A DNA stretch of 64,000 nt from an uncultured virus (IMG/VR IMGVR_UViG_3300011114_000961). Taxonomy: Duplodnaviria > Heunggongvirae > Uroviricota > Caudoviricetes. This document shows, piece by piece, positions 1 through 64,000 of this stretch; positions within the stretch are counted from its first letter, which is position 1, and every line of letters starts with the position of its first letter. Location: positions 1 through 64,000 of IMG/VR virus record IMGVR_UViG_3300011114_000961. One strand, given 5' to 3'. Position numbers and translations under genes: made by a program. The notes under the pieces are model-generated. The model had not been told where the DNA came from and ran no database searches. It worked only from the letters and a program-made list of their open reading frames with translations.

Positions 1-105
1 AAATCTCTCATGTGGTATTTAGCGAAGAACAAGTTGCTTTCCAAAATGTCTTGCTATTAGATAAAATACACTGTAAAATAGCACAATCGACCAACAAGGA
101 ACACC

Positions 106-699
106 ATGTCAACTTTAGTACCAATCGTTTTAGAACAAACCAGCAAGGGCGAGCGCAGCTATGATATCTACAGCCGACTGCTACGTGACCGCATTATCAT
201 GCTAGACGGAGAAGTGTCAGAACACAGTGCCAGCTTGATTGTGGCGCAATTGTTGTTTTTAGAAAGTGAAAATTCTGACAAAGACATCAGCTTGTACATC
301 AACAGCCCAGGCGGAAGTGTCACAGCAGGCATGGCCATCTATGATACCATGCAGTTTATCAAATGCGATATTCATACCATTGTGATGGGTCAAGCAGCCA
401 GCATGGGGTCGTTGTTGGCCACAGCCGGTGCAGCAGGCAAGCGACACATCTTGCCACATGCTCGACATATGATTCACCAACCATCAGGTGGTGCAAGAGG
501 CCAGGCCACCGACATTCAAATTCAAGCACAAGAGATACAAAAGATGAAACAGTATCTTACCGAAATTTATGTCCGGCACAACACCGCAGGCAAAACCTAT
601 GAAGAATTGCTACGGGACATGGAACGTGACTTTTTCATGAGTGCTAGCGAATCGGTTGCATACGGACTGGCTGACAAAATCATAGACAAGCGTGGTTGA
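106..699 (+). CDS. clpP: ATP-dependent Clp protease proteolytic subunit
   Basis: [26 protein letters not shown] (catalytic Ser), [13 protein letters not shown] motifs; AAGGA SD. Confidence 0.97.
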
Positions 700-724
700 C
701 CAGTAATCTATTTCATGCTATAAT
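696..724 (+). promoter_or_regulatory. sigma70-type early promoter
   Basis: TTGACC-N17-TATAAT with TG extension; ATG 6 nt downstream. Confidence 0.85.
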
Positions 725-730
725 TACAGC

Positions 731-1159
731 ATGTTATATTTTTCCTATGGTATGAATACCAATCCCGACAGCATGGCCTATCGGTGTCCTGGCGCCCTGA
801 GCCTGGGCCATGCTCGTTTGCTAGAACACTCATTTAGATTTGCACATCATGCAGATGTGGTATCTACCCCGGGCAGTTTTGTGGATGGAGTATTATGGCA
901 AATTACCGCAGAGCATTTGACGGCCCTGGATTATCTGGAAGGTTATCCACATTATTATAATCGCAGCCAACAACGAGTATCTCTGGGCCGCCGTATATTA
1001 TTGGCTGAAGTATATTATATGAATCCTGACCAGGATTATTATCCACCCAGCGAATATTATCTAAATCATATTATCTCAGGATATAATAGTCATGCAGTTC
1101 CTACAGATCAGGTACTAAATGCCCTGGAATACGTGCAACAAATTCTGGTTGACCACTAA
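731..1159 (+). CDS. gamma-glutamylcyclotransferase (GGCT/AIG2-like) family protein
   Basis: YFSYGMN N-terminus, VDGVLW, LDYLEGYPHYY, PSEYY. Confidence 0.85.
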   Translation: MLYFSYGMNTNPDSMAYRCPGALSLGHARLLEHSFRFAHHADVVSTPGSFVDGVLWQITAEHLTALDYLEGYPHYYNRSQQRVSLGRRILLAEVYYMNPDQDYYPPSEYYLNHIISGYNSHAVPTDQVLNALEYVQQILVDH

Positions 1160-1177
1160 ACTCAATTGTGCTATAAT
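1149..1177 (+). promoter_or_regulatory. sigma70-type early promoter
   Basis: TTGACC-N17-TATAAT followed by AAGGAG SD. Confidence 0.85.
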
Positions 1178-1203
1178 ATACACTTAGCAACAAAGGAGCC
1201 CGA

Positions 1204-1539
1204 ATGAAAGCCGTTAACTTAGACACTGACAACGCTGGTTTTTATGCTTTTGCCGCAGCCCGTGACGCCAGAATGAGAGCCGCAGCCATGTGGAGCCACT
1301 ACACCAGCACCCAGCGCACTCGTGCCGAGCGCATGAAGCTGGGCCTGGAACTTTGCTACTCCGCCAGTGCCATCTACATCAATCCGCGAAACAAATTCAT
1401 CGCAATCAAAGTGGACCAGCCCACTGTGAGAGATCGCAAGAACCTAGCTCTGCTTGAGAAGGACTACGAAAAATTGGGTGATATTACCAAGGTGTCAACC
1501 AAGCAAGGCATCACTTATCGTATTGCAAAACCTTGTTAA
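1204..1539 (+). CDS. hypothetical phage protein
   Basis: ORF with promoter and AAGGAG SD. Confidence 0.75.
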   Translation: MKAVNLDTDNAGFYAFAAARDARMRAAAMWSHYTSTQRTRAERMKLGLELCYSASAIYINPRNKFIAIKVDQPTVRDRKNLALLEKDYEKLGDITKVSTKQGITYRIAKPC

Positions 1540-1553
1540 GTCAGGAGAGTTTG

Positions 1554-1670
1554 ATGACCCTGTACACCATACGTTGGAAACAACCGTACTCAAATTGGCT
1601 TCCTAGTGAGCCTGAGATCCAGGATCTTTCTCAGGCTCGTCAAGTGCTACAAAGGATCATGTCAAGATGA
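1554..1670 (+). CDS. small hypothetical protein (38 aa)
   Basis: AGGAG SD; stop overlaps next ATG (ATGA); below ORF-track cutoff. Confidence 0.55.
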   Translation: MTLYTIRWKQPYSNWLPSEPEIQDLSQARQVLQRIMSR

Positions 1671-2014
1671 AATGGTTTGCTGAAATCACAGACTGGAAAG
1701 GTCAGGCACCTAACCATGTGTATCTCCTGGATGATGCCAAGAGCAAGATGTTTGCCTATGTTCCGTTTGGCACTGGCATACCTACCACTTTCAAGGCACC
1801 CATTCGCCTGGACATGCGCGGCCGCAAATTCACAGTGAATCCTGTGCAGTTTGAGGTAGCTGTCAAGCCGGAAGAACCGCAGGGGCGTGTGTGGGAAGTG
1901 CAAGGCAGCAAGGGTGACGTGTATCGGGTCACTGAAGTCAACGGCACAATGAATTGCACTTGCAGTGGATTTAGATTCCGCGGCGATTGTAAACATGTAA
2001 AAAGTGTGAAGTGA
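1667..2014 (+). CDS. SWIM zinc-finger protein
   Basis: GSKGDVYRV followed by CTCSGFRFRGDCKH (CxC...CxH). Confidence 0.8.
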   Translation: MKWFAEITDWKGQAPNHVYLLDDAKSKMFAYVPFGTGIPTTFKAPIRLDMRGRKFTVNPVQFEVAVKPEEPQGRVWEVQGSKGDVYRVTEVNGTMNCTCSGFRFRGDCKHVKSVK

Positions 2015-2042
2015 TTGTGTTCGCTGAAGACAAGGAAACAAA

Positions 2043-2546
2043 ATGCAAATAGTAAATGATTTTTATCAAGATAGACAGACGGTGGTCAATGCAGCCATTA
2101 GAGATTGTGTGTTCTTGTACAAAAATCCTGTAGGCAACCGCAGCCAGGTTCCTGCGATTCCCAGCGGGTACGAATCGTGGTCCAGCACAGACCCTGTGCA
2201 TGCTCAAAATGCATACAGGCTGACAGCAGAAATACAGCCCTTGGCCGCAGCAATTGAACAATTGACCGGATTGAGCGTGATGCGGTCCTGGGCCAACCTT
2301 CATAAATCACAGCAATGGATTGGTGCCCATGCACACCGGCATTCAAGTTTGCCAAATACCAGCATGGTTAAATCAGTGGCCACATACTATGCACAAGTGG
2401 GTTCGGGCGAGACACTGATTTTTGAAGATCAAGCAGTGCCCGTAGAACAAAACATGTTGATGGTGTTTGATGCTGACCTGGTGCATGGATTTGACCCCGT
2501 GGATCGAACAGTAGATAGAATCGTAATTACTTTTGAATTGGGATAA
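2043..2546 (+). CDS. 2OG-Fe(II) oxygenase-like protein
   Basis: SWAN..HAH, YY, FDADLVH, RIVITF pattern of double-stranded beta-helix oxygenases. Confidence 0.65.
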   Translation: MQIVNDFYQDRQTVVNAAIRDCVFLYKNPVGNRSQVPAIPSGYESWSSTDPVHAQNAYRLTAEIQPLAAAIEQLTGLSVMRSWANLHKSQQWIGAHAHRHSSLPNTSMVKSVATYYAQVGSGETLIFEDQAVPVEQNMLMVFDADLVHGFDPVDRTVDRIVITFELG

Positions 2547-2548
2547 AC

Positions 2549-2677
2549 ATGTCTAAATACATTACCAATCGTTATCAATCTGTGTTGTTTCCTTGGGAAC
2601 CCGGCCTGGTTGAATGGTTGCAACAACAGTATCCGCACAGTAAATATCACATTGTAGAAATTTCACAGGAGCAATAA
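2549..2677 (+). CDS. small hypothetical protein (42 aa)
   Basis: ORF MSKYITNRY...SQEQ fills the gap exactly. Confidence 0.55.
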   Translation: MSKYITNRYQSVLFPWEPGLVEWLQQQYPHSKYHIVEISQEQ

Positions 2678-2678
2678 C

Positions 2679-2906
2679 ATGCCATACGTATACAAAGAAG
2701 TTGAAATAGATGTTGATTTGAGTGACTTTGAAACAGGCGATCTAATTGAAGAGTTAGAAACTCGTGGCGAATTGCCCACAAGTTCAGGCCCATACGGTAG
2801 CAAAGAGTTGGTAGAACAAATCTGGATGAAACGCAGAATGGGCAATCACGATTATCAATCGGAGTTAGATCAATTGATCTACAACGTAACAGGACACATC
2901 ATATGA
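2679..2906 (+). CDS. hypothetical protein
   Basis: AGGAG SD, tight packing. Confidence 0.75.
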   Translation: MPYVYKEVEIDVDLSDFETGDLIEELETRGELPTSSGPYGSKELVEQIWMKRRMGNHDYQSELDQLIYNVTGHII

Positions 2907-3070
2907 CCACAGTGACTTTGATAGAAGATCCCGAAACAGGAGAGTTAATAATGCCATTCCCCGAAGGCATGTGCGACGAGATGGGTTGGGAAATAGGCGA
3001 CACGCTGACCTGGACAGCCAACGAGGATGGGTCATTTACCTTGAGCAAAAAATCCACACAGGAGAAGTAA
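2903..3070 (+). CDS. AbrB/MazE/SpoVT-like small DNA-binding protein (55 aa)
   Basis: GELIMPFPEGMCDEMGWEIGDTLTW..EDGSFTL matches swapped-hairpin pattern; ATGA overlap with upstream gene. Confidence 0.65.
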   Translation: MTTVTLIEDPETGELIMPFPEGMCDEMGWEIGDTLTWTANEDGSFTLSKKSTQEK

Positions 3071-3072
3071 TC

Positions 3073-3390
3073 ATGAAAGTGTTAGTGGCTTTGTTATTGC
3101 TATTGAGTGCAGCAATCAGTCCAGCAGACACATTGCGAGTGGGCCAAGACGATTTGATCTTTAATGTCAGTCCCGGCCATACTCCCAAGATCATTGAATG
3201 GATCATAGTGGAGGACCTAGACCAGGCCTGCTACGGCAAACCCAAGAATCCCGGCCAAGGTGAACTGCGCGGCTGTGCCAAGTTCAACAAAACCAAATGT
3301 TTTGTGTACACCAAAAAACAAACCACATTGGCCAATCTTGGTCATGAGATGCGACATTGTTTTGAAGGTCAATGGCATGAGCCTGAATAG
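3073..3390 (+). CDS. exported protein with HExxH motif
   Basis: AGGAG SD, signal peptide MKVLVALLLLLSAA, LGHEMRHC. Confidence 0.65.
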   Translation: MKVLVALLLLLSAAISPADTLRVGQDDLIFNVSPGHTPKIIEWIIVEDLDQACYGKPKNPGQGELRGCAKFNKTKCFVYTKKQTTLANLGHEMRHCFEGQWHEPE

Positions 3391-3510
3391 TTAACCTAGC
3401 CGTTAATGACAAAACCAACCAAAAATCCTGGGTATTACACAAGATTGCTGTAATAATTCTTAAATAAAATCCAGCACACTAAAAATGTGCTTTTTAAAGG
3501 AGTTTATTTT

Positions 3511-3741
3511 ATGGACAATGTAATGGCAAAGGCTAATGGCCTTTTAAACGGTATCATCGATATTGGTATCAAACTGATCGCTGCTGGCGTGATTCTGCAA
3601 ATCCTATTTGGTGCCGCAGTTCCGTTCCTGGCAATCGATGTGACTGCAAGCCTGATCAAATTTGTAGCTGCCCTGGGCAGCCAAGGACTGGTTGGTTTGG
3701 TTGCAATAGGCGTGATCTATTGGTCCTTCAACAAGAAGTAA
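3511..3741 (+). CDS. small membrane protein
   Basis: AAGGAG SD, hydrophobic segments; upstream TAAATA at 3461. Confidence 0.75.
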   Translation: MDNVMAKANGLLNGIIDIGIKLIAAGVILQILFGAAVPFLAIDVTASLIKFVAALGSQGLVGLVAIGVIYWSFNKK

Positions 3742-3759
3742 ACTCCAGTAGCACAAACT

Positions 3760-3788
3760 AAAAAGCCACCCTTAGGGTGGCTTTTTTT
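3760..3788. terminator. bidirectional intrinsic terminator
   Basis: AAAAAGCCACCC-TTA-GGGTGGCTTTTT between convergent genes. Confidence 0.9.
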
Positions 3789-4218
3789 ATTTGTAAATGT
3801 AATTGATGGTGGTGATATTTTCTCTCAGTTCCAACGCACCATTCTTGAGATGGAAACGTCGAGCCATCTCGGTCTTGGGACTCAAGGTCACATAGGTCTG
3901 TATGTCAGGAAATTCAGCCTTGATACTTTTTTGTGCTTCTTGTATCAAGGTTCGGCCTGCGCCGGCAGCATAACTCCAAATGGTATAGAATACAGCGGTT
4001 GTGGCACTCTCGACCAGGTCGGCCATGTCTTCCACAGCAGCAGGCACGTTGGTGAGAAACTTAACACAGGTCACAGCTGATGTACTGTCGCCGGTTTTCA
4101 GCAGATAAATTCTGCTGTTGCTGTTGATTCGATCTTGTATGGGTATCTCAGGACGCACTGGGTCATCCTTGATCAAGAGTTCGAGCTCGTCGGTTATGGT
4201 GGTGATGGTGTGTAACAT
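3787..4218 (-). CDS. GNAT-fold protein resembling the malonyl-CoA decarboxylase catalytic domain
   Basis: AVFYTIWSY...GAGRTLI...EFPDIQTYVTLSP. Confidence 0.55.
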   Translation of the reverse strand: MLHTITTITDELELLIKDDPVRPEIPIQDRINSNSRIYLLKTGDSTSAVTCVKFLTNVPAAVEDMADLVESATTAVFYTIWSYAAGAGRTLIQEAQKSIKAEFPDIQTYVTLSPKTEMARRFHLKNGALELRENITTINYIYK

Positions 4219-4292
4219 AATGTACGCCGTTATTATTATGCACAGATATTTATCAGATTGAGCAAACTACAATATATTTTTGCCAGAAACTG

Positions 4293-4321
4293 TTGCAACT
4301 GTCACAAGATTGTTATACAAT
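4293..4321 (+). promoter_or_regulatory. sigma70-type promoter
   Basis: TTGCAA-N17-TACAAT. Confidence 0.6.
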
Positions 4322-4369
4322 AGTCAAATGCTGTACGCAACAGCTATTCACTAATGAAAGGTAAATTAT

Positions 4370-4636
4370 ATGCGTTTTAATCCAGAAACAAAAACATTCA
4401 AGGTATTCAGTGCTTTGTACAACGGCGAGAAGTTGACCCCTGCTGCTGCTGAAAAGCGTTTTGGTGTGAAGAATCTTTCCGCCGAAGCCAGCCGCATCCG
4501 TGCTGCTGGTTATGCTGTGTATGCCAACAGCCGTGTGGCTGGCAACAACACCAAAGTCACCGAGTATGTGATTGGCAAACCTAGCCGCAAGATTGTGGCA
4601 GCTGGCTACAAGGCCATGGCCCTTGGTTTGGTCTAA
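4370..4636 (+). CDS. winged-helix DNA-binding-like protein
   Basis: GEKLTPAAAEKRFGVKNLSAEASRIRAAGY; strongly biased codons; own promoter and terminator. Confidence 0.65.
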   Translation: MRFNPETKTFKVFSALYNGEKLTPAAAEKRFGVKNLSAEASRIRAAGYAVYANSRVAGNNTKVTEYVIGKPSRKIVAAGYKAMALGLV

Positions 4637-4658
4637 TCCGTTCGGATAACCAACATGC

Positions 4659-4686
4659 AAAAACCCTGCCTGGTGCAGGGTTTTTT
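4659..4686 (+). terminator. intrinsic terminator
   Basis: AAAAACCCTGC-CTGGT-GCAGGGTTTTTT. Confidence 0.85.
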
Positions 4687-4687
4687 G

Positions 4688-4716
4688 TTGACCAGTAAAT
4701 CACAATCTGCTATAAT
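4688..4716 (+). promoter_or_regulatory. sigma70-type early promoter
   Basis: TTGACC-N17-TATAAT. Confidence 0.85.
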
Positions 4717-4738
4717 AGCTGTGTAAAGGACTCAATGC

Positions 4739-5191
4739 ATGATCAAGCAACTTTTTACCCGACTAGGACGTTATCGCGTTATTCATGACAGGCTGGACAA
4801 TGAACCTTATTTGGAACGTTACTATGTGTTTCTCAAAGACCGCGAACGTTTTCCGTTCAATGTGTTTGTACACAAGTTCCTCAAGAGTGATCCAGACGAT
4901 GTGCATGATCATCCATGGCCCTTTGCCACACTGATATTGAAAGGTGGTTATTGGGAATGGCGCCCCACATTCGATGCTGAAGGACGCAAAATTGGAGAAG
5001 TCGCACGTTGGTGCGGCGCAGGCAGTTTTCGCACTGCTCAGGCCAATACCTATCACAGGATCGAACTGGATCCCAACATCACCTGTTGGACCTTGTTCAT
5101 GCCCGGACGCAAACAGCGTGATTGGGGATTCCTGGTCAAGAACCAGTGGATCCAATGGGAACAATATTTGAAACAAAGGAAAGCAGTATGA
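4739..5191 (+). CDS. cupin-fold (RmlC-like) protein
   Basis: HDHPWPFATLILKGGYWE...YHRIEL...WTLF. Confidence 0.75.
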   Translation: MIKQLFTRLGRYRVIHDRLDNEPYLERYYVFLKDRERFPFNVFVHKFLKSDPDDVHDHPWPFATLILKGGYWEWRPTFDAEGRKIGEVARWCGAGSFRTAQANTYHRIELDPNITCWTLFMPGRKQRDWGFLVKNQWIQWEQYLKQRKAV

Positions 5192-5508
5192 AATGGTTTA
5201 AACGTATGATCGCCCGGTGGGTGCGCGAAGATTGGGACAACGCCAGTATACAACTCAATCTGAAAGAATCAAATGCACTGATCCAATCAACTCGCGGCAC
5301 GGTTCGTGTCAACAGTGACACCATCGACGGCCACTCGGGACTGAACATCACTGTGATGCCAGCTATTGGTGGCAAGATCATCACATTCCGACACTACGAC
5401 CGTCGCAAAGATGATACCCAATACCGGCACTATGTGATTCCAGACGACCTGGACTTTGAACGCGAACTGGGCAAGATGATCACTTTGGAATCCATGCGGC
5501 AGGTATAA
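5188..5508 (+). CDS. hypothetical protein
   Basis: ATGA overlap, AAGGA SD. Confidence 0.7.
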   Translation: MKWFKRMIARWVREDWDNASIQLNLKESNALIQSTRGTVRVNSDTIDGHSGLNITVMPAIGGKIITFRHYDRRKDDTQYRHYVIPDDLDFERELGKMITLESMRQV

Positions 5509-5515
5509 TTACAAT

Positions 5516-5896
5516 ATGACTGAATTTTTAATTCCTGTTGTGCTTGGCATTTTGGTTGGTGCCGCACTGATACATTTTTATCAGGCCTGGCAGACCTGGC
5601 GTGCGTTACAAGAACTAGAAGGCCTGCCGCCGGAAGCATTGAAAACTTTGGAGAAGTTGGAAAACGAAACACTGATTATTTTAGAGGTTGAATCAGTTGA
5701 CAATCAATTTCTATGTTACAATCACTTTACAAAAGACTTTGTGTGTACCGGGCAAAATCTAGTTGAAATTATAAAGAACTTTAATCAACGCTATCCCGAT
5801 AAAAACGCAGCTATAGCCCGCGGTGATCCTGCTGCACTGGCTGTGTTGAAGAAACAATTTGACCAAGAAATAAATGAAAATCGCATTAGCATCTGA
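5516..5896 (+). CDS. hypothetical protein with N-terminal TM helix
   Basis: hydrophobic N-terminus; TATAAT 6 nt upstream of ATG. Confidence 0.7.
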   Translation: MTEFLIPVVLGILVGAALIHFYQAWQTWRALQELEGLPPEALKTLEKLENETLIILEVESVDNQFLCYNHFTKDFVCTGQNLVEIIKNFNQRYPDKNAAIARGDPAALAVLKKQFDQEINENRISI

Positions 5897-6752
5897 CGTC
5901 CACTTGGAGTTTGGACCACTTGAAATCAACAACACCGATCATGCTGATGTACTGATCCTGGGCGGCGATATCTGTGTGGCTTGCGAATTGATGGATCGTG
6001 GCATCCCACATGCTCAGAGCCAAAGATATCACAGCTTCTTCGAACATTGTGCAGAACAATTCGACCAGGTGATATACATTGCAGGCAATCACGAGCACTA
6101 TCGGGGCGACTACGCATTGACTGTGCCTCGCTTGAAAGAAAAGTTATCATACCTGACCAATCTGCATGTGTTGGAAAAGCAAAGCATGACCATCAATGGC
6201 GTGACTTTTTTGTGTGGCACATTGTGGACTGACATGAATCGCAATGACCCGCAGACCCTGCTGGTCATTCGTAACTACATGAATGATTACCGCACCATCG
6301 AAAATAGTCACCGAATGGTATCGTACAAAAGTCGTGTGCCCAGTGGAGACTGGCCTTATGATGCCAGCAAAGACACAGTGACGTTTAAAACCCGAGCCAG
6401 CAAATTCACTCCTGAAGATTCAGTTGAAGACCACAACACCATGTTGGCATTTGTACGTGACGAGATTGCAAAAAATCCTGGCAGCCGATTTGTTGTGGTA
6501 GGGCATCATGCTCCTAGCCCTCTCAGCATTGCACCTCAGTATCAAGGACAATTTGTGATGAATGGTGCATTTGGTTCAGACCTGTCTGAATTTATGTTGG
6601 ACCATCCTGAAATTGTATTGTGGACACATGGCCACATGCATGACGTTTTTGACTACACAATTGGTACCTGTCGAGTGGTATGTAACCCACGTGGTTATGT
6701 TGGCCACGAAGCTCGTGCCCAAAACTGGCAGCTGAAAACAATTGAGATTTGA
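5874..6752 (+). CDS. calcineurin-like metallophosphoesterase
   Basis: SDVH, GGD, GNHE, HHAP, HGHMH motifs. Confidence 0.92.
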   Translation: MKIALASDVHLEFGPLEINNTDHADVLILGGDICVACELMDRGIPHAQSQRYHSFFEHCAEQFDQVIYIAGNHEHYRGDYALTVPRLKEKLSYLTNLHVLEKQSMTINGVTFLCGTLWTDMNRNDPQTLLVIRNYMNDYRTIENSHRMVSYKSRVPSGDWPYDASKDTVTFKTRASKFTPEDSVEDHNTMLAFVRDEIAKNPGSRFVVVGHHAPSPLSIAPQYQGQFVMNGAFGSDLSEFMLDHPEIVLWTHGHMHDVFDYTIGTCRVVCNPRGYVGHEARAQNWQLKTIEI

Positions 6753-6775
6753 TTTTTTAACTCTGGAAGGTACCG

Positions 6776-7012
6776 ATGTTTGCACGTATGGTTGAAGACT
6801 TGATGAAAGAACCGCAGTCAGAAATTGTAACGATACAACTAAAGGACTATGAAAATTGGCAAAAACAATACACCTGGGACGCATTGCAAAACATACGTTA
6901 CGGGCAGAGTTTCTGTAATCAATACAACATTACAGATTTGAGACTGTACTACTCTCGAGACTGGGTGTTCTGTGATCGATTGATACGCAAAGAATACATC
7001 ACCCGACCCTGA
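6776..7012 (+). CDS. hypothetical protein
   Basis: ORF in operon; start uncertain. Confidence 0.65.
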   Translation: MFARMVEDLMKEPQSEIVTIQLKDYENWQKQYTWDALQNIRYGQSFCNQYNITDLRLYYSRDWVFCDRLIRKEYITRP

Positions 7013-7209
7013 TGCATTCAATCACTTTCAACATGAGTCCACAGCAGGGTCTAGAGCTCAAGACTCAACTGGAGCAGTCGGGACTGATTCAGGGATATGA
7101 TTTCACATGGACATACGTGCCGCCCGATGACATTAACCGTCATCGAACTGTGATATTTCATTTTCGAGATCCTGCACTAGCAACGTTTTATCAATTGAAA
7201 TGGAGTTGA
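7012..7209 (+). CDS. stand-alone member of the F-x-L-[RK]-W small-protein family
   Basis: ends FHFRDPALATFYQLKWS like the 16654-18859 array genes. Confidence 0.7.
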   Translation: MHSITFNMSPQQGLELKTQLEQSGLIQGYDFTWTYVPPDDINRHRTVIFHFRDPALATFYQLKWS

Positions 7210-7211
7210 CC

Positions 7212-7445
7212 ATGAATAACATAAGCATCACCGACCTTACCGTGCGTCAATGCCGATTGTTGGACACCATGTGGCAGTTACAAAGCCAGGAAGAATTTGA
7301 ATCTTGGTTTGAAGAACTCACTGCAAAAGAACGCTACGAAGTGCATGCCCTGAAACAGGTGTTGTTGCACGAACTGATGGAAATTTCACTGCACGAAACT
7401 GGCTTTGAAGAAAGCGGACGAGTGTTGCAGAAATTTTCATTGTGA
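7212..7445 (+). CDS. hypothetical protein
   Basis: GGAG SD lies inside the upstream KWS codons. Confidence 0.7.
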   Translation: MNNISITDLTVRQCRLLDTMWQLQSQEEFESWFEELTAKERYEVHALKQVLLHELMEISLHETGFEESGRVLQKFSL

Positions 7446-7461
7446 CTTTGTCCAAAATCAG

Positions 7462-7490
7462 TTGACCTCCTGCACTAGTTGTGCTATACT
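7462..7490 (+). promoter_or_regulatory. sigma70-type promoter
   Basis: TTGACC-N17-TATACT. Confidence 0.8.
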
Positions 7491-7544
7491 ACGTTTGTCT
7501 TGTTTAAGTTATGAGACATTCTATCAACTTTTAAAGGAAAATTC

Positions 7545-8732
7545 ATGTCAACTATTGTATCAACTCGCACGATCACTCGCGGTGCCAATCCCTATGCACC
7601 CATGATTCGACAACAAAATGTCAGTCTAACACCACAAGGTGCCACCACCATCTACGAGCCAGTTTCGGTACGTGGCAATCGAGCACATGTCAATTCACAT
7701 GTACAACAAAGCCTAACCAATCTTGCACAACGGCTCGGGGGTCAAAAATACAAGCAAGAGCATTTTGGATTTTTAATCTTGGTTCCCATCTCTTTGTTGG
7801 ATATCAACATAGAAATTCAACGCGATGAAGATGCTGAGCACCAGGCCAAGATCATTGACAAATTTGATCCTCGCATTTACATGCCTGTGATGTGTACAAA
7901 ACTAAAAACTGGTCGATACTCAGTGTGGGAGGGGCAACAAACTTCTTGTGTGCTGTACCACTTGTACAAAGCGGGTCTTATCGAAGACGACTTCTTGGTG
8001 CAAGTCAAAGCCTTTGACGAAGACATGGTTGTTCCGGGCACCCAACTACAAGGTGAAGCAGTGGCCAGTTATGGATTCCGCCAAATCAACGGTGGTGGAC
8101 GCAAAGGTATTGATGCATATCACTTGCATCGCAGTCGTGTAAACGGTGTCCGCTTGTACAATTCAAACTTTGACGAAGACGTTCAAAGTGAAGCAATTCA
8201 GTGCATCCTGGAAGATAACCAAATGTTTCCAGCCAAAGCCAGTGACGCACGAGGGCAATTGGCCAGCCCGGGTATGGTCACTTACATTCACGGTCTCAAT
8301 CAGATTGCCGGACACGGTACTGATATGAAATTGTTCAATGTGACCAAAGCAGATTTGGCATGGGCACTGGCCTGGCACGATGAATACTACCCCAACGAAA
8401 AAGGTGTAGATGGTGGTTTTATTCTGGCATTTGGACGATTGGCCCATGCGGCTCGAACTGCTAAAAATCCAGTATCGCTGGGCAATGCCAAGAGTGCAAT
8501 CAGTCAGGATCTGTACAAACAGTTTCAAAGTCTCTACGGTTCGCCCAAGGCCTTTCACAAAGATTGCAAGCAACGGCTGGAGGCCTGGCAAGATGCCAAC
8601 GACGCGCCTGGCGGCTGGACAGACAATTGCTTGACTCCCATGCTGGTGATGGATTACTACAATCCCAACAAGTTTGGTGGCAAATTGGCTTTGCCTCAAG
8701 TGCCAGACATGAAGAAATATGCGGGGTTCTAA
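7545..8732 (+). CDS. protein with ParB/Srx-like N-terminal domain
   Basis: IQRD...IIDKFDP...GRYSVWEGQQT resembles the QR...DGQHR pattern. Confidence 0.5.
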   Translation: MSTIVSTRTITRGANPYAPMIRQQNVSLTPQGATTIYEPVSVRGNRAHVNSHVQQSLTNLAQRLGGQKYKQEHFGFLILVPISLLDINIEIQRDEDAEHQAKIIDKFDPRIYMPVMCTKLKTGRYSVWEGQQTSCVLYHLYKAGLIEDDFLVQVKAFDEDMVVPGTQLQGEAVASYGFRQINGGGRKGIDAYHLHRSRVNGVRLYNSNFDEDVQSEAIQCILEDNQMFPAKASDARGQLASPGMVTYIHGLNQIAGHGTDMKLFNVTKADLAWALAWHDEYYPNEKGVDGGFILAFGRLAHAARTAKNPVSLGNAKSAISQDLYKQFQSLYGSPKAFHKDCKQRLEAWQDANDAPGGWTDNCLTPMLVMDYYNPNKFGGKLALPQVPDMKKYAGF

Positions 8733-8733
8733 A

Positions 8734-9099
8734 ATGACTGAATCTAAAACATATTATTTCTATCTGTGGTGTCATCGCTTTGTGGATGATGCAGACAACA
8801 TAATCGCTCGTACCTGTTTTGGTATTACCAGCAATCCGGTGGGCCGAACACAAGGTTATGAAGGCCATGTTGGACATGTGGTCAAATTTGCAAGGCTGTG
8901 GACCGGCCCTGAACGGCTAATTCGTGAACTTGAATCTCGTGTCAAAGGCGACTTTGCCAATCAAATTGTAACCGGCACCAATGGATTCAGATACGAATGG
9001 ATTGACGAAACTGTGGATTTTGATTCAATCTGCAATTGGGTCAACTGGGAAGTGGAAAATACTTTCATTGGTATAACTGCTGCAGAGGAAATCAAATGA
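8734..9099 (+). CDS. GIY-YIG-like protein
   Basis: YYFYLW...CFGITSNPVGRTQGY...LE. Confidence 0.45.
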   Translation: MTESKTYYFYLWCHRFVDDADNIIARTCFGITSNPVGRTQGYEGHVGHVVKFARLWTGPERLIRELESRVKGDFANQIVTGTNGFRYEWIDETVDFDSICNWVNWEVENTFIGITAAEEIK

Positions 9100-9314
9100 G
9101 CAAACTGTCGTTTATTGGTCGCCCTTGGGTGGTATTTGATCCAACTTTGGAATCACATCGACAGTGGTTTGCTGAGTTTCAAGCACGCCGAAGTTGGGGA
9201 CATTGCCCGGTGAGATTCATAGTGGATGATAATGCCGGGGATTTATTAACTATGATCCAGCGCAAATTGATAGATTATTATACCAATCAGGAATTTGGTG
9301 ATATTCTAGCTTAA
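9096..9314 (+). CDS. hypothetical protein
   Basis: GAGGA SD, ATGA overlap. Confidence 0.7.
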   Translation: MSKLSFIGRPWVVFDPTLESHRQWFAEFQARRSWGHCPVRFIVDDNAGDLLTMIQRKLIDYYTNQEFGDILA

Positions 9315-9315
9315 T

Positions 9316-9458
9316 TGTTGCAGAAAAACCACACAAAAACCCTACCAAAAGTAGGGTTTTTTTGCTGAAAAATGTCGCAAAAAACCCACAATTTTCTGGT
9401 TGACCGCTATTGCCCAAACTGCTATAATACACACATGTTCAGCAAAAAGGAAGCCAAA
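9316..9458 (+). promoter_or_regulatory. regulatory cassette copy 1: two TGTYG-N8-CCACA boxes, hairpin, promoter 9400-9428, SD
   Basis: boxes at 9316 and 9373; AAAAACCCTAC-CAAAA-GTAGGGTTTTT hairpin; TTGACC-N17-TATAAT. Confidence 0.8.
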
Positions 9459-9737
9459 ATGAGCTACTACATTATCGCCAAAGGCACTGGTCTTATTGTG
9501 TCTGATGGTCCTAACCGCACTCGTAGTTACAAGACTTTTGGTGCTGCCCGCGCCACTCGCACTCGTCTTTGCCGCAAATCGGGTTGGAGTGCTGGTGAAC
9601 TGAATATCATTGATACACGGTTCTACAAACCCCACATGGTGACTCGCAAGAACCTGATGAGCGGTGTGGAGTTCCAAGAGGACGTGAACACACCTTACTT
9701 CTGCTCGCCTTCCAGCGAAACTTATTGGAGCATGTGA
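9459..9737 (+). CDS. hypothetical protein
   Basis: AAGGA SD; alternative in-frame ATG at 9435. Confidence 0.75.
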   Translation: MSYYIIAKGTGLIVSDGPNRTRSYKTFGAARATRTRLCRKSGWSAGELNIIDTRFYKPHMVTRKNLMSGVEFQEDVNTPYFCSPSSETYWSM

Positions 9738-9738
9738 T

Positions 9739-9942
9739 ATGACTACAGTGACACAACGCGGTGCTACCAGCACCGTCACCGGACCCAACGGTGTGTACAA
9801 AGTACACAAACACACCACCAAACGTAACAAGTGGCAAATATTTCGGTTTGAAGCAAATCGAAAAAAACTGGTTGCAACTGAACATTGGCACGGGCGACCC
9901 GGTGCTATTTGGCAGGCCATTAATTTGGCATCAGGGTATTGA
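9739..9942 (+). CDS. hypothetical protein
   Basis: GGAG SD. Confidence 0.65.
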   Translation: MTTVTQRGATSTVTGPNGVYKVHKHTTKRNKWQIFRFEANRKKLVATEHWHGRPGAIWQAINLASGY

Positions 9943-9955
9943 TCGTTGTCGACGG

Positions 9956-9984
9956 TTGACCAGAAATCACCGTTCTGCTATAAT
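9956..9984 (+). promoter_or_regulatory. sigma70-type early promoter
   Basis: TTGACC-N17-TATAAT. Confidence 0.85.
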
Positions 9985-10010
9985 ACATTTATCGCAACAA
10001 GGAGCACCAG

Positions 10011-10232
10011 ATGGGTTATACTGTAGTGGCTGATCGTTCGGAAACAGACCAAATGCGTGTCAAATATGGCCCACGCAAAGGCCTAGAAGGGCCGTTCAAC
10101 TTCTCAGGTCGTGTGCTGTACTACGATGTCAAAGAAGGCGCCTACTACGATCCCGCCACTGACTTCTACGTGAGTCAGGCGGAGATGGACATCATCAACA
10201 CTGCCTTTATGGAAAGGTTTAAGAAAATATGA
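10011..10232 (+). CDS. hypothetical phage protein
   Basis: AAGGAG SD; GLEGPF..GRVLYYDVKEGAYYDP. Confidence 0.75.
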   Translation: MGYTVVADRSETDQMRVKYGPRKGLEGPFNFSGRVLYYDVKEGAYYDPATDFYVSQAEMDIINTAFMERFKKI

Positions 10233-10390
10233 TTTGGGCCATTGCAATCATCGGCGGCATGTACGCCAGCAATGTGAGCTATGTGGGGCAGTTTGAACAA
10301 GAAGCGGCCTGTAACAAAGCAGCTCAAGAACTCAGAACACAGAACTTGAGCAGCATCAAGGTGGTGTGTGTGCAGATGCCCAAAAAATAG
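10229..10390 (+). CDS. small exported protein (53 aa)
   Basis: MIWAIAIIGG...FEQEAAC...VCV; ATGA overlap. Confidence 0.6.
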   Translation: MIWAIAIIGGMYASNVSYVGQFEQEAACNKAAQELRTQNLSSIKVVCVQMPKK

Positions 10391-10410
10391 TGAAAAATCA
10401 GCCCGGATTT

Positions 10411-10540
10411 TGTTGCATAAAAACAACAGAAATTGTTGCGAAAAACCCACACAAAATCCTGGGTTTTTGGGACAAAAACGGTTGACCAGAATCGCTAGAT
10501 CGGCTATAATATACACATGTTCAGCAAAAAGGAGTCCCAA
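10411..10540 (+). promoter_or_regulatory. regulatory cassette copy 2: two TGTTG-N8-CMACA boxes, promoter 10482-10510, SD
   Basis: boxes at 10411 and 10434; TTGACC-N17-TATAAT; ACACATGTTCAGCAAAAAGGA shared with copy 1. Confidence 0.8.
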
Positions 10541-10819
10541 ATGTCCACAGCAACTTACCAAGCACTAACCGAGCAAGAAAAGCGTCAAGTCCGCATGTAC
10601 GGCGTGACCGAAGCAGGCATGCGTGAAGCAGTGGAATCTAGCATCACTTTCCGTTTCAGTGGCCCTGCTATGATGGCTGCAAGCCTCATGAGCGATGCCC
10701 AGGAAATGATCAGTACCGAATACGGCGAAGTTGATAGCATGCGAGCCGAAGATGCCCGTCAATGTCTGAATCGTGCCAAGTGGATCCTGTTTGAATATGT
10801 TATGAAGGACGGAGAATAA
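10541..10819 (+). CDS. hypothetical protein
   Basis: AAGGAG SD; alternative in-frame ATG at 10517. Confidence 0.75.
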   Translation: MSTATYQALTEQEKRQVRMYGVTEAGMREAVESSITFRFSGPAMMAASLMSDAQEMISTEYGEVDSMRAEDARQCLNRAKWILFEYVMKDGE

Positions 10820-10821
10820 TC

Positions 10822-11061
10822 ATGCAAGTTTTCCAACTGATCGAACAATTGATGGATCTGGACCCTAATGCCGAAGTGCATTTCAGTTACAACTATGGTG
10901 ATCACTGGCGCACCCGGGTCGCTCCTGCGGCATCCGAAGTGTTCGAAGGTGTGGTCAAGTACAGTGAATATCATCGTGTAGACAAGCTCTTGGACGAGAA
11001 TGACATGTACGAAGATGAAGGCGACTTTGAAGGTACTCGCCGTGTGGTAGTTTTAGGTTGA
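10822..11061 (+). CDS. hypothetical protein
   Basis: GGAG SD. Confidence 0.75.
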   Translation: MQVFQLIEQLMDLDPNAEVHFSYNYGDHWRTRVAPAASEVFEGVVKYSEYHRVDKLLDENDMYEDEGDFEGTRRVVVLG

Positions 11062-11086
11062 CCGGTATTGTCCGAACTGCTATAAT
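11058..11086 (+). promoter_or_regulatory. sigma70-type early promoter
   Basis: TTGACC-N17-TATAAT. Confidence 0.85.
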
Positions 11087-11116
11087 ACAAACATCACCAA
11101 CTAACTGGAGTAAAAA

Positions 11117-11578
11117 ATGGGTACACGTAGTCGAATTGGCGTTATGCATGGTGAAAAGTGCAAATCAGTTTACTGTCATTGGGACGGATATCTAGCACAC
11201 AACGGCGCTATCTTGCAAGAGCATTATGACAGTGCCAAGGCCAACCATCTTGTGGCCATGGGCAATCTTAGTTCGTTGGGCCGAGTAATTGGTGAAGCAC
11301 ATCCGTTCAGCCCGCACACCAGTGCCGAAGACAAGGCCCTGTACGAACACGCTCAGGATCAAGGTTACTGCACGTTTTACATGCGCGATCGCGGCGAGAA
11401 GGATCAAGAGTTCCAAGTGGCTCACACGTTTGATCAGTTCCTAGCACAGGTATACAACTGCGGCGCTGAGTATTACTACATCATGCGAGACGGTGTTTGG
11501 TATTGTGGTTGTCCCGATAAGGGTAGCCGATTGGTTGAACTGTCAGAAGCATTGGCAGCACAAAAGGAAACAGCATGA
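11117..11578 (+). CDS. conserved phage hypothetical protein
   Basis: MGTRSRIG...YCHWDGY...EYYY motif typical of phage early proteins. Confidence 0.8.
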   Translation: MGTRSRIGVMHGEKCKSVYCHWDGYLAHNGAILQEHYDSAKANHLVAMGNLSSLGRVIGEAHPFSPHTSAEDKALYEHAQDQGYCTFYMRDRGEKDQEFQVAHTFDQFLAQVYNCGAEYYYIMRDGVWYCGCPDKGSRLVELSEALAAQKETA

Positions 11579-11724
11579 GCAAGATAAAAGATCTAACCTA
11601 CGACATTGAGCAACTGTACATCGAGGGCTACAGTCCACGAAGCATTTCGGTCATGCTGGAGTGCCCCATTGAAGTGGTTTATGGTTGGTTGGAACAACAC
11701 AGCCTTGAAGGAATTGAAGGATAA
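11575..11724 (+). CDS. small HTH-like protein (49 aa)
   Basis: LYIEGYSPRSISVMLECPIEVVYGW; AAGGA SD; ATGA overlap. Confidence 0.6.
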   Translation: MSKIKDLTYDIEQLYIEGYSPRSISVMLECPIEVVYGWLEQHSLEGIEG

Positions 11725-11725
11725 T

Positions 11726-11884
11726 ATGATGAATGCAACACTGGGATTAGTTTTGTTGTTGATTGGTGCAGGCGGAATTGACTCCAGCCCAACTGATGCA
11801 GGACTTTTTACTTCCATAATTGTGAGCATTGTGGGCCTGGTATTTTTCTGGGTGGGTACTAATCAAATGGTGCATGACAAATGA
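11726..11884 (+). CDS. small two-TM membrane protein
   Basis: AAGGA SD; two hydrophobic stretches. Confidence 0.6.
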   Translation: MMNATLGLVLLLIGAGGIDSSPTDAGLFTSIIVSIVGLVFFWVGTNQMVHDK

Positions 11885-12234
11885 GTGGCTGGAATACAAT
11901 TCAAACAATTCGCAAGTTAGAAGAACGTGCTGATCTTCTAGGAATGAAATTCACAGCATATAGGCACGACGATCGGTGGGGAGAAAATGTTGCATTAGTG
12001 CCTAAGGATCCTGATGCATTGCCTATCTACAGCCGTGATGCACAATTGTTTGTTGGTTCATTAGAACATGCCGACAGGTTTATGCAAGGTGTATTATGGG
12101 CACGAGAATACGACCGTATGACCATTGATCGGAACCTTGACAAAAAGCGTGAACGCAAAGAACAGGATGAGCGTAATCAGCAAATGGCAAAAACGCTGAA
12201 AAATGGCAAGATGCCTACCTTGGTAAAAACATAA
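11881..12234 (+). CDS. hypothetical protein
   Basis: ATGA overlap. Confidence 0.75.
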   Translation: MSGWNTIQTIRKLEERADLLGMKFTAYRHDDRWGENVALVPKDPDALPIYSRDAQLFVGSLEHADRFMQGVLWAREYDRMTIDRNLDKKRERKEQDERNQQMAKTLKNGKMPTLVKT

Positions 12235-12243
12235 GGAATTGAT

Positions 12244-12372
12244 ATGACCAAATTCATCGTGGGATTCGTATTGGGATTGGTGGTGGCTTCGGTTGGTTTT
12301 ACGGGCCTGGCCCGAATGGCTGATCATGGAGTGGAATCCATCAAATCAAATGCTCAGGAATTGAGCAAATAA
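12244..12372 (+). CDS. small membrane-anchored protein (42 aa)
   Basis: TAAGGA SD; MTKFIVGFVLGLVVA. Confidence 0.6.
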   Translation: MTKFIVGFVLGLVVASVGFTGLARMADHGVESIKSNAQELSK

Positions 12373-12395
12373 AAGATCTAAATAGCACAAAGTGG

Positions 12396-12424
12396 TTGAC
12401 CTCTATTCCACCTTGTGTTATACT
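12396..12424 (+). promoter_or_regulatory. sigma70-type promoter
   Basis: TTGACC-N17-TATACT. Confidence 0.8.
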
Positions 12425-12483
12425 TTAGATATGCTGCAAACACAGCATGATTTTTTAACAACAGGCAACTAGAAAGGCAACTT

Positions 12484-12852
12484 ATGTCAAATGAAAAAAC
12501 TTTTACCGTAGCAGGTACCGCAACCAACGCTGATGGCACCGCCAAGGCTCGTTTCGCTAACGACCTAGTGGCTCGCGTCAAGATCCTAAACAAGGCAGGA
12601 TGTACCAATATCAACTTGGTTGAATTGCCCCGTGCAATGACCAAGCTGGAAGCTCTGCAACACCTGCAGACCTTGGGCATCACTGATGGTGAGGCCGGCT
12701 TTGCTGTGGCTAACAAGCTGGCAGAGAAAAGCAAGATCGCCAAGAAAGGCGAAGTCAAAGTGCAGGCCAGCGCCGGCGTCAAAGCCAAGAGCTCTGCCAA
12801 AGGCGTGACTGCCAAGCAGATTTTAGATGCAGTGAGCTCTCCTGCAGCCTAA
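12484..12852 (+). CDS. basic Ala/Lys-rich hypothetical protein
   Basis: own promoter and terminator; K/A-rich tail. Confidence 0.8.
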   Translation: MSNEKTFTVAGTATNADGTAKARFANDLVARVKILNKAGCTNINLVELPRAMTKLEALQHLQTLGITDGEAGFAVANKLAEKSKIAKKGEVKVQASAGVKAKSSAKGVTAKQILDAVSSPAA

Positions 12853-12874
12853 ACGCAACTTTGCGTCAGTCAGC

Positions 12875-12898
12875 AAGCGGCCTTAATGGCCGCTTTTT
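12875..12898 (+). terminator. intrinsic terminator
   Basis: AAGCGGCC-TTAAT-GGCCGCTTTTT. Confidence 0.85.
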
Positions 12899-12906
12899 CG
12901 TTTTGA

Positions 12907-13170
12907 ATGATAATTAATTGTATGCAAGACCCCGAACAATACAAAGACAAAATCCACGAGACCATGATCAACCTGATGGCAGTGCTGTACGACATTGGCA
13001 TTAGAAAAATACACACAGGTGCCATCATGCGGTTGCTGGGAGTAGAAAATGAAACGGCTGCTGAATACGATGATTCCTTTATTGAATTGGATGAAAGATT
13101 TCCTGTAATATTCAGTCAAGTAAATAACATCGAGCCCACTCCGCCCCCACCGGGAACCACTTTCCACTAA
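12907..13170 (+). CDS. hypothetical protein (start may be 12922)
   Basis: ORF in operon. Confidence 0.65.
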   Translation: MIINCMQDPEQYKDKIHETMINLMAVLYDIGIRKIHTGAIMRLLGVENETAAEYDDSFIELDERFPVIFSQVNNIEPTPPPPGTTFH

Positions 13171-13419
13171 ATGTCCATAGCCAGTTATCGCGCAGTCGAA
13201 CCACTGTACATTATAATTTTGCACAATCAAAAACAAGCAGAATCAGTATTTCGTTCTTGGATACGTGATAACAAAATTGATCACGCACATGCCACAGGCA
13301 ATAGAATGATGTTGCATGAACAACGTGCGTTTGAACAGTTCAAGCTCACATGGAGTCATGACATATCAAACTTGACCATATGGGATACTTGGCTTCGTCG
13401 ACACATATATCTCGACTGA
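13171..13419 (+). CDS. hypothetical protein with internal F-K-L-T-W-S motif
   Basis: FRSWIRDN...AFEQFKLTWS, possibly a distant relative of the array family. Confidence 0.65.
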   Translation: MSIASYRAVEPLYIIILHNQKQAESVFRSWIRDNKIDHAHATGNRMMLHEQRAFEQFKLTWSHDISNLTIWDTWLRRHIYLD

Positions 13420-13447
13420 GCAAGAGTGCCAAATCCAGGTGATTTTA

Positions 13448-13476
13448 TTGACAACCCGGCAGCAGGCCAGTATAAT
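13448..13476 (+). promoter_or_regulatory. consensus sigma70 promoter
   Basis: TTGACA-N17-TATAAT. Confidence 0.85.
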
Positions 13477-13482
13477 TACTGT

Positions 13483-13734
13483 ATGATAATAAACTTCATT
13501 GCACCAGGTAAAGAGATCAAACAATATACTTGGCATGAGGCTTTGTCGGCTGCTGGTGCCACACAAACTGATCATCCAATGATACAAGACCAATTGTTGG
13601 AAGATTGGATTGGCGACCGCCGCAGTCGTGTTATCGAATTTAATGTACACAGCTACAGTGCCGAACTGGAACGGGCTGCTGCTGATAACATAGCCATCGT
13701 CATAATCAAGGAGAACCCAAATGACCAATCATGA
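13483..13734 (+). CDS. hypothetical protein
   Basis: ATG 6 nt after the -10 box. Confidence 0.55.
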   Translation: MIINFIAPGKEIKQYTWHEALSAAGATQTDHPMIQDQLLEDWIGDRRSRVIEFNVHSYSAELERAAADNIAIVIIKENPNDQS

Positions 13735-13909
13735 ACAAATCGTCGCTGCTTACGAATCTTACATTGCCGAAAACGAAAAATTCACAGGCAAAGGTGTCAA
13801 GGCTGCTGCTGCCAGAGCAAGAAAAGCCCTGCAAGAAATGAGCAAAGGCATCAAAGAACGCCGCAAAGAAATCACCGCAGAAAAAGAAGCCCTAGCTGTC
13901 AAGGTGTAA
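13721..13909 (+). CDS. histone H1-like Hc1 family protein
   Basis: ENEKFTGKGVKAAAARARKALQEMSKGIKERRKEI; AAGGAG SD. Confidence 0.8.
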   Translation: MTNHEQIVAAYESYIAENEKFTGKGVKAAAARARKALQEMSKGIKERRKEITAEKEALAVKV

Positions 13910-13910
13910 T

Positions 13911-14477
13911 ATGACCGTGGCTGTTTCATTAAAAGACCCTTCGACGGAAGAGCTATCTGAAAAGCTAAACATCCAGCTGGAAAAAATGCGTGATTTGGCC
14001 AAACAGGCTGTGGACAATCCTGTGCAAATAAGCTCAATCGATTGGGGCGATGCTAATGTTACCATTAGCGGTGGAACCAGCTCAGCAACTGGTGCAGTAT
14101 GGGATACAAATCCAGTAGTTTCTCTAGCAGGCGGCTCAGGCGCTGGTGCTTATTATAGTAACAATACTATTAACACCATTGGTGTAGCTGGCAGCGGCGG
14201 CACATACACAATTGGCGGCGTTTACGGTAACAAACCCAGTACTATAATTTCTGTAGAAGGTAAAGATGCAGACATCAAGATCAATGGCAAGAGCATGACT
14301 GAGTGGATGGAACGGGTAGAAGAGCGATTGAACATACTCACGCCCAACGCCGAGTTAGAAAAAGATTGGGATGACCTACGCCGACTGGGCGAACGATATA
14401 AGAAACTGGAGAAGAAATGCAAAGAGAAAGCCCTGATGTGGGAAACATTGAAAAAAATGCCAAAAGTAAAAGTATGA
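13911..14477 (+). CDS. hypothetical protein
   Basis: Gly/Thr-rich middle, coiled-coil C-terminus. Confidence 0.7.
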   Translation: MTVAVSLKDPSTEELSEKLNIQLEKMRDLAKQAVDNPVQISSIDWGDANVTISGGTSSATGAVWDTNPVVSLAGGSGAGAYYSNNTINTIGVAGSGGTYTIGGVYGNKPSTIISVEGKDADIKINGKSMTEWMERVEERLNILTPNAELEKDWDDLRRLGERYKKLEKKCKEKALMWETLKKMPKVKV

Positions 14478-15253
14478 CACCTAAACAACGTGTTACCACT
14501 ATTGTGAAGTGGATCAAAAGTTATGCCCGGAGTGCCAAAATTAACACGTTGGTAGTGGGAGTATCAGGTGGCATTGATTCTGCTGTGGTCAGTACCTTGT
14601 GTGCAATGACTGGACTGGATGTACATGCAGTCAGCATGCCCATACGCCAAAGTAAAAAAACTCATAGTCTCAGTGTTGCTCACGGCGCCTGGCTGGCGGA
14701 ACGATTCCCCAACAACGTGCTACACAAAACAATTGATCTCACCCCGGCCTTCAAACAGTTTGAAAAAGCCACAGAGGACGGTGTGTACAATGAACTGGCC
14801 TATGCCAACAGTCGTGCTAGACTACGCATGATGACCCTGTATCAGATTGCACAAAGCCAGCGGGGTATTGTGGTGGGCACAGGCAATCGAGTGGAAGACT
14901 TTGGTGTGGGCTTCTTTACCAAATACGGCGATGGTGGTGTGGACATCAGCCCCATTGGCGACTGCATGAAAACAGAGGTGTGGGCCATGGGTCGTGAACT
15001 GGGACTGTTGCAGTCAATCATCGATGCACCGCCCACAGATGGATTGTGGGAGGATGGTCGCACCGATGAGGATCAACTGGGCATGACCTATCCTGAACTG
15101 GAACAGGCCATGCTTCAAGACACCGGTTTTTTTCTCCCCCATATCACTCCTCAAGAGAAAAAAAATCTTCGTCGCTACCGTGAGATTCGCGCAACAAATT
15201 TGCACAAGATGTTGCCAATACCGGTTTGCAAATTCGACCAGTCTGTGTTATAA
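14474..15253 (+). CDS. nadE: NH3-dependent NAD+ synthetase
   Basis: GVSGGIDS, NSRARLRM, GTGN, FFTKYGDGGVD, PPTDGLW, DEDQLG. Confidence 0.95.
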   Translation: MTPKQRVTTIVKWIKSYARSAKINTLVVGVSGGIDSAVVSTLCAMTGLDVHAVSMPIRQSKKTHSLSVAHGAWLAERFPNNVLHKTIDLTPAFKQFEKATEDGVYNELAYANSRARLRMMTLYQIAQSQRGIVVGTGNRVEDFGVGFFTKYGDGGVDISPIGDCMKTEVWAMGRELGLLQSIIDAPPTDGLWEDGRTDEDQLGMTYPELEQAMLQDTGFFLPHITPQEKKNLRRYREIRATNLHKMLPIPVCKFDQSVL

Positions 15254-15254
15254 T
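15226..15254 (+). promoter_or_regulatory. sigma70-type promoter
   Basis: TTGCAA-N17-TATAAT. Confidence 0.65.
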
Positions 15255-15334
15255 ACACAGTGGATCGGCCGAAACCATACTGTTTTTGCCCGATCTTTCG
15301 GGTGATTTTGCCCATTTCATTAAGTAACACTACC

Positions 15335-15907
15335 ATGAAAGCAAATCAAATATCCCTTTTGGCACAACGCTACAGTTCATATCTACTCAAAGTCCTAGGA
15401 CTGATTGCAGTGGTCTATGTGGTGTACGTGGTGACCAATAATCGACTCAATGCCCTGCGTGAACAACCAGATGGTCTATCCGCAACTTATATCAGTGCAG
15501 CACAACGCACCCGAGAACTGGAATGCCTCACAAGAAACATCTATTGGGAAGCTGCCAACGAACCGTTTGAAGGCAAGGTGGGTGTGGCGCAGGTCACTCT
15601 GAACCGTGTGGACTCTGGACGTTTTGCCAATTCTGTATGTGCAGTGGTATATCAGAAAAACGTATTCTACGAAAAAGTAGTGTGCCAATTCAGCTGGTTC
15701 TGTGAATCAGGACATCCTGGCAAAGCCATACACCGACCCCTGTGGAGGGAAAGTGAGGAAGTGGCCAAAAAAGTGTTGTTGGAAGGATTCCGCTTGCCGG
15801 GACTGAAAAACGCACTGTACTATCACGCTGACTACGTGAATCCGGGTTGGAACAAACCCAAATTAGAGAAAATTGGACATCATATCTTTTACGGAGAAAA
15901 AACATGA
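15335..15907 (+). CDS. cell wall hydrolase, SleB/Hydrolase_2 family, membrane-anchored
   Basis: CLTRNIYWEA, VAQVTLNRV, CQFSW, YYHADYVNPGW, IGHHIFY. Confidence 0.9.
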   Translation: MKANQISLLAQRYSSYLLKVLGLIAVVYVVYVVTNNRLNALREQPDGLSATYISAAQRTRELECLTRNIYWEAANEPFEGKVGVAQVTLNRVDSGRFANSVCAVVYQKNVFYEKVVCQFSWFCESGHPGKAIHRPLWRESEEVAKKVLLEGFRLPGLKNALYYHADYVNPGWNKPKLEKIGHHIFYGEKT

Positions 15908-16206
15908 TATTTGCATCTCGTTCTATTATTGACTGGTTGGGTGAACACTTGCCCAGATTGAGTGCAGAAACTTTAGGATGGTTATCAGCCATAGTGTTAC
16001 ATGCTGCTACTGTGCCCACTTTGCTGGCTCTGATGACAGGACTCAGTGATCGAACACCTAGTTTGGACGTGATATTGTTCTTGTGGGCTGGACTGGTCTT
16101 GTTGTTCATGCGAGCGGTGGTGCTCAAAGACATGTTGAATATCATCACTGTGGGCTCGGGATTTATTGTGCAAGCCGTTTTGATGGCGCTGATCCTGTTC
16201 AAATAA
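15904..16206 (+). CDS. three-TM membrane protein
   Basis: hydrophobic segments; GGAG SD; ATGA overlap. Confidence 0.75.
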   Translation: MIFASRSIIDWLGEHLPRLSAETLGWLSAIVLHAATVPTLLALMTGLSDRTPSLDVILFLWAGLVLLFMRAVVLKDMLNIITVGSGFIVQAVLMALILFK

Positions 16207-16209
16207 CGG

Positions 16210-16238
16210 TTGACCGGTAATTTGAGCTGTGCTATAAT
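16210..16238 (+). promoter_or_regulatory. sigma70-type early promoter heading the array operon
   Basis: TTGACC-N17-TATAAT. Confidence 0.85.
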
Positions 16239-16264
16239 AAGCACATGACTACCAGGAGATCTTT

Positions 16265-16657
16265 ATGACCATGCACATGTGCGGCCCTGCGCTGAGCCTC
16301 AATGGCAAGAAGAAGGGTAAATTCAAATACCGTAATGCTGCTGAAGCTCGCAAGGCTCGTGAACTCGAAGCTGACTGGAAACAACTGCTGAAACGTCAAG
16401 GTGTGGCTGCAGAAGAAAAGAAGCGTCGTCGTGCTCTAGCAGCAGAACCCTTGGTTTACAATTTGACTGGTGCCACAGATCGTGCAGGTACTGCTCACAT
16501 TCCCAGTCTTGGCACCGGCGGTGGTGTGGCAGCGTTGGCACCTGCCAAAGTGTATACAGGCACCAAGGTCAAAGGCATTGCTACCATGCACAAGAGCAAT
16601 GCTGTGCCTGTGTTCAGCGACGAAGAAGCAATTGACATATCCAAGATGCGGCGATGA
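16265..16657 (+). CDS. basic conserved phage hypothetical protein
   Basis: AGGAG SD; YTGTKVKGIATMHKSNAVPVF...ISKMRR. Confidence 0.8.
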   Translation: MTMHMCGPALSLNGKKKGKFKYRNAAEARKARELEADWKQLLKRQGVAAEEKKRRRALAAEPLVYNLTGATDRAGTAHIPSLGTGGGVAALAPAKVYTGTKVKGIATMHKSNAVPVFSDEEAIDISKMRR

Positions 16658-16950
16658 GTAACGCTATATTGACTCCACAACAGATAACCAAAATGGCAAC
16701 ACAATGGATAGATGAAATCAACGTGAAACGCCTTGAAACTGGCTATGCTGAAAATCAACCTAAATGGCCCTATTGGATTCGACCATCAAACTACACTGAG
16801 GCAGAGTGGTGGGGCATGGACCAGTGGGTAATAGATACAATGGGAGAGTCTGATTGGTCAGTAGAACACGCTCGTTGGGTTGGCAGTAATTACAAGTATT
16901 GGTTCCGTGATGAACGGGACCGCACTTTGTTTTTGTTGAAGTGGTCATGA
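16654..16950 (+). CDS. array gene 1 (F-x-L-[RK]-W family)
   Basis: ends YWFRDERDRTLFLLKWS; ATGA overlaps at both ends. Confidence 0.8.
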   Translation: MSNAILTPQQITKMATQWIDEINVKRLETGYAENQPKWPYWIRPSNYTEAEWWGMDQWVIDTMGESDWSVEHARWVGSNYKYWFRDERDRTLFLLKWS

Positions 16951-17177
16951 CTTTGCCCAAGATTATACATCGTCCCGAGTTAGATAGATGGGATGTGCAT
17001 TTTAGCCTTACTACTCCGGGCAGTAATATAAAACAAGTGCATGAATGGTGCTGGGATACTTTTGGACCCAATGGATTTATTACACATACGCATGACCGTC
17101 ATTGGGATTATCTCGGTGGCTGGTTATACTTGTATAAAGAAAAGTATGTTACATTGTTTTTGTTGAGGTGGTCATGA
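16947..17177 (+). CDS. array gene 2
   Basis: EWCWDTFG...VTLFLLRWS. Confidence 0.8.
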   Translation: MTLPKIIHRPELDRWDVHFSLTTPGSNIKQVHEWCWDTFGPNGFITHTHDRHWDYLGGWLYLYKEKYVTLFLLRWS

Positions 17178-17368
17178 CCCTGATTGTTGACTACGGTATC
17201 AAACGAGTCAAGATGCCCTACAAAATTGTCCAAGGCAATAAGTGGCTTGAGGCAGATCGCTGGTGTACTAAGACTTTTAAATTTGGTGAACACCAAAGAG
17301 CCAACGGCTATTTTTACTTTAAAAAGCAAAAGCACCTGATGTTGTTCTTGCTGAAGTGGGGCGCATGA
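17174..17368 (+). CDS. array gene 3
   Basis: RWCTKTF...FYFKKQKHLMLFLLKWGA. Confidence 0.8.
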   Translation: MTLIVDYGIKRVKMPYKIVQGNKWLEADRWCTKTFKFGEHQRANGYFYFKKQKHLMLFLLKWGA

Positions 17369-17607
17369 ATAGCAAACAGCGTAGAAAAGAAAAACGTGAT
17401 ATTGACAAGAATTATCACAAGGTACATCTTACAGTACGCCCGGGAATGGATTGGACTGATTGGTGTGATCAAGTTGCGGAAATGGTTAGGTGGGTTAGTG
17501 AACATACTAGGCGTGATTGTTGTTTGCAAAAAAATGAGTGGGCCGGTAGTACATTCTATTTCTCGGACGCAAAAGATGCCACACATTTTACATTGAGATG
17601 GTCATGA
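17365..17607 (+). CDS. array gene 4
   Basis: RWVSEH...FYFSDAKDATHFTLRWS. Confidence 0.8.
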   Translation: MNSKQRRKEKRDIDKNYHKVHLTVRPGMDWTDWCDQVAEMVRWVSEHTRRDCCLQKNEWAGSTFYFSDAKDATHFTLRWS

Positions 17608-17804
17608 CAAAAGTAGAGAAAACATCATATCCAGGTTGGAACAATCATCCAGTTTACCGTTGTATGAAAACAGAAGATTGGCACGAAATTACTAGTTGGA
17701 TGTATAAAAATGATTGCAATCCTTTTCTATTGAGTTCAGGCAGCACAGGCTATGTGTTTCAAGTTAGAAAGAACCACGATTGGTTTCTGTTGAGGTGGTC
17801 ATGA
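17604..17804 (+). CDS. array gene 5
   Basis: SWMYKN...DWFLLRWS. Confidence 0.8.
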   Translation: MTKVEKTSYPGWNNHPVYRCMKTEDWHEITSWMYKNDCNPFLLSSGSTGYVFQVRKNHDWFLLRWS

Positions 17805-18016
17805 AATACCCGCAGCCAGAATGGCATATAGTCAGTGTGCCGGTACCCAATGATCCCAAAATCGCTTCAAATTATAAAGGATGGAGTCCCTGTATAGATT
17901 GGTGCTTTGAACAATTCGGTGGCCAGTCTGAGGATGGGTGGAGGTATCTTGGCGAAGGTGTGGTCGAGTTCCGCGATGAAAAACATGCTGCATGGTTCTT
18001 GTTGAGGTGGCTATGA
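17801..18016 (+). CDS. array gene 6
   Basis: DWCFEQFG...EFRDEKHAAWFLLRWL. Confidence 0.8.
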   Translation: MKYPQPEWHIVSVPVPNDPKIASNYKGWSPCIDWCFEQFGGQSEDGWRYLGEGVVEFRDEKHAAWFLLRWL

Positions 18017-18264
18017 TGGATATAGAACACAAATATCTTAATAAACTAACTAAAGATTTAGCTGATAGTATTGATACCGAAATACTATACAATGCTATGG
18101 GTTGGACTATTGTTAAAATACCAGATCCATGGTACATTCCTAGTGTGTCTAGTAATGTGAAAGATTGGTTAAAAGAAACTAAAATTGAATGTCATTGTTG
18201 GGACAGCAAGATTGCTTTCAAAGAAGGTAGTGATGCTACATTCTTTTTATTGAGGTGGACATGA
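18013..18264 (+). CDS. array gene 7
   Basis: DWLKET...AFKEGSDATFFLLRWT. Confidence 0.8.
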   Translation: MMDIEHKYLNKLTKDLADSIDTEILYNAMGWTIVKIPDPWYIPSVSSNVKDWLKETKIECHCWDSKIAFKEGSDATFFLLRWT

Positions 18265-18506
18265 GAGTAGAATTTCGTCAAGGTGTGCCCGAAGGGTGTA
18301 CCGAATGGTTAAACAAACATGTGGGCAAAGGCAATATGACTGGCCTTGTTGACAATTACGATTATGCCTGGTTCTACAAGCGTGAGCGTGTTTATCCACA
18401 GCCACACGAAGCGTTTGACCCTCGTGACTTGGGACCAAAATATGTGCCCACTATCACAGTTAAAGATCCTAAGTTGGCAACATGGTTTATATTGAGGTGG
18501 ACATGA
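18261..18506 (+). CDS. array gene 8
   Basis: EWLNKHVG...KDPKLATWFILRWT. Confidence 0.8.
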   Translation: MRVEFRQGVPEGCTEWLNKHVGKGNMTGLVDNYDYAWFYKRERVYPQPHEAFDPRDLGPKYVPTITVKDPKLATWFILRWT

Positions 18507-18859
18507 GCAAGAGTGAGATTAAAGGTCTTTTCTTCTTTAGACAAAACTATTGGATGCCCTGCGGATTGAATATCAAAGAACATCTCTGGTGGCGATTTAT
18601 GCCCGGAGTTGTAATCAATGTAGCATGGCCCAGGGGGTGGGTAGATATAGATTGGATGCCAGACGGTAGTAAAACATCTGTCGATAGCAGTGACCCAAAC
18701 GATCACTATCGCCCATGGTTAGAAGAACATGTCGGTCGTCAAAAATGGGATTGGGATTGGGGCATGGCTGATCGTGATGCTACTGACAATCGTCTAACCA
18801 TAAAGATTAGTCAAAAGTATGCCAAGTATGCTACAATAGCAGCATTGAGATGGACATGA
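18503..18859 (+). CDS. array gene 9
   Basis: PWLEEHVG...ATIAALRWT. Confidence 0.8.
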   Translation: MSKSEIKGLFFFRQNYWMPCGLNIKEHLWWRFMPGVVINVAWPRGWVDIDWMPDGSKTSVDSSDPNDHYRPWLEEHVGRQKWDWDWGMADRDATDNRLTIKISQKYAKYATIAALRWT

Positions 18860-18894
18860 TTAAAAAACGTTTATTAACTTTTAGAGGAGAACTT

Positions 18895-19305
18895 ATGGAT
18901 TTGATGGATTGGGAAAAAGCAGAAGTGTTTCGCTTGCTGAAAAATGCACCTGGAACGCAGTATCAAGAAGCTGACACCGCAGGCCAAGCGGAAATAAGGG
19001 CTTGGGTCAAGGGCCTGTTGACCACCAGCGAAGTCACTGTGCAGTTTGTGAAATCAGATGGCACCACACGTGACATGCGATGCACTCTGGACAGCAGCAG
19101 AATTCCGCCAGCACCTGTAGGCACAATTTTCAAATCCTCTACTGCTAACCCAGATGGACTAGACACACTGGCCGAAAATAAAAAACCGCGCAAAGAACCT
19201 GATCCTGTGACCCAGCGAGTTTACGATTTAGATCAGGCTGCCTGGCGCAGTTTCCGCTATGATCGATTGAAGAAGATCACAACAGAGATCAACTTCACTA
19301 AGTAA
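18895..19305 (+). CDS. WYL_2 / Sm-like SH3 beta-barrel protein (in-frame coupled start also at 18856)
   Basis: VTVQFVKSDGTTRDMRCTL...VYDLDQAAWRSFRYDRL; GAGGAG SD. Confidence 0.8.
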   Translation: MDLMDWEKAEVFRLLKNAPGTQYQEADTAGQAEIRAWVKGLLTTSEVTVQFVKSDGTTRDMRCTLDSSRIPPAPVGTIFKSSTANPDGLDTLAENKKPRKEPDPVTQRVYDLDQAAWRSFRYDRLKKITTEINFTK

Positions 19306-19311
19306 TTGCAT

Positions 19312-19530
19312 ATGGCCAAAGAAGAAACTCTCAAAATGGAGGGAACAGTTGAAGACATTTTACCTGCTGCGATGTTCCGCGTCAAAATAGACAATGTTGA
19401 GCATACAGTGCTGGGACATCTCAGTGGGCGAATGCGTACCAACAATATCAAAGTGCTGCTGGGAGATCGGGTAGAAGTGGAATTCACACCATACGATCTC
19501 ACTAGAGGGCGTATTGTTAGAAGAAAATAA
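19312..19530 (+). CDS. infA: translation initiation factor IF-1
   Basis: MAKEE..EGTV..LP.AMFRV...[32 protein letters not shown]. Confidence 0.97.
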
Positions 19531-19538
19531 ATACCTGT

Positions 19539-20081
19539 ATGCGTGAACACATAGACTTACTGGAAGCCAGCACCAGACCGGCCAAACTAGAAACTACTCC
19601 ACTACCTTATGGTCCCAAGGACCTGGCACCGGTGATGAGTGCTGCCACAATTGATTACCATTTTGAACATCTCGCCAAGGGCTATGCCAAGCGATACAAT
19701 GCAGGAGAAGGCAATGCAGATTTTAATCGTGCTGGCAGTTTTTTACACAATAAGTTTTTCCCTCAGCTTAGGGCTCCCAAAGGTGCCAATCGACCACGTG
19801 GTGCAGTACTCGCACTCATAGAAGAACATTTTAAAACCTACGAAGATTTCAAAATAGCATTCAAAGAAACTGCTATGAAAATACAAGGCTCTGGATGGGT
19901 GTATCTCAGCACCAGCGGAGCAATCAAGACCATCGCCAATCATGCCGTACGCACCGACATCTGTGTGCTAGTAGACTGGTGGGAACATGCCTGGGCCCTG
20001 GATTATCAAAGCGACAAAGAAGCATATCTCAACAATATCTGGAAGATCATTGATTGGGATGTGTGCAACGAAAGACTATAA
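19539..20081 (+). CDS. Fe/Mn superoxide dismutase
   Basis: LPY..DLAPVMS..TIDYH, LHNKFF, QGSGW, DWWEHAW. Confidence 0.9.
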
Positions 20082-20401
20082 TGAATCTCAAACCTGCTGC
20101 TGTGAGCAAACTGCGTGAGCTGATCGCAGAAGAAGCCAACCCTGCGCTCATGCTGCGTGTGTTTGTGCAAGGCGGCGGTTGTTCAGGATTCAGTTATGGA
20201 TTCACGTTTGATGAAATTCAAAACGAAGATGATTTTGATTTCAACTACGAAGAAGTGCGAGTGGTAGTAGATGCCATGAGCATGCAATATCTACAAGAAT
20301 CAGACATTGATTACAAAGAAGATGCCATGGGTGCCAGCTTTGTGATAAAAAATCCCAATGCAGTCAGCACCTGCGGCTGCGGCAGTAGTTTTTCAGTTTA
20401 G
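20081..20401 (+). CDS. erpA: A-type iron-sulfur cluster insertion protein
   Basis: [20 protein letters not shown]...[14 protein letters not shown]. Confidence 0.92.
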
Positions 20402-21864
20402 TCGCCGCCACCACCGCCAAAGCCGCCACCAGCGACGCCGCTGCTGCCTTCTCCCCTGCCTGGTCCACCACCTCCACTTGGTTGCGGTGGTGGAGAGTAA
20501 ACGTATGGACTGGACCGCGGAACCATACCCCAATCTCCGCTGATAGTTTCAAAATTAGTAGTTTGTTGGCCGGACACCTGGGTCCAGGCCCCATTTTGTT
20601 TGATATAAATTGCATTTGTGATTTTCCAAGTGCCTTGATCATTCACATAAACTTCCTTGGTAGCATAATAGGTACCAGCTTGATTTACAAACACCCCAGG
20701 AACATTCATGTATATCACTGCATATCCATTGCCCCCACGTTCGCCGTTTGATCGCCCACCTTGTCCAACTCCAGCTGGTACTGAGATTCCTGACTGTCCG
20801 CCGGGTGTTCGACCACTGGGATTAAATCCATTTGGATAGGCAAAACTCCAGCTGGCGCCAGGGTTTCCTGCTTGTCCACCAGTATCGCTAGCACCCGGCC
20901 ACCCGCCATATGCTCCACCATTGCCACCTCCGCCAGTGCTGCCATTGTATCCTCCGCCACCACCTCCGCCAGCGCCGCCGTCACCTGGATGACCTGCTCC
21001 TGATTCACCATTGAACCCTGTGGTAGTTTGGCCGTTGGGCCCAGGACTGCTGCCACCTGGGCTAGGATTACCTGCCCCGCCGCCGCCACCGCCGCCGGCA
21101 GCCACGCCCTGCAATAGCCCATTTTGTAATAAAACAGTTGCCCCGCCGCCACCACCACCACTACCGCTAGCACCTCGTGATCCTGAATTGCCGCCCGGAG
21201 CACCTGAAAAACTAGCCCCACTGTTGATCGATACAGCCACTCCAGCGGGTCCTCCACCGGAGTTATAACCTACAATACGTAAAGTATGAGAACCGCTGGT
21301 TATTGTAATATTGTTAATTCTTGAACCGTTATAACTTCCGCTGGAAGATGCCACAGCAATCCCATCTATGTATACTGTGCCATCGTCATCAAATGCTGTC
21401 TGCAAAACAAATACACCAGTGAATGGCACAGAAATAGTGGTAGAGACATCAAGCGTGTAAGCACCATTGGCATTCCATACAGCATAGGCGTTCATGAAAT
21501 TGCTCCAGGCGTAAGGTAAACTCACTGCAATCAATCCATTTGTTCCAGCCAATTGTCTTGTGTTGAATACGCTATACCCAACATAGCTAGATCCTCCTGA
21601 TCCTCCACTTACTCCGCCGCCGCTGAGCCCGCCACCACCGCCGCTGCCCACTGCCAGTGTAATAACATCAGCAGTGTTGCAAGCAATTGTGGCAATCGAA
21701 AACCCGCCACCACCTCCTGCGCCTCCGGGGCCAGAATCGTTCCCGCCGCCACCACCACCACCGCCCCAGAGATGTGCAGTAAGTTGAGCGTCAGGAATCA
21801 ACGGATATACCGTGAGTGTTTGTAATGAATTTGTATACCCTACCGGTCTAGATATTATTGGCAT
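20398..21864 (-). CDS. glycine-rich virion/fibre protein with central beta-sandwich domain
   Basis: WGGGGG...GGNGYAVI Gly-rich domain; [14 protein letters not shown]14-like insert. Confidence 0.7.
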
Positions 21865-21876
21865 TATAGATTTGTA

Positions 21877-24459
21877 TTATACTTGATACCAGATATCACC
21901 ATCGCTGCCGCCTGTGGGTATTGCACTACTAATAGTTCGATTACCGTACCCATTAGAACTGCTTGCTATGGTCAACGTTACGTTGGTACTCAACGCACCT
22001 CCGCCACTGAGTCCAGTACCGGCAATAACCCGAGTAGTAATTCCCACAGCATTGAGATTTACCAAAGCATTGGCATAATCACCAGAACCAGTACCCCCGG
22101 CTGTTACAGCCAATGGAGTAATACCTGTGATGGTTCCGCCAGTGATCACTATATTGGATGTTATTAAATTAGCTTGCACCGTCGAATTGGTCATATTGAT
22201 GTTGGTCATTGACCCGCCACTGATTGATACTGCGCTAGAATCTTGCGTGGCTATGCTGCCCATGCCCAAATTTAATCTGGCCACAGATGCGATATTGGAG
22301 CCAGTTCCTCCAGACAACACCGGCAATGGAGTTATCCCACTGATGATGCCGCCGGTGATGGCAACTGCATTGGCATTTTGTGTGGCAATAGTGCCCAGTC
22401 CGAGATTTGTTCGAGCACTGGCTGCATTGCTGGCTCCGGTTCCTCCAGACAACACTGGCAATGCAGTTATCCCGCTGATACTGCCACCAGTGATGGCAAC
22501 TGCGCTGGCATTTTGTGTGGCAATAGTGCCCAGGCCAAGATTTGTTCGAGCACCAGCTGCATCACTGGCTCCAGTTCCTCCATCGGCCACAGCCAGGTCT
22601 GAGATGTTGTAGATTGACCCACCTGAAATATTTACAGCAGTAGAATTTTGTGTAGAGATGGTGCCCAGGCCCAATCCTGTGCGACCCCCGGCTTGCGACG
22701 ACCCGCCAGTGCCGCCATATTCAACTGATAATGGTGTGATACCAGTTATGGTACCACCAGTGATGGCAACTGCATTGGCATTCTGCTGGCTCATTGTGGG
22801 CAGGGCATTGGTCCAGTTAGTAACAAATCTTGTGGTAGCTATCTGCGTATTACTGACAGTGATGTCAGGTGTGGGTGCCGCTGGTGTTCCAGTAAATACT
22901 GGACTGACCTTTTGTGCCTGCACAAACTCAGTGGTGGCTATTTGTGTACTGCTATCATTAGATGCAGCAGTAGGCGACTGTGGTGTTCCAGTAAATACCG
23001 GACTGACCTTTTGTGCCTGCACAAACTCAGTGGTGGCCATTTTATTATCAGCGGCTGTGTACCCAGGTGTTGGACCTGTGGGCGATACAGCAAAAGCTGG
23101 GCCATTGGTCACAAATGCTGTGGTAGCCAATTGAGTGGTTGCTGTTCCTGCTGCTGCTGTGGGCGCAGTGGGTATGCCAGCAAAAGCTGGACTATTGGTC
23201 ACAAATGCTGTGGTAGCCAATTGAGTGGTTGCTGTTCCTGCTGCTGCTGTGGGCGCAGTGGCAGAAATTATGCCACCGGTGATAGAAACATCACCAGCAC
23301 TCTGTGTGGCGATGCTGCCCAGTCCGAGATTTGTTCGAGCACCAGCTGCATCACTGGCTCCAGTTCCTCCATCAACTACGGCCAGATCTGAAATATTGTA
23401 AATTACTCCGCCCGAAATAGCCACATTATTGGCGTCTTGTGTAGAGATAGTGCCCAGGCCCAACCCTGCAAAAGCAGCGCCTTGAGTTGATCCACCGGTG
23501 CCGCCGTATTCAACTGCTAATGGTGTGATACCAGTTATGGTGCCACCGGTGATGGCAACTGCACTGGCATTTTGCTGGCTCATGGTGGGCATGGCGTTGG
23601 TCCAGTTGGTAACAAACTGTGTGGTAGCTATCTGCGTATTACTGACAGTGATATCAGGTGTGGGTGCTGCCGGTACTCCAGTGAATACTGGACTGATCTT
23701 TTGTGCCTGTACAAATGCTGTGGTGGCCAATTGAGTGGTACTGGTAGACGATGTGGCAGTGGGTGCTGCCGGTACTCCAGTGAATACTGGACTGATCTTT
23801 TGTGCCTGTACAAATGCTGTGGTGGCCATTCGATCATCATCTGTCAAACTGGTCAATGTTGGGCCTGTGGGCGATACAGCAAAAGCTGGGCCATTGGTCA
23901 CAAATGCTGTGGTAGCAATTTGTGTAGAATTGGTTCCTGATGCTGCTGTGGGCGCTGTGGGCGTGCCAGCAAACATGGGACTGTTGGTCACAAATGCCGT
24001 GGTAGCCAATTGAGTGGTCGCTGTTCCTGTGCCAGCAGTGGGTGCAGTGGGCGTGCCGGCAAAAGCTGGACTGTTGGTCACAAATGCCGTGGTAGCCAAT
24101 TGAGTGGTTGCTGTTCCTGTGCCAGCAGTGGGTGCAGTGGGCGTGCCTGTGAATACAGGGCTGATTTTTTGTGCTTCTACATACGCAATGCTGGCAAGAT
24201 CAACAAACACATTGGCACTGTTATAAACTGATAGTATATCTTCAGAATTGTTGTACCATAGCTGACCAGTTATAGGCTGAGTAGGCGGAACGATATTGCA
24301 GAAATTTTCCAGCAAATACACATAATTTTCGTTTTCATAAACACCATATTCTATAACAGCCCGCCCTACCAAGGCAAGATCTGTAGCGGTGGTGTTTACT
24401 GTTCCGTCGGGTATGAATGCTATTTGGTCGCCACGGCTGTTATTGATGATATAACTCAT
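21877..24459 (-). CDS. tail fibre protein
   Basis: N-terminal ENENYVYLLENF..P.TGQLWY anchor; repeated PTAPT..TQLATTAFV and GGTGAS.A..ARTNLGLG units. Confidence 0.85.
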   Translation of the reverse strand: MSYIINNSRGDQIAFIPDGTVNTTATDLALVGRAVIEYGVYENENYVYLLENFCNIVPPTQPITGQLWYNNSEDILSVYNSANVFVDLASIAYVEAQKISPVFTGTPTAPTAGTGTATTQLATTAFVTNSPAFAGTPTAPTAGTGTATTQLATTAFVTNSPMFAGTPTAPTAASGTNSTQIATTAFVTNGPAFAVSPTGPTLTSLTDDDRMATTAFVQAQKISPVFTGVPAAPTATSSTSTTQLATTAFVQAQKISPVFTGVPAAPTPDITVSNTQIATTQFVTNWTNAMPTMSQQNASAVAITGGTITGITPLAVEYGGTGGSTQGAAFAGLGLGTISTQDANNVAISGGVIYNISDLAVVDGGTGASDAAGARTNLGLGSIATQSAGDVSITGGIISATAPTAAAGTATTQLATTAFVTNSPAFAGIPTAPTAAAGTATTQLATTAFVTNGPAFAVSPTGPTPGYTAADNKMATTEFVQAQKVSPVFTGTPQSPTAASNDSSTQIATTEFVQAQKVSPVFTGTPAAPTPDITVSNTQIATTRFVTNWTNALPTMSQQNANAVAITGGTITGITPLSVEYGGTGGSSQAGGRTGLGLGTISTQNSTAVNISGGSIYNISDLAVADGGTGASDAAGARTNLGLGTIATQNASAVAITGGSISGITALPVLSGGTGASNAASARTNLGLGTIATQNANAVAITGGIISGITPLPVLSGGTGSNIASVARLNLGMGSIATQDSSAVSISGGSMTNINMTNSTVQANLITSNIVITGGTITGITPLAVTAGGTGSGDYANALVNLNAVGITTRVIAGTGLSGGGALSTNVTLTIASSSNGYGNRTISSAIPTGGSDGDIWYQV

Positions 24460-24478
24460 TTAATACTCCAATTTTATG

Positions 24479-24528
24479 TATTTAGCATGTAGACACTTGT
24501 ACGGGCAAGCAAAATTTTTTGGTAAATA
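24479..24528. promoter_or_regulatory. back-to-back putative late promoters (TAAATA on each strand)
   Basis: TATTTA 24479-24484 and TAAATA 24523-24528 between divergent fibre genes. Confidence 0.6.
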
Positions 24529-24549
24529 CTACACTAGGACACTCTATCT

Positions 24550-26733
24550 ATGACTCAGCAATACATTGACACTGGTAATACCGCCAATGACGGCACCGGT
24601 ACCCCTTTGCGTGACGCTTTTGATATCTGCAACAGTAATTTTACTGAGTTGTACGGTATTGGCGGCGTAACTGGTATTCAAAACGGCAATTCAAACGTAC
24701 AAGTAATTACCAACAGTACTGTAAACATCAGCAGCAGAGGAGTTGCCAATGTGTTTGTGGTGTCTGGAACCGGCGCCACATTAACTGGATTATTCACCGG
24801 CAGCAGTATTATCAGTGCAGTTGGGAATGTTGTAACCAGCGGAAAATTCATAGGCGATGGCAGCGCATTAACTGGAGTTGTATCCAGTCCAGCAGCCAGT
24901 TTGATCACAGGCAGTACATTGAGTTCGAATGTGACTACCAGCAGTTTGACCACAGTGGGTACTCTGGGCAGTTTGACTGTGACCGCCAATGTGCAAGGCG
25001 GTAATTTGCGAACAGCCGGGCAAATCACATCAACAGGCAATGTCACTGGAGGTAATTTAATTGCAACCAGCGCATTGATTGCCACTGGCAATGCATCTGG
25101 CGGTAATTTGCAAACAGCTGGACAAGTTTCAGCCACCGGTAATATTACCAGTGCTGCCAATGTCACAGCAGCGTATTTTGTAGGGAATGGCAGCGCATTA
25201 ACTGGAGTGAGTGCTACCACCTCTGCTGCTTTATTAACTGGCGCTACTTTGAGTTCAAATGTGACTACCAGCAGTTTGACCAGTGTGGGGACACTAAATT
25301 CTCTTGCAGTAAGCAATGCGTTAGGCGGAACAGGAAATGTCACTGCCAACAATGTCAATGCCACCATTGCTGTGTCGGCTACTGGAAATATTCAAGGTGG
25401 CAATTTAATAACGCTAGGAGTGATATCTGGCGCAAGTGCTGTTCTTACTGGTGATGTTTCGGGTGCCAATGTCACTGCCAATCTCACAGGCGGCAATGTT
25501 GCTGGCAACAATGTCAATGCCACAACATTGGTAACAGGTGCAAGACTCAGTGCCACAGGCAACATCACCGGCGGCAATTTACTCACTGCTGGATTGATCA
25601 GCGCCACGGGCAACATTGCTGGCGGCAATTTAACTGGAACAATTGTTACGGCAGCACAACCCAATATTACCTCAGTAGGTACATTGAGCAGTTTGACAGT
25701 CACTGCCAATGTTACTGGCGGCAACGTACTCACTGCCGGCGTGATATCTGCTGCCGGCAACATCACTGGCGGCAATATCACTATCGGTAATGTAACCAGT
25801 GGCAATGTTATTAACACTGGACTGGTACAAGCTGCAATTTTATCAGCCAGTGGTAATACTACAGGTGGCAACTTGATCACACCAGGCGTAATTTCGGCTG
25901 TGGCCAACATCACTGGCGGTAATTTAGTCACAGGTGGTGCATTATCAGTTTCAACCACCATCAGCGCCGGGGGCAACATCACAGGTGGTGGTAATCTCAG
26001 CATAACTGGTAATATCATTTCCAGCGGTACAAGTACTGCAACCAGTTACAGCACCACAGGCAACATCACAGGTGGCAATGTATTAGGCGGAGCCAATGTC
26101 AACGCTACCACTCACACAGGTACCACTGTGTCAGTAACTGGCAACATCACTGGTGGCAATGTGCTGGGCGGAGCCAATGTCAACGCTACCACTCACACAG
26201 GTACCACTGTGAGTGTGACAGGCAACATCACAGGTGGCAATGTATTAGGTGGAGCCAATGTCAATGCTACCACTCACACAGGTACCACTGTGAGTGTAAG
26301 TGCTAACGTAACAGGTGGCAACATCTTGACAGGTGGATTAATCTCAGCCGCTGGCAACATCACAGGTGGTAATCTTATTGTTGCTGGAATTTCAGGAGCA
26401 CTAACCACAGCATCACAGACCAATATTACCGCAGTTGGTACATTGGGGACATTGAGTGTTACCGGCAACATCACAGGTGGCAATGTGTTGGGCGGAGTCA
26501 ATGTAAATGCAACTTCATTGACAGGTACTACAGTTAGTATAACAGGTAATGTAATCAGCAATAACATTCAAGCCAGTAATAGTATAACCGCACTAAATGC
26601 CACAGTGTCAACTCAACTGGTGATACCGTTTTTCTCATCTGATCCAATCAGTGCAGAATCGGGTAGTTTATATTACAGTACTGCACTGGGTGTACTAAGA
26701 TTTTACAATGGCGTTGCCTGGGTAACTGTTTAA
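24550..26733 (+). CDS. fibre/baseplate-associated protein with GNITGGN repeats
   Basis: N-terminal IDTGNTANDGTGTPLRDAF motif (T4 gp9/gp10-like); many GN[IV]TGGN repeats. Confidence 0.85.
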   Translation: MTQQYIDTGNTANDGTGTPLRDAFDICNSNFTELYGIGGVTGIQNGNSNVQVITNSTVNISSRGVANVFVVSGTGATLTGLFTGSSIISAVGNVVTSGKFIGDGSALTGVVSSPAASLITGSTLSSNVTTSSLTTVGTLGSLTVTANVQGGNLRTAGQITSTGNVTGGNLIATSALIATGNASGGNLQTAGQVSATGNITSAANVTAAYFVGNGSALTGVSATTSAALLTGATLSSNVTTSSLTSVGTLNSLAVSNALGGTGNVTANNVNATIAVSATGNIQGGNLITLGVISGASAVLTGDVSGANVTANLTGGNVAGNNVNATTLVTGARLSATGNITGGNLLTAGLISATGNIAGGNLTGTIVTAAQPNITSVGTLSSLTVTANVTGGNVLTAGVISAAGNITGGNITIGNVTSGNVINTGLVQAAILSASGNTTGGNLITPGVISAVANITGGNLVTGGALSVSTTISAGGNITGGGNLSITGNIISSGTSTATSYSTTGNITGGNVLGGANVNATTHTGTTVSVTGNITGGNVLGGANVNATTHTGTTVSVTGNITGGNVLGGANVNATTHTGTTVSVSANVTGGNILTGGLISAAGNITGGNLIVAGISGALTTASQTNITAVGTLGTLSVTGNITGGNVLGGVNVNATSLTGTTVSITGNVISNNIQASNSITALNATVSTQLVIPFFSSDPISAESGSLYYSTALGVLRFYNGVAWVTV
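26059..26301 (+). repeat. three tandem 81-nt repeats
   Basis: GNITGGNVLGGANVNATTHTGTTVSV x3, period 81 nt. Confidence 0.9.
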
Positions 26734-26737
26734 TATT

Positions 26738-29700
26738 ATGGCACAACCAGTTTGGATTTCTGAAGCAGGTCTTTTGGGAGTTATTCCCGAAGGAGTATTT
26801 TATCAGTCTACTTTGGTTGCAGCCACTGATGCATTGCCATTGAACGTCACATGCACTGCCACAGATGCAGTGACCAATACCATAACTTGCAACAGTACCG
26901 AAGGACTGTATCAAGATATCAATGTGATGTTTGAAGGTGCAGTATTCGGCGGTTTAGATCCTTATGTAAGATATTTTGTGTTGGATGTGATCAGCAGCAC
27001 AAAATTTAGAATTACCACAACAGAATTTAGCAATGTTCCATTACAATTGACCACAGCAACAGGAGTCATGACTCCGGTGTTTAGGCAACATGTTTATTTT
27101 GCTCTCATAGCCGGAAATTTGCCGTTGGGTATTCAATGTGCAGACAATGGGTTGATTGTTGGAGTACCACAGGCTGTGGCCAGTTTGCAAGGTGTGCCAT
27201 TTCAGGTCAACAGAGATGTGGTCAGCAAATTTGCCATTCGAGCATATACCAAACTTGCCAACGGTTCAACTGATCGTATAAAAGATCGAACATTTGAATT
27301 GGTAGTCACTGGCAACAATGTACCTGATTTTATTACACCACCTGGATCCATTGGTACATTTTATGACAGCGATCGTGTGGAGTTTCAGTTTGAAATTTTA
27401 GGGACTGACCCTGGCGATACCAACATAGTCACGTTGGTATCGGGTGAATTGCCCGGTGGACTTTCTATCTCGCCCTTGGGGCTATTGTCAGGCTATATTG
27501 CACCCAGTGTCAATGTTGATAAACCGCCAGGATATGATCTCACACCAGATTTCACTGTGCCATACGATTTTATATTCAGTGCTATCAACAAAAATTTTGA
27601 ATTTACATTGCAGGTGTCTGACGGCAAGAGCCAGAGCCAACGTACTTTTTACATGTATGTGTATGATCGAGCCAGTCTCACTGGCGATGACACTATATTT
27701 ACAGCTGATACTACCAGTATTACCAGTGATGAAACGCCATATCGCCGACCTTTCTTGATCAATACGTTACCTAGCGATCTTGGCAAGGTTCGAAGTGACA
27801 ACTATTATGCTCATCAATTCAGGGCCAATGATTATGACACTAGTGATTTAACTTATACCATAGCTGTAAATCAAGGATCAGGATTTGCACCTGGACTGGG
27901 ATTGGATCCAACATCTGGATGGTACTATGGTTATATTCCCAATCAAGGTGTTACAGAAGTAACATACAGTTTTAATATCTATGCTCGGCAAACTGACACA
28001 ATAGGAACGGCCATCACTTGTACTGCTACCACAGCAGGTACCAATGTGATAACTTGTACAAGCCCTACACAACTAGGTCCAGGCACAGCTATTGTATTTT
28101 CAGGTACGGTATTTGGTGGCGTGAGTTCTTCTTCAACCACAATGTATTTTGTAAACACAGTGGTCAGCGTCAATGAATTTATCACTGAATTTACAGTGAC
28201 CGCAAACATGATGCTCAATCCCAACTATCCAGGAGAGCTACCAGTTTACATACCTGATGGCAACCCTGTGATTTTGACAACAGCATCGGGCTCAATGACT
28301 GCCAGCCTGGTGGTGCCCAGTGATCCATATCCGTTTACCATCACAGTAGTGGGCGAAGTTGATACTGAAGTTACCTGGAATACACCTGCTGATTTGGGCG
28401 TGATTGAAAATGGATCTACCAGTATACTCAAAATTGAAGCGGTCAATCGCGGTGGTAGAGAATTATCTTACAGGTTGAAAAGTGGAGCCTATAATTTGTT
28501 ACCGCAAGGACTTGAACTACTTCCCTCTGGAGACATAGTAGGCAGAACCACTTTTAATACATTTGCTATAGATTTAGGAAATACTACATTTGATAAAAAT
28601 CAGGCATCTTTACTAAACACCTCCATTGGCGAAACTGTGTTTGATACCAAATTTACCTTTACTGTCAATGCCTATGCTGTGGACACAGGTCAACCCACAT
28701 ATGACGTGGTGGGGGTCACAGTGGCCGACGGCGGATCTGGATACAGCAATGTAAACCCACCTGTATTGCAATTTAACTCACCAATTGGTGCTACGGCACA
28801 ACCGGCTGTGGCTGGTGTTGTGACACTGGATGGTGGCGTGATTACTGCGGTAGCAATAGATGATTTCGGGGCTGGATACACCGAACCAGCTACGTTGACA
28901 ATAACAGCTGGTTACGGTGGATCTGGTGCTGTGTTAACTCCGGTCATGCGGTTGACTGGAGCAGTGGATGTGGTCAGTGTGTTCAAAACATTCACAGTCA
29001 CAGTAAATAGAGTATACAACAAACCTTATCAAAATCTCAGTGTGCAGGCCATGCCACCGTTGAATGACCGAGTATTGATAGACAGTTTACTAAGCAACGA
29101 CACTATTTTTGTTCCTGATTACATTTACAGGCCCGATGATCCAAATTTTGGCAAGAGCCGTCGAGTGATTTATCAACATGCATTTGGCCTGGCGCCAGAC
29201 TCTTTGGATACCTATGTCGGCAGCTTGTACGAAAATCACTATTGGAAAAATTTAGTACTGGGCGAAATTGCAACTGCACAGGCAACTGATGAACTTGGCA
29301 ACGTAATATACGAAGTGGTCTATTCACGCATAATTGACGATCTTACCAATGCAGCCGGACAAAGTGTAAGCAAGATTGTGGCGTTGCCTTATGCAATTAC
29401 AGATCCTGCAGATGGCAGCAGTCAAATCAATGTGGTCTACCCCAACAGTTTGCAAAACATGCGAGATCAAGTGATTGATGTGGTAGGACAAATTTCCAAT
29501 AAATTGCCATTATGGATGACCAGCAAACAAGCCAATGGTCGAGTGTTGGGATTTACGCCAGCTTGGGTAATATGCTATACACAGCCCAATCGTTCTAAAC
29601 AAATTGCCTATTACATACAAACACAATTTGGAGTGCAACTGAATCAAGTAGATTTCAAAGTAGATCGATACGTACTTGATTCTACCTTGAGTAAAAACTG

Positions 29701-30643
29701 GGATACCGCCACACAAGATTGGACGCCAAAGCCCAGCTTGACCACATTCGATCGTTACGCCAGTATAGATCTTCAAGCGTTGGGACCGGTCACTTACGCC
29801 ACTCGCCTGGCATTTACCGATGTCAATGCCAGATCAATTGATTATATCAATAATTTAGGTGGCATCGACGGGCTAATTAACGCTGCACTTATTGATGGTG
29901 CCACATTGATTTTTGCCAAACAAGAAGCATTTGATGATTATGCTACCACAGATGATGCCTGGCAATATTATACTGCCACCTACAGCAGCGGACCATATGC
30001 TCCAGAAACTCCGGGCACAGGATACGATGCCTCAACCACAGTGGCCGGCGGCAGCACAGTATCATGTACAGCCACTGTGGCAGCAACTGATCGTGTGACT
30101 TGTGTTAGCACAGTTGGCATGACTGCTGGAGACGCAATATGGTTTACCGGCGATGATCTGTCAGGCTTGGTGTCAGGCACTACCGATGCCTTAACTGGAA
30201 TAATTACTGCATTCAATATTTTAACTGTAGACGATCTTACACATTTTACGTTAGAAGATCCGGCCAATCCAGGAACTGCGTATGCATTGTCAAATGCCAG
30301 TGGATCAATGACTGCTGGGTTTAATAATCAACGCATGGGAATTTGGCTGGTATCTGTGAGTTCTGAAGGCATAGTGACATTGACTCTAAGTCAACAAACT
30401 GGGCAAAATCAATATGTGACTGTTGACCAAGGAGTGCAATATCATGGCACTCAATTGTACTTTGCTGGTAGTCCTCCGCCGGGACTGACTCGTGTGACAT
30501 GGACCACAGTGACGGAAAGTTCTAGCACACAAACTATATTTGACGAAGGCAGCGTGGCCTGGATTGAACCCGTGGATATGTATGATCCAACAGATACCTA
30601 TGATAAATATCTGGTATTTCCCAAGGCTAATATCTTGGTTTAA
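26738..30643 (+). CDS. large structural protein with Ig-like repeats
   Basis: W.TP.G.LG...SG.LP.GL.L...G.I.G repeats; three [IV][TS]CTAT inserts. Confidence 0.8.
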   Translation: MAQPVWISEAGLLGVIPEGVFYQSTLVAATDALPLNVTCTATDAVTNTITCNSTEGLYQDINVMFEGAVFGGLDPYVRYFVLDVISSTKFRITTTEFSNVPLQLTTATGVMTPVFRQHVYFALIAGNLPLGIQCADNGLIVGVPQAVASLQGVPFQVNRDVVSKFAIRAYTKLANGSTDRIKDRTFELVVTGNNVPDFITPPGSIGTFYDSDRVEFQFEILGTDPGDTNIVTLVSGELPGGLSISPLGLLSGYIAPSVNVDKPPGYDLTPDFTVPYDFIFSAINKNFEFTLQVSDGKSQSQRTFYMYVYDRASLTGDDTIFTADTTSITSDETPYRRPFLINTLPSDLGKVRSDNYYAHQFRANDYDTSDLTYTIAVNQGSGFAPGLGLDPTSGWYYGYIPNQGVTEVTYSFNIYARQTDTIGTAITCTATTAGTNVITCTSPTQLGPGTAIVFSGTVFGGVSSSSTTMYFVNTVVSVNEFITEFTVTANMMLNPNYPGELPVYIPDGNPVILTTASGSMTASLVVPSDPYPFTITVVGEVDTEVTWNTPADLGVIENGSTSILKIEAVNRGGRELSYRLKSGAYNLLPQGLELLPSGDIVGRTTFNTFAIDLGNTTFDKNQASLLNTSIGETVFDTKFTFTVNAYAVDTGQPTYDVVGVTVADGGSGYSNVNPPVLQFNSPIGATAQPAVAGVVTLDGGVITAVAIDDFGAGYTEPATLTITAGYGGSGAVLTPVMRLTGAVDVVSVFKTFTVTVNRVYNKPYQNLSVQAMPPLNDRVLIDSLLSNDTIFVPDYIYRPDDPNFGKSRRVIYQHAFGLAPDSLDTYVGSLYENHYWKNLVLGEIATAQATDELGNVIYEVVYSRIIDDLTNAAGQSVSKIVALPYAITDPADGSSQINVVYPNSLQNMRDQVIDVVGQISNKLPLWMTSKQANGRVLGFTPAWVICYTQPNRSKQIAYYIQTQFGVQLNQVDFKVDRYVLDSTLSKNWDTATQDWTPKPSLTTFDRYASIDLQALGPVTYATRLAFTDVNARSIDYINNLGGIDGLINAALIDGATLIFAKQEAFDDYATTDDAWQYYTATYSSGPYAPETPGTGYDASTTVAGGSTVSCTATVAATDRVTCVSTVGMTAGDAIWFTGDDLSGLVSGTTDALTGIITAFNILTVDDLTHFTLEDPANPGTAYALSNASGSMTAGFNNQRMGIWLVSVSSEGIVTLTLSQQTGQNQYVTVDQGVQYHGTQLYFAGSPPPGLTRVTWTTVTESSSTQTIFDEGSVAWIEPVDMYDPTDTYDKYLVFPKANILV

Positions 30644-30655
30644 CCTGCAAACAAT

Positions 30656-31555
30656 ATGACAAGTAGCATCAACCCAAACCTCATCAATGGATCGTATCCG
30701 GTAGCTGGACAAGACAACAGCACCAAAGGCATGCGCGATAATTTTACCAATATCAAAACTAATTTTGAGTATGCTGCGTCCGAAATTACTGCATTACAAT
30801 CCAACACAGTGACCACTGGTGCCGGAGTTACCAATAATTTTGCCGGAGCATTGTTGATAGATGGTCAGATGCGAGATTTCTCTGCCACACGCTATGCTAT
30901 TGGTACCACAAGTGGCACAGTCACAATCGATTATGCCAATGGGCATTATCAGACATTGACCACATCAGGGTCGGTTACGTTGGCATTCAACAACTTTCCA
31001 GCAGCAGCACAGCAAGGTTGGCTCATAGTGCGTGTGACCGTGGCCAGCACTGCACACACTTTGACACTGCCAAGTGCAGTAGGCACTGGCGCCAGCGCCG
31101 CATCTGTGCTGGGCATACAGGGCATTGCTAGCAATGTGATCACATTTGCAGAAACCGGCACATATGAATTTCAATTCCACACAGATGATGGTGGCACAAC
31201 CATTTATCTCAGCGAACTCACTAGACCACGCAACAGATTTATCAATCCACTGTTCTTGACTGGCAGTGAAGATCTTGCAGCTAGTGCTGCTGCCAGTTTG
31301 ACAAAAACTACCAGTTATTTTACCACAGCCGCTGCCGAAACAGCCACATTGGCAGCAGGTACAACAGGGCAAATCAAAGTATTCAGCGCAGTGGCCATTG
31401 CGTCAGGCAACATGGTCATCACAGTGGCCAATGCTGGCTGGAAAGCCAGTGGCACAGGAACCATCACATTTGCCACACTTGGTTGTGGCTGCACATTACA
31501 ATATACCAATTCCAAATGGTTTTGCATTGGTAACAATGGCTGCACGTTTGCGTAA
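30656..31555 (+). CDS. structural protein, paralog of downstream gene
   Basis: SSINPNLINGSYPVAGQDNSTKGMRDNFTNIKTNF. Confidence 0.8.
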   Translation: MTSSINPNLINGSYPVAGQDNSTKGMRDNFTNIKTNFEYAASEITALQSNTVTTGAGVTNNFAGALLIDGQMRDFSATRYAIGTTSGTVTIDYANGHYQTLTTSGSVTLAFNNFPAAAQQGWLIVRVTVASTAHTLTLPSAVGTGASAASVLGIQGIASNVITFAETGTYEFQFHTDDGGTTIYLSELTRPRNRFINPLFLTGSEDLAASAAASLTKTTSYFTTAAAETATLAAGTTGQIKVFSAVAIASGNMVITVANAGWKASGTGTITFATLGCGCTLQYTNSKWFCIGNNGCTFA

Positions 31556-31572
31556 TTGCACAAGGATCTAGA

Positions 31573-32973
31573 ATGTCAAGTAACATCAACCCAAATATCA
31601 TCGACGGAGCATACCCGGTGGCCGGACAGGACAACAACAGTCAAGGCTTCCGTGATAATTTTACCAATACCAAAACCAATTTCCAATATGCAGAAAATGA
31701 AATCAATGACCTTCAATCCAAAGTCATACTCAAAGCTGCATTGACTGGCACCACCTTGGACAACAACATGAATGATGCGCTGTTGGTGGGTGCTCAATTG
31801 CAAGATATCAGTGAAGTAAAAACAGCACTCACTACCACCAGCGGAACAGTCACTGTTGATTACACTACTGCGCCTTATCAAACTGTCAGTACCACAGGTA
31901 ACATCACGTTAGCATTTAGTAATTTTCCGCCCACTGGACAATACGGCTATGTGAAAGTGCAAATAAACATAACTGATATAACGCACACAGTAACATTGCC
32001 GGCTGCTGTCACGCTGGGCACTGGCGGTATTCAAGGATATTCTGCAGGAGTAATTACTTTCAGTAGTACTGGCTATTATGAGTTTGCTTTTGGCACCTAT
32101 GACGCCGGCACCACTATTACTATATTTGATTTGAATCGTGCATTGACCAATTTCACATCATTCTCTGTGGTTTCTTTTACTGCAACAGGTAACATTGCTG
32201 GCGGCAACGTATCAACTGGCGGAATTGTCAGCGCCACAGGTAACATTGCTGGCGGCAACGTATCAACTGGCGGAATTGTCAGCGCCACAGGCAATGTCAC
32301 AGGCGGCAACGTAACAGGGTTGATTCGTCCCGTGGCTGGTACAGTGACCAATGCGCCGATTGTGTACACTTCTGGTGTCAACCTCACTTCGGCCATTGCA
32401 GGTGCCCAAGAATATGATGGACAAGTGTTCTACGGAACTGCACAATCAAGTCAACGTGGGGTGATGCCCACTGAGCATTTTATTGTGTTGACCACCGACT
32501 ATGTTGGCAGTGACGTGAGCACTGCTCAATCAGTGTTTAATTCGCCAGCCAGCGGAACAATCACTTTGCCAGGCAGCACCAGTTACTTTTTGGAAGCAGT
32601 GTACTATATCACTAGAGCAGCCGGCACTACCAGTCATACATTAAGTACACTATTTGCGTTGGGCGGCACATTGACCAGCATTGCATACACAGCCGATACC
32701 ACATCAACCACCGGCAATGCATTAGGAACCGTAAGCCGAATCTACGCCACAGGTGCCACTGCAACTGCGGTCACAGCAGCTTCTACCACAGCCACAGAAA
32801 ATATCACAGTGACCATCAGAGGCGTGGTTCGTACCAACACAGCCGGCTCATTCACTCCGCAAATAAAATACAGTGCAGCACCCGGTGGCGCTCCTACCAT
32901 ATTGGCCAACAGTTATTTAAAATTAACTCCAATTGGTACTAATACAGTTGCATCTGTGGGCAACTGGAGTTAA
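31573..32973 (+). CDS. structural protein
   Basis: SSNINPNIIDGAYPVAGQDNNSQGFRDNFTNTKTNF; GNIAGGN repeats. Confidence 0.8.
   Translation: MSSNINPNIIDGAYPVAGQDNNSQGFRDNFTNTKTNFQYAENEINDLQSKVILKAALTGTTLDNNMNDALLVGAQLQDISEVKTALTTTSGTVTVDYTTAPYQTVSTTGNITLAFSNFPPTGQYGYVKVQINITDITHTVTLPAAVTLGTGGIQGYSAGVITFSSTGYYEFAFGTYDAGTTITIFDLNRALTNFTSFSVVSFTATGNIAGGNVSTGGIVSATGNIAGGNVSTGGIVSATGNVTGGNVTGLIRPVAGTVTNAPIVYTSGVNLTSAIAGAQEYDGQVFYGTAQSSQRGVMPTEHFIVLTTDYVGSDVSTAQSVFNSPASGTITLPGSTSYFLEAVYYITRAAGTTSHTLSTLFALGGTLTSIAYTADTTSTTGNALGTVSRIYATGATATAVTAASTTATENITVTIRGVVRTNTAGSFTPQIKYSAAPGGAPTILANSYLKLTPIGTNTVASVGNWS
32185..32291 (+). repeat. perfect 51-nt tandem duplication
   Basis: ACAGGTAACATTGCTGGCGGCAACGTATCAACTGGCGGAATTGTCAGCGCC x2. 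Confidence 0.9.
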
Positions 32974-32982
32974 CCTTAACGG

Positions 32983-33011
32983 TTGACTTCAAGTGCATTT
33001 TGTAGTAAACT
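32983..33011 (+). promoter_or_regulatory. sigma70-type promoter
   Basis: TTGACT-N17-TAAACT; ATG 6 nt downstream. Confidence 0.7.
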
Positions 33012-33017
33012 TGCACA

Positions 33018-33254
33018 ATGGAACATCCTTTAATTGGTAATCTCGACTCACTGACTGTTGAAGATCTCAGCAAAAAGATCACTGACCTCAATAACAAATT
33101 GAGCATTGCCATGCGAACTGGCAACGGGCATCTGTGCAACCAAATCAGGATGGCAGTTGAAAGTTACCAAACCAAGTATCAAGAAAAAGTTCAAGAAACT
33201 TATCGTAAGCAAATTGAAGACAGCAATTTTAACAGCAAGATTGATATCAAATGA
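33018..33254 (+). CDS. hypothetical coiled-coil protein
   Basis: first ORF of operon. Confidence 0.75.
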   Translation: MEHPLIGNLDSLTVEDLSKKITDLNNKLSIAMRTGNGHLCNQIRMAVESYQTKYQEKVQETYRKQIEDSNFNSKIDIK

Positions 33255-33847
33255 ACGTGCGACTCTACTATGAAACTGCCTTTTTAGCAGGTGTGTATTT
33301 TGATGATCGATTACAGATGAATTCTTATAACGTGGGTATGAATCTACTCACACGTACATTGGACTCTGCCAACAGCAACATAGCCCTGGAAAGAGTCAAA
33401 ACGTTCGTAGACGGACTCAACAGCACAGTTTTTATAAATTCTTGCTGGCCCGACCATGAAGAAATAATGAACCAAATGGGTATTGATGTTACCACACTAC
33501 CTGAAGAACCAGTTGATCAGATTGTTGGTATGATGTTATACTACAAACTCAATGCTATCATGGAAGGGCGTATGGAAATAACACAATTGGAACTGAGTTC
33601 AAGCCTTGGTGACAATGTGTGCTATCTGCATGACGAAGAAGATCCCATTGGGCCATTTCATCAAACGGGTTGGTGGAACGATTCCACGGCCATCCGCACA
33701 AAAAATGTGCCATCTGATACCAAAACCAACATAGTCAAAATCAAACATAAAAATTGGAGAGAGTTTGGACTTGACTGGCCAGATACAGAATCCAAAGATG
33801 TTGCCAACACCGTGGTGTACGCCAACTTTACCAAAAATGAAAACTAA
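33251..33847 (+). CDS. hypothetical protein
   Basis: ATGA overlap. Confidence 0.75.
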   Translation: MNVRLYYETAFLAGVYFDDRLQMNSYNVGMNLLTRTLDSANSNIALERVKTFVDGLNSTVFINSCWPDHEEIMNQMGIDVTTLPEEPVDQIVGMMLYYKLNAIMEGRMEITQLELSSSLGDNVCYLHDEEDPIGPFHQTGWWNDSTAIRTKNVPSDTKTNIVKIKHKNWREFGLDWPDTESKDVANTVVYANFTKNEN

Positions 33848-34349
33848 CTGTCACGGGCAAATGATTTTTGATCAAACTGATCTTGTGAATCAGCTGATGC
33901 AGGGCAATCAGCAGTTTGCTGGATACACAGTTGACGATTCGGTGAATTTGTCAGCAGCGGCAGATATATTACAAAATATCCCAGCTTTTGAAATCTATAA
34001 TAAAGATGTGGAATCTATATCCACAGAACAATTTGATCAACAGTGCCAGCAAAATTGGCACATGCCTGCAGAATACAAAACGTTGGATATTGCAGAGTTG
34101 GTGTTGAGCTGCTGCAACAACAACGATGAATTGCAACGATGTGGGCAAGAATTGTTGTTGTATCAAGAACGCAACTTGTTTGACCTATTGCGTTACTTGA
34201 AATACCTAGTGGACACAATGACTCAGAATCAAGTGATCTGGGGTGTGGGCCGAGGCAGTAGTGTGGCCAGTTATGTGTTGTACAAATTGGGAGTGCATCG
34301 CATTGACAGTTTGCATTATAATTTAGACGTCGCTGAATTTTTGCGTTAA
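33837..34349 (+). CDS. DNA polymerase III alpha (DnaE)-like fragment
   Basis: RCGQELLLY...LRYLKYLVD...WGVGRGSSVASYVLYKLGVHRID. Confidence 0.8.
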   Translation: MKTNCHGQMIFDQTDLVNQLMQGNQQFAGYTVDDSVNLSAAADILQNIPAFEIYNKDVESISTEQFDQQCQQNWHMPAEYKTLDIAELVLSCCNNNDELQRCGQELLLYQERNLFDLLRYLKYLVDTMTQNQVIWGVGRGSSVASYVLYKLGVHRIDSLHYNLDVAEFLR

Positions 34350-34371
34350 ATATTGTTTTAGGAGGTACACA

Positions 34372-34584
34372 ATGTCAAAAGATATATACAAAAGCGCCAA
34401 TGGCAAAGCAGTAGACATGGGTGCATTGCGTCAACGAAATGAAAAGGTTCGTGCTGTGGGCAATATGAAAGTGAATGCTCGCGGAGATCTGGTCAATGAT
34501 GACAATGAAATAATTCAAGCACGAAATCAACAAATCAACAATCAATACAACAAGCAAGTTCAAAACACCAGAGGACATCAATGA
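34372..34584 (+). CDS. hypothetical protein
   Basis: TAAATA plus AGGAGG SD. Confidence 0.75.
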   Translation: MSKDIYKSANGKAVDMGALRQRNEKVRAVGNMKVNARGDLVNDDNEIIQARNQQINNQYNKQVQNTRGHQ

Positions 34585-34982
34585 TCAAAGCAGCATACGC
34601 ACCACATGAAATAAAACGCAGTCAACTTCGCCCATTGGGAGAATCTGTGATTGTGAGCGAAATGGTATTTGATGTGCGTCTCAGTACTGGTGGTATTATT
34701 ATTCCCAGCGACAATGGCAAAAGCACCGGAATTCGTCCGCGGTGGGGTCGAGTGTATGCTGTGGGCCCTGAACAAAAAGACGTTGTTGAAGGTCAATGGG
34801 TGTGCGTAGAGCACGGCCGCTGGACCCGAGGCATTGACATAGAAGATGAATCGGGCAAGGTCACTTTGCGAAGAGTGGATCCCAAAGACATCATGATGGT
34901 GTCTGACGAGGCGCCAGCCGACGACACATTCTCTACTGCTATACATGTAGAGGCCAAACCCACATACATGCAACACAACTGA
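34581..34982 (+). CDS. GroES-like co-chaperonin
   Basis: LRPLGESVIV...STGGIIIP...GRVYAVGP...V.EG..V. Confidence 0.8.
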   Translation: MIKAAYAPHEIKRSQLRPLGESVIVSEMVFDVRLSTGGIIIPSDNGKSTGIRPRWGRVYAVGPEQKDVVEGQWVCVEHGRWTRGIDIEDESGKVTLRRVDPKDIMMVSDEAPADDTFSTAIHVEAKPTYMQHN

Positions 34983-35245
34983 TGATAAAGAATTGGAATG
35001 CTGATGAGATCATTGGCAAACTACAAAGAATTTATTTTGCCACTTCGGATCCTAACATGGACGGTTTTACCACTTGGGGTTGCAAACAAGATTTATATCG
35101 TATACAATTTGCACTAGAAGACATGTTGAAGCGGTGTCCAACTTATGCTCCTGAGCAAGAATGGTTGGAACAGCAACAGTTGGAGCGCGACCAAACGCAA
35201 ATGTGGTCAATTTTAAATTCAAAAAATCTAGGTAACAATCAATGA
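34982..35245 (+). CDS. hypothetical protein
   Basis: tight packing. Confidence 0.7.
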   Translation: MIKNWNADEIIGKLQRIYFATSDPNMDGFTTWGCKQDLYRIQFALEDMLKRCPTYAPEQEWLEQQQLERDQTQMWSILNSKNLGNNQ

Positions 35246-36165
35246 AACAACTCTGGGTAGAACAGTATCGTCCCGACACCATGGACGGCTATGTGTTTGT
35301 GGATGATCAACAACGCGATCAAGTGAAACAATGGATACAAGATGGCAGCATTCCGCATCTCATGCTGAGTGGGTCAGCAGGCACAGGTAAAACTACTCTG
35401 GCCAAGCTGCTGATCAATGAATTAGGTGTTGACGAATATGATGTGATGTACGCCAATGGATCTAAAGAAGCTAGAAAAGTTGAATGGGTGGATCGACTGA
35501 TCAGCTTTTGTCAGACCATGCCATTTGGCAAATTCAAAGTGGTGTTGATTGACGAAGCAGACTACATGAATCCCAATAGTGTGCAACCTGCATTGCGTAA
35601 TCTCATGGAAGATTACAGTCAGACTGTGCGTTTTGTGTTGACTTGCAATTTCCCACACAAGATCATTGCTCCGCTGCACAGTCGGTGCCAAGGATTCCAT
35701 ATTGTCAAAACAGACCATGTGGAATTCACTGCCAGGGTTGCCACTGTGTTGGTCACAGAAAATGTGGAATTTGACATTGATACCTTAGACAGTTATGTCA
35801 AAGCCACTTACCCAGACATGCGTAAATGCCTGAATCTGCTGCAGATGAATTCACAGTCGGGCACGTTGTCAGCGCCAGGCGCAGGCGATCGCAGTGCAAG
35901 AGATTGGAAACTGGACTGTGTACACATGTTCAAGCAAGGGCAAATACGCGAAGCAAGGTCGTTGTTGTGCCAAAGTTCCAGCCCAGAGGATGTTGAAGAA
36001 ATATTTCGTTGGATGTACGACAATCTTGAATTGTGGGGCAATACTGTCGAAAAGCAAGATCAAGCCATAGTGATCATCCGTGACGGCCTGGTCAAACACA
36101 ATGCTGTGGCAGATGCCGAAATCAATTTATCGGCCACACTGATTGAATTAAGTAACATCGCATGA
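35242..36165 (+). CDS. sliding-clamp loader ATPase (T4 gp44/RFC small subunit family)
   Basis: LWVEQYRP, GSAGTGKT, IDEAD, QPALRNLME, HSRC. Confidence 0.93.
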   Translation: MKQLWVEQYRPDTMDGYVFVDDQQRDQVKQWIQDGSIPHLMLSGSAGTGKTTLAKLLINELGVDEYDVMYANGSKEARKVEWVDRLISFCQTMPFGKFKVVLIDEADYMNPNSVQPALRNLMEDYSQTVRFVLTCNFPHKIIAPLHSRCQGFHIVKTDHVEFTARVATVLVTENVEFDIDTLDSYVKATYPDMRKCLNLLQMNSQSGTLSAPGAGDRSARDWKLDCVHMFKQGQIREARSLLCQSSSPEDVEEIFRWMYDNLELWGNTVEKQDQAIVIIRDGLVKHNAVADAEINLSATLIELSNIA

Positions 36166-36464
36166 GATATCTAATACTGACTTACTACGCCAAAGCTGAT
36201 GGCAAAATGGACGAGAGCATGGCTGTGTCCAGCAGTATTAGAGCTCGAGACATTCAAACAGCCAGTGTGATATTGGATTTCAAAAAACTACAAGTGGTAA
36301 AAGCACATCTAAATGGTACCACTGTGCCAAAGGATTTCAACCGGATTGTTGAATATTATCTGCAGCATTACAAAAGTACCATTGAGCGATTGTTCAAAGA
36401 AAATGGCTATGAGATTGACTACAAAGAGACTTCTCTCAAAGCAGCGAATGATCCCGCAAGTTAA
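36162..36464 (+). CDS. hypothetical protein
   Basis: ATGA overlap; TAAGTA upstream. Confidence 0.7.
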   Translation: MRYLILTYYAKADGKMDESMAVSSSIRARDIQTASVILDFKKLQVVKAHLNGTTVPKDFNRIVEYYLQHYKSTIERLFKENGYEIDYKETSLKAANDPAS

Positions 36465-37347
36465 AGGTATCCATCTTGAGCCGACCAATATATGCACATT
36501 AAAATGTCCCGGTTGTGCCAGAACTAGATTTATCGATCAATGGCCGAAACATTGGAAAAATCACAGTCTAGATAGATCAGTGTTAATGCAGTTTCTAGAT
36601 CTTGATTTAGAGAATGTAGAAATAAACATGTGTGGTAATTATGGTGATCCAATCTATCACCAGGACCTGGCAGGAATGGTGCAGGATCTTAAAGCCCGCG
36701 GCGCAGTCATATCAATCACTACAAATGGCAGTCACCGAAAACAAAGTTGGTGGGAAAATCTGGTGAATGAGCTTTCGGCAGCTGATTGTGTGACATTCTC
36801 TATAGATGGTATTCCAGAAAATTTTACACAATACAGGATAAATGGTGATTGGGAAACAATCCAGGCGGCTGTTGAAATCTGTGCAGCAGCATCTTGCCAA
36901 ACCAAATGGAAATACATTCCTTTTTCCTTTAACGAACACAATATAGAACAGGCAAAACAACTAAGCCGAGACTTGGGAATAGATCAATTCCAAATTTCCA
37001 ACAGCGATCGATTTGATGAAGTCACCATGCATCTGAAACCTGCAGAGAACCAAATTGGAATAAGATGGCACAATCAACAAAATTGGAAACAGTCTCAAAC
37101 AATAAACAAATTAACCCCCAAATGTCATAATGGGCATGCACATTATGTTTCAGCTGATGGCCATTACACGCCATGCTGTTATGTAGGGGATCACCGATTT
37201 TATTATAAAACACAATTTGGTAAGAATAAAAAACAGTATGCCATTGAAGATACTACATTAAGTAAGATACTAGAAAAATCCGCAGTGGTTGGATTTTATA
37301 ATAACTTGATTGAGCAGTCAGCTTGTCAATACAATTGTGGAGAATAA
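36448..37347 (+). CDS. radical SAM protein
   Basis: EPTNICTLKCPGC (CxxxCxxC), GNYGDP, TTNG, FSIDG; C-terminal PCC SPASM-like region. Confidence 0.9.
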   Translation: MIPQVKGIHLEPTNICTLKCPGCARTRFIDQWPKHWKNHSLDRSVLMQFLDLDLENVEINMCGNYGDPIYHQDLAGMVQDLKARGAVISITTNGSHRKQSWWENLVNELSAADCVTFSIDGIPENFTQYRINGDWETIQAAVEICAAASCQTKWKYIPFSFNEHNIEQAKQLSRDLGIDQFQISNSDRFDEVTMHLKPAENQIGIRWHNQQNWKQSQTINKLTPKCHNGHAHYVSADGHYTPCCYVGDHRFYYKTQFGKNKKQYAIEDTTLSKILEKSAVVGFYNNLIEQSACQYNCGE

Positions 37348-37948
37348 ATTGAATTCAAACCTGAACAAACACAACTTGATCCTGGTTGACGCCGACGGCG
37401 TGCTGTTGGACTGGGCTGCAAGATTTGACCAATGGATGATTGTTAATGGTCATCGATTATTAAATATTGACGCATATCTAATAGACGAACGTTTTGATGT
37501 GAGTTTCAATCATGGCCGTGCTTGTATCAAGCAATTCAATGAATCCGCAGCCATTGGCTACCTAGATCCATTGCGTGATGCTCAACAATATGTACAGCAA
37601 TTGCATGAACAACATGGATATACATTTCACTTGATCACCAGTTTGAGCCAAGATGTTTATGCCGGCCGTGCTAGAGAATACAACATGCAAAATCTGTTTG
37701 GCCACACAGCATTCAGTCGTTTTGTGTTCTTGGGCACAGGTGCAGACAAACACGAAGCTTTGGTAGAATATCAAAACTCAGGCTGTTGGTGGTTTGAGGA
37801 CAAGGCCGAAAATGCCGAAGTTGGATTGACGTTTGGATTGAATTCAGTACTGATGTACCACGGATACAACAAGAATTATCACAATCCCCGCATACCCGTG
37901 GTACAAAACTGGCAAGAATTTTACCAGTTGGTCACTGGCGGTGCTTGA
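37337..37948 (+). CDS. HAD-superfamily hydrolase (T4 30.2-like)
   Basis: LVDADGVLLDW, LITS, FEDK..N. Confidence 0.8.
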   Translation: MENKLNSNLNKHNLILVDADGVLLDWAARFDQWMIVNGHRLLNIDAYLIDERFDVSFNHGRACIKQFNESAAIGYLDPLRDAQQYVQQLHEQHGYTFHLITSLSQDVYAGRAREYNMQNLFGHTAFSRFVFLGTGADKHEALVEYQNSGCWWFEDKAENAEVGLTFGLNSVLMYHGYNKNYHNPRIPVVQNWQEFYQLVTGGA

Positions 37949-38185
37949 TGCATTCAGAAATATCAACGCTGTTTTGAAATTTTCTAAATGGTTCCGTGGC
38001 CATTTGCATTGCCGGTTGATAGACTTCAATTGCTTTCTTTACTTCATCGTAGTTTTTAATTAATTCTGAATTGGAAACATTGGGTGTGTATCTAGTGCAA
38101 GCCCAATTTTTTCACTCAACAGGGCAGATCCAGATCTTCCCCAGGAGGCCACAACAATTCTAGGAAATGAAGCAAGTAAATTCAT
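37932..38185 (-). pseudogene. internally deleted, frameshifted sulfotransferase-like gene remnant
   Basis: MNLLASFPRIVVASWGRSGSALL...* in one frame and ...ELIKNYDEVKKAI...* in another; TAAATA 6 nt upstream. Confidence 0.5.
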
Positions 38186-38236
38186 AATGACTATTTACTT
38201 GCCCCATTTTGATTGCAAAATATCTAAAGATGCCTA

Positions 38237-38974
38237 CTAATTTGTGTATAATTTTAGTACCGACCCTATGATCTTGTGACGTTGAACGTCACGAGCTTCT
38301 AAGGCACACACAGCTATTCCCTCCACTGGTCGTTTTTGCAATCGTTCACACAGGTCCAATAGACCGTTGTCTCCAGTTGCTCGATCAGCTTGTTCTACAT
38401 CGCCGGTTATGACGATTTTGGAATTTTGTCCAATGCGGGTCATCAACATCTTCACCTGGGCAGGAGTTGCATTTTGCATTTCGTCTGCTATTATCCACGA
38501 GTTTTTAAAGGTGCGGCCGCGCATGAATGCCAGAGGCGCAATTTCCACAACCTGATCTTCTATCATGGCTACGATGTCCTGGGCGCGATAATATTCACGC
38601 ATGACGTCTAACAAAGGACGGGTCCATGGTTCCATTTTGGCCACTAGGTTGCCGGGGAGGAAACCGTGTTGTTCCCCTTCTACTCCCACTGCTGGGCGAG
38701 TCATTACCAATCGATCACATGCTCCTTCTCTAAGTGCTTTTACTGCTGCCTGCATGGCCAAGTATGTTTTACCTGTGCCTGCAGGTCCTGCAGTGACCAC
38801 AATATGTTGATCGTTATCTTGTAGTGCCAACACCAAGCGTTCTTGATTTCGTGTGCGAGGGATCAAGTCTATGCGACGTGGTGTCGCCTTAGATACTGGG
38901 TTAAAACTGATGGTGTTTTCTACAGATTGAATCATACGTTTGTTTTGTGCTTTGACGGCGCGGTTTCTACTCAA
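38237..38974 (-). CDS. phoH: PhoH-like ATPase
   Basis: GPAGTGKT, TRPAV, GFLPG, APLAFMRGRTF, DEMQN, GDVEQAD; TTG start with AGGAG SD. Confidence 0.95.
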   Translation of the reverse strand: MSRNRAVKAQNKRMIQSVENTISFNPVSKATPRRIDLIPRTRNQERLVLALQDNDQHIVVTAGPAGTGKTYLAMQAAVKALREGACDRLVMTRPAVGVEGEQHGFLPGNLVAKMEPWTRPLLDVMREYYRAQDIVAMIEDQVVEIAPLAFMRGRTFKNSWIIADEMQNATPAQVKMLMTRIGQNSKIVITGDVEQADRATGDNGLLDLCERLQKRPVEGIAVCALEARDVQRHKIIGSVLKLYTN

Positions 38975-39133
38975 ATCAAATTCTCCTAGTAAATGTCCTC
39001 TCGGACCAACCTATTTACGGCCGCAAATTTTAATAAATGTGCTGAGTGATATTGGAAATATGGGCACTAAATACAGACCAGGCTACTGTTTCTAGAGATC
39101 ACAAGCTATGATCCTAATCACATAAATAATCAC

Positions 39134-39712
39134 ATGGACAAAGAACTCTTCAAAGACCACACCGACTACTGGCAAGTGGCCGACAACATCCGCGACATCT
39201 ACATGAGCGACGGCAGTTTGACCACACTGTTGGACTTTGAGCGTGTGCTGGACGAAGTGGATTTGTACGCATTCAAAAACTGGGAAATCGGCGAACTTGT
39301 GGCTGGTCCAGAAATTGGCAAATATCGTGTGGAATGCACATTCATGTGGCCCGAAAAACTCATGCCTGATCCACGTGGTGCCAGGCGGCTGCTGCCGTTT
39401 GATTGCAAAGTGGAATATCAACGCAAAGAAATAAAGATCCCGGTGAAGATCACTGATCCTTCAGATTACATTCCAGGCACACACAAAGCCAAACTAATGA
39501 CCAAAGATGTATGGCTGGTGTCAATCACCATGCCCAAGGCCTTGATGAATGACATACGCACTGGCTCAATTGAAATGGAAGATCAGGACATTGATCTGGA
39601 CGAACTGGATGCTGCTTATGACGAGGATCTAGACAAAGATGCTGTACAAAGTGACCAGGAAAGTCAGAAAGCACAAGATGAACTCAACTCCAATGAACCA
39701 CAACCACAATAA
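39134..39712 (+). CDS. conserved hypothetical late protein
   Basis: TAAATA-N5-ATG; LDFERVLDEVDLYAFKNW...MPDPRG. Confidence 0.8.
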   Translation: MDKELFKDHTDYWQVADNIRDIYMSDGSLTTLLDFERVLDEVDLYAFKNWEIGELVAGPEIGKYRVECTFMWPEKLMPDPRGARRLLPFDCKVEYQRKEIKIPVKITDPSDYIPGTHKAKLMTKDVWLVSITMPKALMNDIRTGSIEMEDQDIDLDELDAAYDEDLDKDAVQSDQESQKAQDELNSNEPQPQ

Positions 39713-39713
39713 A

Positions 39714-40244
39714 ATGCTGGCTGAAGGCCTGCAATACAAAGACCTAGACGGCATCATGAAGCCCACCATGCATGTGGACGAATTTTCCAGCAAAATGGGC
39801 GACGATGAAGACATCATTGTGCTCAGCTTCTTTGTGCGTGATCTACAAGCTGCCAAGGACCTGATGGGTTGGTTTGAAAAGGGCTACGACTTTGTGATTG
39901 ACGCTGACCGCAGCCCCGGCGAAATCAAACCGTCACGCTATTTGGTGTATGTGGAAATACGCAGACGCAGCACAGCAGCACAGAACATACAGATCTTGTT
40001 GGACGATCTCAGCACCTTAACAGAATTTGATCCTGAAGACTGGACAGTACACTACAAAAATCGTCACTGGCCTTGGTCAGAAGAAGCTTTTGCAAAAACA
40101 GTGCCAATGACGCCAAATGAATATCGTCGCACTACCAATGGCGACCTTAACGAATGGCGTATTGCTGCTGGGATTTCTCCCAAGCGCATACACGAAGTGC
40201 AGGATGATGTTCGTGCATTACAATCTATTGCGGGGTTGATATGA
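39714..40244 (+). CDS. conserved hypothetical late protein
   Basis: MLAEGL N-terminus; C-terminal RIAAGI and QSIAGLI motifs. Confidence 0.8.
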   Translation: MLAEGLQYKDLDGIMKPTMHVDEFSSKMGDDEDIIVLSFFVRDLQAAKDLMGWFEKGYDFVIDADRSPGEIKPSRYLVYVEIRRRSTAAQNIQILLDDLSTLTEFDPEDWTVHYKNRHWPWSEEAFAKTVPMTPNEYRRTTNGDLNEWRIAAGISPKRIHEVQDDVRALQSIAGLI

Positions 40245-41614
40245 GACTACGAGAATTTGATGAAAAAGAACGGCTATTAAAAGCCAACGAAAAATTAACA
40301 AAATACAAAACTGACGCAGGTGCCGACGCCGCAGCAGCAGACGCAGCGGGCAATTTTGCTCGCGGTCACAAACGTTTTAAAGGCATAAATGCTGCTACCA
40401 TAAAACAGTTTGATAATGATGCCAAACTAGCTAAATTGAAAGATCTAAACAAGCAAGGTGTGGCGGAGAACGCAGAACTCAAGAAACGAAAACGTGCCTA
40501 CAACCAGGCTGCTAAAGATGCCAATGCTGACCAAGTGGGTGCAGGCAAGAAGATTGACACAATGAAAAACAGTCTGCGTCAAAAAGATATCAACAAACAA
40601 AGTGTGGCGGAAGGCATGCGAAAGTGGCTGGTGATTCATAGTGGATCACATGGTGAAGGTGGCAAGATGACTATTGACGCTCCTGACTTTGAAGCAGCAT
40701 GGAAATTGGCCAACGAATATGATCTAGACATCATTGACATCAAACCAGTCAAAGGTGTGGCGGAGGAGTGGAGTCAAAAGTACAAGAATTCAATCAATTG
40801 CAGCCACCCCAAAGGTTTCAGCCAAAAGGCGCACTGTGCCGGTAAACAGAAGCACAATGAATCAATTGAAATGGAAATGGTGTGTGAAGACTGTGGCATG
40901 TGTCAAACACACGGCAGTCTAAACGAAATTAAAAAGGGCGAGAAAGACAGCAATGGCTACACTCGTTGCTGGCCAGGCAAGCATGCCGAAGGCACCAAAA
41001 CAGGCAAAAATGGTGGGCAAGTTCGCAACTGTGTGCCCAACGAAAGCATAGAGGAAAGCGAAGAAAACCGCTGTCGCCAATGTGGCATGATCAACTGCAA
41101 GTGCCCTGGTGATAGTTGCAAGTGCAAGCCCATTGCAGGATGGATTCCCAACAAAGGATTCAGAAAAGCTGCAGAGCAAGTGGATGAAGATCAACTGGAC
41201 GAACTTTCAAAAGACACATTAAGAAATTACGTTCGAGCACAACCCGCTAGAATAAAAGGCCCTGCTGGATTGGCCACAACCAATAACAAAAAAGCCGCGC
41301 GAATAGTTAACCGTGATATACCTCGAGCCCTGGACAAATACAAAGATCCTGCATACGGACAACAGGGCATGGCGGAATCCAATGTATTCACTGATGCTAG
41401 AATGAATGCTATCAAAGCCGACCAAGACACATTTGTAGTACATGGAAAAACATATCAGGTCACCGGCGACACCACAGACGAGAGACAAGCAGGATTAGCA
41501 GAAGATTCACTTGCGGCCATGCGTCGACTGGCCGGTGTCACAACGCCGCCTGCAGCCGCACCTAATGGTCCACGTCAGTATCGTCACATGCCCACAGCGG
41601 TGCAACCACGATGA
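40241..41614 (+). CDS. modular polyprotein-like protein with xxAE linkers
   Basis: MRLREF start; GVAE, SVAE, GVAE, GMAE, GLAE, LNE, LDE separate unrelated short modules. Confidence 0.8.
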   Translation: MRLREFDEKERLLKANEKLTKYKTDAGADAAAADAAGNFARGHKRFKGINAATIKQFDNDAKLAKLKDLNKQGVAENAELKKRKRAYNQAAKDANADQVGAGKKIDTMKNSLRQKDINKQSVAEGMRKWLVIHSGSHGEGGKMTIDAPDFEAAWKLANEYDLDIIDIKPVKGVAEEWSQKYKNSINCSHPKGFSQKAHCAGKQKHNESIEMEMVCEDCGMCQTHGSLNEIKKGEKDSNGYTRCWPGKHAEGTKTGKNGGQVRNCVPNESIEESEENRCRQCGMINCKCPGDSCKCKPIAGWIPNKGFRKAAEQVDEDQLDELSKDTLRNYVRAQPARIKGPAGLATTNNKKAARIVNRDIPRALDKYKDPAYGQQGMAESNVFTDARMNAIKADQDTFVVHGKTYQVTGDTTDERQAGLAEDSLAAMRRLAGVTTPPAAAPNGPRQYRHMPTAVQPR

Positions 41615-41778
41615 AACGCACTGCCAATGGCCGCCCTATACGTCCACTGCCCGGTGCGCCCATCCGACTTGATGCACCAGCAGGTCCTGAAACGCCGCAA
41701 ACATCTGAACGTCAACAACGCAAAGTGCGTAGATCCACCAGAATGATCCCTATCAGTATGTCATTTCGAATGCAATGA
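41611..41778 (+). CDS. small basic protein (55 aa)
   Basis: ATGA overlaps at both ends. Confidence 0.55.
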   Translation: MKRTANGRPIRPLPGAPIRLDAPAGPETPQTSERQQRKVRRSTRMIPISMSFRMQ

Positions 41779-42410
41779 GAGCTGAAGATTTCCAAATACA
41801 CGACCACGACAAACTAGATCGCATACTTGCACAGTTATGCGAAATGGTCATTCGCGGCCAACAACAGAATCCTGATCTGGGCATGGTGGCTGCTGCGGTG
41901 CTGGATCCTGACAATCAATGCATAGCCAGCATCAATCATCCCAGTGACACTGGTCATCGTGTGCATGCTGAACGTGCTGCTATCAATGCTTACACTCAGC
42001 AGTTTGGCGCTGTGCCCAGGGGCAGCATAGTGATCACCACGCTGAGTCCTTGCAGCGAACACATGGACGAACGTGACGGCGCTCCTTGTACCGATCTCTT
42101 GCATGAACACGGCATACACAAAGTGTACTGCGGCTATCAAGATCCCACACAACGAGTCGGCCACAAGCGATTTCACACCGAATGCACAAGAAATCGCAAA
42201 CTGCATGAACTGTGCCATCAGTTTGCTGCCACATTCTTGGAGCCCACACAGCAACTGGATGAATTGAGTTTCTTAGGAAGCCCTTGCACCAAAGATTGTT
42301 CGGGACACAGAGCCGGATATCGTTGGTCCAAGGCCCGCGGCAACGTTCATGCTGCCAGCTGGTCTGACAGTTTCAACCGCGGTGCAGCGTTGGCTGCGGC
42401 CGGCAGATAA
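41775..42410 (+). CDS. zinc-dependent deaminase-fold protein with C-terminal module
   Basis: HAE...TTLSPC...PC; after QLDE a CTKDCSGHRAGY module. Confidence 0.8.
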   Translation: MRAEDFQIHDHDKLDRILAQLCEMVIRGQQQNPDLGMVAAAVLDPDNQCIASINHPSDTGHRVHAERAAINAYTQQFGAVPRGSIVITTLSPCSEHMDERDGAPCTDLLHEHGIHKVYCGYQDPTQRVGHKRFHTECTRNRKLHELCHQFAATFLEPTQQLDELSFLGSPCTKDCSGHRAGYRWSKARGNVHAASWSDSFNRGAALAAAGR

Positions 42411-42412
42411 CG

Positions 42413-43147
42413 TTACTTTTTGGTATACACAAAATAAAGACGCCCCAGTTCGGTGGGTTCTTTCTTAAAGGTATCTAGACTTAGATTGTACTTTTCGGCA
42501 AATTCATTTACTATTTCGAATGTCCAAGGAAATATATCCACATAAGGACCTGTTTTGTGCAGCAGTCCAGGATTGGCCCGCAAAAAGAATCGACCACCGG
42601 GCTTTAACAAACTCACGCAGTGTGCAAACCGCTGTTCAATTTCGTCCTTGGAGTTGAAGTTGATCGAACCCAGTGCAATGATCACGTCGTGACTTTCGGG
42701 TTTGACTCGATAGTCCAGGATATCCACTTCATAATCAGCTGCATCGTTGTACGGATCAATGCCGACGATGTTGTGTATGCGACCCTTAAACGGATGATAT
42801 CCACAGCCCACGTCCAGGACCTTTTGTGGATTTAACTGATTGATTTCGTCTACCAAGGCCCAGCCTGAATGATCATATTCGCCTGTGCGCGGCCGCCAAA
42901 TTTCAGCAAAGAATCTGTGTGTGTAACGTTCTGACAAGTCTGCTACAATTTCTTTCAAGGTGCCGCGATATTCACAACTCAAGCCCAGTTCAGCTTCCAC
43001 AGCATCTTTGAACTTGCTGTAGCGTGCTGGTGTCCAGGGCAACTGATCTACCACTGTATGTTCAGTAATAGAAATTTTGCTATACTTGGGCAAAATAAAC
43101 GCACTCTGCAAATTTTTTGTGATTAAGGAGAAAATTTTTGTGTTCAT
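42413..43147 (-). CDS. class I SAM-dependent methyltransferase
   Basis: VLDVGCG, GID, LLKPGG. Confidence 0.85.
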   Translation of the reverse strand: MNTKIFSLITKNLQSAFILPKYSKISITEHTVVDQLPWTPARYSKFKDAVEAELGLSCEYRGTLKEIVADLSERYTHRFFAEIWRPRTGEYDHSGWALVDEINQLNPQKVLDVGCGYHPFKGRIHNIVGIDPYNDAADYEVDILDYRVKPESHDVIIALGSINFNSKDEIEQRFAHCVSLLKPGGRFFLRANPGLLHKTGPYVDIFPWTFEIVNEFAEKYNLSLDTFKKEPTELGRLYFVYTKK

Positions 43148-43198
43148 ATAAAATTTTTGGTAAATAACTTTGATTTCAAACATATTTAAGGAGAAGTT

Positions 43199-44158
43199 AT
43201 GCACATCAAAAAAATACTGGCTGTTTTGATTTTGTTACCAGCAATGGCATTGGCCTGGGAACCCACTAAACAAATTACTGTGATATATCCAAACGGTCCG
43301 GGTGCGGGCAATGAAATAAGTTTTAAAATTGCAGCAGATATCGTGGAACGCAACACCGGCGCAAAATTTGTATCTGACTATCGGCCAGGTGCTGACGGTA
43401 ATCTCGCCACTAATTATTTCAACACAGTGGCCAATGACGGGCACACTGTGTCGGTGCCTGCTTGTAACAGTCAATGGGTCACAGCCGAAATATGGTATCC
43501 ACAGCTGATCAAATACAATATTTTTGAATTTGAACCAATTGCTAACATTGCCAAAAGCCCGCTGGCGTTCTGGGCTCATCCCAGTAGCCGAGTAAACACA
43601 CCTGAAGAATTGATAAATGAAATTCGATCCAAACAAAGACCTATCAATTTTGCCATTGGTGGCGGCGGACACAAACTAGCAGTAGAATACTTGACCAGCA
43701 AATTGAATGTGTCAGGAGATCGAGTAGAAACTGTGATGTACAAAGGTCCGGCACAAGCACTATTAGATGTAATGGGCGGGCATGTGGAGTTTGGAGTGAC
43801 TCCGGTGGCAGTGGGATATCCTTATGTACCGGCGGGCAAATTGAAGTTGATTGGACTAGCAAGTGAAGTACCTATTCACGGATTGGAAAAAACACCATTG
43901 ATGAAAGATTACGCACCGGGACTAAACATTTATGGTTGTTGGAATCTTATACTGCCAAAAGGCACGCCAAAAGACATACAAGACTGGTATCGCGCCAACT
44001 TCATACCTGCCATCAACAGTCGAGAAGCCAAACAAAAGTTTGATGAAAACATGATGTTCACAAATCCCAAAGAGCACACAGCTGAGGGATTAAATAACAG
44101 TATGATTAAATTACGCAAAGAATGGCAACCCATAGCACAACGATTCAAACCTGAATGA
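43199..44158 (+). CDS. tripartite tricarboxylate transporter substrate-binding protein (Bug/TctC family)
   Basis: signal peptide; P.K.IT.I.P..PG, RPGADG, DGHT, YKGPAQALLDVMGGHV, PKGTP. Confidence 0.88.
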   Translation: MHIKKILAVLILLPAMALAWEPTKQITVIYPNGPGAGNEISFKIAADIVERNTGAKFVSDYRPGADGNLATNYFNTVANDGHTVSVPACNSQWVTAEIWYPQLIKYNIFEFEPIANIAKSPLAFWAHPSSRVNTPEELINEIRSKQRPINFAIGGGGHKLAVEYLTSKLNVSGDRVETVMYKGPAQALLDVMGGHVEFGVTPVAVGYPYVPAGKLKLIGLASEVPIHGLEKTPLMKDYAPGLNIYGCWNLILPKGTPKDIQDWYRANFIPAINSREAKQKFDENMMFTNPKEHTAEGLNNSMIKLRKEWQPIAQRFKPE

Positions 44159-44772
44159 AATATATCTTTGTAGCCGGCGCTCCTGGCTCAAAATGGAGCA
44201 GCGTAGTTAAGAACATCTATTACAGCCCCAGCCTGGATCACAGTGATTACAGTGATGCCAGGACTTATCATCACGATGCCAGTGGGCAGACGGAGTTAAT
44301 GCACTTGGGTGCATACTTTGATCCTGGCATGGAGTTTGATTTGCCTCCTGACTTGTTTGCACTGAGTAAAGATGCACTGGAGGATATATTCAACAGTGCA
44401 TTCACTGGTACTGGTGTGCGTATTATCAAAAGTCATATATTTGCCAACAACATTGATTTTTTACGGGCATGTTGGCCTGATTGTCCTGTTGTACTGGTAC
44501 ATCGACCCGACGATGCGTGTTTGGGCTGGTGGGTCAAGTGCGGGCATTTTGACATCACTTATCCACTGTATCACGGCCACTACAAAAATTTAAAAACAAT
44601 GGCCACCATCATCAAACAACAGAATAGCGGCATAGTCAATGCTGCAATGAAATATCCCGGGCGCAATCCATTGGACAATATCATGCTGTGCAACATGCTA
44701 AATCTACAACCGCCGCCAGCAGAATATAAACAAAATTACGCAATGTCAGACGTAAGGGTAACAGTGATATGA
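44155..44772 (+). CDS. P-loop/sulfotransferase-like protein
   Basis: IFVAGAPGSKWS, IIKSH, VLVHR. Confidence 0.5.
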   Translation: MKYIFVAGAPGSKWSSVVKNIYYSPSLDHSDYSDARTYHHDASGQTELMHLGAYFDPGMEFDLPPDLFALSKDALEDIFNSAFTGTGVRIIKSHIFANNIDFLRACWPDCPVVLVHRPDDACLGWWVKCGHFDITYPLYHGHYKNLKTMATIIKQQNSGIVNAAMKYPGRNPLDNIMLCNMLNLQPPPAEYKQNYAMSDVRVTVI

Positions 44773-45428
44773 ACTCAAATTGGGAATTGACAAAACAACG
44801 CAGTCAATATCATTTTGACACAGAACGCTGGAATCCCAAATGGGACAGAGTTGAACGCCTGGGACACATAACACCCAACTGGGATCAAGAACTGGCCACA
44901 GCAATAGAAACCAGTCGACCTGTGACATGGCGCACAAGAGGCCAGCCCAATGATGCCAAGGTTCGCAGCAGCGAAGAACACGACCGTGAAGAATACGATT
45001 TAGAATCATACGGCATGAGCAAAGATTATGTTGTGAGCAATTTGAACTATGAGCTTGCTCCGGTGTTTCAGCAAATTGCAAATCAATTTGCATTGGACTC
45101 GGTCATGGCCCGTATACATGTACAGCACCCCGGGCAAGTGTGGAATTTACACCTGGACAAATTGGAAAAATGGATGCCTGCTGATCCCAGTCAAGTGGTG
45201 CGTTATTTTGTACAACTCACAGACTGGCAGCAGGGTCATTTTTGGAGTTACGGCAACTACATGTGGTCTGGCTGGTCAGCCGGAAGTGTGACCACATTTG
45301 ACTGGATCAATGTGCCACATGCCACAGCCAATGCTGGTCATGTGCCCAGAGCCACACTGCAAATCACTGGAATTCGCACTGCTCAAACTGAACAATTCCT
45401 ACAGCAAATTAAATTGGGAAGAATCTAA
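44769..45428 (+). CDS. 2OG-Fe(II) oxygenase-like protein
   Basis: QHPGQVWNLHLD (HxD), PHATANAG, R..LQITG. Confidence 0.7.
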   Translation: MNSNWELTKQRSQYHFDTERWNPKWDRVERLGHITPNWDQELATAIETSRPVTWRTRGQPNDAKVRSSEEHDREEYDLESYGMSKDYVVSNLNYELAPVFQQIANQFALDSVMARIHVQHPGQVWNLHLDKLEKWMPADPSQVVRYFVQLTDWQQGHFWSYGNYMWSGWSAGSVTTFDWINVPHATANAGHVPRATLQITGIRTAQTEQFLQQIKLGRI

Positions 45429-45431
45429 GTT

Positions 45432-46049
45432 ATGTCTGACAAACTTTTGATCTGCGGCGATAGTTTTGCCGCAGATTGGACAGTTAAATATCCTGGGTGG
45501 GGTTGGCCTAATAAATTGGCCGAATGTTTTGATGTAACTAATCTTGCACAGCCCGGCTGCGGCGAATACAAAATATATCAGCAGTTGCTATCTGTTGACA
45601 TAAACAAATTTAATACAATCTTGGTATCACATACCAGCCCCAATCGTATATATGTTCGAACTCATCCTGTGCATCACAACGATGTACTGCATAAAAATAG
45701 TGATTTAATTTACACAGACATCCTGGCACACGCAAAAAATGATAAATCATTGAGTTCTATAGTTGATTATTATGAAAACTATTTTGATTTAGAATATGCA
45801 AAATTTGTGCATTCAATGACCTGTGAAAAAATACAAAATTTATTGACCACTGCGACGGGAAAAATTTTGCATGTTGTACACTCTCCCTGGGACAATTTAC
45901 ATCAATTTGATAATATGATGAACTTTGAATGGGTATTTAAAAAACACAACGGCTTTATGAATCACTATACTGACCGTGGCAACAAGATAATTTACGATTT
46001 GATTGTGGAAAAGATTCAAAGAAATGGCCATGGCAAAGATATTACCTAA
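45432..46049 (+). CDS. SGNH/GDSL-like hydrolase
   Basis: ICGDSF, NLAQPGCG, NHYT..GN. Confidence 0.65.
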   Translation: MSDKLLICGDSFAADWTVKYPGWGWPNKLAECFDVTNLAQPGCGEYKIYQQLLSVDINKFNTILVSHTSPNRIYVRTHPVHHNDVLHKNSDLIYTDILAHAKNDKSLSSIVDYYENYFDLEYAKFVHSMTCEKIQNLLTTATGKILHVVHSPWDNLHQFDNMMNFEWVFKKHNGFMNHYTDRGNKIIYDLIVEKIQRNGHGKDIT

Positions 46050-46944
46050 TTTTCTCTGGTGGAGTTTACGCAATGCACGATCAACAGAACTTCAAATTGA
46101 TTCGCCAACAAAGTGCCATGACATTGATCATTACAATGCGTTCTTGTACCCAATTACCTACCATCACAACAGCAGAGGATTCAGAGATCACGAATGGCCT
46201 GACACTGTTGAACAATTGCAGCAGTGCGTTTGGTGCTTTGGCGACAGTCAGACTGTGGGCATTGGTAACCCAATATCACACAACTGGGTTTATCTACTAG
46301 AACAAGCACTAGATCAACGTTGTATCAACGTAAGTATGGCCGGGCAAAGCAATGAATGGATCACTAGAAAAATTCAAAATCTGTTGACTGAAATTACCCC
46401 TCCTACTATTGTAATACACTGGAGTTACACGCACCGTCGAGAAAAACCAGATTCCATTTTAATCGATTTAATTAATTCTGATTGGAAAAAATTCTACAAG
46501 AATATCAAAGATGCAACCTGGCCAAGTGACGTAAAATTTGAGGATTTTCACACCCTGCCCCTGCATGTGCAAAAAGAAATAAAAGAAATACATTATGATG
46601 CTGAGAAAGAAAGATTTAACTTTGATTGCACCAATGGTATGTACGACGAGGAACGGTTTCTTCATTATTCAGAAAACGCCACAACACAAGATGACACACA
46701 AAATACAATTGACTGTATTAATTGCGTTGAACAACTGGCACAGCAACACAATATCACTGTGATACACAGTTTTGTTCCTGAGTTTGCTCCCGGGGATCAA
46801 ATACCGGTAATTGAAAAACATCTAGTGCAAATAGGTGCTAAATTTGTGCCGGCATTTGCGACTATGGATTGGGGTCGTGACATGAGTCATTATGGTGTTA
46901 AAACTGCTGGTTATTTTGTGAGCAAAATTACACAGTTAGTATAA
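46024..46944 (+). CDS. SGNH-like hydrolase with insertion
   Basis: NSRGFRD, CFGDSQTVG, NVSMAGQS, RDMSHYG. Confidence 0.65.
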   Translation: MAMAKILPNFLWWSLRNARSTELQIDSPTKCHDIDHYNAFLYPITYHHNSRGFRDHEWPDTVEQLQQCVWCFGDSQTVGIGNPISHNWVYLLEQALDQRCINVSMAGQSNEWITRKIQNLLTEITPPTIVIHWSYTHRREKPDSILIDLINSDWKKFYKNIKDATWPSDVKFEDFHTLPLHVQKEIKEIHYDAEKERFNFDCTNGMYDEERFLHYSENATTQDDTQNTIDCINCVEQLAQQHNITVIHSFVPEFAPGDQIPVIEKHLVQIGAKFVPAFATMDWGRDMSHYGVKTAGYFVSKITQLV

Positions 46945-46993
46945 CATGCTCGGTAAATAATAGCACACCACACTTCAAACAAATAGAAATAAC

Positions 46994-47851
46994 ATGAGTC
47001 CACAAAAAATCTTGATCATGGGCCTGCCCGGCTCAGGCAAAACTTATCTGGCCACAGCACTAAAAAAATACCTGGAAGATAACAGCAGCATAAAGACCAT
47101 GCCCATGTATAGAACCGTGAACATGGAATCCGTGCCCACAGCATATCATTCTCAAGTGGATTGGTTCAATGCCGACGAGATACGCAAACGTTACAACGAC
47201 TGGGATTTCAGTCGGGAAGGCCGTATCCGTCAAAGTTTACGCATGGCTGAATTTGCATTAAAATGTTCAGGCGACTATGTGATCTGCGACTTTGTGGCAC
47301 CATTAACAGAACAACGCAACAACTTCAAGGCAGACTGGACCATTTGGATGGACACAATTGATCGTGGACGCTTTGAAGATACCAACCAAGCGTTTGTGCC
47401 ACCTGAAGTATACGACTTCCGTATCACAGAGCAAAACGCCGACAAGTGGGCTGAGTTTGTTGGGCAACACATCCTGGACAATCGCCGACGCCCTGTGTTT
47501 GATTGGCAAAAAGAAACTGTGCAGATGCTGGGTCGCTGGCAACCATGGCATGCAGGACATCGTGCCTTGTTTGACCGTGCCATAGCCAAAACTGGGCAGG
47601 TTGTAATCCAGGTGAGAGATTGTCAAGGCTGGCAAGGGTCCAATCCTTTTGCAATTGATCAAGTGAAGAATAATATACGCAGAGATCTAGACCCTGTGTA
47701 TCAAGGGCAATACGAAATACAAGTTGTGCCCAACATTGTAAATATCACTTACGGACGTGATGTAGGTTACCGCATTGAGCAAGAAACATTTGACGAAAAA
47801 ACACACAGTATCAGTGCCACAAACATACGCAAAAGCATGGGGTTAGAATAA
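46994..47851 (+). CDS. APS kinase-like P-loop domain fused to HxGH nucleotidyltransferase
   Basis: MGLPGSGKT, NADEIR, DFSREGR, DFVAP; then GRWQPWHAGH...ISATNIR. Confidence 0.8.
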   Translation: MSPQKILIMGLPGSGKTYLATALKKYLEDNSSIKTMPMYRTVNMESVPTAYHSQVDWFNADEIRKRYNDWDFSREGRIRQSLRMAEFALKCSGDYVICDFVAPLTEQRNNFKADWTIWMDTIDRGRFEDTNQAFVPPEVYDFRITEQNADKWAEFVGQHILDNRRRPVFDWQKETVQMLGRWQPWHAGHRALFDRAIAKTGQVVIQVRDCQGWQGSNPFAIDQVKNNIRRDLDPVYQGQYEIQVVPNIVNITYGRDVGYRIEQETFDEKTHSISATNIRKSMGLE

Positions 47852-47875
47852 TAATACTAGTAGATAAATATCTAC

Positions 47876-48349
47876 ATGTGGATATTACATTTATTGCCCG
47901 ACACTTTGATCTTATGGATCTGTAACAGTTTACTAGCAGCAGGCTTCTTGCTCACCGTGGCTGCTTTTTTTATACAAACCGTACCGCTACTGAACCAATA
48001 TCGGTTGCCTGCACAGGTCCTGGGCATCGCTCTGCTGGTGATCGGGGTATACTGGCGCGGCGGTTATGCTGTGGAATCAGAATGGCGCGAGCGAGTGGCT
48101 GAACTAGAACTCAAATTGGCCGAGGCTGAAAAACAAAGTGCCCAAGTCAACACTGAAATTGTGACCAAAATAGTTACCAAGACCAAGGTAATTAAAGAAC
48201 GCGGCAATGACATTGTGCAGTACCTGGACCGCGAAGTTGTTAAAAATCAAGAAGTGATCCGGTTTGTAGAAAACTGTCCCATTCCCGAAGTCATTGTGAA
48301 CACACACAATGCCGCAGCGGCCAATCGGCCCGTGGGAGAAAAGAAATGA
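47876..48349 (+). CDS. Rz-like inner-membrane spanin
   Basis: N-terminal TM, coiled coil, C-terminal Cys; TAAATA-N5-ATG; next to lipoprotein and lysin. Confidence 0.7.
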   Translation: MWILHLLPDTLILWICNSLLAAGFLLTVAAFFIQTVPLLNQYRLPAQVLGIALLVIGVYWRGGYAVESEWRERVAELELKLAEAEKQSAQVNTEIVTKIVTKTKVIKERGNDIVQYLDREVVKNQEVIRFVENCPIPEVIVNTHNAAAANRPVGEKK

Positions 48350-48609
48350 AATATCTAATCTTTGTATTTGTATTGTTTCTGTCAGCCTGTACCACAGTAC
48401 CTGTCACAACAGCATTTCCCGCAGCACCTGATGTATTAATGGTCAAGTGTCCTGAATTAAAAACCATCACAGGTGACCGGGTCACGATTGTGGATTTCAC
48501 CCGAACTGTGACACAAAATTACACCACATACCATGAATGTGCAGCACAAACAGAAGCCTGGCAAGAATGGTACACACGACAAAAACAAATATGGGAGGAA
48601 GTAAAATGA
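48346..48609 (+). CDS. Rz1-like outer-membrane lipoprotein spanin
   Basis: lipobox LSAC, Pro-rich, further Cys residues. Confidence 0.75.
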   Translation: MKYLIFVFVLFLSACTTVPVTTAFPAAPDVLMVKCPELKTITGDRVTIVDFTRTVTQNYTTYHECAAQTEAWQEWYTRQKQIWEEVK

Positions 48610-49226
48610 GCAATTCAATACTGCAATTGAATCAACTAAAACAAATGGTTCGTAATCCGCACATTGACCACTGGTACGAAGCCATTGATCAATTGTTGCC
48701 TGATTATGAAATCAACACACCTGCACGAGTGGCAGCATTCGTTGCACAGTGCGCTCACGAGTCGGGCAGTTTTGTGTTCATCAAGGAAAATCTCAACTAC
48801 CGGGCTGCCAGCCTGATGAAAACATTTGGCAAGTATTTCCCCACAATGGAATTGGCCCAGCAATATGCCAATCGTCCAGAAAAGATTGCCAACAGAGTAT
48901 ATGCCAGCAGAATGGGCAACGGCGACGAAGCGTCAGGTGATGGTTATCGTTTTTGTGGCCGCGGACTGATACAACTCACAGGGCGTGACAACTACACATT
49001 CTTTGCCGGCAGTTTGGGTATTGATGTAGAAGAAGCCAGCGATTACTTGAGCACATTTGAAGGTGCAGCACAAAGCGCCTGCTGGTTTTGGGAAACCAAC
49101 AACTTGAATCGTTATGCTGATTCAGGAGACATCAAAGGGCTGACTCGGGCCATCAACGGTGGCTACATTGGCCTGGAAGACCGTATCAGCCATTATGAAC
49201 ATGCATTACATGTGATGGGAGTTTGA
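48606..49226 (+). CDS. glycoside hydrolase family 19 endolysin
   Basis: AFVAQCAHES, ENLNY, DGYRFCGRGLIQLTGRDNY, INGG..GLEDR. Confidence 0.92.
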   Translation: MSNSILQLNQLKQMVRNPHIDHWYEAIDQLLPDYEINTPARVAAFVAQCAHESGSFVFIKENLNYRAASLMKTFGKYFPTMELAQQYANRPEKIANRVYASRMGNGDEASGDGYRFCGRGLIQLTGRDNYTFFAGSLGIDVEEASDYLSTFEGAAQSACWFWETNNLNRYADSGDIKGLTRAINGGYIGLEDRISHYEHALHVMGV

Positions 49227-49227
49227 T

Positions 49228-49356
49228 ATGTTAGACACACTGATCTGGATCGCACTGGGGGCATTCGTAGGGTGGAATTTTCCACAACCATTTTGGGCTA
49301 AAATTGTTCAAGAAAAAATACAAGCGGCATTTGCCAAAAAACAAAAAGGAGAATAA
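49228..49356 (+). CDS. small membrane protein (42 aa)
   Basis: GGAG SD; MLDTLIWIALGAFVGWNFPQPFWAK. Confidence 0.65.
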   Translation: MLDTLIWIALGAFVGWNFPQPFWAKIVQEKIQAAFAKKQKGE

Positions 49357-49358
49357 TC

Positions 49359-49901
49359 ATGGCTGATCAAAATTGGCAAGAACCGGTCGCAAGTGAGAGC
49401 GAAAAGAAAAAAGAAGATTGGATGAATTCAAAATGGCGCCCAATGATGGGTTGGATGTACATGGCTGTTTGCACATGTGATTTCATGCTGTTTCCTGTAC
49501 TATGGAGTCTGTTGCAAAGTCTCAGTCACGGCGCAATCAATAGCCAATGGCAACCACTCACACTGCAAGGTGCAGGACTGTTCCATATTGCCATGGGTGC
49601 TGTGTTGGGCATTGCTGCATATGGCCGCACACAGGAAAAACTAGGCGGAGCCAACAATGGTGGCATACAACTGCCGGCCAATGCAGGTACCACATACGTA
49701 CCGCCAGGCGCACAAAATACAGTTAATGTGAGTAACCAACCCAACTTAGTTGGAGGAGGATTTGGAGGAAATGCATATGGCAACACAACAACACCAGCAC
49801 CAACAGGCTTTGGTGGCAATCCAGGCTTTGGAGCAGGAACGGTTACCACAGGATGGGGAGGAAAAAAAGCACCCCCACAACCTGACTTCCCAGAAATTTA
49901 A
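49359..49901 (+). CDS. holin-like protein (3TM/GTA-type)
   Basis: WRPMMGW, TM segments, LGI..YGRTQEK; within lysis cluster. Confidence 0.7.
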   Translation: MADQNWQEPVASESEKKKEDWMNSKWRPMMGWMYMAVCTCDFMLFPVLWSLLQSLSHGAINSQWQPLTLQGAGLFHIAMGAVLGIAAYGRTQEKLGGANNGGIQLPANAGTTYVPPGAQNTVNVSNQPNLVGGGFGGNAYGNTTTPAPTGFGGNPGFGAGTVTTGWGGKKAPPQPDFPEI

Positions 49902-49910
49902 GGACAATAT

Positions 49911-50105
49911 ATGAAAAAACCATTTGTACTAATTGCACTCACTATATTCGGTCTGGTTCACGCCGAAACCACGCAGGTGTGCGTGGATGTCAAAGACAAA
50001 GCAGGTGTGCCAGTCAAAGACAAAACAGGCAAGGTCAGACAAAACTGCCGAACCATAAAGAAGCACAAGAAACTCGAAGGCACCCCAGTTCCTGAAAAGA
50101 AATGA
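49911..50105 (+). CDS. small exported basic protein
   Basis: signal peptide, two Cys; TAAGGA SD. Confidence 0.7.
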   Translation: MKKPFVLIALTIFGLVHAETTQVCVDVKDKAGVPVKDKTGKVRQNCRTIKKHKKLEGTPVPEKK

Positions 50106-50153
50106 GTCAACATTAATTGCTCAACTGTTCAAGAGTGTGTATAATTACATACT

Positions 50154-50939
50154 ATGAGTGATTATTATGACACCCTGGGTGTACCGCGCACAGCATCTGC
50201 TGATGACATAAAAAAGGCCTATCGTCGGTTGGCCAGTCAGCATCATCCTGACAAAGGTGGTGACACTGCCAAATTCCAACAAATCCAAGCTGCTTACGAA
50301 ACACTCAGCGACGATCAAAAGCGAGCAGCCTACAACAATCCGCAGCAACACACACAGCATTTTGGTGGTGGATTTCCGGGCAATCCGTTTGATCTCAACA
50401 ACATATTCAGCCAAATGTTTGGCCAGCAGATGCATGCCCAACAACAGCAACAGCGCCGTCAGGTCACCATGAACTTGTGGATATCGCTAGCCGATGCCAT
50501 ACGCGGTGGTGCAAAAACTGTGAGCGTGAGCACTGCTGTGGGCACTACCACTGTGCAGATTGACATTCCTCGATCCATTCAAGACGGCGACAATGTGCAA
50601 TACGGTGGCATAGCACCTGGCGGTATGGATCTGATTGTGCAGTTTAGAATCAATCCTGATCCAGTTTGGCATAGAGATGGATTCAACCTGCATTGCGAAC
50701 GCAAAGTGGACATTTGGAAACTGATCCTGGGCTCAGATGTTGAAATACACACACCCACTGGCAGTACACTGAGCATGACTGTGCCACCGCGCACACAACC
50801 AGGTTCGATCATGCGATTGAAAGGTCAGGGCTTGGTCAGCAAAGATGGACCGCCTGGCGACATTTTGGTACGCATGCAGGCTCGAATTCCTGATGCCATT
50901 CCCGATGCATTGTTAGATGCCATCCAACAACACCAATAA
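50154..50939 (+). CDS. DnaJ-class (CbpA-like) chaperone
   Basis: J domain with HPD, G/F region, C-terminal domain, no zinc finger; promoter TTGCTC-N17-TATAAT 50117-50145. Confidence 0.92.
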
Positions 50940-51011
50940 TACTACCAGAATGATTGCGTCAATTCAAGTTAAGTAGTATAATACAAACTGTTATCCACAC
51001 AAGGACCATTA

Positions 51012-53273
51012 ATGGCACACGAAATCGAAAGCATTGTTGACAACGCTGTAAAAATAGCTAAAGAAAAAAGTCACGAATATGTGATGACCGAACACTTGTT
51101 ATTGGCCATGCTGCGCCAAGGACACTTCCGTAGACTGGTTGAACAGTTTGGCGTGGAAATAGACATGCTGGATCAAGAGCTGGATGCATACTTGAACAGT
51201 CTGATGAACCTGGTCAAGACAGGTGATGTACAGCCCAAAAAAACACAAAGCCTGGAACGTGTGTTCAATCGAGCCAACGTGCAGGTCATGTTCACTGGCC
51301 GCAGAGCCATGAACCTGTTGGATGTGTATCTCAGCATCATGGCCGAAACCAACAGCCATGCACACTACTTTTTGCTCAAGTACGGGATGAAGAAGTCTGA
51401 GTTTGTGGAATTCTATCAGAAAAATCACACACAGGTAGACAGCAAAATGACATCCAATCAAGCAGACGAAGTACTGACCGAATACTGTACCAGTCTCACT
51501 GCACAGGCCGCTGCCAATCAATTGGAACCGCTGATTGGTCGTGCAACTGAACTGGAAGAAATGATTGCTGTGCTGGCACGTCGTTTCAAAGCCAACGTGC
51601 TCATGGTAGGCGATCCTGGTGTGGGCAAGACCTGCATTGTGGAAGGACTAGCACAGGAAATCAATGCAGGGCGTGTGCCCGAGTTTCTCAAAGGCTACGA
51701 AGTATGGAGTTTGGAAATTGGTAGTTTGCTGGCCGGAAGCAAATACCGCGGCGAGTTTGAAGAAAAACTCAAGGTGGTACTGGCAGCCTTGGAAGCCAAA
51801 AAGAACTGCATCTTGTTTGTGGACGAAGCACACACCATGAAAGGTGCAGGTGCAGGCAGTTCGGGAAGCAGTCTAGACTTTGCCAACATGCTGAAACCAG
51901 CCATCACACGTGGCACACTCAAGGTTGTGGCCAGTACCACCTGGGAAGAATTTTACGAGAGCTTCGAAAAGGATCGTGCTCTCATGCGCCGTTTCTACAG
52001 GTTGTCGATTGACGAACCGGACACTGCGACCACTGAAAAGATCCTGATCGGGCTCTCACCCAGACTGGAAGCATTCCACAATGTCATGATCGACACAGCG
52101 GCAATGACCACTGCTGTGGAACTGGGCAATCGATACATTCACGATCGAAAGAATCCTGACAAGTGTATTGATCTGTTGGATGCAGCCTGTGCCCGAGAAC
52201 GTGTTCGAGATGCAGGCACCGCGACCATCACTAAAGAATTGATTGAAGCACAAGTGGCCCGTGTGACAGGTGTGCCCACAGATCGATTGCAGAATGAGCG
52301 ATCAGCCAAGATTGTGGATCTTGAAAGCAATATCAAACAACATCTCTACGGGCAAGACGCTGCGGTGGATGCTGTGTTGGATCGTGTGTACATCAACTTC
52401 TCAGGTATTGGCAACGAACGACGGCCCATGGCCAGTTTCTTGTTTACGGGGCCCACTGGCACAGGCAAAACTGAATTGGCCAGACTGTTGAGCCAGCACC
52501 TGGACATGCCATTGTTGAAATACGACATGAGTGAGTATCAAGAACGTCACAGTGTGTCAGGCTTGATTGGTGCACCTCCAGGCTATGTGGGATTTGAGGA
52601 CGGCAACATAGGCGGCGGCAAGTTGATCGCCGACATCAGCAAGAATCCCTTTTCTGTGATCTTGTTTGACGAAATTGAAAAGGCACATCCAGATGTCAGC
52701 AACATCTTGCTGCAGATGCTGGACGAAGGTGTGTTGACCAGCAGCAATGGCAAAAAGGCCAATGTGAAGAACTGCATCATTATCATGACTTCAAATCTGG
52801 GTTCCAGGGACAGCGAAAGCAATGCCATCGGCTTTGGCTCACAAGAAAAGACCGGAGAAGAAGACCGTGCCATGAAAGAGTTCTTCAAGCCCGAAATGCG
52901 TAATCGTATTGATCAAGTGTGTAAGTTTGTGAAACTGGATACTTTGGCCATTAAAAAGATTGTGCTTAAATTTGTGGATGAGCTCAAGACCAGTTTGGAA
53001 AGCAAACGCATACGCTTGGTGTTGACAGAGCCCGTGATTGATTACCTGGCTGAAAAAGGCTATGATAACAAAATGGGTGCAAGACCCCTAAGCCGCAAGA
53101 TTGATCAGTTGATCCGTGTGCCATTGAGCAAGCGGATCCTGTTTGATCGACTGACCGATTGTGATATCACTGCAACACTAGTGGATGATCAAGTGCATTT
53201 TGAAACTCAAGCACATGTGATTCCTGTGGTAGATGTAGATGGCATCATTAGATTCCCAGCAGCAGGCACTTGA
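51012..53273 (+). CDS. clpA: ATP-dependent Clp protease ATP-binding subunit
   Basis: two AAA+ modules (GDPGVGKT, GPTGTGKT), no M-domain, IGF loop; promoter TTGCGT-N17-TATAAT 50954-50982. Confidence 0.93.
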   Translation: MAHEIESIVDNAVKIAKEKSHEYVMTEHLLLAMLRQGHFRRLVEQFGVEIDMLDQELDAYLNSLMNLVKTGDVQPKKTQSLERVFNRANVQVMFTGRRAMNLLDVYLSIMAETNSHAHYFLLKYGMKKSEFVEFYQKNHTQVDSKMTSNQADEVLTEYCTSLTAQAAANQLEPLIGRATELEEMIAVLARRFKANVLMVGDPGVGKTCIVEGLAQEINAGRVPEFLKGYEVWSLEIGSLLAGSKYRGEFEEKLKVVLAALEAKKNCILFVDEAHTMKGAGAGSSGSSLDFANMLKPAITRGTLKVVASTTWEEFYESFEKDRALMRRFYRLSIDEPDTATTEKILIGLSPRLEAFHNVMIDTAAMTTAVELGNRYIHDRKNPDKCIDLLDAACARERVRDAGTATITKELIEAQVARVTGVPTDRLQNERSAKIVDLESNIKQHLYGQDAAVDAVLDRVYINFSGIGNERRPMASFLFTGPTGTGKTELARLLSQHLDMPLLKYDMSEYQERHSVSGLIGAPPGYVGFEDGNIGGGKLIADISKNPFSVILFDEIEKAHPDVSNILLQMLDEGVLTSSNGKKANVKNCIIIMTSNLGSRDSESNAIGFGSQEKTGEEDRAMKEFFKPEMRNRIDQVCKFVKLDTLAIKKIVLKFVDELKTSLESKRIRLVLTEPVIDYLAEKGYDNKMGARPLSRKIDQLIRVPLSKRILFDRLTDCDITATLVDDQVHFETQAHVIPVVDVDGIIRFPAAGT

Positions 53274-53911
53274 TGATTGACTTCAAATACGTGTCCCGAG
53301 GCAGTTTGTACTATGATCAGTACGAGTATGCCATAGATTTTAGATTGGAAGAAGTTGGCAGATGGCGTAGATTATTCAAATATTCCAATACAAAAGATAT
53401 AAAAGACTTTGTGGAGCGTATGCCCGAGTATTCTGATGTGGGCGAAGTGGCCATGCTGTTGGCAGCCGACAAAGATGCACATAAATCTATCATCTACGGC
53501 AGTTGGGTATATGTTTACACCAATAATTTAACACTGTTAAAAGACTTGGCGGCCTTGTCCTACATAACAAGAACAGCCAAGTACAATCAATGTGTGGTTG
53601 ATCGAGCAAAGGATGTGGTTGTGCTTGAAAAAACACAACATCAATACAGAACTTATCTCAGAGGCAAATATTTCAACGACATTGAGCGCGATAGATTTAT
53701 ACAATTTTTTGCCAACCGCCCGGACTATTTTAGGATCACGCCGGGCTTGCAGTCTCGATTGATTGGCGATGACGGGCGGATGTTTCATTACAAGCATTTT
53801 TACACCAATGACTGGAATTTTATCGATCATCATGACATCAATGATGCGCTGATGTTGAATCTCGTTCTGCCGGGAATTGTTCGCAAGACTGTGCCAATAC
53901 AGGCTAAATAA
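53273..53911 (+). CDS. hypothetical protein
   Basis: long ORF coupled to clpA. Confidence 0.75.
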   Translation: MIDFKYVSRGSLYYDQYEYAIDFRLEEVGRWRRLFKYSNTKDIKDFVERMPEYSDVGEVAMLLAADKDAHKSIIYGSWVYVYTNNLTLLKDLAALSYITRTAKYNQCVVDRAKDVVVLEKTQHQYRTYLRGKYFNDIERDRFIQFFANRPDYFRITPGLQSRLIGDDGRMFHYKHFYTNDWNFIDHHDINDALMLNLVLPGIVRKTVPIQAK

Positions 53912-53917
53912 TACACC

Positions 53918-54082
53918 ATGGCAAAAATACACGAAGAAATAGTTGTGATCAAACTATCAAAATTGATCCGAGAAGACGCCGCAGCAGAACCCATTGCCAG
54001 CGACGACATTATCACTGCGCTACAGCAAGTGGCTGAAGAACTGGCTGGCGCAGGCGTGGTAGTGGAAGCGGAACGAGCATAA
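53918..54082 (+). CDS. small acidic protein (54 aa)
   Basis: TAAATA-N7-ATG; MAKIHEEIVVIKLSKL. Confidence 0.7.
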   Translation: MAKIHEEIVVIKLSKLIREDAAAEPIASDDIITALQQVAEELAGAGVVVEAERA

Positions 54083-54444
54083 TGGCCACCGCGGTACTCT
54101 TACCAGCCACAACTTACGGTACACCATCGGGCAACTATGATGGGTCCAGTCAAGATTGGGCAGGAGATGCAGTACAAGCTGCCAATTACTATCGCGGGCG
54201 CGGCAGTGTACAAACCATACAGTTCAGCGTGGACGCATTTGAAGGTGTCATGCACCTGGATGCTACTTTGGACACAGATCCCGAATCAGCTGCTTGGTTT
54301 GAAACGCTGGTGTACGGCGATGGATCTTCAGTTCCGCTGACCGACTACTATCCAGCAACTGTGACTGGAAATTTCACCTGGATGCGTATACGTGTGGTGG
54401 GGTTCAGCGGCGGCACTATCAACAACATCACAATCACTTATTAA
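54082..54444 (+). CDS. probable virion beta-sandwich protein
   Basis: beta-rich; late operon. Confidence 0.65.
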   Translation: MATAVLLPATTYGTPSGNYDGSSQDWAGDAVQAANYYRGRGSVQTIQFSVDAFEGVMHLDATLDTDPESAAWFETLVYGDGSSVPLTDYYPATVTGNFTWMRIRVVGFSGGTINNITITY

Positions 54445-54447
54445 CAC

Positions 54448-54885
54448 ATGAACCTTTTACCCATTGAATTTGAAATCAGCTCAACTGATACTGCTGCCAA
54501 ATTAGGAATCCAAGTATGGGTTGATGATCTTTGTATACATCAACACAGCCATGTGGCTGAGACTTATCAATTTCGACACGAAATTGACGATGATGAAGAG
54601 AAATCACATCGATTAAAGATTGTGCTGACCGGAAAAACTGAAAAACATACACAACTGGATGATGATGGAAATATTACAAAAGATGCCATGTTGAACATAC
54701 GTGGCATTGCACTAGGCGGCATAAACATTGACAACATAGTTCATACACTTGCAACGTACCAACATGACTTCAATGGCACCCAACCCCAGTTTTTGGATAA
54801 ATTTTTTGGAAACATGGGCTGCAATGGTTCGGTAGTACTTGAATTTACCACTCCCAGTTACCTGTGGCTGCTGGAGCATACGTAA
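54448..54885 (+). CDS. hypothetical protein
   Basis: ORF in operon. Confidence 0.75.
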   Translation: MNLLPIEFEISSTDTAAKLGIQVWVDDLCIHQHSHVAETYQFRHEIDDDEEKSHRLKIVLTGKTEKHTQLDDDGNITKDAMLNIRGIALGGINIDNIVHTLATYQHDFNGTQPQFLDKFFGNMGCNGSVVLEFTTPSYLWLLEHT

Positions 54886-54899
54886 ACTAAATACTAGCT

Positions 54900-55652
54900 A
54901 TGAAACAGTTAGTACTAATTTCTGGCGGCTTCCACCCTTTTCACCCAGGGCACTTATCACTTTATCAAGCCGCAAAGGCAACATTCCCTGGTGCCGATGT
55001 GGTTGTGGCAGCTACCAACGACACCAGTTCAAGACCGTTTCCATTCAAAATAAAACAAAAATTAGCACAAGTATCTGGAGTGCCACCTAGAGATTTTGTC
55101 GAAGTGTCTAGACAATTCAATGCTATGGAACCGGCAATTGCCAGAAGGATTAAAAATCCCAATGATACTGTGTTGATTTTTGTCAGAAGCGACAAGGATC
55201 AGAATCAACCGCCATTGCCTGCTGCACTGGATCCTGCCACAGGACAATTGCCCAGGGCCAAACGTGGCCCAAACAAAGGCCAGCCAGTGAGTGATTATCT
55301 GCAATATCTTGCTGGCAACGAGGACAACATACAGCCCATGACCCAACATGCTTACATGGCCTACTTGCCCACTGAGGAATTTGGGCCAGGCATGCAATCT
55401 GCCACTGAAATACGCACAGCGTGGCCGCAATTGAACGAAAAACGTAAGGTAGCTCTGGTTATGAGTTTGTATCCTGCTACACAGACCAACCCGGCCTTGG
55501 CTAAAAATGTAGCCGGGATGCTGAACACCGCAATGGGAACCATAGCCGAAACTGCCGCACAGAATTTTGTAGGCGGCATGACGGCCAGTTACCAAGCCCG
55601 TGAAAATCAACCTGTCAACGAAGACTACGTTCAGGAAAAGACATCTGTCTAA
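54900..55652 (+). CDS. cytidylyltransferase-like (HxGH) protein
   Basis: SGGFHPFHPGH, PFPFKIK, SATEIR. Confidence 0.8.
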   Translation: MKQLVLISGGFHPFHPGHLSLYQAAKATFPGADVVVAATNDTSSRPFPFKIKQKLAQVSGVPPRDFVEVSRQFNAMEPAIARRIKNPNDTVLIFVRSDKDQNQPPLPAALDPATGQLPRAKRGPNKGQPVSDYLQYLAGNEDNIQPMTQHAYMAYLPTEEFGPGMQSATEIRTAWPQLNEKRKVALVMSLYPATQTNPALAKNVAGMLNTAMGTIAETAAQNFVGGMTASYQARENQPVNEDYVQEKTSV

Positions 55653-55709
55653 ACTGGTTGCAAAAAATCTGCTGACCTGTTATACTCTGTAAATAACAGC
55701 ATACTTTTA

Positions 55710-56636
55710 ATGGAGAACCCAATGGCTGACGCCCAACCCACCACAACCCCACCTAGCGATCCCGCTGCAACTGCACAACAAACTGTTCAAGTCAACATAG
55801 ATTATCTGCGTACCACAAGAGTACACATCATGATGCCTTGCTATGGCGGTCAGTTGACCGAAAGCACATTCATGAGTTATATCAAATGGGCCAACACCGC
55901 AAGACAATTGGGTCTTGAATGGACTGTGGAAACCATGACCAATGAGAGCTTGATCAGCAGAGCCAGAAACACACTCACTGCCAAGTTCTTGCACACAAAA
56001 GAATCCACCCACTTGATGTTTATTGACGCCGACATTGGCTGGGAACCTTGGCACCTGTTGGTGTTGCTAGACAGCCAGAAAGATGTGATTGGCGGTTTGT
56101 ACCCAATGAAAAGCCTGCCTGTGAAATGGTGTGTCAACGGTATTCCTGGAATGGAACCAGTGGGTCATCTTACCGAAGTTAGCAAAACTGGCACAGGATT
56201 CATGCTGATCAAGCGCGATGTGTTTGACAAGCTGAATGCACATCCTGCGGTACGTAACTTTGCCAACGACATTGGCATGCCTGCTGAACTGGATCCTTAC
56301 ATGAAAACCTACTTTGACACAGCAGTTCGCGAAGGTCGCTACTACTCCGAAGACTGGACATTCTGTGAAAACTGGCGCGATCTAGGCGGTCAGATCTTTG
56401 TAGACAATCGTGTGTTGCTCAAGCACACAGGCACATACACATTTGATTTTACCACACAGGACAAGTTGTATCAGGATCTCAAAGCTATTCAACCAGCACC
56501 TGCTGCGGAACCTGCACCGTCGCTGGCACATGCAGTCACTCCTGAGCTGATGGCAGCAGAACCCGTGGCTGAAATCATGGCGTCTAGCGAGCCTGTGGAA
56601 GCTGTAGTTGAAGAAGCAGCAGAAACTCAAGCCTAA
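55710..56636 (+). CDS. GT-A fold glycosyltransferase-like protein
   Basis: ESLISRARN, FIDADI, GTGFMLIKR, SEDWTFC; promoter TTGCAA-N17-TATACT 55658-55686. Confidence 0.8.
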   Translation: MENPMADAQPTTTPPSDPAATAQQTVQVNIDYLRTTRVHIMMPCYGGQLTESTFMSYIKWANTARQLGLEWTVETMTNESLISRARNTLTAKFLHTKESTHLMFIDADIGWEPWHLLVLLDSQKDVIGGLYPMKSLPVKWCVNGIPGMEPVGHLTEVSKTGTGFMLIKRDVFDKLNAHPAVRNFANDIGMPAELDPYMKTYFDTAVREGRYYSEDWTFCENWRDLGGQIFVDNRVLLKHTGTYTFDFTTQDKLYQDLKAIQPAPAAEPAPSLAHAVTPELMAAEPVAEIMASSEPVEAVVEEAAETQA

Positions 56637-56660
56637 AGGTTTGCGGTAAATATAGTTCGT

Positions 56661-59600
56661 ATGAACTTCAATGAACTAGATCAATTCCGCCTGAGCGACA
56701 CTGTAAAATACCATAATCGACTTAACCGTCGGTTGTGGGGTTCAAATGAACATCTGCTGCCAGATGTTCGTGACAAACTGCTGGCAATTGCAGAAGACTT
56801 CCGTGAATTCTTGGGAGTGGACAATCTCCGAGTGCAAGACATCACACTGTCGGGGTCAAATGCAGCATACAACTATACTGACCACAGCGACATTGATCTA
56901 CATTTGATAGTGGACATGCCTGATGATCCTGTGTATCAGGAACTGTTCAACGCTAAAAAATACCAATACAACGACGAACACAATTTGACCATTGGCGGTG
57001 CTGATGTGGAATTGTATGTGCAACCTGCAGGCCAGCCGCATGTGAGTCAGGGCATTTATTCAGTCAAGGATGGCAAATGGATACAAGTGCCGCGCCGCCG
57101 ACGAGCACAGATTGATGACTCATGTGTGCGTGACAAAGCAGCTGATCTAGACGCTAGAATACACGCTGCTGTTGAGTCTGGCAATGCTGATATGATGTCC
57201 ACCCTGTGGAACAAGATCAAAGCCATGCGCCAAATTGGGCTGGAACAGCATGGGGAATTTGGTTGCGAAAACATCACGTTCAAAGTGCTGCGCGATCAAG
57301 GCTGCATCCGACTGCTGAAAGATGCTCACGTGGCAGCACAAGATCATGCCATGAGTCTAGTGGAAAAGAACAGAGAAAAAGGTCGTGTGACCTATGGGTT
57401 TGGCCATCGCATCGCAGAAGATGTCACAATAACTCCAGATGGGGTCAGTGCCAGTACCCGAATGTTCTTGAGTGAAAAAGGCGACGAGGACAATCAGGCA
57501 GTGAATGATTTTATCCAGCATGTGGTCACGGAACTGGGCATTGATCCTGCTCCCAAAATAGTCATACACACAGATCCTGAATGGAGTGAAGGCAATCACA
57601 GCTTTGGACGTTATGAGCCAGAATCAAACACTCTCAATGTGAGCTTGCCCAATCGCCATATCCTGGATGTGTTCCGCACCATAGCACATGAACTGGTGCA
57701 TTGTGATCAACATCAGACGCAAGGTGGCCTGCCACTGGATGCTGGAGAAACTGGCAGTGAATACGAAAATGATGCCAATGCCAGAGCTGGCATCATCATG
57801 CGAGATTTTGCTGCGTCACATCCTGAATACTTTGCCGCAGAATCCCTGGGCGAAGGTGCGTCAGGATACATTCCCAAGAACAAAAAGGAAGCGGCCATGC
57901 CACAGTATGCCATGGCCTTGAGTGTGGATGTGCGTCCGGGACAAACAGGCCGAGAAGCCAACAAGATGGCATTGCAAACAGGGCCCAACGGAGAGCCCAA
58001 GTTGTTGATCAAGTCTGTGAATCTACGTGAAAGTTCTATGCCGCAACCGTCGCAGGGTCAGGGCAAGTATCGTGACCTCAATGAGCCATTGGGGCCTGAA
58101 TTCAAACCCACCATGCCCAAAGGCACAGTACGAGTAGATGTGAGTGACGTGTATGACTGGTACAAGTTGGGCAAGCACATTGCCAATCTGGATCGTGCTG
58201 ATCCCAGCGAATTTGGCAAAGGGCCACCCAGCACTATTGTGAGCTTTGGTGACGAAGATACTGAACACAAGTACATCAATAAGTTAGAAAAATTAGGGTT
58301 ATCAACCACTGACATTGATCCTGTTGATCCTAACCAGCCCAAAGGCATGAAGCGTCAAAAAACTGACCCTACCTACAATGTGGCTGAAAATAAATTGGTA
58401 GCAAGCCTGCGACAAGAATTGAGATTGTTTGAAGATCAGGATCTGTTTGAAATCAACATGGGTGGCAAGAATCTGCGTCGAGAAGCAGCCAAGACAGGTG
58501 CCCTGGCTGGTATGGAATTTGAAATGATTGTGCCCAACACTTCATCCGAAGATGATGAACTAGAACCCGACTTTGATTCTGATGAACGTGCCAGCAGCCC
58601 TAGAGATATTCAAGATTTTTTCTATGATGGTGACTACAACGGTCGCAGAAATGCCCAGGAGTTGGTTGATCGCATGCTGGATGATTACGGCGACTGGCAA
58701 GTGGAACAGTTTGATACTCGCTGGGATTCAGATGCTAAAACATTCATCTACGATTACATCCGAGAAAATGTTGACGAAGATAGCATCAGAGAGTTGTTGG
58801 ATCTAGAATCAGAGGACGAGCTTGGTAAAAAAGAATATCAACTGGCTGCGGACATGATTGTTACTGAACAACTACAACCTTTCTATGATGATGCATTGGA
58901 ACAGTCCCGCGATGAGTTCTACGAAAATGACAATTTTGAAGAATGGTTGGGTGACTCTGGCCTGGGCCACATGAGTGATATCTATCATCGTTATAATGGA
59001 ATTATACATTGGCCACACTATACCAGCAGTCTTGCTGGTGGCACCAGCGTTGAAGATATAGCAGACGATTTCAGTCGGGCGGTGGGTCGTCCTGTAAAGG
59101 CATCTTCAGGGTATCATTCCAGCAGTGTGGAGAGTCCTGCGCCGGGCAAAAACTTCTATGTGGTAGAACCCGATGGCAGTTTGGAACCGGATGACCCACA
59201 AGATTCAGGCCTGGAGTTTGTGAGCCCACCATTGCCTATAGATGACATCATGAGTGACTTGAACAAGGTCAAAGCCTGGGCCAATCGCATGGGCTGCTAC
59301 ACCAATGATTCTACTGGGCTACACATCAATATCTCAGTGCCCAATTACAGCCAGAATCGACTGGATTTTGTAAAGCTGGCCCTGCTGATGGGCGACGAAT
59401 ATGTGTTAGAGCAGTTTGGGCGGGCAGGTAACTCCTACGCCAAGAGTGCCATGGGCAAAGTGCGTGATCATGTGCGTCAACGGCCTTATGAAGCAAAATA
59501 TTTGTTGGACAAGATGAAAGGGCACATGGGTGCTTTGGCTAGTAAAGCCATACACTCGGGCTCAACAGAAAAATACACCAGTATCAACACCAAGGATGGG

Positions 59601-61049
59601 CACATTGAGTTTCGTAGCCCCGGCGGAGACTGGTTGGACGACAACTTTGACAAGATTGAAAACACTCTCATGAGATTCACAGTGGCCATGAGTGCTGCAT
59701 TAGATCCTGAAGCGTATAGACAAGAGTATCTGAAAAAACTATACAAGATATTGGCACCCAAAGATGAAAAAGATCCCCTGGCTGTATTTGCCAAGTATGC
59801 CGCAGGCGAACTACCTGCTGCTGCGCTAAAGAGTTTTGTGCGGCAAGCACAAGCCGACCGCAAGGCCAAGAAGTCTGGTGAGGACATTGTGAATGGTCAT
59901 CGATGGAGAGTGTCATTGAAGCCTGAATTGGGTGGCGGCGTGGTAGAAGTGATTGCCGCTGACCCTGTAGATGCCAAGAAGCAGGCCATAAAACAGCAGC
60001 CCAACTGGAGATTTCATGATGATGCACTGACTGTGACCAGACTGGATGAGCCCGCAGCAGGAGCCAGTACCACAGCATCACATCCCCAAGGCCGTGGCAG
60101 ACCCAATGACCCCAACGGTCAACTGGCCATAGTGCGACGTGATGATCCTCGAGTCTACAGCTACGGCAGCGGAACATCAGGACCTGCACCAGACTACTTG
60201 TTTAGATTTACCCTAGGGGACGGCTATAGCCAAGCCCAACTTCGTTCTGTGATGTCGGCCTGGGCTGCTCGAGAAAATGCAAATGCTGCTGATTACATGA
60301 TTGTGGATACCACGCAGTTTGCAGCACCTGCATCAGCACCCGAAGCCGGTAGTGTGCAATGGAACATTGTTGCCGACGACGGAGATGTTGTGCATACTTT
60401 CTGGAATAGAAATGTGCAAGCAGATGCCAACGCAGCAGCACTAGCATGGGTGCAAGCCCATTGGCTACCGCCACTTAATATGGCTGCTCGCGGACCGTTT
60501 GAAGTGGTTCCTGTGCCTGCTGAAGTACCCGCTGATGCAGACACAGTCACTTACGAGATTTACGACCGAGAGGACAGCAGCCCCTTAGAAACATTCCAAG
60601 CGGCCAATGATGCAGCAGCTTTAGAATTCTTGAATCAATATAGAAGCATGGGTCCGCATACATTAAATTCGCAGCAGGCCACAGCAGCGTTTGGTGTTCG
60701 TCGAGCACCCATCCCAGGCAGCACCTTGGATCTAGCTCGTCAACGCTATAATGCAATAGCAGCAGCCAGCATGGCCGCTGATGCAGAACATGCTGCTAAC
60801 CGTCGGACACCTACTCCAATTCCTGGAGTGCAAGACATTGAGCCAGATGTTGCACAGTATACATCGCAGCCAGCAGCCGCGCCCCAGTGGGAAGTGTATC
60901 GACGTAGTGATGGAGTGAGCATGTTCCCGTTGGATGCTGCCACACAAGCTGCGGCCTGGGCAGAAGGTCGTCAATGGGTACAACAAACCAGCAACGACAC
61001 TGGCATAACACTCAACCCTGCTGACTACAGTGTGCGTCAAGCCCAGTAA
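56661..61049 (+). CDS. multidomain protein: Pol-beta-type nucleotidyltransferase + HExxH metallopeptidase-like + amidoligase + C-terminal repeats
   Basis: GSNAAYNY..SDIDLH; RTIAHELVH; GMEFE, DGSL, LEFVSP, STGLHIN, IEFRSPGG. Confidence 0.8.
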   Translation: MNFNELDQFRLSDTVKYHNRLNRRLWGSNEHLLPDVRDKLLAIAEDFREFLGVDNLRVQDITLSGSNAAYNYTDHSDIDLHLIVDMPDDPVYQELFNAKKYQYNDEHNLTIGGADVELYVQPAGQPHVSQGIYSVKDGKWIQVPRRRRAQIDDSCVRDKAADLDARIHAAVESGNADMMSTLWNKIKAMRQIGLEQHGEFGCENITFKVLRDQGCIRLLKDAHVAAQDHAMSLVEKNREKGRVTYGFGHRIAEDVTITPDGVSASTRMFLSEKGDEDNQAVNDFIQHVVTELGIDPAPKIVIHTDPEWSEGNHSFGRYEPESNTLNVSLPNRHILDVFRTIAHELVHCDQHQTQGGLPLDAGETGSEYENDANARAGIIMRDFAASHPEYFAAESLGEGASGYIPKNKKEAAMPQYAMALSVDVRPGQTGREANKMALQTGPNGEPKLLIKSVNLRESSMPQPSQGQGKYRDLNEPLGPEFKPTMPKGTVRVDVSDVYDWYKLGKHIANLDRADPSEFGKGPPSTIVSFGDEDTEHKYINKLEKLGLSTTDIDPVDPNQPKGMKRQKTDPTYNVAENKLVASLRQELRLFEDQDLFEINMGGKNLRREAAKTGALAGMEFEMIVPNTSSEDDELEPDFDSDERASSPRDIQDFFYDGDYNGRRNAQELVDRMLDDYGDWQVEQFDTRWDSDAKTFIYDYIRENVDEDSIRELLDLESEDELGKKEYQLAADMIVTEQLQPFYDDALEQSRDEFYENDNFEEWLGDSGLGHMSDIYHRYNGIIHWPHYTSSLAGGTSVEDIADDFSRAVGRPVKASSGYHSSSVESPAPGKNFYVVEPDGSLEPDDPQDSGLEFVSPPLPIDDIMSDLNKVKAWANRMGCYTNDSTGLHINISVPNYSQNRLDFVKLALLMGDEYVLEQFGRAGNSYAKSAMGKVRDHVRQRPYEAKYLLDKMKGHMGALASKAIHSGSTEKYTSINTKDGHIEFRSPGGDWLDDNFDKIENTLMRFTVAMSAALDPEAYRQEYLKKLYKILAPKDEKDPLAVFAKYAAGELPAAALKSFVRQAQADRKAKKSGEDIVNGHRWRVSLKPELGGGVVEVIAADPVDAKKQAIKQQPNWRFHDDALTVTRLDEPAAGASTTASHPQGRGRPNDPNGQLAIVRRDDPRVYSYGSGTSGPAPDYLFRFTLGDGYSQAQLRSVMSAWAARENANAADYMIVDTTQFAAPASAPEAGSVQWNIVADDGDVVHTFWNRNVQADANAAALAWVQAHWLPPLNMAARGPFEVVPVPAEVPADADTVTYEIYDREDSSPLETFQAANDAAALEFLNQYRSMGPHTLNSQQATAAFGVRRAPIPGSTLDLARQRYNAIAAASMAADAEHAANRRTPTPIPGVQDIEPDVAQYTSQPAAAPQWEVYRRSDGVSMFPLDAATQAAAWAEGRQWVQQTSNDTGITLNPADYSVRQAQ

Positions 61050-61092
61050 AATAGCTCTAATTCGGCTGATTGACCACACGCTAAATACCCAT

Positions 61093-61599
61093 ATGCGAGC
61101 AAGAGAATTTATTACCGAAAACTTTGCTGATGGTCGACATCCTGAAGACAAAGGTGATTCAAAACGCCATCATGTGCCCACTAAATCCAGTGTGAGCAAC
61201 TTACGCAAATTTGCTAAAAATCACTCGGGCAGGGCAGCACAACTAGCCCACTGGATGGCCAACATGAAAAGTGGCAAGCGCAAAAAGACCAACGAAACCA
61301 TAATTGGCAATCTACACTTTCCTCAGCTGACTGTGGCAATAGACGATCATGCTGTGGATCGCACACGCACACGTGGTATCAATCCACATGCCATAGATCA
61401 AAGTCTAAAGAAATTAAACGGCATTGCTGATCAGCTGGCACAGGTAGAACCCAACACACAAGTATGGGCTTATGATCCCGAAACACAACTGGGCTTGGGC
61501 ATGCGACGTATCAGCAGCCAGAACATGTTGTTCAAACTCAAAACTGTGGTAAACAGTAGGCCATTTGACGGCCCAATTCCTATCATTGACCTATCATGA
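61093..61599 (+). CDS. late protein with CTS-like N-terminus and two modules
   Basis: TAAATA-N5-ATG; MRAREFITE; AHWMANMKSG module; IDDHAVDRTRTRGI module. Confidence 0.75.
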   Translation: MRAREFITENFADGRHPEDKGDSKRHHVPTKSSVSNLRKFAKNHSGRAAQLAHWMANMKSGKRKKTNETIIGNLHFPQLTVAIDDHAVDRTRTRGINPHAIDQSLKKLNGIADQLAQVEPNTQVWAYDPETQLGLGMRRISSQNMLFKLKTVVNSRPFDGPIPIIDLS

Positions 61600-62255
61600 C
61601 AGTCCGCAAAACCATAGCACTTTTTGTAGCCGATCCCAAATGTTCAGTGCAAAGTGTCAATGGTATGATGCAGGCGTTGTCACCACAGTATAACTTCAAG
61701 ATGTTTGGAAAAAATGTCTTGGAAGATTGTTTCTTTGATGACGTGGACATCGTGGCGTTTCCTGGCGGCATAGGAGACTCAGACAGCTTCTATCGCTTGT
61801 TCCGCAACAATGGCGATCGAGTGATAGACTTCGTGCAAAAAGGCGGTTACTATCTGGGCATCTGCATGGGTGCTTACTGGGCCGGCAGTCATTACTTTGA
61901 TATACTTGACGGTGTGGATGCCGCACAATACATCCGGCGTCCCGGCACAGACACTCGACGGCCGCATGCCAAAGGACTTGATGTGACCTGGCGCGGCCGC
62001 GAAGAAAAGATGTTTTTTTATGACGGGTGTGCGTTGGTAGGCAATCCAAAACGATTCAAAACTGTTGCCACATACGCCAATGGCGATGCCATGGCCATCA
62101 TGCAGGGCCGCATAGGCCTGATAGGCTGTCACCCCGAAAGTGAAAAGTTCTGGTACAACGGCTGGAGTTGGATGAAACCGCACTGGCATGAACGGCGCCA
62201 TCATCAATTGCTGCTGAGCTTTGTGAATCAACTGGTCAAACAACCTGTGTATTGA
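61596..62255 (+). CDS. class I glutamine amidotransferase-like (BPL_N family) protein
   Basis: FPGG, GGYYLGICMGAY, GCHPE. Confidence 0.82.
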   Translation: MTVRKTIALFVADPKCSVQSVNGMMQALSPQYNFKMFGKNVLEDCFFDDVDIVAFPGGIGDSDSFYRLFRNNGDRVIDFVQKGGYYLGICMGAYWAGSHYFDILDGVDAAQYIRRPGTDTRRPHAKGLDVTWRGREEKMFFYDGCALVGNPKRFKTVATYANGDAMAIMQGRIGLIGCHPESEKFWYNGWSWMKPHWHERRHHQLLLSFVNQLVKQPVY

Positions 62256-62257
62256 TA

Positions 62258-62275
62258 CTGTAATGCTGTTGTAAC
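62258..62275 (+). promoter_or_regulatory. putative Pho box
   Basis: CTGTAAT-GCTG-TTGTAAC, 11 nt upstream of TAAATA. Confidence 0.6.
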
Positions 62276-62296
62276 AATCATCTTTGTAAATACAGC

Positions 62297-63061
62297 ATGG
62301 AGAAAACATATCGCAGTATCTTTATCTCCGATGTGCATCTTGGCACAAGGGATTGTCAAGCAGACCGACTCAACAATTTCCTCAAACACAACACCTGTGA
62401 CACTTTATACCTTGTGGGAGATATAATTGATGCCTGGAGAATCCAACAAAACAAATGGCGCTGGAAACAAAGCCACACTAATGTGGTCCGTCGTGTTCTC
62501 GGTCATGCTAAACGCGGCACTCGTGTTGTTTATATTGCAGGTAATCACGACGAATTTTTAAGACCCATGATTCCATATGGGTTCAGTTTTGGCCTGGTTG
62601 AGATACACAATCAAACGGAACATATAGGTGCAGACGGTCGACATTATCTTGTGGTACACGGAGACTTGTTTGACGGTATAACTAGATTGGCACCTTGGAT
62701 AAGTTTTTTAGGAGACAAAGCATATGATGTCATTTTATCAGTTAATAGCAAATTCAATTGGCTACGCCATCGCATGGGTTTTGGGTACTTTAGTCTTAGT
62801 CAATATCTCAAAGCAAGAGTAAAGAAAGCAGTAGATTTTATATTCCACTTTGAAAAGAATCTTGCCGCTTACTGTAAGAAACGCGGATATGATGGGGTTA
62901 TCTGCGGCCACATACACCATGCCGAGATCAAAGATATAGATGGTGTTCGATACATGAACGACGGCGACTGGGTGGAATCATGCACAGCACTGGTTGAACA
63001 TCACGACGGTCGTTGGGAAATCATCACATGGACCCGGGAGAAGGACAATGAAATTAAGTGA
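62297..63061 (+). CDS. LpxH/PlcP-like metallophosphoesterase
   Basis: FISDVHLGT, LVGDIIDAW, GNHDEFLR, HGDLFD, CGHIH, NDGDWVESCTALVE. Confidence 0.88.
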   Translation: MEKTYRSIFISDVHLGTRDCQADRLNNFLKHNTCDTLYLVGDIIDAWRIQQNKWRWKQSHTNVVRRVLGHAKRGTRVVYIAGNHDEFLRPMIPYGFSFGLVEIHNQTEHIGADGRHYLVVHGDLFDGITRLAPWISFLGDKAYDVILSVNSKFNWLRHRMGFGYFSLSQYLKARVKKAVDFIFHFEKNLAAYCKKRGYDGVICGHIHHAEIKDIDGVRYMNDGDWVESCTALVEHHDGRWEIITWTREKDNEIK

Positions 63062-63758
63062 TAAAATTACCATAGTTGTGCCTTGCAAGAATGAAGAAAA
63101 TTATATTCATCATTTGTTAGATTCATTACGCTCACAAAACATAGGTGATACTAGAGTCATTATTGCTGATTGTTCTACGGATAACACCAGACAAGTTATA
63201 CGTGATAACAGTTGGGAATTGAATGTTGAGATCATTGAGGGAGGACCTGTTTCAGTGGCCAAGAACAATGGGGCAAGATTAGTTACTACTCCCTACATCT
63301 TATTCATTGACGCTGATGTTCGTTTTTTTAAATACGATGTGATCCATGATGCTGTCAATAAAATTGAATCAATGAACCTTGATCTTGTTGGATTGAACAT
63401 CAAGTGCTATGACAATGACATAAGAGCAAAGTTTGGGTTTACTATTTTTAACACTATAAATCACACATTGAAATATTTCTCACCATTTGCCGTTGGTGCT
63501 TTTATGCTCACACGTAGGGATCGATTTGAAGAATATGGCGGATTTCCCGAACAGCTGACCACAAGCGAAGACTACTTTTTGTCTAGAAAGTACAGTCCAA
63601 GAAAGTTTAGAATTGTCCGACATCATCTTGGCCAAGATTCACGCAGGTTTAAAAAAATGGGCTACATGGGCATGGCCCGATACTTGGTTAAGAATTTTAT
63701 CAATCGCAATAATAAAACATACTGGGACAGTTTAGATAATAGCAAATATTGGACGTAA
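63048..63758 (+). CDS. family 2 glycosyltransferase
   Basis: IVVPCKNEE, ADCSTDNT, FIDAD, SED. Confidence 0.9.
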   Translation: MKLSDKITIVVPCKNEENYIHHLLDSLRSQNIGDTRVIIADCSTDNTRQVIRDNSWELNVEIIEGGPVSVAKNNGARLVTTPYILFIDADVRFFKYDVIHDAVNKIESMNLDLVGLNIKCYDNDIRAKFGFTIFNTINHTLKYFSPFAVGAFMLTRRDRFEEYGGFPEQLTTSEDYFLSRKYSPRKFRIVRHHLGQDSRRFKKMGYMGMARYLVKNFINRNNKTYWDSLDNSKYWT

Positions 63759-63770
63759 TATTAGTGTAAC
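63753..63770 (+). promoter_or_regulatory. second putative Pho-box-like element
   Basis: ACGTAAT-ATTA-GTGTAAC, again 11 nt upstream of TAAATA. Confidence 0.4.
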
Positions 63771-63834
63771 GGTAATGTCTTTAAATACTTGTGTGCCATG
63801 GTGGCACAAACCCAATAACCCAAAGGAGCAACCC

Positions 63835-64000
63835 ATGAGATTTGAAGACCTAGCCTTACGCCTGCAAGCAGTTGAAGCCAAATTGGCCACACTGACCGGC
63901 ACCACAATTGACACAGTAGCACCTGCTACCATTGACCAACTTGACATGAGATTGACTGCTGTTGAATCCCAGGTCAACCAAATGATTGCTGAAAAGACTC
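63835..64000 (+). CDS. hypothetical coiled-coil protein, truncated by window end
   Basis: AAGGAG SD; MRFEDLALRLQAVEAKL. Confidence 0.65.
   Translation, partial: MRFEDLALRLQAVEAKLATLTGTTIDTVAPATIDQLDMRLTAVESQVNQMIAEKT

Follow-up and report, generated by a model that had tools for sequence, protein, structure and literature searches.

Nine paralogous small genes linked by a recurrent coding joint in a partial genome of an uncultured giant phage from freshwater

Variable sets of small genes, and the short sequences that link them, are known from several systems. Gene 'accordions' in poxviruses were reportedly described by Elde in 2012, and the ip loci of T-even phages are said to have been worked on by Repoila and colleagues in 1994. 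As set out in the passages cited here, the ip loci encode diverse injected proteins that have only a short N-terminal capsid-targeting leader in common, and their known members are specific anti-restriction factors (PMC12373910, PMC3012670). In T4-type phages, modular shuffling in hyperplastic regions has been ascribed to PeSL (promoter-early stem-loop) cassettes (Arbiol et al., 2010, PMC2839356; Comeau et al., 2014, PMC4122927), and T4 itself has been reported to recombine at microhomologies of 6-10 bp (Srikant et al., 2022, PMC9391042). Intragenic Shine-Dalgarno (SD) motifs at ATGA/TGATG overlaps are presented as a well-described general phenomenon (Huber et al., 2019, PMC6728339). This qualifies the initial annotation of the locus considered here, which recognised no described system with such a design; a description of arrays of this kind was nonetheless not found in literature searches, which is no proof of absence.

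The locus lies in a fragment of an uncultured freshwater giant (jumbo) phage, for which the full record comprises 125,970 bases (~126 kb) with an estimated completeness of 36%. The window, meaning the whole stretch of DNA that was analysed, covers 64 kb and holds nine small genes, here termed cassettes, which lie back to back and co-directed on the + strand between 16654 and 18859 and encode products of 64-118 aa (Table 1). All coordinates in the initial annotation of these nine reading frames were reproduced, including the overlap of each stop codon with the next start. TGA is the stop codon in 9/9 cassettes, overlapping the following ATG each time, and the boundary between the upstream anchor gene and cassette 1 is built likewise; a 4-nt ATGA stop/start overlap is therefore present at 10/10 consecutive boundaries from 16654 to 18859. 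The anchor gene has 270 relatives in viral contigs. When positions 16200-19400 were compared with cultured phages by blastn, the sole match was a 106-nt stretch of Delftia phage PhiW-14 similar to the anchor gene, and the genes downstream of this stretch are annotated as hypothetical. An Rfam search of 15500-20500 returned no match.

A sigma-70-like promoter had been proposed to head the operon, and this placement was upheld: the predicted site is the best promoter match between 14000 and 21000, as judged by consensus match only, with nothing comparable inside the array, where the same scan gave only 9-of-12 matches and no promoter hexamers at the joints. Promoter-like sites in the region number 16, compared with 11.1 (sd 3.3) in shuffles, which is no clear excess. 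By consensus scan only, the cassettes appear to be promoterless behind this one strong consensus promoter.

Table 1. Features of the cassette locus, in window coordinates; product lengths of cassettes are counted from the overlap ATG.
Feature	Position	Strand	Product	Details
Sigma-70-like promoter	16210..16238	+		TTGACC-17-TATAAT, extended TG, 11/12 matches; predicted; heads the operon
Anchor gene	16265..16657	+	130 aa	Conserved upstream flank; phrog_27048 (E 2.5e-27); TGA overlaps cassette 1 ATG
Cassette 1	16654..16950	+	98 aa	Ends FLLKWS; type A, the commonest type
Cassette 2	16947..17177	+	76 aa	Ends FLLRWS; without close relative in the fetched loci
Cassette 3	17174..17368	+	64 aa	Ends LLKWGA, one additional codon before the stop; 93% identical in L009
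Cassette 4	17365..17607	+	80 aa	Ends FTLRWS; 78% identical in L009
Cassette 5	17604..17804	+	66 aa	Ends FLLRWS; without close relative in the fetched loci
Cassette 6	17801..18016	+	71 aa	Ends FLLRWL; 56% identical in L010
Cassette 7	18013..18264	+	83 aa	Ends FLLRWT
Cassette 8	18261..18506	+	81 aa	Ends FILRWT
Cassette 9	18503..18859	+	118 aa	Ends AALRWT; type H; most divergent, same core fold; 59% identical in L011
WYL_2 gene	18856..19305	+	149 aa	Conserved downstream flank; PF10902 (E 9.6e-10); ATG overlaps cassette 9 TGA
Joint 1>2	16936..16950	+		TTGAAGTGGTCATGA; breakpoint vs L009, L010, L011
Joint 2>3	17163..17177	+		TTGAGGTGGTCATGA, exact consensus; breakpoint vs L009; contig loose ends at 17177/17178
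Joint 3>4	17351..17368	+		CTGAAGTGGGGCGCATGA, variant with additional codon; contigs join other cassettes to 17364/17365
Joint 4>5	17593..17607	+		TTGAGATGGTCATGA; breakpoint vs L009
Joint 5>6	17790..17804	+		TTGAGGTGGTCATGA, exact consensus
Joint 6>7	18002..18016	+		TTGAGGTGGCTATGA; block end vs L010
Joint 7>8	18250..18264	+		TTGAGGTGGACATGA
Joint 8>9	18492..18506	+		TTGAGGTGGACATGA; loose contig end at 18504
Joint 9>WYL_2	18845..18859	+		TTGAGATGGACATGA; breakpoint vs L009 and L010

The nine cassettes are true paralogues with a common alpha/beta core. A profile of the nine, run on the 126-kb record, found exactly these nine (E 2e-24 to 9e-12), and 9/9 gene ends encode L-[RK]-W-x(x)-TGA. The N-termini, initially regarded as almost unalignable, are indeed variable, but the proteins can be aligned over about 55-65 residues, beyond the last six. 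The mid-protein Trp that had been noted is invariant across this alignment; the residue preceding it in cassette 1 is Q, outside the [EDRSP] set that had been given for this position. AlphaFold models of cassette 1 (pLDDT 90.5) and cassette 9 (pLDDT 74.3) have the same helix-strand-strand-helix-strand-strand-helix order, consistent with a shared fold, for which structure prediction had been suggested. The C-terminal helix had been suggested to be a constant docking helix; in both models it is the last helix of the common core, ending in ...F-x-L-[RK]-W-x in this family, and a structural element fits better. The family is very large and unnamed, with 5,285 cluster representatives (50% identity clusters) at E<=0.001, the last Trp lying <=5 residues from the end in 129/149 top representatives. 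Up to 17 members occur within one 6-kb locus of relatives, and the distant representatives P0124 and P0128 gave no loci in viral contigs.

Comparisons with described proteins returned little. In Pfam, 0/9 cassettes reach the cut-off, and in PHROGs v4 no cassette match lies above threshold, the only one being cassette 5 with phrog_13121 (E 0.014). When 112 family members were searched against the curated families of Pfam-A and PHROGs v4, no family matched more than 5 of them, and Foldseek gave 0 matches at E<=0.001 against the PDB. The best VIA-align match among 48,161 chains was a BMC shell protein (Z 5.9), followed by DCoH/pterin dehydratase and ACT domains (Z 5.3-5.5), all below the level that the tool calls meaningful. 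Matches in BFVD are confined to uncharacterised proteins of uncultured phages, and those in the protein atlas to unnamed viral clusters. A diversified binder family for host takeover or counter-defence is a guess, held with low confidence. In its pattern of diversification the family resembles hotspots known for counter-defence, and it is therefore a reasonable candidate for functional screening.

At the DNA level, the gene ends form a recurrent joint. The 15-mer TTGAGGTGGTCATGA, allowing <=3 mismatches, has 8 copies in the 64-kb window, all 8 being array joints, whereas shuffled sequences had a mean of 2.78 (sd 1.57, maximum 7) and reached 8 in 0/100 cases; the one remaining joint, 3>4 (CTGAAGTGGGGCGCATGA), is one codon longer. 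The repeat extends to ~32 nt, with 63-100% identity to a reference copy. A recount of the joint codons gave the numbers first reported, with TTG for Leu in 8/9 (CTG in cassette 3) and AGG in 5, AGA in 2 and AAG in 2 for the basic residue (n=9). Inverted repeats were absent from 9/9 joints, the 4 pairs within 16600-18900 all lying away from them, and the 60 nt around each joint fold no more stably than shuffled sequence (z -0.80 to +1.21, with 7/9 at or above 0). Two candidate explanations were rejected: a frameshift-fused polyprotein, the joints not being slippery, and RNA structure at the joints, folding being no stronger than in shuffles. The GGTGG within the joint presumably bears a resemblance to the E. 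coli Chi site, with 5/8 bases in common.

Each cassette was initially proposed to carry the translation signal of the gene that follows, and this was supported. The strong SD-like motif GAGGTG stands 3-5 nt before the next ATG at only 5/9 joints, and in the closest relatives the 192 coupled joints comprise only 42 with AGG, alongside 59 with Lys and 26 with CGN. Because this motif is limited to 5/9 joints here and to a minority in the closest relatives, the ATGA overlap, rather than the SD motif, is the constant part; in relatives, 187/300 adjacent family pairs have the 4-nt overlap. Pairing energies were calculated with an assumed anti-SD 9-mer. The predicted SD pairing of starts 2-10 has a mean of -6.6 kcal/mol, compared with -3.4 for 72 other + strand genes and -2.2 for random 20-mers, and values <=-6 kcal/mol are reached by 6/9 array starts, the corresponding shares for other genes and for random 20-mers being 24% and 5.5%.

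Joint codons also depart strongly from the usage of the phage. In the window, AGG accounts for 4.5% and AGA for 17.6% of Arg codons, and one or the other encodes 7/7 Arg residues at the joints. Among 218 distinct joints of relatives, AGR and CGN occur 107 and 26 times when coupled and 5 and 6 times when uncoupled (Fisher p 0.016), a value which is optimistic, as are all p-values here, given that all joint codon counts contain related sequences. In a second set, Arg is encoded by AGG at 119/165 coupled and 20/41 uncoupled joints, against a background of 8.3%; uncoupled members of this set have AGR in 33/41 Arg, and the AGR-vs-CGN contrast is not significant (p 0.11). In type A orthologues, synonymous constraint is confined to the last four codons, with upstream F and T codons varying freely, as seen over few conserved columns. 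Such a constraint would be easier to reconcile with a translation signal than with an extended site of recombination, and the joint looks dual-use, serving both as C-terminal codons and as start signal of the next gene.

The same codons bear on a rather unlikely alternative, an ordinary paralogue expansion in which the motif would be conserved at the protein level only, ATGA overlaps would be generic packing, the SD-likeness would be a by-product of Leu-Arg-Trp codons, and selection would keep whole-gene changes produced by random illegitimate recombination. This alternative has difficulty with the share of AGG among Arg codons, which is 32-72% at coupled joints vs 4.5-8.3% in the background, and with that of TTG among Leu codons, 64-67% at coupled joints, compared with 44% at uncoupled ones and a background of 20-36%. 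It also leaves aside that CGN and AGT occur mainly where the next gene is not close. Downstream of cassette type D, for instance, there is usually a gap of 196 nt, and this type has CGC in 16/17 cases, and a solitary family member at 7012-7209 ends in TTG AAA TGG AGT TGA with no overlap with the next gene. Further arguments against it come from the 21-nt pattern TTTNTNTTGAGGTGGTCATGA, which viral contigs contain as exact copies in no fewer than 140 stretches, a single 6-kb locus having as many as 8 among the copies listed, and from the seamless swaps, which left no gene remnants in the cases inspected. A plain expansion is consistent, on the other hand, with the retention of the protein motif without coupling (...CLRWS with CGT or CGC; FLLRWE with CGC), with the helix belonging to the predicted fold, and with ATGA overlaps at 8/15 of the overlapping or abutting gene pairs listed in the window outside the array. 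It is also consistent with the alternation of K and R within orthologue groups, which alone favours AGR codons, AAR to AGR being one mutational step. Since uncoupled members prefer AGR too, part of the AGR bias may come from K/R toggling, recent descent or homogenisation.

The joint had been predicted to offer microhomology for insertion, loss and reordering, and the locus between the anchor and WYL_2 genes to vary among relatives in number and order with breaks at the joints; the comparison of the locus among relatives came out as predicted, with breakpoints located inside the joint. Between the same two flanking genes, 11 loci hold 0 cassettes and others hold 1, 3, 6, 6, 6/6 or 7, compared with 9 here. 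The order is ...F-V-H in this array, J-H-F in L122 and O-H-F-V in L123, and for type A the coupled successors number 17, all different, and the predecessors 13. The L009 locus aligns with the window in the blocks 15811-16951, 17155-17612 and 18844-22780, and differs from it by two indels, one comprising cassette 2 and the other cassettes 5-9; from the limits of the blocks, both end within 22-24 nt shared at joints. Its cassettes are 69-93% identical to those of the window despite an anchor protein that is 98% identical. Indels between close relatives likewise end in the short conserved joint recurring through the variable region, and in 485 of 747 same-type cassette pairs with differing downstream DNA, which are not independent, similarity is lost at a position between 0 and +4 relative to the stop codon. 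Homology at the breakpoint is true by construction, since the motif is common to all joints. Breakpoints at gene boundaries are also expected from selection after random illegitimate recombination.

Mapping of metagenomic reads had been suggested as a way to see junction-to-junction deletions or circles. Other seamless joins were present in contigs of other metagenomes, namely cassette 1-4 (two runs), cassette 1-WYL_2 and cassette 6-4; circles are hardly visible in contigs. It is barely credible that the array or these variant joins are assembler chimeras formed at repeated sequence. In favour of such chimeras, every joint is a copy of a repeat, and variant joins are carried by single contigs whose depth is low in some runs (2.3 to 13.6). 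The repeat, however, measures at most ~32 nt and is imperfect, all frames remain open, and the same architecture recurs in 70 + 77 independently assembled loci. In addition, three runs contain 98-99% of the sampled words of the stretch, although single runs leave parts of it without contig cover, and positions 16977-17420, which include two joints, are matched without difference by a contig from another study. Of the runs found to contain this DNA, 0 are recorded as RNA.

Taken together, these data point with good probability to a promoterless, translationally chained paralogue array that is reshuffled by ordinary short-homology recombination at its coding joint. Transcription would probably start at the promoter at 16210-16238, with the flanking genes included, and expression may be early. 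Ribosomes would move from gene to gene through termination-reinitiation at the ATGA overlaps, with the final codons, typically TTG AGG TGG TCA, spelling the SD-like GAGGTG ahead of the next ATG. The near-identical 15-30 nt at every family gene end would provide short homology between any two joints, where general recombination or replication slippage could delete, duplicate, insert or reorder whole genes. Each joint-to-joint event would restore a working stop, SD and start, and the slot would stay a fast-changing set of related small proteins. Shuffling at such short homologies is plausible because T4 recombines at 6-10 bp microhomologies, as reported in the cited account (PMC9391042). If this reading holds, one short coding stretch would act as protein structure, translation signal and recombination site, and gene gain, loss or swap would give a working operon without a dedicated enzyme, resulting in a very economical evolvable gene set.

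A further reading, which we consider unlikely, is a recombinase-free selected cassette system, where the joint would be C-terminal helix, ribosome-binding site, next start and portable recombination site in one. Cassettes may leave the array on this view, perhaps in circular form, and insert again at any other joint, within a genome or between co-infecting phages, and many freshwater giant phages may draw on a shared, continually reshuffled effector gene pool. The wide occurrence of TTTNTNTTGAGGTGGTCATGA in viral contigs and the mosaic divergence of L009 are compatible with such exchange.

Very improbable is a dedicated integron-like system, in which cassettes would be excised and inserted as circles by a site-specific recombinase or nuclease that recognises the joint and whose gene would lie either in the host or in the two thirds of the phage genome outside the record. 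Promoterless cassettes behind one promoter, a common joint and highly variable gene content and order are what such a system would display, and with a record that is 36% complete a recombinase could be missed. Against this, the 125,970-base record (36% complete) has no match to PF00589 (tyrosine recombinase), with control genomes all matched, or to PF00239, so that neither tyrosine nor serine recombinases were found in 126 kb. Neither inverted repeats nor stable hairpins are present at the joints, codons plus SD and start account for the joint sequence, and cassette 1 lacks a joint at its 5' end. The contigs revealed no circular form, though they could hardly do so. On these sequence grounds, with no integrase found in the 126-kb record and no hairpin sites at the joints, the array is very probably not an integron, and the likeness drawn in the initial annotation is an analogy only. 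Integron arrays do resemble it in their co-directed, promoterless cassettes that follow a single promoter, in a joint that recurs, and in a content and order that vary; they differ in their integrase and attC-type hairpins, neither of which was found here, while this array comprises one family only and appears to be chained at the level of translation.

The remaining systems can be compared along similar lines. Like the array, the ip loci are described in the cited passages as a hotspot of small, fast-diverging proteins with one short constant terminal segment; this segment is an N-terminal leader on proteins otherwise without homology (PMC12373910, PMC3012670), whereas in the array the whole fold is shared, the C-terminal helix is constant, and no packaging signal is evident in the nine cassettes of the window. 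The amplifications and deletions reported for T4 resemble the array in that the copy number of small counter-defence genes shifts fast at short repeats. Events in T4 and poxviruses involve accidental microhomologies and identical copies (PMC9391042), whereas here the homology is built into the gene ends and the copies are old and highly diverged. The coupling outlined by Huber et al. (2019) has the same 4-nt overlap with an SD-like motif in the last codons of the upstream gene, and the contribution of its SD is not the same in all gene pairs (PMC6728339), in keeping with the mixture of AGG, AGA, AAG and AAA found here. In that account coupling is a property of single gene pairs (PMC6728339), whereas in the array it would reside in the C-terminal codons of one family, in a joint that is repeated nine times and travels with the gene. 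The PeSL, as portrayed in the cited sources, is likewise a short conserved sequence between small non-essential genes of a variable region, marks the indel ends of close relatives, brings expression signals for the gene it flanks and is proposed to act by homologous recombination between copies, possibly via mini-circles (PMC2839356, PMC4122927). It differs in being intergenic, with ~100 bp comprising a promoter and a stem-loop terminator, and in flanking unrelated ORFans (PMC2839356, PMC4122927), whereas the array joint is coding, ~15-30 nt long, with translation signals and no stem-loop, and its genes are paralogues. Should the reading of a translationally chained, reshuffled array hold, the PeSL idea of modular shuffling would extend from intergenic transcription signals to translation signals inside genes.

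The nine cassettes (see table) are joined to one another in a uniform manner. Each encodes a C-terminus of Leu, a basic residue (Arg or Lys), Trp and one further residue (two in cassette 3), followed by a TGA stop codon, and at all nine ends this stop overlaps the next start as ATGA. The upstream flank gene is joined to cassette 1, and cassette 9 to the downstream flank gene, in the same way. Similarity among the joints spans about 32 nt, and a search of the 64-kb window for the 15-mer TTGAGGTGGTCATGA, tolerating 3 mismatches at most, gave 8 sites, every one at an array joint, compared with a mean of 2.78 in shuffled sequence, where 0 of 100 shuffles reached 8. A promoter had been proposed at 16210-16238 and was borne out by a consensus scan as a sigma-70-type element (TTGACC, 17 nt, TATAAT and TG; 11/12 matches); the scan revealed none of that quality inside the array. 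Joints whose last residue is Ser (TCA) carry the palindrome TCATGA (16945-16950, 17172-17177, 17602-17607 and 17799-17804), replaced by ACATGA at the three distal joints. The last codon tends to match between neighbouring cassettes, as it does in the related loci L010 and L013, and this sharing may reflect local duplication or conversion.

Coordinates of the array, its flanking genes and selected genes of the window
Feature	Position	Strand	Remarks
Cassettes 1-9	16654-18859	+	consecutive; 98, 76, 64, 80, 66, 71, 83, 81, 118 codons
Upstream flank gene (anchor)	16265-16657	+	phrog_27048, no assigned function
Downstream flank gene	18856-19305	+	WYL_2 domain
ClpP, Cpn10-like, DnaJ, ClpA/B-type AAA+ ATPase, IF-1, Fe/Mn superoxide dismutase, IscA/HesB, Hc1 genes	106-696, 34581-34979, 50154-50936, 51012-53270, 19312-20398, 13721-13906		listed jointly

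The initial annotation described the nine proteins as almost unalignable at their N-termini. These are indeed variable, but the proteins align over about 55-65 residues, with the central Trp and the C-terminal Leu and Trp invariant, and a profile built from them recovers just the same nine proteins when run against the whole record (E 2e-24 to 9e-12). The AlphaFold2 model of cassette 1 (pLDDT 90.5) comprises a helix (8-23), strands (26-31, 40-45), a helix (49-63), strands (75-78, 81-84) and a helix (87-97). The same order of elements is predicted for cassette 9, the most divergent member (pLDDT 74.3). The nine proteins are one family with one predicted fold. Since the two models agree, the conserved C-terminal segment would be the last helix of the core and not a loose tail, which suits a structural element better than the free docking helix first suggested. 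None of the nine reached Pfam or PHROG thresholds, and no single curated family matched more than 5 of 112 family members. Foldseek returned no PDB match at E<=0.001, while exhaustive structural alignment gave a best Z of 5.9 (microcompartment shell protein, DCoH-type and ACT domains), a score that the tool rates as uninformative; matches in BFVD were exclusively uncharacterised proteins from uncultured phages. Judged by sequence searches, the family is very large: a word-indexed search yielded 753 proteins at E<=0.01, and a full profile search over 1.84 billion cluster representatives yielded 5,285 at E<=0.001, only 6 of them at E<=1e-10. Of the top 149 representatives, 129 have their last Trp no more than 5 residues from the end and 91 have exactly one residue after it; this Trp is preceded by R in 98 and by K in 29. 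Two further ATGA-coupled small genes in the same phage (L276 271-594 and 591-884, i.e. G000:C1:123870-124193 and 124190-124483) end in ...LAWFQLSHVRDV and ...LSWFQLKYL; the first matches the family profile weakly (E 3.4e-5), and the pair may belong to a more distant branch. On L071, a contig of a related 354-kb phage, residues 10-37 of the family member at 4319-4714 score above the Pfam cut-off against positions 5-32 of the Gp23 major capsid profile (E 2.6e-6), which may hint at a capsid-protein-like N-terminal leader on some members.

As the initial annotation had anticipated, both the number and the order of genes between the two flank genes vary among relatives. In the best 80 of 270 confirmed loci found with the upstream flank protein, a walk from the flank gene reached a WYL_2-like gene in 23; the slot was empty in 11 of these, with the flank genes themselves ATGA-coupled in 9 of the 11. 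The slot holds one cassette in L016, three in L009, six in L010, L011 and L013 + L014, seven in L028 and nine in the window, and in a few loci it holds other genes. A further 47 loci were obtained with cassette 1 as the query (127 in total), and an iterated profile identified 370 plus-strand members in 70 of the 127, forming 68 clusters, with an ATGA overlap in 187 of 300 adjacent family pairs. Cassette order is not fixed: by cluster letter the window reads A-?-J-G-?-M-F-V-H, while related loci read A-A-J-H-F (L122), A-O-H-F-V (L123), A-?-O-J-..-M-G (L119) and F-J-A (L124). One sub-lineage follows a partly colinear backbone, B-C-...-A-G-F-D-E, its arrays differing in which individual cassettes they carry. 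Type A is coupled directly to any of 17 different successors, and 13 predecessors were counted for it. At least 140 viral-contig stretches contain an exact match to the pattern TTTNTNTTGAGGTGGTCATGA, at up to 8 positions per 6-kb locus among the matches listed, and profile members (1-17 per locus) were found in 77 of the 80 such loci fetched; besides the pattern hits, 354 distinct members show 201 ATGA and 41 one-nt overlaps. In the most distant relatives (L071, L074 and L083 (1-5440); anchor 62-63% identical), the 12-14 family members precede the anchor rather than follow it, in arrays with more TAA stops and gaps, so that the family occupies different slots in different lineages.

Comparison of close relatives places the breakpoints at the joints, where they had been predicted. 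L009, whose flank protein is 98% identical to that of the window, aligns in blocks 15811-16951, 17155-17612 and 18844-22780, and adjacent blocks overlap on L009 by 24 and 22 nt. These overlaps are the joints, indicating that cassette 2 and cassettes 5-9 are absent with both breakpoints inside joint sequence. The blocks obtained with L010 and L011 also break off at 16950, 17177 and 18016, and begin at 18842. In 747 same-type cassette pairs (at least 75% identical upstream and unlike downstream), which are not independent of one another, the ungapped match runs out at 0 to +4 nt relative to the final stop-codon base in 485 pairs, and between -25 and +10 in 82%. In assembled contigs from four metagenome runs, cassette 1 is followed immediately by cassette 4 (two riverine runs) or by the WYL_2 gene (one contig, with only 21 letters on the shorter side), and a cassette-6-like gene precedes cassette 4, the reverse of the window order (one contig, depth 2.3); across each of these joins the sequence reads ...L-R-W-x and then ATGA. 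A contig from another study matches 16977-17420 without difference, which reproduces the window's own order. Two points call for caution here: breakpoints at gene boundaries are also expected from selection acting after random events, and in type A synonymous constraint is confined to the last four codons.

The joint has also been considered as a translation signal. GAGGTG lies 3 bases before the ATG (GAGG 5 bases before), and presumably pairs with the 16S 3' end. With an assumed 9-nt anti-Shine-Dalgarno (SD) sequence, predicted pairing averages -6.6 kcal/mol at chain starts 2-10, compared with -3.4 for 72 other plus-strand genes of the window and -2.2 for random 20-mers; values of -6 or below occur at 6/9 joints, 24% of the other plus-strand genes and 5.5% of random 20-mers. 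Such a motif is mostly missing from the window's other overlapping or abutting gene pairs. Codon choice is a stronger argument than pairing. The codons initially counted at the joints proved exact, with AGG (5) or AGA (2) for all seven Arg, TTG for 8/9 Leu and AAG for both Lys, against a background in 56 window genes of 4.5% AGG and 17.6% AGA of Arg, 35.6% TTG of Leu and 32% AAG of Lys. Among relatives, a first set of 68 distinct members had AGR for 28/28 Arg at coupled joints and 2 AGR to 3 CGN at uncoupled ones (p 0.0018). In an enlarged set of 218 distinct joints the contrast is weaker yet holds (107 AGR and 26 CGN coupled, 5 and 6 uncoupled; p 0.016), with TTG for 126/188 Leu at coupled joints. 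A third set of 265 joints, drawn from loci that contain an exact copy of the junction pattern but excluding the joints that match it, gave AGG for 119/165 Arg at coupled and 20/41 at uncoupled joints (background 8.3%); AGG against AGA (p 0.022) and TTG against other Leu codons (p 0.008) differed, and AGR against CGN did not reach significance (p 0.11). All these p-values are optimistic because the sequences are related. Two internal controls agree with the codon bias: type D, usually followed by a 196-nt gap, has CGC for Arg in 16/17, and the solitary member at 7012-7209 (+; ...FHFRDPALATFYQLKWS) ends TTG AAA TGG AGT TGA without an ATGA overlap, the next ATG lying two bases past its stop (gene from 7212). 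The Trp-Ser codons of this member spell GGAG 6 nt before that ATG. Lys and Arg alternate within orthologue groups, which unaided favours AGR over CGN, and uncoupled members are likewise codon-biased. Among the closest relatives AGG occurs at 42/192 coupled joints, so a strong SD is present at part of the joints only. The proposal that each cassette carries the signal for the next gene accordingly stands for the ATGA overlap and not for a strong SD at every joint. From these sequence comparisons we conclude that the overlap is probably the constant coupling device, and that the SD would be an adaptive but dispensable reinforcement in the family's last codons. Intragenic SD motifs at ATGA overlaps have been well documented, with a contribution that differs from pair to pair (PMC6728339).

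The simplest account of the rearrangements would be joint-to-joint exchange by general homologous or microhomology recombination, or by template switching. Amplifications and deletions at microhomologies of 6-10 bp have been reported in T4 (PMC9391042), against which a joint of 15-30 nt is ample. Cassette 1 lacks a joint at its 5' end, and type A leads the array in the window and in its three closest relatives, all later positions being variable; that the sole conserved position lacks a 5' joint fits such exchange. A dedicated site-specific system, in the manner of the integron to which the array was first likened, is unlikely, since no tyrosine recombinase, serine recombinase or RecA-type gene was found in the 126-kb record, itself 36% complete, no inverted repeats or hairpins were found at the joints, and joint sequences fold no more stably than their shuffles.

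The IMG/VR record, of which the window forms the first 64 kb, comprises 125,970 bases with a CheckV completeness of 36%, implying a phage of roughly 350 kb, and the runs containing the stretch are labelled as viral, riverine, lake and freshwater metagenomes. The window encodes ClpP, a ClpA/B-type ATPase, DnaJ, a Cpn10-like protein and IF-1, together with Fe/Mn superoxide dismutase, an IscA/HesB protein, NAD synthase and a histone-like Hc1 protein; the phage's proteostasis and translation gene set is unusually rich. Two large glycine-rich genes (488 and 860 aa; 20401-24459, minus strand) lie in a region where GC rises to about 0.51, with internal repeats evident as multiple self-like blastn blocks at about 22214-23574 in the L009 alignment. 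Among cultured phages, DNA similarity to the region was limited to Delftia phage PhiW-14, whose gene 114 matches the C-terminal portion of the anchor gene; small hypothetical genes lie downstream of it there (L089, genes 114-118). By analogy, the array resembles counter-defence hotspots in its strong host-type promoter, the small size of its genes, their rapid diversification around an unchanging scaffold and their location in a variable slot. One example is provided by the T-even internal-protein loci, whose members have been described as sharing a short terminal segment only and as inhibiting specific restriction systems (PMC12373910, PMC3012670). A literature search found no description of such an array design, which combines two known elements: overlap coupling with an intragenic SD, and the shuffling of modules at conserved boundary elements, as described for the PeSL system (PMC2839356, PMC4122927). 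In the array, by contrast, the boundary element is coding, is a feature of the protein family and bears signals for translation instead of transcription.
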